From contig MGIR01000002.1 in assembly GCA_001793855.1 (NCBI GenBank), positions 9,617-49,333 of the forward strand: a stretch of DNA of 39,717 nucleotides. The letters are read 5' to 3'. Position 1 is the first letter of the stretch. Every line of letters starts with the position of its first letter. The translations under genes were made by a program, and so were the position numbers. The notes below the pieces were generated by a model that saw only the letters and a program-made list of their open reading frames with translations, was not told the DNA's origin and did not search any database. This DNA is from Candidatus Wolfebacteria bacterium RIFCSPLOWO2_01_FULL_45_19 (GTDB lineage: Bacteria; Patescibacteriota; Minisyncoccia; UBA6257; GWB1-45-9). Shown here in pieces: positions 1 to 39,717 of this stretch.

Positions 1-1
1 T

Positions 2-1185
2 TACGTCGAAAAAACCAGTGACAACATCGGAGTTGAAACTGCTTTTATCTACGGCGATGACATAGAAACTCAGGAGTTGAGCTTCGCGAACAATATTTAT
101 ACTCCCGAAGGAGGAATGCACTTGACCGGATTTCGTGCGGCGCTCACAAGAACTTTGAACGACTACGCGCGTTCAAATGAATACATAAAAGCCGCGGAGG
201 ATAATCTAACCGGAGACGACGTCCGCGAAGGTCTGACGGCAATCGTTTCAATAAAACTGCGCGAGCCGCAATTTGAAGGTCAAACCAAGGCCAAGCTTGG
301 CAACCCCGAGGCGCGTTCCGCCGTTGAAGCGGTAATCAATGAGTCTCTTAAGGAATTTCTTGAAAAAAACGGTTCCGAGGCGAGAAAAATAATTGAAAAA
401 TGCCTTCTGGCCGCCAAAGCAAGAAAGGCGGCGCGGGCAGCCAAAGAAACGGTTCTCAGAAAAGGCGCGTTAGAGGGTCTGGCTCTGCCGGGAAAGCTGG
501 CCGACTGTTCCAGCCGCCATCCGGAAGAATCGGAATTGTTCATCGTTGAAGGCGATAGCGCCGGCGGCTCGAGCAAACAAGGACGCGACCGCCGAACACA
601 AGCCATTTTGCCGCTTAAAGGAAAAATTCTTAACGTTGAAAAAGCGCGCGTTGACAAGATGCTTGCAAACAAAGAAATACGCTCTTTGGTAATCGCGCTC
701 GGAACCGCTATAGGCGCGGAATTTGACATATCCAAACTTCGCTATCACAAAGTCATAATAATGACCGACGCCGACGTTGACGGCGCCCATATCCGCACTC
801 TGCTTCTCACGCTATTTTATCGCTACTTTCCGCAAATGATTGAAAACGGCCATCTCTACGTCGCCAGCCGCCACTCTATCGCGTGCAAAAAGGCAAAGAA
901 ATGCGTTACGCTTATTCGGACAGCGATAAAGATAAAATTTTAAAAATCCTCAGTGAAGACGGAAAAAACATCAATATCCAACGCTATAAAGGACTTGGAG
1001 AAATGAATCCGGAACAATTGTGGGAAACGACCATGGATCCCGAAAAAAGAACGCTCAAAAAAGTGGCGGTAGAAGACGCGAAAGAGGCAGATCGTTTGTT
1101 TGATATTTTAATGGGCAGCGAAGTTGAACCGCGAAAACATTTTATCCAAGCGCACGCGACAGCGGTAAAAAACCTTGACATCTAA
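2..1185 (+). CDS. gyrB: DNA gyrase subunit B, 3' part (5'-truncated by window; 1-nt frameshift at ~865)
   Basis: [23 protein letters not shown] motifs in 77..943; [21 protein letters not shown] in 883..1185. Restoring one C at gcc[c]ag gives canonical YVAQPPLYRV. Frame is open from base 2. Confidence 0.97.
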
Positions 1186-1218
1186 AAGCTAAAAGCTATA
1201 AACTAAAAGCTGATTTAT

Positions 1219-1479
1219 ATGCCAATATTAAAGTCCGCCAAAAAAGCGCTTAGACAAAACATAAGGCGCCGCGAAAGAAACGTTAAAGGGAAAAAGGCGC
1301 TCGCCGCCGTATTAAAGCAATACAGAAAAATGATTGCCGCGAAAGATATAGAAAAAGCCAAGGCCTACTTACCGAAAGTTTACAAAGCCCTGGACAAAGC
1401 GGCAAATGCAAATCTCATCAAAAAAAACAAGGCAAGCCGCTTAAAATCCCGCCTTTCCGCCAAGACAAAAATCCAGTAA
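1219..1479 (+). CDS. rpsT: 30S ribosomal protein S20
   Basis: MPILKSAKKALRQ...LDKAA...IKKNKASRLKSRL, typical S20. Confidence 0.97.
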   Translation: MPILKSAKKALRQNIRRRERNVKGKKALAAVLKQYRKMIAAKDIEKAKAYLPKVYKALDKAANANLIKKNKASRLKSRLSAKTKIQ

Positions 1480-2193
1480 CGCCATTTCGTAGTCCAGCTT
1501 GCCGGATTTCACCGCAACGTCGTAATCCGCGAACTCCGTCACTCGTTCCCCTTTTTTAGTCATATACGCGGCAAGAATGTTAAATATTTTTCCTCCGTCT
1601 TCTTTTTGCAAGAAAAGCCTCTCCAAAGCCGACAATTTTCCACGCGAGACGGCGCTTACTAACCAAAAAAAGTCCTCCCTCGCTATTTCGCCGGCGTATT
1701 TCCCTCCGGAAAGATGAATTTTTTCAAGTTCATTGACAGCATCCCAGGTATTGCCGGCGCAGACAATGGCTATTTCGCGCAATTTTCCGCTCGGCAAAGC
1801 CACTCCTCGTTCCGTGGCTTCTTTTGCTATAAAATCGTAAAACTTTTCGCCGCGAAGCCCGCCGAAAAACTGAGAAAGCGCCGGTTTTGTTTTTAAAAAT
1901 TCATACTCCCCCGGCGGCTCGTTTGTTTCGTTTAGTAAAAGAGTGGTTGACTTGGAATCAATCTGATTCTTAATCACGTCTTTAAAGCGAACCGCATCTT
2001 CGTATTCAAAAAAATTTTTCAATACCGCGAATTTTACGCTTTCAAACATCGACTGGCTGGACATGAATTTTTCAAATTCGCCAGTGGCGCTTTCTTCAAC
2101 AAAATCAAACTGACTAACCAGGTGGCCATTCGTAAGTTCTTTCACTTTTTTGCGGCGCCGATAAGAATCCGGCCCGTATAAAAATATGATCAT
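1441..2193 (-). CDS. holA: DNA polymerase III delta subunit (short form)
   Basis: Starts MIIFLYGPDSYR (ATG at 2193 overlaps upstream TGA); NELEKI; D.AVKSGKLD C-terminus. Confidence 0.85.
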   Translation of the reverse strand: MIIFLYGPDSYRRRKKVKELTNGHLVSQFDFVEESATGEFEKFMSSQSMFESVKFAVLKNFFEYEDAVRFKDVIKNQIDSKSTTLLLNETNEPPGEYEFLKTKPALSQFFGGLRGEKFYDFIAKEATERGVALPSGKLREIAIVCAGNTWDAVNELEKIHLSGGKYAGEIAREDFFWLVSAVSRGKLSALERLFLQKEDGGKIFNILAAYMTKKGERVTEFADYDVAVKSGKLDYEMALLDFCLGGKAGF

Positions 2194-3527
2194 TCTTCTC
2201 CAAAAGTAGCAATTTCTTGCTGTGGAATCAACGACGAATCCGTGGGCAGAGTGAAATAAACAGTCGTGCCGCGATTCAGCTCGGATTCCGCCCAAATCTC
2301 GCCGCCGTGCCTTTGAATGATATTTTTTACTATATAAAGCCCCAATCCGGTTCCTTCAGTTTCAAACTTTACCACATTTTCTCCCCGGAAAAATTTCTTA
2401 AAAAGATTTTGAATTTGATCCGGCGGGATGCCAATTCCGGTATCTTTTACGCTTATCTGAATTAGTGGTTTGTCCGTTAATTTCTCTATTTTTACTACAA
2501 TCTGGCCGTTTTCAACGTTATATTTTATAGCATTGTCCAAAATATTAGACATCGCCATTCCCATACGCGCCGGGTCAAAACGCAACGTTATTGATTTCTC
2601 CCGCGGCCGCTCAAAAAATAACTCAACCTTGCGTCGCTCCGCTTCCTTAGCGGCGTCAGTCAAAACTTTTTCCATAAAAACCGTTATGTCGGCATTCTCA
2701 AAATTATATCCATATCTGCCTTCTTCAATTTTGGAAACGTCAAGAAGATCGCTTACCATTCCCTCAAGTTTGTTAGCCGCGGTCAGTCCGGTAGTCGCCA
2801 TTTCTTTGTCTTCCTGACTTATAGCGCCATTTTGGGAAAGCGCCTCCAGCGACCACTTGATCGCCGTGATTGGCGTGCGCAATTGATGTGCCGCTATGGT
2901 TATAAATTCGCTTTTTGAACGCAAAAGTCCGGCTTCACGCGTCCGGTCATGTACTAATTTTAAAAATCCAAGAGGCATATCGCGCTCGCCGCTAAGCTTT
3001 ACGGTAAAAACGCGAAGCTCAAGGCGCGGCTCGTCAAAAGATAGATCAATTATCTGCGAATCGGCGCCCGGCTCTGAGCGCGTAATCATTTTTGACGCGA
3101 GCGACGGATAAATCACTTGCGCCAAAAGATTCAGCTTCGGATCCCGCGCCTTGTCCGGTGTCATAATTTGTCCCAAAATCTCGGAAGCGCGCAAACCAAA
3201 AATTCTTTCGGCGGTTTTATTGAATACCCCTATCTTGAATTCGTAGTCATAAAAAATCGCGCCGGAATTCAAATTTTGTATTATACTGTCAAACTGTTTA
3301 TGCTCGGTTTTAATTTCAAGATTTGATTTCGCAAGTTGAAGATTGTTAACCAAAACAACAATCGCGAGGGTCAGAAAAAAAAGTACGCTCGAGGTCCTGA
3401 AAAACGCCGGCAAATAAGTAAGCGCGGCAAAAAACCCCAAAAACAAAAGGGGTAAAAAAATCCAAAAAAGCCGCATTTCCGGCAGTTTACTGTACAAAAC
3501 GATTTTTCTCCACAATCTTTTGGTCAT
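2190..3527 (-). CDS. Membrane sensor histidine kinase (2 TM, PAS, HisKA, HATPase_c)
   Basis: H-box AAHQLRTP, N-box NILDNAIKY, G1 DTGIGI, G2 GTGLGLYI; no response regulator in window. Confidence 0.93.
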   Translation of the reverse strand: MTKRLWRKIVLYSKLPEMRLFWIFLPLLFLGFFAALTYLPAFFRTSSVLFFLTLAIVVLVNNLQLAKSNLEIKTEHKQFDSIIQNLNSGAIFYDYEFKIGVFNKTAERIFGLRASEILGQIMTPDKARDPKLNLLAQVIYPSLASKMITRSEPGADSQIIDLSFDEPRLELRVFTVKLSGERDMPLGFLKLVHDRTREAGLLRSKSEFITIAAHQLRTPITAIKWSLEALSQNGAISQEDKEMATTGLTAANKLEGMVSDLLDVSKIEEGRYGYNFENADITVFMEKVLTDAAKEAERRKVELFFERPREKSITLRFDPARMGMAMSNILDNAIKYNVENGQIVVKIEKLTDKPLIQISVKDTGIGIPPDQIQNLFKKFFRGENVVKFETEGTGLGLYIVKNIIQRHGGEIWAESELNRGTTVYFTLPTDSSLIPQQEIATFGEE

Positions 3528-3537
3528 TGGTTATTGG

Positions 3538-5991
3538 TCATTTTCCCATCTCTCCCCAGCGTTTGCCAACCGCGACGTCAACTTTTAATGGAACAGAAAA
3601 TTTATAAATCGACTCCATTATATCACGTATGAGCGGAATCGCTTCTTTAATAATATCATCGCTTATTTCAAACAACAATTCGTCATGGATCGTTAAAAGC
3701 ATGCGCACGCTTTCATCGCGCCATTTTCTCAAGCCCAGCTCTTTATACAACTTTATCATCGCCAGCTTCATTATATCCGCGTCCAAACTTTGCACCGGCA
3801 TATTTATCGCGATTCTCTCTCCTTCCGCCGCAACACCGCGATTGGCGGACACGGCGCCGAATAGCCACCTGCGGCGGCCGTTTGGATTTTTAACGAATCC
3901 GAAAGTTCTTGCTTCTTCTTTTACTTTCTCCTGCCAATTCTTGACCGCCGGGAACTTTTCAAAATACTCGTCTATGAATCGCCTGGCATCTTCACGGCTC
4001 AAGCCGCTTGTTTCCGAGAACGAAACAGCGCCCATGCCGTATATAATTCCAAAATTAAGCGTCTTTGCCGCGCGGCGCATTTCCGCGGTTACTTTTTCCG
4101 GAGGTACATTAAAAATACCGGCGGCGGTCGCGGTATGAATATCTTCTCCGCGCTTGAATACTTCAAGCATCCGTTCATCGCCGGAAAGCGAAGCAAGAAT
4201 TCTAAGCTCTATTTGTGAATAATCAAAAGACACGAAGGAAAAGCCATTGTCCGCGACAAACGCATTTCTTAGTTTAACGGCCCACTCCGAGCCAATAGGA
4301 ATATTTTGAAGGTTCGGTTCTTGCGAGCTGAGCCGCCCGGTCGCGGTGCCGGTTTGAACATAGGTAGTGCGAATCCGCCCGTCGTCTCCGACAAGGCGAA
4401 TTAGCGGCTCTATGTACGTTGACCTCAGTTTAAAAAACTCGCGATATTTCAAGATTAAAGAAATGATCGGATGCGCTTCTTTAAGCGTTTCAAGATTTTC
4501 AAACGCGGTGGAAAGATTGCCTTTCTTCGTTTTTTTAATTCCTTTCACGCCGATGCCCATTTTTTTAAAAAGAACTTCGCCAAGCTGCTGGGGAGAATTC
4601 AAATTGAATTTTAAACCGGCTACCTTATAAACTCCGTCTTCCAATTCACGGATTTTGACCTCGGTTTCGCGGCTTAACTTTTTTAGATATTCAACGTCAA
4701 TTCCAATTCCGCGAAGCTCCATTTCCGAAAGAACGTCAATAAACGGCATCTCCATATTTTCAAAGATATTTTCCAGTTCATATTCTTTGAGTTTTTTTCG
4801 CGCGGACGAATAGAGAAGCGGCCAATCGCCGCGTTTTGATAAATTTTCCACGTCGTATTTTTTTAAATCCGGGTCAATCAGCCAGTAGGCGATGCCGAGA
4901 TCAAAATACGGAGGGCTGAAATTTCTTTCCTGAGATTTGAATGCCTTGAGAATGCTTTTTATACCAAAACCGATTTTAAGCGCGTCTTTGCTCTCGGTCA
5001 CGCTTTTTTCCGTTTTAAGCGCCGCATCCGCGTCTTTAAAAAACACCGCATTTCCGGGAATATCCGTCGCAATCCGTCCCGTATCCGTCGCCATCTGTGG
5101 TTTATCATCAACTCGCTTTACCAGCGTCTTAAATCCCAACTCCTGAAAATATTCGCGCAATTTTACAGAATCGGGTTTTATCCAGCTAAACTCTTTAAGC
5201 GGTCCAAGTTCTATGGGAATGTCGCGTTTTATTACCGCGAGGTCACGCGATTGAAGAGCTTGTTTTTCAAATTCAAGAAGTTTTTTATATAATTTTTCTT
5301 CTCTTGATGACGACACCGGGTCAAATTTCATTTTTTTAGCTTTGCCGTAAAAATTTTCAAGCGTATCGTATGTCTTAATTATTGGCAATGCCGTTTTGGG
5401 TCCCACGCCCGGAACGCCGGGTATGTTATCGGACGCGTCTCCGACCAGTCCTTTATAGTCCGAGAGCTGTCCGGGTTTTAGCCCGTAACGTTCTTCAACT
5501 CCTTTTTCGTCGTACAAAATAGTTTCACTAACACCCTTAAGGAAAGTCCTAACAAAGACATTCTCGTCAATCAACTGCAGATTATCCAAATCGCCGGATA
5601 AAATTATTATTCTTAAATCATCTTCTCGCTTAAATTTTTCCGCGAGCGTTCCTATTATGTCGTCAGCCTCAAACCCCGCCAAATTAAGCGTCCTTATGTT
5701 AAAAACATCGAAGAATTCATACGATTTTTTTATTTGAGAAATCAATTCTACCGGAGTTGGCGGACGATGCGCCTTGTATTCCTTAAACATCTCCGCCCTA
5801 AAAGTTTTTTCTTTGCGGTCAAAAGCGGCAACGGCGTAATCCGGAGGATCTTCGCGCGATATTTTTAAAAACACGCTGGCCAAACCATACACGGCCTGAA
5901 TAGGTTCTCCTTTCGGAGTCGTCAGTTCCGGCAAGGCATGGAAGCAACGATGAATTATGGAATTTGCGTCTATTAAAAGAAATGTCTTCAT
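3538..5991 (-). CDS. polA: DNA polymerase I (5'-3' exonuclease + polymerase; 3'-5' exonuclease region reduced)
   Basis: LLIDANS, EADDIIG, GDASDNIPGVPGVGPKTA, TGRLSSQEPNLQNIP, DYSQIELR, AKTLNFGIIYG, IHDEL. Confidence 0.97.
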   Translation of the reverse strand: MKTFLLIDANSIIHRCFHALPELTTPKGEPIQAVYGLASVFLKISREDPPDYAVAAFDRKEKTFRAEMFKEYKAHRPPTPVELISQIKKSYEFFDVFNIRTLNLAGFEADDIIGTLAEKFKREDDLRIIILSGDLDNLQLIDENVFVRTFLKGVSETILYDEKGVEERYGLKPGQLSDYKGLVGDASDNIPGVPGVGPKTALPIIKTYDTLENFYGKAKKMKFDPVSSSREEKLYKKLLEFEKQALQSRDLAVIKRDIPIELGPLKEFSWIKPDSVKLREYFQELGFKTLVKRVDDKPQMATDTGRIATDIPGNAVFFKDADAALKTEKSVTESKDALKIGFGIKSILKAFKSQERNFSPPYFDLGIAYWLIDPDLKKYDVENLSKRGDWPLLYSSARKKLKEYELENIFENMEMPFIDVLSEMELRGIGIDVEYLKKLSRETEVKIRELEDGVYKVAGLKFNLNSPQQLGEVLFKKMGIGVKGIKKTKKGNLSTAFENLETLKEAHPIISLILKYREFFKLRSTYIEPLIRLVGDDGRIRTTYVQTGTATGRLSSQEPNLQNIPIGSEWAVKLRNAFVADNGFSFVSFDYSQIELRILASLSGDERMLEVFKRGEDIHTATAAGIFNVPPEKVTAEMRRAAKTLNFGIIYGMGAVSFSETSGLSREDARRFIDEYFEKFPAVKNWQEKVKEEARTFGFVKNPNGRRRWLFGAVSANRGVAAEGERIAINMPVQSLDADIMKLAMIKLYKELGLRKWRDESVRMLLTIHDELLFEISDDIIKEAIPLIRDIMESIYKFSVPLKVDVAVGKRWGEMGK

Positions 5992-6440
5992 TTTACACTT
6001 ATAATTCTCTCGTCACTCTTTGCGCCGTGCCCGAACTTTATCCAGACGGCATTTTTAGGTATAATTTTTTTAATCTTATCCGCCCATTCTATTAAAACAA
6101 TGTTTTGCGGGTCGGAGAGGATTTCTCTAAATCCCAAAGCAGGCAATTCCCCCGAATTGTTCAACCGATAAGCGTCAATGTGAAATAGAATCTGGAATCT
6201 GGAATTTGGAATTTGGAATTTTCTCATTATAAGGAACGTCGGACTGGTGACGCGACTGCTGATACCGCAGGCCTTAATAAAGCCCTGTACGAAGGTCGTC
6301 TTGCCCGCCCCAAGTTCACCCTCGAGCGCTATAACAACAGCTCTCTTTTCGGGCCTGGTTCTCAAAACCTCCCGAGCGAGCATTGCCGCAAGCAGTTTTG
6401 TGGTTTTGGAGGAAAAACTGCTACAAAAGCTTCGCTTCAT
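5988..6440 (-). CDS. tsaE: tRNA t6A biosynthesis ATPase TsaE
   Basis: GELGAGKTTF, VTSPTF, HIDAYRL, LIEWAD. Confidence 0.95.
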   Translation of the reverse strand: MKRSFCSSFSSKTTKLLAAMLAREVLRTRPEKRAVVIALEGELGAGKTTFVQGFIKACGISSRVTSPTFLIMRKFQIPNSRFQILFHIDAYRLNNSGELPALGFREILSDPQNIVLIEWADKIKKIIPKNAVWIKFGHGAKSDERIISVK

Positions 6441-7407
6441 TTTTTAATCCAAGATGCTCATAAGCCGCCGGCGTAATAACGCGCCCCGCGGAAGTGCGGT
6501 TTAAAAAACCAAGTTTCATCAAATATGGTTCGTAAATGTCCTCAAGAACCCGCCGGTCTTCGTTCAACGCCGCGGCCAAAGTATTTACGCCAACCGGACC
6601 GCCGTTAAATTTTTCAATAACGATTCTTAAAAAACGCTTATCGTGCGGTTCGAGTCCCATATCGTCAATTTCCAAAACTTCAAGCGTTTTTCCTGCCGCG
6701 TCTCCGTCAATTTTTTTCAGATTGTTAACCTCGCAGAAATCGCGGCAACGCTTCAGAAGGCGGTTTGCTACCCGCGGCGTGGCGCGCGACGCCTTCGCGA
6801 GAATGCTTACGGCCTCCGACTCTATCGCTAGTTTCAATAACTTCGCGGAGCGCTTTATTATATTTTCAATGTCTTTTTGTTCGTAATAATCCAGCTGGAA
6901 AATTCCCCCAAATCTTGAACGTAGCGGCGCCGAAAGCAAGTCCGCTCTGGTGGTGGCTGCAACGAGCGTAAAGGGCGGGAGATCAACCGAGAACGTTTTG
7001 GTTGTTGGGCCCTTCCCTATTATTATGTGAAGCTTCCTGCTTTCCATTGCCGGATAAAGCACTTCTTCAATCATCCGATTAAGCCGATGCGCTTCGTCAA
7101 TGAAAAAAATGTCGCCGCGCTCAAGATTGCTCAGGATTGACGCGAGGTCAGCCATCTTTTCCATCGCGGGGCCAGAGGTAACTTTCAAGTTCGCGTTCAT
7201 TTCTTTCGCCACCATATGCGCGAGAGTCGTTTTGCCTAGACCGGCCTGTCCGTAAAATAAAAGATGGTCGGATGGTTCTTTTCTTTTTTTCGCCGCGTCA
7301 AGAATTATTTTTAGATGCTTCTTGATTTTTTCCTGACCTATGTATTCGTCCCAATTTGCCGGACGAAGCAGGGAATCAAGGCTATCATCGTGTTGTTTGA
7401 CAAACAT
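6421..7407 (-). CDS. ruvB: Holliday junction helicase RuvB
   Basis: LRP..W.EYIGQ, GLGKTTLA, DEAHRL, PLRSRFG, TPRVANRLLKR, GGPVG, EPYL. Confidence 0.97.
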   Translation of the reverse strand: MFVKQHDDSLDSLLRPANWDEYIGQEKIKKHLKIILDAAKKRKEPSDHLLFYGQAGLGKTTLAHMVAKEMNANLKVTSGPAMEKMADLASILSNLERGDIFFIDEAHRLNRMIEEVLYPAMESRKLHIIIGKGPTTKTFSVDLPPFTLVAATTRADLLSAPLRSRFGGIFQLDYYEQKDIENIIKRSAKLLKLAIESEAVSILAKASRATPRVANRLLKRCRDFCEVNNLKKIDGDAAGKTLEVLEIDDMGLEPHDKRFLRIVIEKFNGGPVGVNTLAAALNEDRRVLEDIYEPYLMKLGFLNRTSAGRVITPAAYEHLGLKNEAKLL

Positions 7408-7425
7408 ATTAATTTATGCTATATT
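7397..7425 (+). promoter_or_regulatory. sigma70-type promoter pointing into the ruvB-pilB intergenic structure
   Basis: TTGACA 7397-7402, 17 nt spacer, TG-n-TATATT 7417-7425. Confidence 0.55.
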
Positions 7426-7434
7426 ACCGATTGT

Positions 7435-7631
7435 AAAAAGTCATAGACCTGTGGGTACGGAATGGCTTTTAGCCCTCGGATGACTTGGTTGCGGCTGGGT
7501 CACTCCTCAAAACCATTCTAATCTCTTCTGAATTTTATTCAAAAGAGAACTTATCGTCCCGCCCTTTTGGCAAAGAATATAATTACTCTGAACCAAAAGG
7601 GCGGGATGATACCCACAGATCTATGATTTTT
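7435..7631 (+). ncRNA. Candidate ~200-nt structured RNA/element of unknown class
   Basis: ~22-bp closing stem 7435-7457/7610-7631 enclosing three hairpins (7459-7519, 7522-7548, 7554-7609); G-U pairs favour + strand; promoter upstream. Confidence 0.5.
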
Positions 7632-9289
7632 CCGGTTACTCTCTCTACCTCCTTAAAATCTGTGATTCCGCTCAGAACTTTCAAAATGCCGTCGGCCTGC
7701 ATAGTAACCATTCCTCGTTTATCAGCTACTCTTTTTATCGCGGCCTCGGTGGCTTCTTTATAAACAAGCTCCTCAAGCTCTTTGTCCACTTCAAGAAGCT
7801 CAAACACCCCTATGCGACCTTTGTATCCCATATCTCCGCACCTATCACATCCGACGGCTTCATAGATTGTCGCTTTTTCGTATTGCCGCCCATCAACGCG
7901 AGGAGGCATCTTGGACAAAAACGTTGAGACTTTTTTCTGAAAAGCCGCGTCCATCTTCACAGGCTTCTTGCACTCGTCGCACAAACGGCGGAGAAGACGC
8001 TGGGCAATCACAAGATTCAATGCCGGACCTATAATTGACGGCCTTACGCCCAGATCCACCAAGCGAGGAATCGCGCCGACCGCGTCATTGGTATGCAATG
8101 TCGAAAAAACAAGATGACCAGTAAGTGCTGCGTGCATCGCTATTTCCGCGGTCTCTAAATCACGGACTTCTCCGACCAAAATAACATCCGGGTCCTGGCG
8201 CAAAATAGAACGAAGTCCGTTTACGAAAGAATAACCGGCCGCGGGGTCAACCTGCGTCTGCTCAATGCCTTCAAGATGATATTCTATCGGGTCTTCAATG
8301 GTTATAACTTTTATTTCGGGCTTATTCACGGTTCTTAAAAACGCGTACAAAGTAGTGGTTTTTCCGGAACCGGTCTGACCGGTATTGAGAATCATTCCGT
8401 TTGGTTTTGAAAATTCTCGTTTCGCGATTTCCAAATCGTCATTTCTCAAACCCAAATCCACGAGCGTGAGTTGTATAGCCGCCGGATCAAGAACGCGCAT
8501 CACGACGGTTTCGCCATATTCAGACGGAATCACGGAGGTCCGTATTTCTATTTCGTTTTCGTCGGCTCTTATAGTGAAACGTCCGTCTTGAGCCTCAGTC
8601 ACGACGTTTAATTTCAATTTGGACAAAAGCTTCACTCGAGAAAGGAGAAAGCCGTACTCTTGCGAATCCAAATTAAATATATCGTGCAAAACGCCGTCAA
8701 CGCGAAGGCGAAACTTGACGTGATCAGTTTCCGCTTCAAAATGTATGTCTGACGCGCGGCTGGATAAAGCTCCGGCTAAAATTGTTTCAAAGAGTTCGGC
8801 GGTGGAGCGTTTTTTGTAATCAAATTTCTCAAGCTCTTTTTTTAGAGCGGCGAGTCCCTTTATCTTTTTTCTCAGTTCTTCCAATTCCTTTTTTTCTATG
8901 TCCACTCTTCCAGTAATTTCAGTCTCTTTTTTCGGCACAAATTTATAAAAACTCCAAACATGCTTCAGGCCGCTCAAAGAGCCGACAAAAAGTTTTATTT
9001 TAAAATTTTGCCGTTCCAGTTTTTTCAAAATCGCTTTTGTTTCTTTTTTGTCCGGATCAACGACCGCAACCGCGACATTATCCCGTTTGCGTTCAAGCGC
9101 CGCGAACATGGCGTCTTTGGCTCCGGCTTCATCTATCAATCCCAAAGCCACTATCTGAACCGGCGCCTTGGACAAATCGATATACGGCAAACCAAATTTT
9201 TGAGCGATCCTTTGCGCCTCCCGCTCTTCGGCTTCCCGTTTTAGTTTTATCAATTTCTGTTGTAAAAAAGTTTTATTCTCTTGCGCCAT
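7583..9289 (-). CDS. pilB: Type IV pilus assembly / T2SS ATPase (PilB/GspE family)
   Basis: ASDIHFE, QDGRF, GQTGSGKTTT, IEDPIEY, LRQDPDVILVGEVRD, TGHLVFSTLHTN, tetracysteine CDEC/CDRC, GYKGRIG. Confidence 0.92.
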   Translation of the reverse strand: MAQENKTFLQQKLIKLKREAEEREAQRIAQKFGLPYIDLSKAPVQIVALGLIDEAGAKDAMFAALERKRDNVAVAVVDPDKKETKAILKKLERQNFKIKLFVGSLSGLKHVWSFYKFVPKKETEITGRVDIEKKELEELRKKIKGLAALKKELEKFDYKKRSTAELFETILAGALSSRASDIHFEAETDHVKFRLRVDGVLHDIFNLDSQEYGFLLSRVKLLSKLKLNVVTEAQDGRFTIRADENEIEIRTSVIPSEYGETVVMRVLDPAAIQLTLVDLGLRNDDLEIAKREFSKPNGMILNTGQTGSGKTTTLYAFLRTVNKPEIKVITIEDPIEYHLEGIEQTQVDPAAGYSFVNGLRSILRQDPDVILVGEVRDLETAEIAMHAALTGHLVFSTLHTNDAVGAIPRLVDLGVRPSIIGPALNLVIAQRLLRRLCDECKKPVKMDAAFQKKVSTFLSKMPPRVDGRQYEKATIYEAVGCDRCGDMGYKGRIGVFELLEVDKELEELVYKEATEAAIKRVADKRGMVTMQADGILKVLSGITDFKEVERVTGKIIDLWVSSRPFGSE

Positions 9290-9346
9290 TATAACTTTAA
9301 GTTAACTTGAAAAGTCCATAATTACAAGCATTTTTATGCTGGAATT

Positions 9347-9405
9347 AACTCCCACACCTATGCATAGGTGTGGGAGTTGACAAAATAAATCGAAGGATTT
9401 ATAAT
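9347..9405 (+). promoter_or_regulatory. Perfect 32-bp palindrome fused to a consensus sigma70 promoter
   Basis: AACTCCCACACCTATG|CATAGGTGTGGGAGTT 9347-9378; TTGACA 9377-9382, 17 nt, TATAAT 9400-9405. Confidence 0.8.
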
Positions 9406-9446
9406 ATAGCTGTTCCTAACCAACTAAAATAGAAAGGAGAAAGATT

Positions 9447-9791
9447 GTGAGGCGCGAATTATCCTCCAGGGAAAAGACCGAAACGGCAGAATTGGCTCAA
9501 GGGGCGATTTTTAAACCACACGCACTTGAGCGGTTAGTGGAAAGAATGAAATACCTCAATAACGGGGTAGTACCGAAAGACCCCGAAAAGACGGCTCGCA
9601 AAATCCTCGCTAGCGCGACGGAAGACGGCGCCATTTCCCCGATTGGAAAAATTAAACGCCTTCTCAGCCACAAGAGGGGCGGCAGATTGGAGGAGGCTCG
9701 TTATTTTATTAACGAAAACATCCGGTTCGTTGTTGTCAAAAGAGGCGAACAAAATATTGTAGTGACCATTGAGATTGCCTACTTCAAGTAG
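9447..9791 (+). CDS. Hypothetical 114-aa protein, possibly DUF4258/colicin-E5-like small RNase fold
   Basis: SD GAAAGGAG upstream of GTG; HALERLVER and C-terminal FVV...VVTI pattern (fold is inference). Confidence 0.7.
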   Translation: MRRELSSREKTETAELAQGAIFKPHALERLVERMKYLNNGVVPKDPEKTARKILASATEDGAISPIGKIKRLLSHKRGGRLEEARYFINENIRFVVVKRGEQNIVVTIEIAYFK

Positions 9792-9820
9792 GTTATCTCA
9801 CCAACCGAAAGGAGATTGAA

Positions 9821-10192
9821 ATGAGGGTTCTGGTTTTTGTTTTTTTCGCGGCACTGCTTGGGGGATGCGCGGGCTATCCCGTAAACTACCCGCAAGTTCA
9901 GATTCGGTCAAACATACCGTGGCACACAACCACGGTAACCATCGTGAACAATACCAGCTTTGTATTGAACGTCGTTCACGACGGCAGGCTTGTCAGACAA
10001 GACCTGAAGCCCGGCCAGTATTTCACGGCCGAGCTTTACAACTTCTCTACAGCGTCGACGCAATCGTCTTTTGTGGTGATTGCTCGCGATGGCGACAAGC
10101 TCGCAGGAACGGCAAGCCGCTCGTTCTACATTGGCGGCTATAGCCGACAATCCGAGGTTTGGATAATCGGCAAGTGGGAAGTCAGAGATTGA
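9821..10192 (+). CDS. Lipoprotein, beta-rich hypothetical
   Basis: SD GAAAGGAG; signal peptide with lipobox LGGC. Confidence 0.8.
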   Translation: MRVLVFVFFAALLGGCAGYPVNYPQVQIRSNIPWHTTTVTIVNNTSFVLNVVHDGRLVRQDLKPGQYFTAELYNFSTASTQSSFVVIARDGDKLAGTASRSFYIGGYSRQSEVWIIGKWEVRD

Positions 10193-10213
10193 TTTCCCGC
10201 CATCGTTACATTC

Positions 10214-10241
10214 CCGCCGGAGAATTCTCCGGCGGTTTTTT
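10214..10241 (+). terminator. Intrinsic terminator after the islet
   Basis: CCGCCGGAGAATTCTCCGGCGG palindrome followed by TTTTTT. Confidence 0.8.
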
Positions 10242-10280
10242 ATTCTAGATTCTAGATTCTAAATTCTATATACTATGCGT

Positions 10281-10505
10281 ATGGCCGGTCATTCAAAATG
10301 GAAACAAATAAAACATAAAAAGGGCGCGACAGACCAAAAACGCGGACAGCTTTTTGGAAAACTTTTGAACGCGGTAACTGTCTCGGCTAAACAAGATTCA
10401 AATCCTGAATATAATCCCGGATTAAGAGCGGCTATAGACAAAGCGCGGCAAAATAGAATTCCGCAAGAAAAAATTGACCGCGCCATTCAGCGCGCCAATA
10501 TATGA
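10281..10505 (+). CDS. yebC: YebC/PmpR family protein, N-terminal domain only (74 aa)
   Basis: MAGHSKWKQIKHKKG...NPGLRAAIDKAR...IDRAI; stops with ATGA overlap into ruvC. Confidence 0.85.
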   Translation: MAGHSKWKQIKHKKGATDQKRGQLFGKLLNAVTVSAKQDSNPEYNPGLRAAIDKARQNRIPQEKIDRAIQRANI

Positions 10506-10996
10506 TTATATTGGGCATTGATCCGGGCAGTAGCCGAATCGGCTACGGCGTTATAGAAAAAAAACCGGGGAATATCCGGCTTATCAAGGCTGGGGTTATT
10601 GAAATAAAAACAAAGAAAACTTCTCTGAAATACGCGACTCTTGCCTCGGAGTTGGAAAATCTACTGAAAAAATGTAGACCGGATATCGCGGCCATAGAAA
10701 AATTATATTTTTCCAAGAATCAAAAGACGGCGATGGAGGTAGCCGGAGCAATCGGAGTTATAATGTACGTAATTTCAAAATCGGGCGTGCCCCTGCGCGA
10801 GTACGCCCCACAACAGATAAAAAAGGCCATAACCGGCTTTGGTTCCGCGGACAAGGCGACCGTTGCAAAAATGAGCTGCGCGCTGTTAAATATTAAAGAC
10901 ATTCCGGGACCGGACGACGTTAGCGACGCGGTCGCCATAGCCATAACGGCGGCTCACCATAACCAGACCTTGACCCCGCCCCTGAAAAGCACTTAA
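10502..10996 (+). CDS. ruvC: Crossover junction endodeoxyribonuclease RuvC
   Basis: ILGIDPG, AIEKLYFSKN, IKKAITGFGSADK, PDDVSDAVAIA. Confidence 0.96.
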   Translation: MIILGIDPGSSRIGYGVIEKKPGNIRLIKAGVIEIKTKKTSLKYATLASELENLLKKCRPDIAAIEKLYFSKNQKTAMEVAGAIGVIMYVISKSGVPLREYAPQQIKKAITGFGSADKATVAKMSCALLNIKDIPGPDDVSDAVAIAITAAHHNQTLTPPLKST

Positions 10997-11065
10997 AATC
11001 TTTAGACGCTTTGTGTCGGTGCTTTTCAAGGGCGGGGTTGACACACGCCTAACATTGTCTATACT
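10970..11065 (+). promoter_or_regulatory. Inverted repeat whose right arm ends in a -35 box
   Basis: Arms 10970-10992 / 11019-11041 (CCCCGCCCCTGAAAAGCAC...GTGCTTTTCAAGGGCGGGG); TTGACA 11038-11043, 16 nt, TATACT 11060-11065. Confidence 0.65.
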
Positions 11066-11109
11066 TTTTTTAAAAACTGAAAAGGTCGTTTAGATAAACT
11101 TTATAAATT

Positions 11110-11217
11110 ATGAAGTTATTCAGGTATATGACCGAAGAAGACGACGTTGAAGGAATAGAGGTGGAGGAGAATTTAACGAAAGACGAAGAGGAAGAGGAAG
11201 AGGACGAACTTCTGTAG
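11110..11217 (+). CDS. Small very acidic peptide (35 aa; 29 aa from the second ATG)
   Basis: MKLFRYMTEEDDVEGIEVEENLTKDEEEEEEDELL*; own promoter upstream and terminator directly after the stop. Confidence 0.55.
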   Translation: MKLFRYMTEEDDVEGIEVEENLTKDEEEEEEDELL

Positions 11218-11221
11218 AATC

Positions 11222-11262
11222 AATCCCGCCCATGAATTTTTTTCATGGGCGGGGTTTTTATT
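11222..11262 (+). terminator. Intrinsic terminator
   Basis: AATCCCGCCCATGAA-TTTTT-TTCATGGGCGGGGTT followed by T tract. Confidence 0.8.
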
Positions 11263-11264
11263 TG

Positions 11265-11327
11265 GTCAACTCCCACACCTGCGCCATGGATGTGAGGGTT
11301 GACATCTAGATGTTTTTGAGTTAAAAT
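11265..11327 (+). promoter_or_regulatory. Imperfect palindrome fused to the PBP1A promoter
   Basis: GTCAACTCCCACACCT...GGATGTGAGGGTTGAC; TTGACA 11299-11304, 17 nt, TAAAAT 11322-11327; shares AACTCCCACACCT with the 9347 element. Confidence 0.7.
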
Positions 11328-11339
11328 TTTATTATAAAA

Positions 11340-13697
11340 ATGCGCAGATTTTTAGTTTTCTTTTTTACAATTTCACTTTTGGGATTAGCCGGCGCCGGAG
11401 CGGCTCTTTTGTTTACCGTGCGCGATCTTCCAGACCCATCCCAGTTGGGCGAAAAACAATTCGTTCAATCCACGAAAATATACGACCGTACGGAGGAAAT
11501 CCTCCTTTATGAAATACACGGCGATGAAAAGCGCACCGTCGTGCCTCATGAAGAAATCCCCGAATACGTACGATTGGCAACCCTCGCGATTGAAGATCAA
11601 AGTTTCTACAATCATCCCGCGTTTGATTGGAAAGGAATAGCGCGCGGAATTTGGGCCGGAATATCCAGAGGCAGATTCCAGGGCGGCTCGACCATAACCC
11701 AACAACTCGCGAGAAACAGCTTCTTAACTCCGGAGAGAACTATCAAGAGAAAAGTGCGCGAACTCATTCTCGCTTTGGAATTGGAACGGCAATATTCAAA
11801 AGACGAGATACTTTATCTTTATCTCAACCAAATTCCGTATGGAGGCAACGCTTATGGCGTAGAGGCGGCGAGTCAGCTTTATTTCGGAAAATCCGTGCGT
11901 GACGTCAATTTGGAGGAGGCGGCGATTTTAGCGAGCCTAGTGAAAGCGCCGACTTATTATTCACCGTGGGGAAGCCACACCGACGAATTAAATCAACGGC
12001 AGGAATACGTCCTAGCTCAAATGTTTAAATTGGACTTCATAGACGAAGAAGAATTTGAGCGGGCAAAAAACGCCGAGATCAAGTTCATGCCGCAAACAAT
12101 AGGCAAAATAAGGGCGCCGCATTTTGTCGTGTCAGTACAAAATTATCTGGTTCAAAAATATGGAGAAGAAACGATTGAAAAAGGTGGATTAAAAGTCATA
12201 ACTACGCTTGACTGGAAACTGCAGGAGCTCGCCGAAAAAGTCGTAGCCGAAGGCGCGGCAAGAAACGAAGAACTGTACGGCGGCAGAAACGCGGCTCTTT
12301 TAGCTCAAGACGCGGAAACCGGTCAAATTTTAGCCATGGTTGGTTCCCGCGACTATTTTGACATTCAAAATGACGGAAACTTCAACGTAGCCACGCAGGG
12401 ATTACGACAACCGGGCTCGGCTTTTAAGCCTTTTGTTTATTACGCGGCGCTCCAAAAAGGCTACACTCCCGACACAGTCATTTTCGACGTTCCAACTGAA
12501 TTTGACACTACAGGAAATCCGGCCCGCAGTTACCGCCCGGAAAATTTTGATGAAAAATTCCGCGGTCCGGTAACATTCCGTCAAGCCCTGTCCCAGTCCT
12601 TAAACTTGCCTGCGGTAAAAGTTTTATATCTTGCTGGCCTGGATAATGCGTTGAATGTCGCGAAAGACTTTGGAATTTCAACGCTGACCGAGCGCGGCCG
12701 ATACGGTTTATCGTTGGTTTTGGGCGGAGGAGAAGTAAAGCTAAGCGAACTTGTAAACGCATACAGTGTTCTTGCTCGGGACGGCATTAAACATGAACAA
12801 ACGACGGTTTTAAAAGTCGAAGAATCGGATGGGCGTATTTTGGAAGAATACAAAAATAATGAAATCCAAGTCGCAGATCCACAAATAATAAAGCAAATAA
12901 ACGATATCTTAAGCGATGAAAACGCGCGCCGTCCTCTTTTTCAAAACAGTTTTTCGCAAACCATCGTAAGCGGTCACCAAATCGCGCTTAAAACCGGAAC
13001 CACCAACGATTATCACGATGCGTGGACAATCGGCTATACTCCGTCGCTTGTTGTCGGAGTATGGGCCGGAAACAACAATAACCAGCCAATGCACAGCCGC
13101 GGCGGAAGTATTTTGGCCGCCGTCCCTATATGGCACACTTTTATATCCAAAGCGCTCAAGGAAAAAGAGCTTAAAACTTTTGCGCGCCCGGAACCGGTTT
13201 CATCCCAAAAACCTGTACTAAACGGAAATTTCGCGCCGTCGGGAGTAGTACATTCTATTCTTTATTACGTGCAGAAAAACGATCCGACCGGGCCGCCACC
13301 ATCGAATCCTGCTACGGATCCGCAATTTAACAACTGGGAAAGCGCGGTGCTCGCCTGGGTTCAAATGAACGCTCCTAATATTTTGGCTTTTTCCCAACAA
13401 AATCCGCCGCAAAGACAAAGTAATCTTGACATTGAATTCCTTACTCCGCGAAACGGGGACTGGATAAACGAAAACGTATTTGTTTCCGTAAACATCCAAT
13501 CTTCTTCTCCGGTTACAAAAATAGAATTGCGCCTCAACGGACGCCTAATGGATAGCAAGATAGGCAGTTTTAGCAGCAACATAAGATACGATATGCGGCT
13601 TTCGGCCTCTGTCCTACTTACTCAGAACGAACTCTCTATTACAGCGACAAACGCCGAAGAAGTTACAAAAGAGAAAAATATAATACTCTACAACTAA
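11340..13697 (+). CDS. Class A penicillin-binding protein (PBP1A family) with C-terminal Ig-like extension
   Basis: N-terminal TM; GT motifs EDQSFYNH, GGSTITQQL, RKVRE, YLNQIPYG; TP motifs SAFK, SLN, KTGT. Confidence 0.95.
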   Translation: MRRFLVFFFTISLLGLAGAGAALLFTVRDLPDPSQLGEKQFVQSTKIYDRTEEILLYEIHGDEKRTVVPHEEIPEYVRLATLAIEDQSFYNHPAFDWKGIARGIWAGISRGRFQGGSTITQQLARNSFLTPERTIKRKVRELILALELERQYSKDEILYLYLNQIPYGGNAYGVEAASQLYFGKSVRDVNLEEAAILASLVKAPTYYSPWGSHTDELNQRQEYVLAQMFKLDFIDEEEFERAKNAEIKFMPQTIGKIRAPHFVVSVQNYLVQKYGEETIEKGGLKVITTLDWKLQELAEKVVAEGAARNEELYGGRNAALLAQDAETGQILAMVGSRDYFDIQNDGNFNVATQGLRQPGSAFKPFVYYAALQKGYTPDTVIFDVPTEFDTTGNPARSYRPENFDEKFRGPVTFRQALSQSLNLPAVKVLYLAGLDNALNVAKDFGISTLTERGRYGLSLVLGGGEVKLSELVNAYSVLARDGIKHEQTTVLKVEESDGRILEEYKNNEIQVADPQIIKQINDILSDENARRPLFQNSFSQTIVSGHQIALKTGTTNDYHDAWTIGYTPSLVVGVWAGNNNNQPMHSRGGSILAAVPIWHTFISKALKEKELKTFARPEPVSSQKPVLNGNFAPSGVVHSILYYVQKNDPTGPPPSNPATDPQFNNWESAVLAWVQMNAPNILAFSQQNPPQRQSNLDIEFLTPRNGDWINENVFVSVNIQSSSPVTKIELRLNGRLMDSKIGSFSSNIRYDMRLSASVLLTQNELSITATNAEEVTKEKNIILYN

Positions 13698-13702
13698 AGG
13701 AT

Positions 13703-14815
13703 TTAAGCCGACTTTATCGGCATTATAACGTAAAAGTAAGAATTGTCTTCGGGATTTTTTAACATAGCGGGTTTGTTCTCGCCGTTTATGCCAAAAAACA
13801 CGTCTTCAGAAGACATGGCCTTTATCCCATCCATCAAAAATCTCCAATTAAATCCGACTTCGGCTACTTCGCCTTTTATTTTGGCCGGAATTATATATGT
13901 GTTTTCTCCAAGAGCGCTGTCTGCCGAATAAACTTCAACGGCCTTTTTGCCGTCCTCTATTCTAAAGCGCAAGTTGCTGATTTTCGTGGTAAAGGCACTC
14001 GAAAGTTTTATGGCGTTCACAAAATTATCTTTTTGAAGCAAAATTTCCGTTCCGAATTTTTTAGGAATAATCTGTTCGTAATCCGGAAAACTTCCTTCCG
14101 TAAGGCGCGAAATAAGCTCAAAGTCATCTGTTTTTAAAACCATCTGGTTGCTGTCAAAACATAATTTTGCCGAAGTTCCGTCTTTTAGAATTCTCAGTAT
14201 TTCCTGTCCGGTTTTAATCGGTATTATAACCTTAAAACCCGACTCGTAATTCGTTTTAAATTGCTGTTTGGATATTGAAACCTCGGCAAGACGAAAACTG
14301 TCCGTAGCGGCCAATTTAATCGCGTTAATTTGAAAATCAAAAAGCACCCCGTTTAACTCCGGCCTGAAATCCGAAGTTTGAGCGGCATGAATAACTTTTG
14401 AAAGAGAATCTTTAAAAATTTCGGATTGAATTTCAACGTAAAAATTTTTATTTTCAATTGACGGAATAATCGGGAAATCCGACGGTTCCATTCCCTGGAT
14501 AACCGCCGAGTAATTATCCGTTTTAATTATTAAATTTTTATTTTTTTTCTCCAGATTAACGCGGTCAGAATCCAAATTATTGATGATTGATGAAAAGACG
14601 CCGAACGGTATTGCCAATTCTCCTTCTTCAATTATTTTCCCCGCGACTTTGGAAGTTACCGCCAATTCAAGATTTGTCCCCAACAAACAAATTTTATTAT
14701 TATTATTTTTAACAAGAACGGTTTTAAGAATGGGCAAACTTGAGTTTTCGGATATGGATCTGGAAATTGTTTCTAATCCTATTTTTAAATTATTTTTAAG
14801 TAATATAACTTTCAT
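13703..14815 (-). CDS. dnaN: DNA polymerase III beta clamp
   Basis: SLPIL, GTNLE, RPELNGV, ATDSFRLA, SRLTEGSFPDY, YVIMPI. Confidence 0.97.
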   Translation of the reverse strand: MKVILLKNNLKIGLETISRSISENSSLPILKTVLVKNNNNKICLLGTNLELAVTSKVAGKIIEEGELAIPFGVFSSIINNLDSDRVNLEKKNKNLIIKTDNYSAVIQGMEPSDFPIIPSIENKNFYVEIQSEIFKDSLSKVIHAAQTSDFRPELNGVLFDFQINAIKLAATDSFRLAEVSISKQQFKTNYESGFKVIIPIKTGQEILRILKDGTSAKLCFDSNQMVLKTDDFELISRLTEGSFPDYEQIIPKKFGTEILLQKDNFVNAIKLSSAFTTKISNLRFRIEDGKKAVEVYSADSALGENTYIIPAKIKGEVAEVGFNWRFLMDGIKAMSSEDVFFGINGENKPAMLKNPEDNSYFYVIMPIKSA

Positions 14816-14977
14816 TTATATATATTTATAGTAGTTGTTATACATGTTAATTTGTGGATTTCGTCGTAGAAGCTGATTAACACTGATTGGCGCCGATTAT
14901 TAACTGTTGAAAAGTTGTTATCATAGTCGTTACAATATTTGTAGTTTTTATAATCGTTACAATTTATCAACATTTTT
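14816..14977. other. Probable replication origin oriC (dnaA-dnaN intergenic)
   Basis: AT-rich; degenerate DnaA boxes (TGTGGATTT 14853, TGTTGAAAA 14905, TTATCAACA 14964); minus strand AAATCCACA..TAACAACTACTATAAATATA resembles box plus DnaA-trio layout. Confidence 0.7.
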
Positions 14978-16351
14978 TCAACTGTTTTTATACATCGAAT
15001 CTTTTATATACAATATTTTTTGATTTAGCGATGGATTTTTTGTTATTTCTTTGGATATTTTTTCATAAGCGTGGATGACGGTAGTGTGGTCTCTGTTGCC
15101 GAGTTTTTCTCCTATATGTGGGTAAGAAAGTTTCATTTCTTCGCGCAAAAGATACATTGCTATTTGGCGTGGTTCCACTATTTCCCTCTTGCGGCATCTT
15201 CCGATAAAATCGTTGGACGGAACATTAAAATAGTCCGCCACTGCTTTCAAGACGTCATTAATCGTTACGTTTTTGGCCGGCTGATTGAAGTCGTTTTCTA
15301 TTATTTTTTCGACAAAAACCGGGGTAATATCAGATTTTTTCCGGTCAAGGTGGAATAGTATTTTATTTAAAACGCCCTCAAGTTCGCGTATATTTCGCTG
15401 GACTTTTTTAGCTATGACTGAAAGAATTTCCTCGTCAAGTTCGCGATTTTGCTCATCGAGCTTTGTTTTTAAAATCGCTAGGCGTGTTTCATAATCCGGA
15501 AAACCGATATCTGCTATCATTCCGGACGCGAAACGAGAACGCAAGCGTTCTTCAAGCGTTGGGATTGAACGAGGCGGCCGGTCGGACGATATGATTATTT
15601 GTTTTTTGCTTTCATACAAGACGTTGAAAGTATGAAAAAATTCCTCCTCTGTTTTTTCTTTACCTCCTATAAATTGGATGTCGTCGATTATCAGTACGTC
15701 TGTGTCGCGATATTTTTGCTTTATGTCATCCATGCGCTTGTTTCTTATCGCCCACACAACCTCATTTGTGAATTTTTCGGAAGTAACGTATTTTATTTTT
15801 AACTTTTCTTTATGCGTTTTTTTAATTTCGTTTCCTATCGCTTGTATAAGATGTGTTTTACCAAGACCAACTCCGCCGTAGATGAAGAGTGGATTATATT
15901 TCGTTCCAACTTCTTTTATTACAGCGTAAGCCGCGGCGCAAGCCAGTTCGTTTGATGTTCCGACCACGAATGATTCAAAAGTGTAGCGCGGGCTGAGATT
16001 TGTTTCTGGATCAAGACGAAATTCAGGAATGATGTTTTGCATTTCTATGTTTTGAATCTCGTCGGCCGCCTTTTGTTCTTTAATCAAAGACGGATGAACT
16101 TCGTATTGGACATTTTTCGTTTCGTTGTCCAAGTTTCTAAGCGCGGCGAGTATAATTTTGTGATATTTTGTTTTGACCCACTCTTTCGCAAAGTTGTTTG
16201 GTAGCGCTACGGTCGCGGTCCCGTCTTTTTTATCAGCCAGTCGGCTGTTTTTAAGCCAAGTTGCGAAGTTGGGTCGAGAAATTTGTAACTCTATTTCCGC
16301 AAGCGCTGTCTCCCAAGCGCGATTTAAGTCCATTAAGTCCATGTGTTTCAT
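14978..16351 (-). CDS. dnaA: Chromosomal replication initiator DnaA
   Basis: YNPLFIYGGVGLGKTHL, IDDIQF, EEFFHTFN, RLRSRF, NIRELEG, RDHTTVIHA; true start may be 16342. Confidence 0.98.
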   Translation of the reverse strand: MKHMDLMDLNRAWETALAEIELQISRPNFATWLKNSRLADKKDGTATVALPNNFAKEWVKTKYHKIILAALRNLDNETKNVQYEVHPSLIKEQKAADEIQNIEMQNIIPEFRLDPETNLSPRYTFESFVVGTSNELACAAAYAVIKEVGTKYNPLFIYGGVGLGKTHLIQAIGNEIKKTHKEKLKIKYVTSEKFTNEVVWAIRNKRMDDIKQKYRDTDVLIIDDIQFIGGKEKTEEEFFHTFNVLYESKKQIIISSDRPPRSIPTLEERLRSRFASGMIADIGFPDYETRLAILKTKLDEQNRELDEEILSVIAKKVQRNIRELEGVLNKILFHLDRKKSDITPVFVEKIIENDFNQPAKNVTINDVLKAVADYFNVPSNDFIGRCRKREIVEPRQIAMYLLREEMKLSYPHIGEKLGNRDHTTVIHAYEKISKEITKNPSLNQKILYIKDSMYKNS

Positions 16352-16407
16352 TTTATATTAATCGTCAACGGGATCAAAACGATTTTCTTAATAATATGTT
16401 AACTACC

Positions 16408-16416
16408 TGTGGAAAA
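16408..16416. promoter_or_regulatory. DnaA box in the dnaA-rpmH promoter region
   Basis: TGTGGAAAA = TTTTCCACA, matches TTWTNCACA. Confidence 0.7.
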
Positions 16417-16465
16417 CTTCGCAATGCCTTTACAAAGCTACTAAAATCCTGTTAAAGTATATGTC

Positions 16466-16600
16466 ATGTCGGTAACATATCAGCCAAAAAAGAGAAAAAG
16501 GGCGAGAGTACATGGATTCTTGAAGCGAAAAAGAAGCGTCGGAGGACGCAGGGTTTTAGCGCGACGTCATAAAAAGGGCCGAAAACGTCTAACGGTATAA
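16466..16600 (+). CDS. rpmH: 50S ribosomal protein L34 (not in ORF track)
   Basis: Translated by hand: [44 protein letters not shown]. Confidence 0.97.
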
Positions 16601-16932
16601 TGTTAGCCAAGAAATACCGCCTTCCAGTTCATAAAATTTTTAAAATTCGAGGACGAACTTCTGGCAACAACTATTTTTCGGTTAAAATAACCGGCAACAC
16701 TCTGGGTTTCAATCGTTTTGGGGCAGTGATTGGCGCGAAAGTGAGCAAAAAAGCCGTTGTCAGAAATAAATTACGTAGATTGATATTCAATACAGTTCGG
16801 CAAAATTATAAAAATATGGAATCACCCTCAGGACTGGACGTATTGATTATAATGAAACCGGCAGCGGTTAATTTGTCGGAGCAAGAAATAAAAAATCTAA
16901 TTATCGGAGCATTACAAAGATATGTTCAATGA
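16600..16932 (+). CDS. rnpA: RNase P protein component
   Basis: [30 protein letters not shown]; position after rpmH. Confidence 0.95.
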   Translation: MLAKKYRLPVHKIFKIRGRTSGNNYFSVKITGNTLGFNRFGAVIGAKVSKKAVVRNKLRRLIFNTVRQNYKNMESPSGLDVLIIMKPAAVNLSEQEIKNLIIGALQRYVQ

Positions 16933-17623
16933 AATCTTATATCGCCCCATATTCAACGCACTGGTTTTGTTGTATGAATACGCGTCTTGGCAAGATCTTG
17001 GAATCGCTATAATTCTTCTTACGATAATTATAAGAATTATTTTATTCCCGTTATTTCACGTGGCTATGCGCCAGCAATATGCGATGCAGCGCTTACAGCC
17101 GCATGTTAAGAAAATACAAAACGACCACAAGGACAGCCGCGAAAAACAAGCGCAAGCGTTAATGGCGCTTTATAAACAGCACGGCGTCAATCCATTTTCC
17201 GGTATATTGCTTATGCTCGCTCAGCTTCCTATTTTTCTCGCTTTATTTTGGGTTTTTCGCGACGGTATTACTATCGAAAGCCTGGGACAGCTTTACTCTT
17301 TTGTTTCTCCGCCGGAGGAGATAACCCACTCTTTTTTCGGTTTGATTGATTTGCAGGGACGCAGTATCATCCTCGTAGGAGTCGCGGCAATAGCGCAATA
17401 TTTTCAAGGGAGATTGACATTAACGCCGCAATCTGAGAGAATTGCGAAGCAAATGGTTATGCTGGGTCCTGCTCTGACAGTGGCGATAATGTCTTTTTTG
17501 CCGGCGGCGATAGCGCTGTATTGGCTGGCAAGCTCCACGTTTTCAATATTCCAGCAAGTTATAATTATGAAATCTATCAAAAATGACGAACAACAGCCAC
17601 CAGCCAATTCAAAAACTGCTTGA
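16922..17623 (+). CDS. yidC: Membrane protein insertase YidC/Oxa1 (short form)
   Basis: GIAIILLTIIIRIILFPL, LQP, LYKQHGVNPF, QLPIF, LYW...FSIFQQ. Confidence 0.95.
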   Translation: MFNEILYRPIFNALVLLYEYASWQDLGIAIILLTIIIRIILFPLFHVAMRQQYAMQRLQPHVKKIQNDHKDSREKQAQALMALYKQHGVNPFSGILLMLAQLPIFLALFWVFRDGITIESLGQLYSFVSPPEEITHSFFGLIDLQGRSIILVGVAAIAQYFQGRLTLTPQSERIAKQMVMLGPALTVAIMSFLPAAIALYWLASSTFSIFQQVIIMKSIKNDEQQPPANSKTA

Positions 17624-18005
17624 GCTTATTGGGTTTGAGAATTTTAACATTGAAGCAAATGACGAGGGAAAAATTTCGATAAGCATTTATGACGACGCCA
17701 TAAAAAACGCGGCGAGATTTTTGCCCGATTTGGAAACGGCGGCTCGTTTAGTGGCCAAAAAAAATAATCTGTTCATTGCCGGAGTTGACATTAATAATTA
17801 CAGAAAAGAGCGCGAGCGGCTTATTGTTGAGCTGGCGAAAGCCTCGGCGCGAAAAGCAATTGTGGAAAAACAGCCGGTAGAACTGCCTCCGATGAACGCT
17901 TACGAAAGGCGGTTAGTGCACGTTGAGCTTGCCAGTCGTCCGGATGTCAAAACGGAAAGCGTTGGCGAAGGCGCAACCCGCCGCGTTTCCATCCAGCTAC
18001 TCTAA
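17583..18005 (+). CDS. Jag/KhpB-like R3H RNA-binding protein
   Basis: DINNY, LPPMNAYERRLVH, TESVGEG..RRV; position after yidC. Confidence 0.88.
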   Translation: MTNNSHQPIQKLLELIGFENFNIEANDEGKISISIYDDAIKNAARFLPDLETAARLVAKKNNLFIAGVDINNYRKERERLIVELAKASARKAIVEKQPVELPPMNAYERRLVHVELASRPDVKTESVGEGATRRVSIQLL

Positions 18006-19079
18006 GTCGGCGGATTCTAAATCAATTGAATAAACGTAGTTGTCGTAGCGGTTTATAAAGAAAAGTTTGTCGCCGATTATTTTTAAGTTAATCGCATCAA
18101 TTGCGGAATCTTGCGACAGACGAAAAATTGTCCTGATAGATTTTTTGTCCAAAGCGTATTCATAAATTACATCATCCGAATAGAATTTCTTTTTAAGATA
18201 ATCGTCGGGTAAAAGGATTTTATCGGTAATATTCACTGGAGCGGCGCAATATAAATTTGTGTCGCCGATCGTGCATTTTTCCGGAAGCGTTATAAACGGG
18301 AGACGTATTGTCGGCAGGTCTTTGTCGGTGGTTTTTAATTCAATCAACGGGAATCCGTCCACTACCGAAAACATAATTCCCTTGTTTTGATGCTGTTTGA
18401 GTATCAGTCCCTTAGCCTCGGCCGCAAGTTGAATTGTTTTATTCTTGACGTCAATAACCCAAATTGAGCCGGTCAAAAGAGCCGATGGTTTTTCGGTAAT
18501 TAAAATTTTGTTTTCGTAAATCCATTCCAGTCCGACGTCAACAAGGCTTATGTCCATTATCTTGTTTCCTTTGTTGCCGTTCGCGCCGCTCGTAAAAATT
18601 GATGTAACGCCGTTAATGCTTTCAATTGAGGCAAGGCGCAAGCCGTCGGGAGACCACGCGATCGCGCGCGTTTCCGGACCAAGCGGTCGCCACTCGGTTG
18701 TGCTGGCGTTAAATACGCTGAATTGCGGATTGTGCGGATTGCCGAAAGCGACAACCGCTTCTATTCCGCTTTGCGACGGCAGAACCGAAAGAATAGGTGC
18801 CGCGTTTACGCGCCCGACAACTTCTTCTTCGGACTCGCCAACTTTTATAATGTTCCCTTCAAAATCAATATAGTATCCAAGCCAATAATTTATTGCAGGA
18901 TTTTGAAAAACTTGGCGGAGAACTGTTGGCGATTCATCTGTCACGCCCACCGGCGATTCTTCTGAAACAAAAAGTAATTCTCTTACAAATCCCCAGCCGT
19001 AATAAGCGAGTCCGGCAATAACTGCTATGCCGATTATTATTAGTATAATTGTTATCGTTATTTTCATAGTTTTCGGCAT
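17997..19079 (-). CDS. Membrane-anchored extracellular protein, likely beta-propeller
   Basis: N-terminal TM, AWSPDG repeat-like motif, KC...YCA.P...PDDY; last gene of the T4SS-like cluster. Confidence 0.75.
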   Translation of the reverse strand: MPKTMKITITIILIIIGIAVIAGLAYYGWGFVRELLFVSEESPVGVTDESPTVLRQVFQNPAINYWLGYYIDFEGNIIKVGESEEEVVGRVNAAPILSVLPSQSGIEAVVAFGNPHNPQFSVFNASTTEWRPLGPETRAIAWSPDGLRLASIESINGVTSIFTSGANGNKGNKIMDISLVDVGLEWIYENKILITEKPSALLTGSIWVIDVKNKTIQLAAEAKGLILKQHQNKGIMFSVVDGFPLIELKTTDKDLPTIRLPFITLPEKCTIGDTNLYCAAPVNITDKILLPDDYLKKKFYSDDVIYEYALDKKSIRTIFRLSQDSAIDAINLKIIGDKLFFINRYDNYVYSIDLESADLE

Positions 19080-19081
19080 CC

Positions 19082-19687
19082 TTAGCAGTTAATATCATTT
19101 ACGGTGCAGTCATATATGGATGGTAAGATTTCAGGGGCAGTTAATGTAGAAGTCGCAAATCTTATCTGCCCGGGACTGCCCTGCATGTTACAGTTGATAT
19201 CATTTATGGTGCAGTCATATATAAGATTTGAATCTACAGCTTCCGTTCTCCCAAAATCAGACGGCGTTTGCTGTTGCTGGTCTTGAAAGTTTAGCGGTTT
19301 AAAAATCCCCTTTAATCTTTGTTCGTTCGCTGCTATTTGGACAAGTTCCGGATTTATTGTGTTCAAAACAAGATAAGCCGCGAAAAGAAGAATTAGTCCG
19401 AACATGGCCTGCGTGATTCTGTCTATCGCGTCTTGGCGCTTAGATGGCATCCCCGCGGAAAGTATGTATTCAATAGCTCCGAAAACGATGACTCCGAACG
19501 CGGTTATGCCGGCAATGGTAAGCGCGAAAAGATATATTCCGCCGATATATTGAGCGAGGCCCGGACTGGTTCCGCGCTGAAGCTCGGTTCCGGGAAGTTC
19601 AATTTGAAGCGTGTATCTCGCTAAAACCGGCGCGGTTAAAACTATAAACAGGAAAAACGCTACCGCAGTTATTTTTAGTATTTTCAT
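19082..19687 (-). CDS. CPR-type pilin (VirB2/TrbC-like) with Cys-repeat tail
   Basis: Signal peptide, two hydrophobic helices, GAIEYILSAG...AIDRITQAMFGL..LF.AYL.LNTINP.L. Confidence 0.75.
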   Translation of the reverse strand: MKILKITAVAFFLFIVLTAPVLARYTLQIELPGTELQRGTSPGLAQYIGGIYLFALTIAGITAFGVIVFGAIEYILSAGMPSKRQDAIDRITQAMFGLILLFAAYLVLNTINPELVQIAANEQRLKGIFKPLNFQDQQQQTPSDFGRTEAVDSNLIYDCTINDINCNMQGSPGQIRFATSTLTAPEILPSIYDCTVNDINC

Positions 19688-20370
19688 CTTGTTGTTAAAT
19701 TGATTGTTTCAAGCGCCATTTCAAGTTGGTTTACTCGATTTTGCGCAGTCGCTTGTATTGCAATATTGCCACCTGACGAAAATTCTGACGGCACGTCAAG
19801 TTCAATAATGTCCGGGTTTTCCGCGGTGTCGGCGGGCGCGGCCCCGTTTACCGTCCAATTAAAAACAAGGTCGCCGATTCGTTCTATGTTGAAAAAATAC
19901 GGAAGCGCCTGAAAGTAATTGAATCCTCTGTCTATAAGATTTAAAGAATATGGATGGTTTATAACGATTTCCGGTTTGGTTGTCGGTATTGTGAACCTGT
20001 GCTCATAAACAATTTCATCGCGGGCATTAAGGATGACCATTCTTATTGTCTGACCGGGCTGGCCGTCAAAAGTGGCAAATCTGAAGCCACGCAATCCTAT
20101 TCCTTCGGCGCGTTTCTGATTGTTTACGAAAAACTTTATGTTGTTTTTTGAAACGTCAATTATTTTGCCGTCATTTAAAATTTCAAAAGCCACGCCAACG
20201 GTTGTTCCGCGTGGCAAGGGCAATGATTTGCCGCTGAACCCAGGCGGAATGAAATTATACGCCTTCCAGCTCGTTAGAAACACCGGCTGCGTTTGAGCAA
20301 GTGAAGTTTGCGTGAGGAAGAATACAAGCGATGCCAAAAATGAAATTGTTACAATTTGCGCTATTCGCAT
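19684..20370 (-). CDS. Secreted beta-rich hypothetical protein
   Basis: Signal peptide ending SLA; overlapping co-oriented neighbours. Confidence 0.7.
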   Translation of the reverse strand: MRIAQIVTISFLASLVFFLTQTSLAQTQPVFLTSWKAYNFIPPGFSGKSLPLPRGTTVGVAFEILNDGKIIDVSKNNIKFFVNNQKRAEGIGLRGFRFATFDGQPGQTIRMVILNARDEIVYEHRFTIPTTKPEIVINHPYSLNLIDRGFNYFQALPYFFNIERIGDLVFNWTVNGAAPADTAENPDIIELDVPSEFSSGGNIAIQATAQNRVNQLEMALETINLTTR

Positions 20371-20374
20371 AGTT

Positions 20375-20740
20375 TTACGTTTTTTTGCCGAGAGTCGCCC
20401 TCGTTATAATCGCGGCAATTTTTGGATGATTCGCGATATATATTGTGATAAGGAGCGTAATTGTTTTGACGAAAGGCAAGTCCAATGCCATTAAATTTGC
20501 GAGCGTGTCCAGCAATCCTCCGGCGAGAAACCACGCCCCTCTTGTACCCTTCATTATAAGCCACAGCTGTATTCCGAGCCAAGCCAACAGAGATATGAAA
20601 AATCCCGCGACGGCAAGCGCTTGTCCGACAATCGGTATGGGGAGTGTAAGCAGTATTAAAAATTCGGCAAGATCGGCAAAGAACACAATAAAAAACATCA
20701 GTAATCCTTCCGGCAAAGAAATTTTTTTATCCTCATTCAT
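20375..20740 (-). CDS. Small integral membrane protein
   Basis: 3-4 hydrophobic segments; ATGA overlap with the VirB4-like gene. Confidence 0.75.
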   Translation of the reverse strand: MNEDKKISLPEGLLMFFIVFFADLAEFLILLTLPIPIVGQALAVAGFFISLLAWLGIQLWLIMKGTRGAWFLAGGLLDTLANLMALDLPFVKTITLLITIYIANHPKIAAIITRATLGKKT

Positions 20741-23145
20741 TGTTTTTCTCCGCCTTCGGCGGAAAGCTTTTCCATCTCAAGCAGCTGTTCCGGTTTTGTG
20801 GTTACTATCTGGTCTTCGAAAGGTGACGGAACTATATACGTATAAGCATGGCGTAGACCCGCGAAAAACAGCCCCTCGCCTATGCTGGCTTCAAGAAGCA
20901 GATTTTTTTCCGCCTCGGTCAGGTCGAAAGTTTTCGTCACCGCGTCAATTGTCGCCGGTGACTGTTTGAGCAAAAGCTGAAGCGAGGAGTTGGTTATAAT
21001 CGGCCGGCCATAAGGAGAGGATACAAAGTCCTCAACGTCCTGCGTTATTGTGGTTATGCCGAGATAATATTTTCTCGCGCGTTTTGCAAGTCCGAAAAGA
21101 AACGCCGCGCCGTCCGGATACTTCATCATCCACCATGCCTCGTCTATGAACACAAGCCGTTTTTTGAATTCGGCGCGGATAAGGTTCCAAATATAATTCA
21201 ATATTATGTACATTGCTATCGGCCTCAACTCTTCTTCCAGGTCGCGGATTGAAAACACTATTAGCCGGTTTTTGATGGCAATATTTGTCGGTTTGTTGGT
21301 GAACCCGGAGTAACTGCCTTTCGTGAAGCGGTACAGTCGCTCGGCGATTCCCCGTCCGCCATCCATATTTTCAAGAACGGTCCGAAGGTCTTCCATCAAT
21401 GGCGGAGTCGCTTCGGAAAAATCTTTGTCCGGAACTATATTCCGCGAAGCGTACGTTTCCTGTATGGCCCGGTCGAGAATACCCTCCTCTTCTGGCGTTA
21501 TGCCGCCTATCATTATTTTGATTAAGCCGGAGAGGTTGAGAAAATGTGATTTTAGGACGTCTCCCGGACTTTCGTCTTTTGGAATAATGGGAACCTCAAG
21601 AGGATTGATGTGATTTTCAGAGTCAAGGGATATTTTGAAAAAACTTCCGCCGACTGAATCCGCGAGATTTTTGTATTCATTTTCCGGGTCTATCACCATT
21701 ACGTCCGTGCCCAGCATCATTGAACGTAAAATCTCAAGCTTTGCGGCGTACGATTTGCCGGAACCGGATTTCGCGAAAATCACCATATTCGCGTTTTCAA
21801 GCGAGAATCGGTCAAAGATTATCAGTGCGTTGTTGTGGCGGTTTATACCGTAAAGTATTCCGTCATCGGACGTAAGATCTGACGATATGAACGGAAAAAG
21901 AGACGATGCAGGGCCGGAATTCATCGGCGTTGTTATGTCTATGTAATCAACTCCGAGCGGAAGAGTGGAATTAAATCCCTCCAATTGCTGGAAAGTCGTC
22001 GGTTTTGTGTAAACGAGACGCCCCTCTAACACGGAAGCTATTTCCGTTTCAATTTTTTTTAATTCCTCCGGGCTTTCTCCGAATATCGTTATGCATACCC
22101 CGACTTGAAAAAGCCGCTCGACAGATTGCTGAAGCGCGTCTCTCAGGGACTCTACGTCTTGTAACGCGGTTTCGAGCATCGGATCGCGCACTTTCCCCTT
22201 TTCTTGCTGCGACATTATTTGAGCTTCAATCTGCGTGGCTTTTTTCCTAAGATTTCTCAAAGCTATCGCCGTTTCAACTGGATACGTGAATATGGATATA
22301 TCCATAGCATTCGGCATATTTATAATCTGCGAGAACCAGCCGGAAGCGAGAAATCGAGGATAGTTCAAGACGAAAAGCGTTTTCGCCACCCTACTGCCGA
22401 TTTTTATGTAGTCCGAACCGACTTCGAGCGCGGCCGGCGCGAGAATATTTGTCATATCACTTCCCGTTTCGACGGCCTCGGGAGTTTTGGCTATCGCGAG
22501 TTCTTGCCCTTCTTTAATTTCCGGATTGTAAAGATTGTAAAAAAGCTCTATCAGTTCTCCATTGTTGAGCGGAATCGCCCGCAAACCGATGCCGGTCAGG
22601 CCCTGAATGGCGCGGTCAACACGCTGGTTTAATTGAGACATTTGGCGTTCAATATCTTCAAACGCCGTTTTTTCGATCTTGGGCTTCTTGCCGCGTTGAA
22701 ATATTTTTAATATTTGCGGCAATTGGGATTTCTCAAATCTTGGAATTTGTATCGGGTCATACGGCACCACCACGAAGAATTTTTTGTTCATAACAGAATT
22801 TTCTTCAACGAAAGAGCGTATGAATTCACGGTATTCGGATATTTGATTGCTCAAAAGTTCGTTTTGTTCTTCAGTTTCCCGGTTTTTCAGTTTTTCAAGG
22901 TAGGCCTCTATATTCAACTTGCGCGTGTGTATTACCGTTTGAAGAGAAAAATCAAGAGAATTTAGAAAATTTTGATACGCGCCGAGAATGAAGCCCCGCT
23001 CCTCTTCTGATTTCAAATCAAAATTTACTCCGGTAACGAGAAGCACGCGGCGCAACCCGCCATCCTTAAGAATGACGACGTCGTCCTTTATGTCTTTGAT
23101 TTCCACCAACTCTTGTGTCGGCGGAGACTCTTTTCGTTTAACCAT
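20737..23145 (-). CDS. virB4: VirB4/TraE-like T4SS ATPase with fused N-terminal domain
   Basis: AKSGSGKS, IDPENEY, INPL, VFIDEAW, KRARKY, ITQDVEDF; follows a PrgI-like gene. Confidence 0.9.
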   Translation of the reverse strand: MVKRKESPPTQELVEIKDIKDDVVILKDGGLRRVLLVTGVNFDLKSEEERGFILGAYQNFLNSLDFSLQTVIHTRKLNIEAYLEKLKNRETEEQNELLSNQISEYREFIRSFVEENSVMNKKFFVVVPYDPIQIPRFEKSQLPQILKIFQRGKKPKIEKTAFEDIERQMSQLNQRVDRAIQGLTGIGLRAIPLNNGELIELFYNLYNPEIKEGQELAIAKTPEAVETGSDMTNILAPAALEVGSDYIKIGSRVAKTLFVLNYPRFLASGWFSQIINMPNAMDISIFTYPVETAIALRNLRKKATQIEAQIMSQQEKGKVRDPMLETALQDVESLRDALQQSVERLFQVGVCITIFGESPEELKKIETEIASVLEGRLVYTKPTTFQQLEGFNSTLPLGVDYIDITTPMNSGPASSLFPFISSDLTSDDGILYGINRHNNALIIFDRFSLENANMVIFAKSGSGKSYAAKLEILRSMMLGTDVMVIDPENEYKNLADSVGGSFFKISLDSENHINPLEVPIIPKDESPGDVLKSHFLNLSGLIKIMIGGITPEEEGILDRAIQETYASRNIVPDKDFSEATPPLMEDLRTVLENMDGGRGIAERLYRFTKGSYSGFTNKPTNIAIKNRLIVFSIRDLEEELRPIAMYIILNYIWNLIRAEFKKRLVFIDEAWWMMKYPDGAAFLFGLAKRARKYYLGITTITQDVEDFVSSPYGRPIITNSSLQLLLKQSPATIDAVTKTFDLTEAEKNLLLEASIGEGLFFAGLRHAYTYIVPSPFEDQIVTTKPEQLLEMEKLSAEGGEKQ

Positions 23146-23186
23146 AGTTTAATTATAAATCTTAAATCATAAATCTTAAACCTGCG

Positions 23187-23705
23187 TTAGCGGTAGTCGA
23201 TTCTTTTCATGGCTATTTTTTCTCCGGTCGATTTTCTCATAACTACGTATTTTTCCGGCTTTCTTTTTTCGCGCTTTAGTTTTTTTCGACTGGTAAGCAT
23301 TTGCCCCCACAAATTTTTAATTTTTCCGAATTCAAGCGATGGAATCATTTTTTTGGCACCCCCTCTTTTTTCGGCGAATTCCTCGATTTCTTCCCCCCCC
23401 TCTTCAACTTGATATTTATCTTCAATTCTTTTTCTTTGCCACAGATAAAGGCGCGGCCTCCAGTAATACTTGAAAGCGTTGAAGAGCATTTTTTCAACCG
23501 GCCGGCCTTCTATTTTTATGAACGCGAAAAGTGACGCTATGAATCCGAAAAGAGCGGCGAAAATTAGCCATAGCCACAGTTCAATCAAAAAAAATAGCAA
23601 AAACGCGGTTCCGGCCGCGGCTGCAAAATAAAGAAATTGCCTAAGCGTCAGTGGCCCGACAATTTTGTCTTCAGTTTCTATAAATTGTGGAACTTGAAAT
23701 TGCAT
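23187..23705 (-). CDS. prgI: PrgI family membrane protein (VirB3-like)
   Basis: MQFQVPQFIETEDKIVGPLTLRQF, 2 TM, GRP. Confidence 0.88.
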   Translation of the reverse strand: MQFQVPQFIETEDKIVGPLTLRQFLYFAAAAGTAFLLFFLIELWLWLIFAALFGFIASLFAFIKIEGRPVEKMLFNAFKYYWRPRLYLWQRKRIEDKYQVEEGGEEIEEFAEKRGGAKKMIPSLEFGKIKNLWGQMLTSRKKLKREKRKPEKYVVMRKSTGEKIAMKRIDYR

Positions 23706-23709
23706 TGTT

Positions 23710-24657
23710 TTAGCGGAGATCCACGGTATTTCCTCTTACGTTTGGTCCTTGTTCTGCCGCAGGTTTGGGCTTTCGAACTTCTCTGAACGAACTTAAGTCA
23801 ATCACTTCTTCGACCGATTGTTTGACGGGTTTCTCAATTTCCGGTTTCTTAGTTTCTATCTTTGTCGGTACCGCTTGAGGAAACAGCGACGTTTTGGGCC
23901 CCACGTAGTGAACCATGCGTTCTTTCGGCGGAGCGGTTTTACCGATCGCAATTTCTTTTTTTCTATCATCTTCTTCTTTAAGTTCTACGCGGAATGGAAC
24001 CGCCTCTTTTTTCTTCGGCGCGGAAATAGGAATGGAAATTCTTGGTTTTACGCTTTCCGCAATCGGCTTTAATTCCTCTTCCGTTCTCAGAATAAACGGG
24101 GTTGTGAGCGGGGGTTCGCTTGGCTTTTCTATTTCCAGTTTCTTGGTTTCGGGCAGCTTGCTTTCCGAAAGGTTTATTACAAACGGAGCTGTAGCCGGCT
24201 CTTGTGGTTTAATTTCAAGCTTTTCGATTCTAGGTTCTTCTATTTCCTGTTCTTTCGTTCGCGCTTCAGATTTTGCCTGCCCGCCGACCGGCGTGGTTCC
24301 CGGCTTGTATCTCAATTCAACAATATTCGCTTCGGGTTTTATTAAATCAATATCAACACCCCAGTCATAGAGGTCCTTTTGAATTGGTTTTAGAATTTTA
24401 TCTTTTATTTCTCCCGCAATATCTTTTGAGGACTCGGCGCTTGTCCCTAAAAAATCAGCAAGTTCGTTTATGAAGTTTCGCGGAGAGAGATCTTTTGTTT
24501 CAAGCCGCATGATAAGAAAAGGAATTATACGCTCATCTTCGCCGCTTAACTCCAATTTTTCGTTAAGCTTTTCCACCGCATCAAGAGCGTTGTCGGAGCT
24601 AAACCAGCGTTTGATTTGTCGCGGGACTTCTTTTATCGCCTCCTCGAATTTAATCAT
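23710..24657 (-). CDS. Hypothetical protein: helical N-terminus and long Pro/Lys/Glu-rich tail
   Basis: Long ORF overlapping the upstream stop. Confidence 0.75.
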   Translation of the reverse strand: MIKFEEAIKEVPRQIKRWFSSDNALDAVEKLNEKLELSGEDERIIPFLIMRLETKDLSPRNFINELADFLGTSAESSKDIAGEIKDKILKPIQKDLYDWGVDIDLIKPEANIVELRYKPGTTPVGGQAKSEARTKEQEIEEPRIEKLEIKPQEPATAPFVINLSESKLPETKKLEIEKPSEPPLTTPFILRTEEELKPIAESVKPRISIPISAPKKKEAVPFRVELKEEDDRKKEIAIGKTAPPKERMVHYVGPKTSLFPQAVPTKIETKKPEIEKPVKQSVEEVIDLSSFREVRKPKPAAEQGPNVRGNTVDLR

Positions 24658-26579
24658 TTTTTGCGTTTTTTAGGTTTGGGCTTTTCTTCTTCTGGGAAAT
24701 ATGCATTGGCATTTATATCTTTTCTCGCGGTTTTAAGTAGCCGTTCAAGCGCCTGGGTCTGGACCGCGTCAAGTTTACCCCTGTTTTTATCGGTTTCATT
24801 TAGCGCGCTAACAACCGCTTGCTGTTGTTCGGCTCTGCCCTCTCTAAAAACGCGCGACAGATGTGCTCCGGAGAAATTCAATATAACTTCTTGTCTCTTT
24901 AATACTTCCGGACCCATTGAGTCCACTGCGTTTGGCGCTGATTTACGCATCGCTTCGGCTATTGTTTTTCCGAATTCTTGCGCCATATCAGGCCTATATT
25001 GAAGGAATTGCTTGTCCGCGCCGGTTGAGCGAATGGTGTTAATATATTGCGGTCTGAGTTTTTCTGGTATCTTTTCAAAGCTGCCAATCCTGGCCGCGTG
25101 TATGGCTTCGGCGGCCGCCTCTTCGCGGTTAATTGGAATAAAGTTGCGAGATGATAGCTTTGATTCAAAGAATGGCTTGCTTTGTTTGCCGAGGTCTTCG
25201 GATCTTTTTTGCACTCTCTCTTGTATTGCTTGAGACGCGATATCAAGCCGCTGTCCTATGCCGCGCAGTACCGGGAATTTTGCAAGCCCCCTGGCGAATT
25301 TTTGCGCGTAAGTCGCTTCTTCTCCTTTCTTTTTTACCGTAAGCGCTCTTGTTGTCGCCCAGCCCGCGGCGCCCCTAGCGCGGTTTATCGCCGCTGTTTG
25401 CAGTTTATTTGAAAACCACCCACCTGTTGTTACGGCTACTCCGGAAAAAGTTCCGGAAATTTTATGAGACAGAACAAGCCCGGCGTAAATAAAACCAAGA
25501 ATTACGAGCATCTGCGCCGCGTTTACGAAAAAGTTATCAACAAGCACGCCCGTCGTCTCCATCACGTTGCCGAGCCTCGCATTCGCTTCTGCTGTTGTCT
25601 GGGCGAGATTTCCTATGTATTTGGCGCGACCTTCGCTCGTGGCTATGGATAGCGCTAAGTAAAGGAAGAAAAGAGCGGATGGCGCGAAAAATACCCACCT
25701 GAAAAATTCTTCCCACCACCTGCTCCAAAGATGCTGGAACATCGGAAGTATCCAGAAAAGAAAAGCGAGCGGAACCAATACCAATAAAAAGCTCAAAATT
25801 ATAAATCTCGCGAAGAACATAACAACCATTACCAAAAGAGCAATGGCCATCAAAAAGGTAAATAGCGTCGCGAAAAATATGCTGGACAAAAGTTTCGCCG
25901 CGCCGCTAAACGTCAAGACGGTTTCAAGCGTTCTGCCAATGATGGCAGCGGATGTTTCCGCTTGAAGAAGTTTCTGCGGTTGAAACGCCGCGACCAGTTT
26001 GTTTTGCAGGCCAATTACGCCTTCTTCCGCTATGCGGCTCAAAAAGAAATCTGAAAGCACGCCGGCAAAGTCAATGAATATCCCGGCTATGGTCAAGCTG
26101 AAATTCACAAGCAGTGCCGCCACAATCAACTTCCACAAAAGTTGTTTCATCCCGTAGCTTTCGAAACGGATGATTGTCGCGAAAGCTATTATGATTATGC
26201 CGAGCACAAATCCTAAATTGGCAAGCTCTTTGGTGATTCCCCAACCGTCGTGAACAACGCTGTTCCCTCCATCAAGAATCGCGCTGTTCAATTGTAGAGC
26301 GTAACCGACAAGAAACGCCGCGAATTGAAGAAGGGCTGAGCCAATTAAGCCGACCGCGTAAACTATGGCCGAAAGCGCTATGGTGAGAGGAGAGAGAGAG
26401 ATCCCGACCGTCCAATCAACGAGACTTTTGAGCCAGTTAGATTCTTTTGAATCTTGCGCGGTCGTTGTTGCGCTTGTTTGTGCGTTAACCAAATCCGGCG
26501 CGATTAAAACCAAACACGTGAAAATCACAATGGCGAAAACCGCTGTTATTTTTAGATATTTTTTAATTCGCCGCATCAT
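24654..26579 (-). CDS. VirB6/TrbL-like polytopic membrane protein
   Basis: Signal peptide, ~7-8 TM; GW...ELAN.GF, LIVAALLVNFS, L.PLAF...ILP...W..W; in the VirB4 cluster. Confidence 0.72.
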   Translation of the reverse strand: MMRRIKKYLKITAVFAIVIFTCLVLIAPDLVNAQTSATTTAQDSKESNWLKSLVDWTVGISLSPLTIALSAIVYAVGLIGSALLQFAAFLVGYALQLNSAILDGGNSVVHDGWGITKELANLGFVLGIIIIAFATIIRFESYGMKQLLWKLIVAALLVNFSLTIAGIFIDFAGVLSDFFLSRIAEEGVIGLQNKLVAAFQPQKLLQAETSAAIIGRTLETVLTFSGAAKLLSSIFFATLFTFLMAIALLVMVVMFFARFIILSFLLVLVPLAFLFWILPMFQHLWSRWWEEFFRWVFFAPSALFFLYLALSIATSEGRAKYIGNLAQTTAEANARLGNVMETTGVLVDNFFVNAAQMLVILGFIYAGLVLSHKISGTFSGVAVTTGGWFSNKLQTAAINRARGAAGWATTRALTVKKKGEEATYAQKFARGLAKFPVLRGIGQRLDIASQAIQERVQKRSEDLGKQSKPFFESKLSSRNFIPINREEAAAEAIHAARIGSFEKIPEKLRPQYINTIRSTGADKQFLQYRPDMAQEFGKTIAEAMRKSAPNAVDSMGPEVLKRQEVILNFSGAHLSRVFREGRAEQQQAVVSALNETDKNRGKLDAVQTQALERLLKTARKDINANAYFPEEEKPKPKKRKK

Positions 26580-28697
26580 TTAATAACCTGAAAAATCTTG
26601 TTCAACGACATTGTCAACTGTAATCGTTATCGAGTCGGATTGTTTTGAATTACCGTCCAAGCCGAACGCTCTCGCTATTATTATGTATTGTCCGTCAGAT
26701 AGGCTTTCCGTATCAATGTTTATAGAATAAGGAGCCGTGAAGTCGGTTGCTACAAGAATGTTATTGACGTAAAACTCCACTCTTTCAATGCCTTTGGCAT
26801 ATCCGGCAGCGGCCGAAATAGTGCTTGTTCCCGAAATGATTGAATTATCAGCCGGCGCAGTCATCACGACTGTTAAAAAGCCGATCACGCATTCATTAAA
26901 TTTGTTGCCCTCAAGCGTTTCGCATGCTTTGGCATCAACTTGGGTTTGGACGTTTTGCGTTGATTCAGTAACATCAAGACATGCGGAAAGAGCTACTCCC
27001 GCAAGGCCCGCGCAACTTCCGCTAAGACCTTGGGGAATATATCCTCCAGTCGGAGCGCTGGGGGTACTGACATTTGAAAGACCGGCAACGCCTTCTCTTA
27101 TTAAGCGGTTTATAAATGCATCTCCTATTGCGGCTATGTATGCGGAAAGGTCTCTTGCGTTAACGAGCCAAGCAATGCCCGCTCCTATTGTCTGAGCCGT
27201 CGCGTCTCCAACTGCTCTGCCTGGGGTGACTGTTTCATATTGCGAACAATTAATATTGCCCGTGACATCTTCGTCGTACGCAACGCATCTTTTAACGGAG
27301 AGAAATCCTTGGTTGGCTATGCCCTCCGAGCGTTTGGCGTCGCGTTCTTCAGTGTTTCTTCGCATTAATTCGTCATATCCTATAAGCGTCAAACCAAACG
27401 CATTGCCCTGCGGTTGCCAGAGCTCTTGATACGCGACCCATCCGCCGTTAAGGAAGTTGCCGTAAAATGAATTTATATTTCCGACAACCTGGTCCAATCT
27501 GCAGGTAATTTGCTGAGAAAACGTTGGCGGCCTGTCGAGCAAAAGTCGAACTTGAAGATTAAACGGCGAACATACAAAACCGAGTCCTAATTGTTTTGTA
27601 ACTTCGTCAAAAGCTATATTGAAGGCGTCGCCCATAAAGCCGCCCCAGTCTGTTATGAACTTCGGTTCGCCTCCGCCCTGTACCCAGCGCACTATTTGGT
27701 CAACTATCATATCCAAGAGTCGTTTTTTTAGAGCTTCTACCGATATAGTCCAGCCCTTGTCCGCGGCCCAGCGCAAAGCGTCTTTTGCCCATGAAGCGAT
27801 TGTTGTAGCTATGAAACCAGGAGTGTTTACTTCGAAAACTGGAACTGGGGAAGCAGCATAAGCTCGTTTTATTAGATGAAGTTGTACTATAAGCGATTTT
27901 TTGTCATCAGAATAATCATTAAATGAGATTGTATTCAATTTTTCGATTTCTTGTTCAAGTTTTTTGAAATTTTCATCAAGTAATTTTGAATAAAAATCAA
28001 CGTTCCGCGAGATTAAAATGGCTTGTACCGGGTCTTGTTCGTAATTCGCCATAGCTCCGAGAAGATTTTTTTGAAAAATGACGAAACGCAGCTGCTCTCT
28101 GTGTAGATTTATTAAAACATTCGGAACCTCCGTAGTTTGTAGAATTCCGATTATCGCTTCACTCGCCTTTTCTATTTTTTTTGCATCATCAATGGCGAAA
28201 TCTCGGTTTATATTTGTTTTTTGAATTACGTTTTCTATTTTTTGCAGCGATTCAGCGTATGTTTCAAAAACCGCAGAATTTTTTTCATAGGTAATTTTGA
28301 TGTCGCTATCGTTTATTATTGGGACAAAATCTTCGGGATTGAATTTCCTGATTTCTTTTTCTAAATAATTTTGTACTATATCTTCCGGATGCGGAACGTT
28401 CAGCCATTGTTGGTTTTCAATAAGCTCTGGACCCAGAGGATTTTTATTTATCCATTCGCTTGTTACCGTCTCAGCGAACGATTGCGTAAGATTTGTTCTT
28501 TTCACGGCAAGCTGTGCGGCTTGCCCGCCGATTGGCGTAGTTTGTCGCGACGGAAGAGCTTCGTAAAAGACACCCTCGTTTCCCCGAATTGAGGTTACGT
28601 TATCGGAAAATGGCCGCGGCTCTCCTGCGCGAAAAATAAGACCGGACGAAGTCGCGGCAACGGCTAATATTATAAACGCAACAATTCGCCGCTTCAT
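26580..28697 (-). CDS. Large exported protein with Cys-rich segment and C-terminal Ig-like (Big) domain
   Basis: N-terminal TM; VEFYVN..L..D.TAPYS...DG.Y.I.ARA Ig-like pattern. Confidence 0.78.
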   Translation of the reverse strand: MKRRIVAFIILAVAATSSGLIFRAGEPRPFSDNVTSIRGNEGVFYEALPSRQTTPIGGQAAQLAVKRTNLTQSFAETVTSEWINKNPLGPELIENQQWLNVPHPEDIVQNYLEKEIRKFNPEDFVPIINDSDIKITYEKNSAVFETYAESLQKIENVIQKTNINRDFAIDDAKKIEKASEAIIGILQTTEVPNVLINLHREQLRFVIFQKNLLGAMANYEQDPVQAILISRNVDFYSKLLDENFKKLEQEIEKLNTISFNDYSDDKKSLIVQLHLIKRAYAASPVPVFEVNTPGFIATTIASWAKDALRWAADKGWTISVEALKKRLLDMIVDQIVRWVQGGGEPKFITDWGGFMGDAFNIAFDEVTKQLGLGFVCSPFNLQVRLLLDRPPTFSQQITCRLDQVVGNINSFYGNFLNGGWVAYQELWQPQGNAFGLTLIGYDELMRRNTEERDAKRSEGIANQGFLSVKRCVAYDEDVTGNINCSQYETVTPGRAVGDATAQTIGAGIAWLVNARDLSAYIAAIGDAFINRLIREGVAGLSNVSTPSAPTGGYIPQGLSGSCAGLAGVALSACLDVTESTQNVQTQVDAKACETLEGNKFNECVIGFLTVVMTAPADNSIISGTSTISAAAGYAKGIERVEFYVNNILVATDFTAPYSINIDTESLSDGQYIIIARAFGLDGNSKQSDSITITVDNVVEQDFSGY

Positions 28698-28729
28698 GGC
28701 TAGTCTCGTTTATTATAGCCCCTTTGTTG

Positions 28730-29539
28730 TTAAGTAAGAAATTTACTTATCCCCAATATTTTTTCTAAATTAAGATTTTGCGGTCTCAGATTCGGCTCTA
28801 ATCCGGTTTTTTTGATAAGTTCAATCAATTTTTCTTTTGACATTTGTCTGTATCCACCGGATAGGTTATTTATGAGGGTTTTTCTCGGCTGTTTGAACAA
28901 AATTTTTATCAATTTGTAGTAATGTTCTTGGTTTGGGGTATAGGGTTTAGGGTGTATGGTTAATTTTATAATTGCGGAGTCAACTTTTGGCGCGGGCTTG
29001 AAATATTTTTTTGAGATAAAATCAATTATTTCCGGTTTTGCCCAAAACTGGACGCTCGCGGCGAGCAAATTCATTTTTGGCGGCTGAGCGCATATTCGTT
29101 CCGCGACTTCTTTTTGAACGGTAAAAACGCAAAGCTTCGGCTTGCGCGCAAGTTCGCTTATTATTCGGAGAAGATAGCCGGTGATGTAGTATGGAATATT
29201 TCCGACCAGCTTATAGCTTTTAGCTTGTAGCTTGTAGTTTTTAATTATTTTTGGAATAACTTTCAATGCATCTCCCAAAACAGTTTCTACGTTTTTATGG
29301 TCGGCAAAAGTTTTATTTAATCTTTCCGTCAGCGCTTTATCTTTTTCAATTGCAATTATCTTCATTCCGCGTCCGTCCTCTTCTAAAAGCTTAAAGCTAA
29401 TAGCTAAAAGCTCGCGCGTGAGTTCTCCATGCCCCGGCCCGATTTCAATAATCGTCTCGCCGTTTTTTAACTCAAGCGATTGAATTATTTTTTTAATTTT
29501 TTCTTTATTAATTAAGAAATGCTGCCCAAGTCGTTTCAT
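28730..29539 (-). CDS. rsmA: 16S rRNA m6,6A dimethyltransferase KsgA
   Basis: LGQHFL, EIGPGHGELT, GNIPYYIT, QKEVAERI, F.PAPKVDSA. Confidence 0.96.
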   Translation of the reverse strand: MKRLGQHFLINKEKIKKIIQSLELKNGETIIEIGPGHGELTRELLAISFKLLEEDGRGMKIIAIEKDKALTERLNKTFADHKNVETVLGDALKVIPKIIKNYKLQAKSYKLVGNIPYYITGYLLRIISELARKPKLCVFTVQKEVAERICAQPPKMNLLAASVQFWAKPEIIDFISKKYFKPAPKVDSAIIKLTIHPKPYTPNQEHYYKLIKILFKQPRKTLINNLSGGYRQMSKEKLIELIKKTGLEPNLRPQNLNLEKILGISKFLT

Positions 29540-29554
29540 AAATTTTTACGTTCT

Positions 29555-31333
29555 TCAGTCGAAGCTGATGTATCTTTCTTCGTCGTCCAAATCGCGCGCC
29601 GGGCCGTTGTCGGTTGGAATAAATTCGGTTAGTTCCGGCGGGAGTTCGCCCAAAAACCTTGATGGCAGATTGTAAAAACTTACGCATAATTTTTTCTTCG
29701 CTCTTGTCATTGCCACATACATAAGTCGCCGTTCTTCCTCCGTTTCTTCCGGGTTGCCAAAAGACATTTGGTGCGGCAAAAGTCCCTCCGCGCACCCGGC
29801 GATAAAAACATTATCAAATTCCAGTCCTTTCGCGAGATGAATTGTTGAAAGCCGCACAACAAAATTTTTGTCGCTGGGCCGGTCCCCCGATTGCAGCAAA
29901 CTCATTCGTTCTAGAAAAGTTGGCAAGTCGGCATTTGCGGCCAGTTTCATTAATTCGCGGATATTTTCAACGCGCTCTATCGGATTGGTTGAAGCGCGTT
30001 TAATATGGGAAATATAATCCGTAGCGGTGATGAAAAACTCAATCAATTCGCTTGCCGACATCGTTTTTGCCGCCTCCGGCAACGCTTTTAAAAGTTGGCC
30101 GGATTTGTATTTTGGGAAGTTTTTCTCTATGCGTTCTTTGCTTATCGCGTCTTGTGGATTTATGGCGTAACGCAATCCCGCGGTTATATCCTTTATTTCT
30201 TTTCGCATGTGAAAGCGCAATCCGCCGAAAATTTCATAAGGAATGCCGCGCTCTACCAGCGCCTGCTCAATCGCTCGCGATTGCGCGTTGGTGCGATAGA
30301 GAATTACAGTACTTGGAATTTGGCCGGGACGGTTTTTTATTCCATATTCCAGATTCGAGATTCCAGATTCAATTTGTTTCGCTATCCACTCCGCTTCTTC
30401 GTTTTCGTCCAGCGCCTCTTTAATGGCTATTGACTCGCCTTCTGGATTTTCTGTCCAGAGATTTTTTGGTTTTTGAGATTTGTTTTTCGATATAAGCGCG
30501 CTTGCCGCGGAAATAATTGTTTTGGTTGACCTGTAATTTTGTTCAAGAAAAATTATTTTTGCGCCATCCCAATCATCTTCAAAATTAAGAAAATTGCGAA
30601 AATCCGATCCCCTGAATTTGTATATTGATTGCGCGTCGTCTCCGACGACAAAAATATTTTTGTGTTCTCCGGCTAGCAACTTTATTAGCCGATACTGGTT
30701 GGTGTTAACATCTTGATATTCATCCACCAGAACATATTTGAATCTGTCGCGATATTTTTTGAGAACCTCCGGATGCTTTTCAAAAATTCTGACTGGTTTT
30801 TCTATCAAGTCGTCAAAATCAAAGGCGTTGTTTTTTTTCATTTCATCTTCGTATCGTTCAAAAATTTTCGTGGACTTGGCGTCAAGCTCCATTTCTTCCG
30901 GAGACGACAATTCATTTTTTAGGCGTGAAATTTTTGCGGCAATGACTGCGGGATTGTATTTGTCCGTCGCGATATCCATTTTTTTCATGACGGTCTTCAG
31001 CAAACGCAGAGAATCGTCGTCGTCAAAAATTGAAAAATTCTTGTTCCTGTCCGCGAGTCGCGCTTCTTCTTTAAGAATTCTGACTCCCAAAGAATGAAAA
31101 GTGCCGACAAACGGAGAATGATTCAAGATTCTATTTCGCATCTCGCCAGCGGCCTTGTTGGTAAAAGTTATGGCGATTATGTGGCTTGGATTTATTCCCC
31201 CGGTAATAAGATTCGCAAGCAAGGTTGTCAACGTTTTGGTTTTGCCGGAACCGGCTCCGGCAACGATTAAAAGAGGGCCGTTTTTATGGCTTGCAGCTTC
31301 AAGTTGCGCGTGGTTGAGATTTTGTGTTAGCAT
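29555..31333 (-). CDS. pcrA: UvrD/PcrA superfamily 1 helicase
   Basis: Start MLTQNLNHAQ; AGAGSGKT, TFTNKAA, VDEYQD, VGDDAQSIY, LEQNYRS, YRTNAQSR, HLAKGLEF, EERRLMYVAMTRA. Confidence 0.95.
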   Translation of the reverse strand: MLTQNLNHAQLEAASHKNGPLLIVAGAGSGKTKTLTTLLANLITGGINPSHIIAITFTNKAAGEMRNRILNHSPFVGTFHSLGVRILKEEARLADRNKNFSIFDDDDSLRLLKTVMKKMDIATDKYNPAVIAAKISRLKNELSSPEEMELDAKSTKIFERYEDEMKKNNAFDFDDLIEKPVRIFEKHPEVLKKYRDRFKYVLVDEYQDVNTNQYRLIKLLAGEHKNIFVVGDDAQSIYKFRGSDFRNFLNFEDDWDGAKIIFLEQNYRSTKTIISAASALISKNKSQKPKNLWTENPEGESIAIKEALDENEEAEWIAKQIESGISNLEYGIKNRPGQIPSTVILYRTNAQSRAIEQALVERGIPYEIFGGLRFHMRKEIKDITAGLRYAINPQDAISKERIEKNFPKYKSGQLLKALPEAAKTMSASELIEFFITATDYISHIKRASTNPIERVENIRELMKLAANADLPTFLERMSLLQSGDRPSDKNFVVRLSTIHLAKGLEFDNVFIAGCAEGLLPHQMSFGNPEETEEERRLMYVAMTRAKKKLCVSFYNLPSRFLGELPPELTEFIPTDNGPARDLDDEERYISFD

Positions 31334-31349
31334 AAATTGTGTTGTTTTG

Positions 31350-31655
31350 ATGATTATTGACCACTGGCGAAGAGTTCGGAACGGCCTTACAAACGAATAT
31401 TTGATAGCTATTCTTCTTATTTTTTTTACAGCCACAGCAAACTGGCTGTTTCCTTATTATTATGCGGTCGAGCCGGTTAATCAATCTTTTGGCGTTGACT
31501 TTGAGTCATTCGGCGGTCCGGTTTCATATGACTTATCCACAGGTTATCAAGATGGATTAACGAGTTTTTACGGTGGAATTATTAATGATGGCGGATTGGA
31601 CTTTGGCGGCGGTCTAATTGACGGTTCTTCAATTTTAAATATGCCGAATCTCTAA
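31350..31655 (+). CDS. Possible small membrane-anchored Gly/Asp-rich protein
   Basis: Fills the gap between pcrA and comM; one TM then acidic Gly-rich tail; only 16 nt from the divergent pcrA start. Confidence 0.4.
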   Translation: MIIDHWRRVRNGLTNEYLIAILLIFFTATANWLFPYYYAVEPVNQSFGVDFESFGGPVSYDLSTGYQDGLTSFYGGIINDGGLDFGGGLIDGSSILNMPNL

Positions 31656-31658
31656 ATA

Positions 31659-33197
31659 TTAATTCTTGTCTTTTAGTTTATAGTTGAACGCTTCGGAAAG
31701 ATGTTCGCTTGTAACCGATTCGGAGTTTTCCAGATCTGCTATTGTCCTTGCGGTTTTTAGCATGCGGTAATATCCGCGCGCTGATATGAATGACTTGTCC
31801 AAAACCATTTTCATAAACGAGTCGGCTTCGGGAGCAAGATGGATAAGCTCGTCGCATTGCTTGGAGGTCATATCTGAATTCGTATAAATTTTGTTTTTTA
31901 ATTTTTTAAAACGTTCTTTTTGAATTTGTCTCGCGAGTTTTATTTTTTCGCGCAATGTGTCGCCCTCTTTTGTTTCGGAGGCGCCCCTCAGTGTTTCTAT
32001 TTTAATTCGCGGCACTTCCACCTGCATATCTATTCGGTCAAGAAGCGGTCCGGAAATTTTTTTGCCGTAACGAAGAGTTTCATTGGCGGTGCATCTGCAT
32101 TCTTTTTCGGCATCTCCGAGGTAGCCACACGGACATGGATTCATTGCCGCGGCTAGAGTAAATTTCGCAGGAAGTTCAAGATTATGCTTCGCGCGGGAAA
32201 TATGTATCGCGCCAGATTCAAGCGGTTGTCTCAATGCCTCAAGAACATCGCGATGAAATTCCGGAAGTTCGTCTAGAAATAAAACGCCGCGATGCGCCAA
32301 GCTTATTTCTCCCGGGCGCGGATTTGTACCGCCACCTACCATTGCCGCGAGCGACGCGCTGTGGTGCGGGCTACGGAAGGGTCGTCGAAACATCAAGCTG
32401 TCTTCTTTAAGCATGCCGGCTGCGCTATAAATTTGGTTTATTTCTATGAGTTCGTCCATTTCAAGCGGCGGCAATATTGACATCAGCGCTTGCGCGAGCA
32501 TTGTTTTTCCTGAACCTGGCGGACCGCTCATTAAGATATTGTGTCCGCCGGCGGCTGCTATCGCCAAGGCGCGCTTGGCGTTCATCTGCCCCTTTATGTG
32601 ATTTATATCGTATGAAACTTCCTCGGTTTTCGGCATGATCCGCGTGTGTGTTTGCGGCTCTATAACCTTTTTATTTTCAAGATGAGCGATTATTTCTTGA
32701 ATGTTTTTTATTGGAATTACTTTAACTTTGTTGATAAGCGCGGCTTCGGCGGCGTTTGCGTGAGGGATGAAAATCTCGGAAAAATTTTTGTTTTTGGCCA
32801 ATGACGCGATGTTAAGCGCGCCGCTTATCGGCCGAAGCTCGCCGTCAAGCGACAGCTCTCCCGCGAAAATTTTGCCGCGAGTGTCAAATTCTTCTATTTG
32901 CTTGGTGGCGAGAAGATAACCTACGGTTATTGCGAGGTCATATTGCGAGCCGGTTTTTTTTACGTCAGCCGGAGCGAGATTGACCGTGATTTTTCGGTTT
33001 TCCTTGGTTGGCGGTTTGATGCCGCTGTTTTTAAGAGCAGAGCTTATACGTTCGCGTGATTCGGAAAGGGCTTTGTCCGCCAGGCCCACGATATTAAAAC
33101 TATGAAGGCCGACATTGATGTCGGTCTCCACTTCAATCAGCTTCGCTTTTATGCCGTCCAGTTCGGCGGAATAAACCTTAGATAGATTTTTGGCCAT
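31659..33197 (-). CDS. comM: YifB/ComM Mg-chelatase-like AAA+ ATPase
   Basis: VGLADK..ESRER, NLAPAD..K.G...DL, GPPGSGKTMLA, FRSPHHS, GEISLAHRGVLFLDE, AMNPCPCG, SGPLLDRID. Confidence 0.95.
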   Translation of the reverse strand: MAKNLSKVYSAELDGIKAKLIEVETDINVGLHSFNIVGLADKALSESRERISSALKNSGIKPPTKENRKITVNLAPADVKKTGSQYDLAITVGYLLATKQIEEFDTRGKIFAGELSLDGELRPISGALNIASLAKNKNFSEIFIPHANAAEAALINKVKVIPIKNIQEIIAHLENKKVIEPQTHTRIMPKTEEVSYDINHIKGQMNAKRALAIAAAGGHNILMSGPPGSGKTMLAQALMSILPPLEMDELIEINQIYSAAGMLKEDSLMFRRPFRSPHHSASLAAMVGGGTNPRPGEISLAHRGVLFLDELPEFHRDVLEALRQPLESGAIHISRAKHNLELPAKFTLAAAMNPCPCGYLGDAEKECRCTANETLRYGKKISGPLLDRIDMQVEVPRIKIETLRGASETKEGDTLREKIKLARQIQKERFKKLKNKIYTNSDMTSKQCDELIHLAPEADSFMKMVLDKSFISARGYYRMLKTARTIADLENSESVTSEHLSEAFNYKLKDKN

Positions 33198-33531
33198 GTT
33201 TGCAATTTTTGCACAGCCGTGATTCCGGACTTGCTTCAAGAACGTCCATGTCTATTTCCTTTCCGCATTCTTCACAGTTGCCGTACGTTCCCAATCCAAT
33301 CTTTCTGAGCGAGGAGTCAATGTCACCGAGTCGCTCTTTTATGGCGTTGGCTATACTGACGTTGGTCGTCAATTCTTCCGCCTCGTCGGCTTCTTCGTCA
33401 AAATGGTCGACGTCGCTTCCAAAGTCGGGAAGTTTATCCGGATTTAGTTCTTTTAATTCGGCTTCAAGGCTCGCCTTTTCTTTTTCAAGCTTATTTTTAA
33501 AATTGTCCAATCGTTCTTTAGAAAGCGGCAT
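33178..33531 (-). CDS. TraR/DksA family C4 zinc-finger protein
   Basis: Coiled coil with EEADEA; GTYGNCEECG...LCKNC. Confidence 0.88.
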   Translation of the reverse strand: MPLSKERLDNFKNKLEKEKASLEAELKELNPDKLPDFGSDVDHFDEEADEAEELTTNVSIANAIKERLGDIDSSLRKIGLGTYGNCEECGKEIDMDVLEASPESRLCKNCKHGQKSI

Positions 33532-33593
33532 TAAAAAGAGATTAAACAAAAAAAGGGCTCTGGTCAAGCCCCGTCAAGCCCCTCCTTCTTGAT

Positions 33594-34607
33594 TCACAGT
33601 CCTAATCGGTTTGCTGCTTCTTGGACGCCGCCGAAAGAAGAGCTTATAAGAAAGTAATTGCTGATGATGCCGTAATTTAACGAAGCTCCGGCTACTTCAA
33701 ATGGCAGATACTTCGTGGCGGTTCCTTTTATTTGGCCGCTTAGAAATATTGCCGAGGTCGGATTTTGCGGGTCGGCTATATAAATATTTTTAAGCATTGA
33801 TACTGCTACGGTTTCAAGTTTTTCAACGATTGTTTGCGTTTCAAAAAGTATGGCCGTAGTTTTTAATTTAAAGATGAATCCTGGCCATACGCCGTTCTGG
33901 TCGTAATAAAGGTAAGCCGTGAAATCGTCCTCAAAATTCGTGCTTGTCTCTTCCTGGGTGAGAATTGGCAATAATGCTGATAGAAATTCAGGGGCGATAA
34001 TCAAACCGGCTTGCGTTTCAAAAACAATTTCCTTGACACCGTTGGCGTCAAGCGTTTGCATGGCGGAAACGGCCATGGCCTCTCTTATGTTCTCGATTGT
34101 AACGGTGGCTATGACCAGAGGTTCCAATTGATTTGCCGGAGACGTGAAAAATGATCGGTGAACTAAACTGGGCGCAGGCGTTTCTGCCGGCTCTAATCCT
34201 TCAACCAGAGGAGGAATCAGCGGGGCTGACGGAAGCGGTTCTTGAATTGCCGGTAATTCCGGTTGAGATGGGAATATTAACGGATAGACGAAGTAATATC
34301 CCAAAAATCCAAACCCAGTAATTAATATTATTATTCCGGCGATTAACCCTGCTGTTTTGGTCCATTTGGAAATTTCACTTTTTTCCGGCTCTCCAGAGTC
34401 CATAGGCGTTGGAGGAGTAAATATTGGTTCCTCTTCCGGCTCAGGAATTTTAAGCTCTCCGGGCTTGACCGGTTGAGGTATAGGTGTTCCACCAGAGGAT
34501 TGCATTGATTGCCTGTCCGACTCCATCGTGCGGATGGTAATCGGCGGAGGTGGGGGCGGCTGAACTGGTTCTCTGTTAAAATTATTAGAATTATATGGTT
34601 CTGCCAT
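33594..34607 (-). CDS. Single-pass membrane hypothetical protein, Pro-rich
   Basis: IRTMESD motif, one TM, extracellular domain. Confidence 0.75.
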   Translation of the reverse strand: MAEPYNSNNFNREPVQPPPPPPITIRTMESDRQSMQSSGGTPIPQPVKPGELKIPEPEEEPIFTPPTPMDSGEPEKSEISKWTKTAGLIAGIIILITGFGFLGYYFVYPLIFPSQPELPAIQEPLPSAPLIPPLVEGLEPAETPAPSLVHRSFFTSPANQLEPLVIATVTIENIREAMAVSAMQTLDANGVKEIVFETQAGLIIAPEFLSALLPILTQEETSTNFEDDFTAYLYYDQNGVWPGFIFKLKTTAILFETQTIVEKLETVAVSMLKNIYIADPQNPTSAIFLSGQIKGTATKYLPFEVAGASLNYGIISNYFLISSSFGGVQEAANRLGL

Positions 34608-34654
34608 ACATTTTATCGTAGCACACAATTTTGTGTGGCGGTTGTGGAAAACTT

Positions 34655-34928
34655 TAGGAGCGCAGGATACGAACCAGAATCAATTGAGCGGAGCGAATTT
34701 GGACAAGATTCAAGGCGCGAGGAGCGATGCGTATCTTTAGATACGTGAGCGACGAGCAACGCAGAAGATTGGTCAAATTCGTCCGCCCGAAGGGAAGCTC
34801 GGAAATGGCCAATTTCTTCGTTGCTCCTCCTCGGCGTATCGCAGAGGATACGCTTTCGTCGTCGCGCCTCGAACTCGTCTCATTTCCGAGCTTCTCAAGC
34901 TGACTCTGGTTCGTATTCTGCGCTCCTA
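34655..34928. repeat. 274-bp inverted-repeat (MITE/REP-doublet-like) element
   Basis: 28-bp terminal arms 34655-34682 / 34901-34928 (26/28); two inverted homologous internal units; partial second copy at 39130-39194. Confidence 0.85.
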
Positions 34929-37015
34929 TCCAACGCTTTGATTGAAAGCGAGAGTTTGCCGTCTTCCATTCTGATTATTTTCGCGCGCACGGATTGGCCG
35001 AGTTTTAGCACGTCTGAGACATTTTTAACAAACCCATTTTTTAGTTCGGATACATGTATCATCCCGTCTTTATTGAGCCCTATGTCAACTATCGCTCCGA
35101 AATCCATTATTCTTGAAACCGTTCCTTCAACTATGTCGCCGACGCGATATTCTTTAACTATTGATTTTATGATTTCAACGGCTTTTTCGCATGCGCTCAT
35201 GTCGGTTCCGGAAACAAAAACCATGCCGTCTTCTTCAATGTCTATGCTTGCAACCCCGGTATCGGCAACTATGCCGTTTATTATTTTGCCCCCAGGACCT
35301 ATTACTTCTCCGATTTTCTTGGGGTCAATATTGAGCGTCAGAATTTTCGGAGCGTAAGGCGAAAGTTCCGGGCGCGGCGAAGCAAGGACCGCGTTGACGG
35401 TTTGAAGTATATGAAGCCGCGCTTTTTTCGCTTGTTCCAGGACTTTTTCAAGCATTTCAATCGTCACTCCCTCTATTTTTACGTCCATTTGAATCGCGGT
35501 TACGCCGTCGGCCGTCCCGGCTACTTTGAAATCCATATCGCCATGATGGTCTTCCGGGCCTTGTATGTCTGTTAGAATTTTATATTTTTGTTCTCCGAGA
35601 ATTAATCCCATCGCTATTCCGGCCGCGGGTTTTTTAAGCGGTACCCCGGCGTCCATAAGAGAAAGAGAGCTGGCGCAAACCGTTGCCATTGAAGATGAGC
35701 CGTTTGAAGAAAGTATTTCCGACACGACGCGTATAGTGTATGGAAATTTTTCTTGCGCGGGAATAAGCGGTCTGAGCGCTTTTTCCGCCAGGGCGCCGTG
35801 GCCGATGTCTCTTCTACCCGGTCCGCGGAACGAGCCGGTTTCGCCAACCGAATATTTTGGAAAATTGTAATGCAACATAAAACGTCTATTGTCGGTTGTT
35901 TCCATTGTTTCAACAAGCTGCGCCGCTCCGGGAGGGCCGAGAGTAGTCATCGCGAGAGCTTGAGTGTTTCCGCGAATAAACAAAGCCGAGCCGTGCGTTC
36001 TTTTGAAAAGACCGGCTTCCGCCGTAAGGGCTCTCACCTCGTCCAATTTTCGTCCGTCCGGCCTCGCTTCCTCTTCCAGTATTTTTTTGTGGAGTAGTTC
36101 GTTTATCTCCTCTTCAAAAAGTTCATCAACCGCCTGTAGTTGCTTTTCCGAAAATTCGCGGCCATTCAAAAGGTCTATGAGCTCATGTTTCAGAGTGTTG
36201 ATTTTGCTGTGCTGTTCGTGGTCTTTCGGGGCATAAATAACTTCTTCAAGCTTGTCGGCCAGAAATTCTTTCACTGCTTTCTTGGTTTCATGATCCGGTT
36301 CAACAAGATAAACATCCGTTTTTTCTTTTCCTATTTCTTCGGCTATCTTAGTTTGAAACTCAATAAGTTTTTTTATTTCTTTTTGCGAGGCTTTAAAGGC
36401 GTCAATGATTTCGCCGTGTTCGGCTTCGTCTCCGGAAAGCTCAAGCATGTTTATTTTATTTTTCAGCCCGGAAACGAACGCCTCAAGTTTTGCTTCGGAT
36501 TTTTTCAACTCGCCAATCTTTGGATTGATGGCAATATCGCTGTTAATTTTGGCAACTTTCACTCCCGCAACCGGACCACTCCATGGAATATCAGAAATGG
36601 CGAGGGCGGTTGATGCGCCAATTAAGGCCGGAAAATCCGGGTCGTTTTCTTCATCATACGCAAGAACTGTTACCGCCACATGAACGTCACGGCGCATGCG
36701 ATGGTCAAAAAGCGGCCTAATGGTTCTGTCTATCAAGCGTCCGGATAGAGTCGCTTCATCGGACGGTCTGCCTTCGCGGCGCACAAATCGACTGCCTAGT
36801 ATTTTTCCGACGGCGTAGAATTTCTCTTCATAATCAACCGTGAGCGGAAAAAAATCGGTATCACGGTCTTTAACTCCCATCACCGCGGTTACAAGAATCG
36901 CCGTATCCCCATATCGCGCTAAAACCGCCGCGTTTGCGCGCCCGGCCAGTTCCGATATTTCCAATTCAAGCGGCCTACCCGCGACATCTATTGAATATTG
37001 TTTACGATTTAACAT
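34895..37015 (-). CDS. pnp: Polyribonucleotide nucleotidyltransferase
   Basis: FFPLTVDY, RLIDRTIRPLF, RPDGR, HGSALF.RG.TQ, SNGSSSMA, GDMDFKVAGT, KH and S1 domains. Confidence 0.98.
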   Translation of the reverse strand: MLNRKQYSIDVAGRPLELEISELAGRANAAVLARYGDTAILVTAVMGVKDRDTDFFPLTVDYEEKFYAVGKILGSRFVRREGRPSDEATLSGRLIDRTIRPLFDHRMRRDVHVAVTVLAYDEENDPDFPALIGASTALAISDIPWSGPVAGVKVAKINSDIAINPKIGELKKSEAKLEAFVSGLKNKINMLELSGDEAEHGEIIDAFKASQKEIKKLIEFQTKIAEEIGKEKTDVYLVEPDHETKKAVKEFLADKLEEVIYAPKDHEQHSKINTLKHELIDLLNGREFSEKQLQAVDELFEEEINELLHKKILEEEARPDGRKLDEVRALTAEAGLFKRTHGSALFIRGNTQALAMTTLGPPGAAQLVETMETTDNRRFMLHYNFPKYSVGETGSFRGPGRRDIGHGALAEKALRPLIPAQEKFPYTIRVVSEILSSNGSSSMATVCASSLSLMDAGVPLKKPAAGIAMGLILGEQKYKILTDIQGPEDHHGDMDFKVAGTADGVTAIQMDVKIEGVTIEMLEKVLEQAKKARLHILQTVNAVLASPRPELSPYAPKILTLNIDPKKIGEVIGPGGKIINGIVADTGVASIDIEEDGMVFVSGTDMSACEKAVEIIKSIVKEYRVGDIVEGTVSRIMDFGAIVDIGLNKDGMIHVSELKNGFVKNVSDVLKLGQSVRAKIIRMEDGKLSLSIKALDRSAEYEPESA

Positions 37016-37070
37016 GTTGTATAACTTAAGAACGGTGGTCTTTCGTTCTTAGCGTTCTTTGGTCCTTCGC

Positions 37071-37619
37071 TTATTTTTTTATAATTATCTTCGGAATTTC
37101 CTCCAAATTAATAAAAGTATCGGCCTCTTCTTTTAATTTTCCAGAAGCGCTTCTTCCAAACGCAGCGACTTCAACTTGCCTGCCCAATCCCCATTTTAGA
37201 TATTCAACCAGAGGAACAAAATCGCCGTCTCCGGTAACAAGAATTATGACGTCAAGAAAATCTGCCATTCGTATGGCATCAACCGCCATGCCCACGTCCC
37301 AGTCGGCTTTTTTCATTCCGCCCGGATAAATTTGGAGGTCTTTTATTCTAAGTTCGAGGCCGGCGTTTTCAAGCGCCTCAAAAAAGGCGGCTTCGCGACC
37401 CTGCGGAACCACGCTGACAACTCCGTCAATCCCCTCGCTCTTTACTACGTATGCTACGGCGCGGATTAATTTCCTGCCGCCAATCAGCTCTTTGATGAGT
37501 TCGCGATAATTAACGCGCCCCTGATATAAATGTTTTGCGGAATGATAAAGATTTTGTATGTCTATAAAAATACCGACACGCTGTTCTTCTTTATGTTGCC
37601 GCGATTTATTTGCTGACAT
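37071..37619 (-). CDS. NYN domain protein (LabA/DUF88, PIN-like)
   Basis: FIDIQNLY, KADWDVGMAVD, TGDGDFVPLV. Confidence 0.9.
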   Translation of the reverse strand: MSANKSRQHKEEQRVGIFIDIQNLYHSAKHLYQGRVNYRELIKELIGGRKLIRAVAYVVKSEGIDGVVSVVPQGREAAFFEALENAGLELRIKDLQIYPGGMKKADWDVGMAVDAIRMADFLDVIILVTGDGDFVPLVEYLKWGLGRQVEVAAFGRSASGKLKEEADTFINLEEIPKIIIKK

Positions 37620-37621
37620 TT

Positions 37622-37888
37622 TTATTTTTTCAACCCAAGACTTCTTACCAGAGTATTATACGCTTTTGGATTTTTTTTTGACAAATAGTCAAGCAGTTTT
37701 TTTCTTTTGCTGACCATTTTTAGAAGACCGCGCCTGGAATGGTTGTCCTTTTTATTTTTTTTGAGATGGCTTGCGAGTTCTTCTATGCGCCGGCCAAGAA
37801 TGGAAATTTGTACTTCCGGAGAGCCGGTGTCCGTTTCGTGCCTTTGGTGCGCTTTCAGTATATTAAGTTTTTTTCTAGTAGTAAGCAT
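37622..37888 (-). CDS. rpsO: 30S ribosomal protein S15
   Basis: Start MLTTRKK; DTGSPEVQI, HLKKNKKDNHSRRGLLKMV. Confidence 0.97.
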   Translation of the reverse strand: MLTTRKKLNILKAHQRHETDTGSPEVQISILGRRIEELASHLKKNKKDNHSRRGLLKMVSKRKKLLDYLSKKNPKAYNTLVRSLGLKK

Positions 37889-37897
37889 GATTAAAAA

Positions 37898-37926
37898 AGT
37901 ATAATAAATTCTTATAAAAAAGTCAA
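37898..37926 (-). promoter_or_regulatory. rpsO promoter
   Basis: TTGACT (37926-37921), 17 nt, TATACT (37903-37898). Confidence 0.7.
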
Positions 37927-37947
37927 CTTTTTGACTCGTCGCTTGCA

Positions 37948-37988
37948 TGCTCTTCAGAACCGGGTGTCTGCTCCAGCTGAAGATACCC
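37948..37988 (-). repeat. Partial copy (3' third) of the yraN-flanking structured element
   Basis: Minus strand GGGTATCTT-CAGCTGGAG-CAGACACCC-GGTTCTGAAGAGCA. Confidence 0.7.
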
Positions 37989-38016
37989 AATAGTTTTTCG
38001 CGGGTCCTGCCGCATC

Positions 38017-38158
38017 GCGCCGCCTGTATTCCTCTCGGAACCGAGGTCGGCTTACTCCAGCGGTAAGCCGCCTCTACGCTCTCAGCGAAAAACTTTTGCT
38101 TCGCAAAAGACCAAGCTTTTTCGCTTCCGAGAGTTTCCTCAAGAAACACAGGCGGCGC
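38017..38158 (-). repeat. Structured element, copy X1
   Basis: Closing stem GCGCCGCCTGT/ACAGGCGGCGC; junction motifs shared with 38177-38315. Confidence 0.85.
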
Positions 38159-38176
38159 TTATATTAGTTAAACCGA

Positions 38177-38315
38177 ACCCGTCCTGCTCTGAAGAAGCTC
38201 TCGGAGCTCCGATGGCTTGGTCTCCCCGACCGCGGTCGGGGAGCATCGGAGCGAGAGTGCAGCGGTCGTCTGCCGCCGGAGCAGACGAACCGCGGTTCTG
38301 AAGAGTAGGACGGGT
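38177..38315 (+). repeat. Structured element, copy Y
   Basis: Closing stem ACCCGTCCTGCTCT/AGAGTAGGACGGGT; same architecture as X1 with different stems. Confidence 0.85.
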
Positions 38316-38409
38316 GAGGTGCTACTTAGAGGAATACAGGCGACGCGCTAATGAGCGAACTTATATTTTCAACCTGCGCAGGCCTATGTAAAGAGTGCGG
38401 GTATGCAAG

Positions 38410-38781
38410 TTAAATATTTTCGTAATGTCTAATTGTATCATCTTTTTCTGAAATTGTCAAGGTGACTAGATCACATTTCCAACCCTTGTCGTTTATAAGC
38501 TCTTCGTTGTTTTGGGCGTAAAGCGTGGAAGTTTTTTTAAACTTTTTCATTTTTGCCGCAGTCATTTGTTCTTCCGGCAATAACTCTTCGGCTCCATTGC
38601 CGAATTGCCGCATTGTTTTTACTTCAACAAAAGTTAGAATTCCTTCCGGTGATATAGCCACAATATCCAGTTCCCCCCACTTTTGTCTATAGTTTCGTTC
38701 TATTATTTTATATCCTTTGTTTTTCAGATATTCGCAGGCCTTATCTTCACCGTATGTACCGAGGTCGGATTTATAAGTCAT
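38410..38781 (-). CDS. yraN: YraN/UPF0102 family PD-(D/E)XK nuclease
   Basis: LGTYGEDKACEYL..KGYKIIERNY..KWGELDIVA...FVEVK. Confidence 0.93.
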   Translation of the reverse strand: MTYKSDLGTYGEDKACEYLKNKGYKIIERNYRQKWGELDIVAISPEGILTFVEVKTMRQFGNGAEELLPEEQMTAAKMKKFKKTSTLYAQNNEELINDKGWKCDLVTLTISEKDDTIRHYENI

Positions 38782-38882
38782 ATGTTTAGAATTTAGAATA
38801 TAGAATTTAGAATTTGGGGTCAACATTTGTGTGTACGCTGTGTAAAAATTATACACGTGTTACGCAAAAAAGTTGTGTAAGA

Positions 38883-38963
38883 TGTTTGTCGTGAAACACC
38901 CGTAACAACAAAAAATGGCAATTCTTGAGCAAAATGGTTATACAAAGTGTTTGTCGTGAAACA
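38883..38963. other. Two identical parS-like 16-mers
   Basis: TGTTTGTCGTGAAACA at 38883-38898 and 38948-38963; 14/16 to TGTTTCACGTGAAACA. Confidence 0.6.
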
Positions 38964-39090
38964 TTGAAAACACCAAAAAATCGGGAAAGCTATATTTTAC
39001 GCGGTTACCCGCTTGTTAAACATTTTGCCATGTTTCACACCTTTTTACACATTCTGTCAACTTCATCTCCCAACCTCACCCGTCCTCATA

Positions 39091-39251
39091 GCGCGCCGCC
39101 TGTATTCCTCCCGGAACCGAGGTCGGTATGAGCGCAGGATACGAACCAGAGTCAAGTTGAGAAGCTCGGAAATGAGGCGAGTTCAAGGCGCGACCTGCCT
39201 GCCGGCAGGCAGGCAGGCAGAGAGTTTCCTAAAGAAACACAGGCGGCGCGT
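39091..39251 (-). repeat. Structured element, copy X2, with core replaced by other repeats
   Basis: Ends nearly identical to X1; middle holds the pnp-element arm (39130-39194) and CCTGCCTGCCGGCAGGCAGG. Confidence 0.85.
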
Positions 39252-39471
39252 TGAGAGTGAGTGAGGTTGAAATGAGTACTGGCGCACGCTTCGTCTGATT
39301 TGGCGCACAGCGTGATAGTTATTGTCGCGGGATGCTTGTTTGTTCTCGCAGAACATTTCGGACTTAATGAGTTTGAGGTGAAACTCGCGGACGTAACGTT
39401 GTCCGCTATACTTGTATGCTATATGATTTTCCTTGCCTACAGAATTATTTTTCGACAAGGCCACAAACATT

Positions 39472-39499
39472 AACAGGCACCCAACGTTGGGTGCCTGTT
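39472..39499. terminator. Perfect 28-bp palindrome downstream of tRNA-Val, probable terminator
   Basis: AACAGGCACCCAAC|GTTGGGTGCCTGTT; T tract on the + side. Confidence 0.6.
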
Positions 39500-39511
39500 T
39501 TTGTTTTAGTA

Positions 39512-39583
39512 TGGGCGCTGAAGGGATCGAACCCTCGGCCTACTCGGTGTAAACGAGTCGCTCTACCACTGAGCTAAGCGCCC
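39512..39583 (-). tRNA. tRNA-Val(UAC), CCA not encoded
   Basis: GGGCGCT acceptor, TAGCTCAGTGGTAGAGC D arm, ACTCG-TTTACAC-CGAGT anticodon arm, GAGGGTTCGATCCCTT T arm. Confidence 0.97.
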
Positions 39584-39612
39584 CCCTCCTCACTTGTTTC
39601 GCATCCCATGTT

Positions 39613-39698
39613 TACACTGAGCGAGCGAAGCGAGTCGAAGTGTGCAGTATTCTTGAATTAGTCCGAATCGTTTTCGCCCCTCGACTGGCTCGGGGCGA
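39613..39698. repeat. Inverted pair of REP-like hairpins (YGAGC...AGTCGAR)
   Basis: CACTGAGCGAGCGAAGCGAGTCGAAGTG on +; CGCCCCGAGCCAGTCGAGGGGCG on -. Confidence 0.6.
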
Positions 39699-39717
39699 GG
39701 AAGTCCCCCCGCCTGCG

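Follow-up and report, generated by a model that had tools for sequence, protein, structure and literature searches.

The yraN gene of Candidatus Wolfebacteria bacterium RIFCSPLOWO2_01_FULL_45_19 lies among several related, strongly folded elements of about 140 nt, which raises the question of whether these elements form a repeat system associated with the YraN nuclease or belong to a family of another kind. The analysis started from a window of 39,717 nt (contig MGIR01000002.1, positions 9,617 to 49,333) and extended to the whole genome, to 101 related genomes of the same order and to a sample of the phylum and beyond.

Copies and fragments around yraN

Two complete copies, X1 and Y, are present where they had been predicted (Table 1), arranged head to head with 18 nt between their 5′ ends. 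In X1, the closing helix P1 is GCGCCGCC.../...GGCGGCGC, P2 carries a G-N-A bulge, a 9-bp stem, a GCUUGGU bulge and an apical hairpin, and P3 carries a CGCUGGA loop and an A bulge. Y shares this architecture but differs in its stem sequences, and it has GA...GA flanks outside P1. The predicted fourth, interrupted copy was recovered as a covariance-model match, X4, whose 5′ and 3′ ends are X-type and 97% identical to X1 and whose P2/P3 interior has been swapped for foreign repeat sequence and a GCCTGCC palindrome. By blastn, the insert is 91% identical over 68 nt to C2:44477-44544 of the same genome (window 34861-34928) and 79% identical to C2:44271-44336. X4 is in turn enclosed by an outer helix whose 24-nt arms are 75% complementary in a repeat search.

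The partial copy predicted at 37948-37988 does contain element sequence, which proved to be a decayed 3′-terminal remnant with somewhat wider limits; it retains the P3 loop GCUGGAG, the 3′ arm of P3 and CCCGGUUCUGAAGAG, and is not among the covariance-model matches. A solo X-type 3′ end had been overlooked. Together with the 3′ end of X4 (39089-39110) it forms a 22-nt inverted repeat, 95% complementary, that brackets yraN, and it is also the inverted-repeat partner of 38016-35; the composite of Y and an X 3′ fragment recurs in a related genome, G001. None of these three copies and two fragments in the window is more than 700 nt from yraN. The original prediction saw the family as a local cluster, a view that does not hold, as X1 has a 100% identical twin elsewhere in the genome (G000:C1:195670-195811), with similarity stopping at the P1 helix.

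Table 1. Element copies, fragments and neighbouring genes, in window coordinates; R1 and R2 denote models, with scores in bits.
Feature	Coordinates	Strand	Evidence
X1, complete copy, three-way junction	38017..38158	-	R1 162.4 bits; R2 147.2 vs 18.6 on the other strand
Y, complete copy	38177..38315	+	R1 158.5 bits; R2 128.7 vs 16.6 antisense
X4, interrupted copy	39093..39249	-	R1 41.8 bits, E 1.2e-8; R2 31.1 bits
Insert within X4: copy of one arm of a second, unrelated inverted-repeat element of ~280 nt (window 34650-34930)	39127..39194		blastn
Decayed remnant, 3′ ~55 nt of a Y-like copy	37938..37996	-	alignment to 3′ parts of Y and X1; inverted-repeat pair
Solo X-type 3′ end, GAGGAATACAGGCGACGC with GCTA flank	38329..38350	+	inverted repeats
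Outer helix around X4, left arm (CAACCTCAC...)	39071..39094		pairs with 39246-39269
Outer helix around X4, right arm	39246..39269		pairs with 39071-39094
yraN (UPF0102 / NERD-like nuclease fold)	38410..38781	-	Pfam PF02021, E 1.3e-20
rpsO (ribosomal protein S15), downstream of X1 on the minus strand	37622..37888	-	Pfam PF00312, E 2.5e-32

Fold, covariation and strand asymmetry

The element is a non-coding module of about 130–150 nt. On one of its strands, here termed sense, it folds into a long closing rod, interrupted by tandem G.A pairs, beyond which two arms extend from a three-way junction. The minus strand of X1 folds at −79.2 kcal/mol (z −7.75) and the plus strand of Y at −92.9 kcal/mol (z −8.19), with none of 200 shuffles as stable in either case, whereas the opposite strands of both copies are about 9–10 kcal/mol less stable. 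The stems of X1 and Y had been predicted to differ while staying paired, and this was borne out: the two copies align with a mean column identity of 76%, and RNAalifold places 46 pairs on them, 22 of which are compensatory, with both sides changed and pairing kept. The covariation persists in larger alignments, which are fitted to the model's structure: 40 rows (39 distinct) gave 96.0% of 1661 cells paired, 44 of 46 pairs compensatory and a covariation score of 0.80, against 0.21 when shuffled and about 0.10 when slid, and 55 further copies from nine other genomes gave 94.9% paired, 45 of 46 compensatory and a score of 0.91 against 0.24. An independent alignment of 18 copies by MAFFT, folded with RNAalifold, recovered P1 and P3 and gave 28 compensatory pairs out of 33, and pairing stays at about 95% even in the diverged copies of a single genome. 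As nearly all base pairs covary, the element constitutes an unusually well-supported new structural motif.

Outside the helices, whose sequences vary, about 35 unpaired or junction nucleotides are conserved, comprising UCUCGNAG, GCUUGGU, CGAGAG..AG, CCGCUGGAG, the A bulge and CGGUUC. The unpaired modules noticed originally in X1 and Y (GA..GAA, CUCUC/GAGAG, the G-N-A bulge, the GCUUGGU bulge, the CGCYGGA loop, the A bulge and GGUUC) recur both in a consensus of 34 copies and in that of the 55 copies from other genomes. Variation is greatest at the ends of the element, in P1, where the terminal eight pairs are all variable, with 4–6 pair types each, and it is the interior loops that are conserved.

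The wobble pairs carry a strand signal. G-U outnumbers A-C in paired cells by 53:10 in one set of copies and 98:34 in another. Dividing the copies by context gives 98:40 where a copy lies antisense in a 3′ UTR, 125:32 where a sense copy follows a gene and 92:28 elsewhere, so wobble pairs lean about 3:1 toward the sense strand whatever the context. This bias, and covariation far above both the shuffled and the slid controls, support the proposal that a folded single strand is under selection.

The original view that the element is not a recognised family also holds as far as Rfam is concerned. Against Rfam 15, the whole window yielded only tRNA at the gathering score, the region 37850-39350 yielded only a chance U7 match (E 9.2) at E<=10, and five further copy-bearing loci, one of them from Omnitrophota, yielded only tmRNA and tRNA. 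In a full-text literature search, with Rfam as the only motif collection, no description of the element came up, and the passages of PMC8632094 found by keyword had no bearing on it.

Spread, placement and proposed movement

The covariance model finds eight matches in the 0.59-Mb genome of origin (G000). Of the 101 genomes of its order, 44 have matches, with up to about 30 per genome: 29 strong copies lie on the 608-kb contig of G096, and G001 and G080 have 13 and 11 copies. In a phylum-wide sample, 10 of 151 genomes have matches. A pattern scan reached further, and the model confirmed 72 of its 77 loci, including loci in Omnitrophota MAGs; four genomes of 1.4–2.4 Mb titled Omnitrophota contain 6–11 matches each. 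The Omnitrophota copies form their own subgroup, with a median identity of 0.71 among themselves and 0.45–0.49 to all other copies. Between groups, identity reaches 88%, but the pairs concerned involve records titled only ‘uncultured bacterium’, and we therefore make no claim of recent transfer between phyla. A single exact-pattern scan of viral contigs, which detects only copies with that exact motif, found no element.

X1, Y and X4 are members of an undescribed, strongly pair-conserved repeat family found in many small-genome bacteria. The genomes that carry it, from candidate-phyla-radiation bacteria and Omnitrophota, are very small and tightly packed, yet in some of them up to about 30 copies take up roughly 0.6% of the genome. 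More than 300 natural variants of one fold are thereby available. The copies also interrupt genome assemblies, several lying at contig ends, and may mislead annotation, as spurious ORFs cross them.

In a system centred on yraN, the encoded PD-(D/E)XK nuclease would bind the folded repeats on either side of its gene and either cleave or mobilise them, in the manner of REP/RAYT. What speaks for it is the crowding of copies in the window, the inverted repeat around the gene and a copy within 500 nt of yraN in G028 and G043. Genome-wide, this linkage is not supported. yraN (PF02021) is a single-copy gene in 86 of the 101 genomes, namely 39 of the 44 element-bearing ones and 47 of the 57 others, and PF02021 had no match in the remaining five element-bearing genomes. 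Among the 146 matches listed outside G000, with 54 further ones beyond these, the two just mentioned (G028:C11 and G043:C18) were the only ones found by eye within 500 nt of yraN, one more (G018:C3) lying 1.2 kb away, so the enrichment beside yraN that had been proposed as a check is not seen; in G096, the closest of 29 copies is at least 3.7 kb from the gene. The bracketing inverted repeat is made up of two X-type 3′ ends. With copies scattered genome-wide and nearly all of them away from yraN, the nuclease association fails and a YraN-associated system is very improbable; yraN appears to be a housekeeping neighbour outside the element family, its proximity coincidental.

Placement relative to genes depends on orientation. 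The 3′ end of the element lies within 30 nt of a convergent gene's stop codon in 51 of 109 cases and the 5′ end in 9 of 89 (Mann-Whitney p 2.9e-6), that is, directly behind stop codons sense copies are about six-fold rarer than antisense ones. About half of the copies are antisense to their neighbours. Sense copies follow a terminator-like hairpin in 32 of 92 cases by a crude detector, and in two examples, judged by eye, they precede the promoter of the next gene. We saw no fixed promoter or terminator signal in the flanks: −10-like hexamers upstream show no positional peak across 190 copies (101 sense versus 112 antisense matches), 16 of 192 copies have a T-run behind their 3′ end and 21 of 192 an A-run ahead of their 5′ end, although a T-rich stretch comes immediately after 26 of 114 antisense copies that face a convergent gene. 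On these figures an intrinsic terminator was rejected, as was a stand-alone sRNA gene, for which no hexamer peak at a fixed upstream distance could be found. The stop codons that abut the 3′ end are TAG in 16 of 31 cases, a raw count taken without the genomic stop-codon background.

Several comparisons indicate that copies arise at new sites. A G001 copy is 94–97% identical where the flanking coding DNA is 66–79% identical, and at one orthologous intergenic site G001 has a copy and G000 has none. Copies are scattered singly and their neighbouring genes do not recur, the largest cluster of neighbours comprising 5 of 146 ORFs from four genomes. Copies are also nested within one another: in G001 (eight loci), G051, G058 and G032, a copy sits flush between the GCTC and ACCATGC of a divergent subfamily, taking the place of the apical hairpin of that subfamily, antisense in all cases, and the empty form of this nesting site is present in G000. 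In four DNA sequencing runs at the region around yraN, contigs were short and broken at repeats, and a clean empty site was not found.

The marks of several familiar modes of transposition were looked for. We saw no conserved terminal inverted repeats, target-site duplication or common target motif; direct repeats flank none of the copies in sets of 60 and 192, and the flanks instead extend the helix or carry GA...GA. An autonomous or split copy was rejected because scanning G000 for the motifs turned up no ORF flanked by a 5′ half and a 3′ half; a 5′ fragment (C1:76327) and a 3′ fragment (C1:86472) of Y type do lie 10 kb apart, with housekeeping genes between them (type IV pilus, fmt, S41 protease, L9). 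Fragments consisting of the 3′ part only and of the 5′ part only both occur in G000, and so there is no clear truncation bias of the kind that retrotransposition would leave at 5′ ends. A replication-strand rule, at first sight strongly suggested by G096, was abandoned when 90 copies from 11 genomes split 51 to 39 relative to GC skew with opposite trends among genomes; a simple replication-coupled ssDNA model is thus unsupported.

No mobilising or partner enzyme emerged from Pfam profiles run over the 101 genomes (PF01797, PF02021, PF04308 and PF00078). Y1 transposase (PF01797) occurs in 33 genomes, of which 17 are among the 44 carriers of the element and 16 among the 57 non-carriers, and had no match in G096, G001 or G080. 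Reverse transcriptase (PF00078) occurs in 22 of 44 versus 21 of 57 and was not found in G000 or G001. PF04308 is weakly enriched (37 of 44 versus 30 of 57), and it is missing from G080 despite the 11 copies there. In G096, PolX and a PF04308 protein adjoin copies. Next to rpsO, an NYN-domain protein is encoded. An unbiased comparison of the copy-rich G096 and G000 with the match-free G025, which belongs to the same family as G096 and of which 670 of 700 kb were covered, left 43 ORFs common to the first two and not found in the covered part of the third. Pfam was run on 30 of these, leaving out three that span locus borders and ten from one gene cluster at 256–273 kb, and the matches were mainly metabolic enzymes; ribosomal proteins L20 and S20 are among them, which means that the list contains false absences. 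A conserved protein of unknown function (L040:9827-10564) was discarded as a partner, as only four of the 101 genomes have it and the element is absent from two of these.

We favour, with about even confidence, the reading that the family consists of non-autonomous mobile structured repeats that are functional analogues of REP-, ERIC- and BOX-type elements. We infer that movement proceeds via a folded single strand and that a trans-acting factor exists. Such a putative factor would recognise the sense strand in its folded form, whether ssDNA or RNA, and copy or move the element, which would thereby spread inside and across genomes of Patescibacteria and Omnitrophota; a lineage that lost the fold would cease to multiply. 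New copies would settle at transcription-unit boundaries and in hairpins already present, at their tips or centres, the apical P2 hairpin of another family member being one such place, and insertion at such sites would produce whole, nested and broken copies clustered as they are around yraN. If the family is selfish, these lineages harbour a mobility mechanism that recognises structure and has no known transposase attached to it.

Alternative readings and comparison with known systems

Some observations sit uneasily with a mobile repeat. About 35 invariant unpaired nucleotides across two phyla exceed the needs of known REP or MITE elements, the conserved core looks more like that of a ribozyme or a protein-binding RNA, and the roughly 95% pairing of diverged copies could mean that each copy is under selection, i.e. 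has a function. The family could accordingly be a multi-copy functional ncRNA (a small ribozyme, a protein-bound RNA or an RNA-processing signal) with an active sense RNA and selection on each copy, mobility being secondary as in group I and II introns, a reading we regard as possible though somewhat unlikely. The conserved junction, bulge and loop nucleotides amid freely covarying helices in both Patescibacteria and Omnitrophota, the sense-strand excess of G-U pairs and the well-paired old copies within single genomes all speak for it, and a shortage of sense copies behind stop codons is what would be expected if the sense RNA were active in mRNA, for example by being cleaved or bound. Against it, −10-like hexamers form no peak upstream, a downstream U-tract is not general (16 of 192 copies), and the sense copies tend to follow a terminator and, in the two examples above, precede the next promoter, in spacers expected to be silent. 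About half of the copies are antisense to neighbouring genes that are themselves not conserved, Rfam ribozymes and other RNA families give no match, and, as 57 of the 101 genomes of the order lack it, the element is not essential. A stronger form of the idea, which we regard as rather doubtful, is a new structured RNA class, a three-way junction of about 140 nt with an invariant core common to Patescibacteria and Omnitrophota, whose sense strand would be catalytic or otherwise biochemically active and which would spread as an ORF-less mobile RNA or ssDNA module. Candidate activities in that case include self-cleavage, nuclease recruitment and binding of tRNA 3′ ends via the bulged UGGU. If the sense RNA is indeed active, the family would be a new RNA class and the six-fold shortage of sense copies in 3′ UTRs would be the footprint of its activity.

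Alternatively, the copies could serve their hosts as 3′-UTR or intercistronic hairpins that mark transcript ends, stabilise transcripts or act as unusual terminators, like enterobacterial REP/BIME, having multiplied by recombination and not by dedicated mobility. Their location at transcription-unit boundaries and the very stable folds of X1 and Y agree with this, as do the 52 of 114 copies facing a convergent stop that begin within 30 nt of it with no intervening terminator, and the T-rich stretches, on the gene's strand, that follow at once in 26 of those 114. At convergent stops, however, transcripts contain the antisense strand, and the wobbles are sense-biased there too. Neither a terminator nor a stabiliser needs conserved loops and bulges, T-runs are rare overall (16–27 of 192 copies), and an ordinary terminator already stands ahead of many copies. 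We consider this reading distinctly unlikely.

Read as mobile structured repeats, the copies can be set beside several known systems. Group II introns, the HEARO or omega RNAs of IscB/TnpB and retron ncRNAs are RNAs that accompany or enclose a protein gene. The element resembles them in being strongly covarying, multi-copy, structured and, on the favoured reading, mobile, but no copy encloses or regularly adjoins an ORF, Rfam gives no match, and reverse transcriptase genes do not track it, none having been found in G000 or G001. Elements derived from IS200/IS605 (PATE) have subterminal hairpins at both ends, a fixed tetra- or pentanucleotide target 5′ of the left end and a replication strand bias. 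For the element, no common target motif was seen at either end, the distribution relative to GC skew is 51:39 overall with opposite signs among genomes, and TnpA (PF01797) does not co-occur. Integron attC sites are folded sites specific to a single strand, with free stems, conserved unpaired bases and geometry and a variable apical structure that may become large, and the element likewise combines a single-strand fold and free stems with conserved unpaired bases. An attC site is, however, a single imperfect hairpin with R and L boxes (GTTRRRY) in cassette arrays beside intI, and this identity was rejected because the consensus lacks R′′/L′′-L′/R′ boxes and the scattered copies form no arrays.

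Among dispersed repeats, ERIC/IRU, BOX, RUP, Correia (NEMIS) and MITE-like elements are non-coding, about 100–150 nt long and stably folded, are dispersed in transcribed and untranscribed spacers and have nested or interrupted variants, all of which recalls the element in size, stability of fold, dispersal and nesting. Their terminal inverted repeats are conserved and a TA target is usually duplicated, whereas here the P1 ends are the most variable part, no duplication accompanies them and the interior loops are conserved; a MITE of the terminal-inverted-repeat type was rejected on the same grounds, all eight terminal P1 pairs varying and no direct repeats flanking the 60 and 192 copies. The likeness to REP/RAYT that the original prediction drew survives as a loose functional one without its enzymatic half, since the distribution of Y1 transposase genes does not follow that of the element (17 of 44 versus 16 of 57 genomes, and none found in G096). 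REP and BIME sequences are intergenic and multi-copy, often clustered or in opposed pairs and often just past stop codons, with a strand-specific hairpin whose structure is conserved rather than its sequence; the element, too, is intergenic and multi-copy, is often clustered or in opposed pairs, lies near stops and keeps a strand-specific fold over its sequence. REP units are simple palindromes of 20–40 nt with a conserved 5′ tetranucleotide, in contrast to the roughly 140-nt three-way junction of the element with its conserved unpaired core.

Fold and covariation of the element

The two complete copies in the window, X1 and Y, fold stably (X1, -79.2 kcal/mol, z = -7.75; Y, -92.9 kcal/mol, z = -8.19), values that 0 of 200 shuffles reach for either copy, and their opposite strands fold 9–10 kcal/mol worse. 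Pairwise alignment gives a common three-way junction of 46 pairs, made up of the closing helix P1, an arm with a GCUUGGU bulge and an apical hairpin (P2), and an arm with an A bulge (P3). Both sides have changed with pairing kept in 22 of the 46 pairs, and the module-by-module description in the original prediction is correct.

A covariance model, R1, was built from X1 and Y only, and a second, R2, from 34 sequences. In a 40-row alignment of the best match from each of 29 genomes and the copies of G000, the genome of the window, standard pairs fill 96.0% of 1661 pair cells, double changes occur in 44 of 46 pairs, and the covariation score is 0.80, as against 0.21 for column shuffles and ~0.10 with partners slid by 1–3 columns. 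R2, applied to 40 new stretches of 20 kb drawn from nine other genomes, returned 55 copies that are 94.9% paired, with 45 of 46 pairs compensatory and a score of 0.91 vs 0.24. Because both alignments were fitted to a model, MAFFT and RNAalifold were also run model-free on 18 diverse copies; this run again gave P1 and P3 and predicted 33 pairs, 28 of them compensatory, and P2 was lost as its variable tip misaligned. The conserved letters are unpaired or junction positions, namely GAA/UUC beside tandem G.A, UCUCG-N-AG, the GCUUGGU bulge, CGAGAG..AG, the CCGCUGGAG loop, the A bulge and CGGUUC. The covarying element is confirmed, and on far stronger evidence than the original prediction could draw on.

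The family has one defined sense strand, on which the element folds: R2 gives X1 147 bits on one strand vs 19 on the other, and G-U exceeds A-C in paired cells by 53:10 (34 copies), 98:34 (55 copies) and 33:23 (27 copies of G096, a relative). When 195 copies are split by context, those in a 3′ UTR antisense to the gene have a ratio of 98:40 and sense copies that follow a gene 125:32 (difference not significant, p = 0.10), with 92:28 for the remainder. Since the excess holds in every context, the same strand's fold is selected whatever the transcription direction of neighbouring genes, which bears out the predicted selection on a folded RNA or ssDNA. The pattern is consistent with the element itself passing through a single-stranded RNA or ssDNA stage, and not with a read-through transcript as the selected form.

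Distribution and the yraN locus

R1 has eight matches in the 588,889 bp of G000 and, at E ≤ 0.01, matches in 44 of 101 genomes of the same order, G000 included (43 of 100 others), about 204 matches of which 150 were listed. Carriage within the order is patchy by family, from 0/4 to 4/4 genomes, and G096 holds 29 strong copies on a single 608-kb contig. An even sample of the phylum gave a match in 9 of 150 other genomes at E ≤ 1e-5. An exact-pattern scan of 185,579 species genomes found 77 loci, 72 of them confirmed by R2 in records titled as many Patescibacteria lineages and Candidatus Omnitrophota; a hand estimate of chance hits comes to roughly as many as the five others (titled Nitrospira, Deltaproteobacteria, Obscuribacterales, Planctomycetota and Salipiger). 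Four Omnitrophota-titled genomes of 1.4–2.4 Mb have 8, 11, 6 and 9 matches, some of which lie on contigs as long as ~340 kb, and their copies form a separate subgroup. Viral contigs had no match to the same pattern. The element is thus a member of a large, strongly covarying three-way-junction family found in at least two phyla.

The proposal of a yraN-linked repeat system fails. PF02021 is single-copy in 86 of 101 genomes, occurring in 39 of 44 carriers vs 47 of 57 non-carriers, and copies lie mostly elsewhere: among the 146 matches listed and compared by eye, only G028 and G043 outside G000 have a copy within 500 nt of yraN, G018 has one at 1.2 kb, and in G096 the nearest copies are at least 3.7 kb away. 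Copies scattered without yraN linkage refute the nuclease association on the prediction's own terms; the link appears coincidental, with yraN a bystander.

In the window, the interval from rpsO to a tRNA contains yraN and a cluster of related non-coding modules. X1 and Y stand head to head with 18 nt between their 5′ ends, and the 22-nt inverted repeat bracketing yraN is a solo X-type (X1-like) 3′ end opposite that of the copy X4.

Features of the locus and related sites (window positions unless a contig of G000 is given)
Feature	Position	Strand	Remark
~280-nt element	34650-34930		3′ end of pnp
pnp ORF	34895-37015	-	
NYN-domain gene	37071-37619	-	predicted RNase, between pnp and rpsO
rpsO	37622-37888	-	PF00312
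Decayed 3′ remnant	37938-37996	-	
GATGCGGCAGGACCCGCGAAAAA site	37988-38016		
X1	38017-38158	-	complete copy
Y	38177-38315	+	complete copy
Solo X-type 3′ end	38329-38350	+	
yraN	38410-38781	-	PF02021
53-nt direct repeat	38864-38981		75% identity, 65 nt apart
X4	39093-39249	-	X-type ends 97% identical to X1; interior replaced by arm of unrelated repeat
Arm of ~280-nt element	39127-39194		inside X4
tRNA	39512-39583	-	bounds region opposite rpsO
GATGCGGCAGGACCCGCGAAAAA site	C7:24711-24735		
GATGCGGCAGGACCCGCGAAAAA site	C1:44970-44995		
Subfamily B	C1:44933-45169		degenerate shell, containing GATGCGGCAGGACCCGCGAAAAA
Subfamily B	C1:195480-195669	-	
Arm of ~280-nt element	C9:9005-9033		

Three RNA-metabolism genes (pnp, the NYN gene and rpsO) plus yraN surround the cluster. 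The direct repeat lies upstream of yraN, between it and X4, and several X-type copies have the short motif GATGCGGCAGGACCCGCGAAAAA, or its complement, next to their 3′ end. The ~280-nt element, unrelated to the family, has ~35-nt terminal inverted repeats (GGAGCGCAGGATACGAACCAGA... / ...TCTGGTTCGTATTCTGCGCTCC), the right arm overlapping the last codons and stop of pnp.

Signs of mobility, nesting and placement

A copy at C1:195670-195811 of G000 is 100% identical to X1 over exactly the 142 nt bounded by P1, with unrelated flanks. Between G000 and its relative G001, coding DNA is 66–79% identical, an X1-type copy 94–97% and a Y-type copy 88%, and one orthologous intergenic site carries a ~300-nt composite insertion in G001 that is absent in G000. 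Flanking genes are not conserved, the largest homologous group among 146 neighbour ORFs of 74 copies having five members (four genomes, differing arrangements). Flanks extend P1 by at least 3 bp in 57 of 192 copies (~30%, vs ~5% by chance by our own arithmetic), and GA both precedes and follows P1 in ~35–40% of copies; no target duplication or common target word was seen in the flanks.

In G001 (8 loci), G051, G058 and G032, ...GGCCTCGCTC and ACCATGCCCGCTCGGCC... directly abut the two ends of a full copy, which is always antisense to its host module. On the opposite strand, these flanks read as the P2 arm of a divergent subfamily (UCUCGCAG, GCAUGGU, CGAGAG, ACGCUGGGG), and G000 has an unfilled site with a 19-nt or 31-nt hairpin in the same position, so that whole modules replace the apical hairpin. 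The subfamily, B, has the same architecture, with UCUCGCAG, GCAUGGU and ACGCUGGGG replacing UCUCGGAG, GCUUGGU and CCGCUGGAG; it also occurs in the G001 stretches L069, L072-L077 and L079, and its P2 tip is what hosts the full main-family copies. As R1 and R2 score it weakly (26–50 bits), the family is larger than the counts given here.

Among about 180 copies placed relative to genes, the 3′ end lies within 30 nt of a convergent gene's stop codon in 51 of 109 cases vs 9 of 89 for the 5′ end and a stop (medians 38 vs 125 nt; Mann-Whitney p = 2.9e-6). On the gene's strand, an antisense copy therefore starts virtually at the stop codon, and in some cases an ordinary terminator comes later. A terminator-like hairpin tends to precede sense copies (32 of 92, by a crude detector), and two such copies that were read by eye lie upstream of a good -35/-10 pair of the next gene. 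Either insertion is polar relative to gene ends, or selection disfavours sense copies in mRNAs. In some genomes copies keep a consistent orientation with respect to GC skew or local gene majority, but the sign differs between genomes (51 vs 39 of 90 copies overall), giving no replication rule that applies to all. Where a stop codon lies 45 nt or less from a copy's 3′ end (31 copies), it is TAG in 16, TAA in 13 and TGA in 2, as raw counts; in several copies the TAG lies within a recurring flank, GAGUCC-CUA.

Candidate partners and the nature of the family

No mobilising enzyme was identified among the profiled families or by a three-genome subtraction, which gave no convincing candidate, and G000 yielded no copy that contains an ORF. 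Y1 transposases occur in 17 of 44 carriers vs 16 of 57 non-carriers and reverse transcriptases in 22 vs 21, a profile search finding none of the latter in G000 or G001. PF04308 is weakly enriched among these related genomes (37 of 44 vs 30 of 57) and is not required, being absent from G080 (11 copies) and G028 (8 copies). Two genes of G096 have a copy close by, at 82 nt for a PolX-type polymerase gene (PHP domain; C1:243954-245735) and at ~300 nt for a PF04308 RNase-H-like gene (206302-206784); G000 has both, and neither was detected in G025, a relative without copies. An RVT_1 ORF of ~377 aa (G030:C1, stretch L089:9876-11009, -) reads straight through a sense copy (L089:9914-10061), its last ~60 codons being element sequence followed by a normal terminator, and a second RT gene (G041:C42:11372-11974) has a sense copy ~200 nt downstream; these two neighbourhoods may be due to chance.

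With moderate confidence, we favour a mobile structured repeat that is non-autonomous and in which recognition and propagation would act on the folded sense strand. Its main rival is a multi-copy RNA with a genuine activity of its own, possible though we think it rather unlikely. Copies lack a -10 signal at any set upstream position and, in general, a T-run downstream, so most are unlike stand-alone sRNA genes; the evidence fits an ssDNA and an RNA form alike. The original prediction did not recognise the element as a known family, in agreement with Rfam 15, which has no match at gathering score over the whole window, only a chance U7 match up to E 10 in the element region, and none for the element at five other copy-holding loci. 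The portions of the literature available to our search held no description of it, and this three-way-junction family is undescribed.
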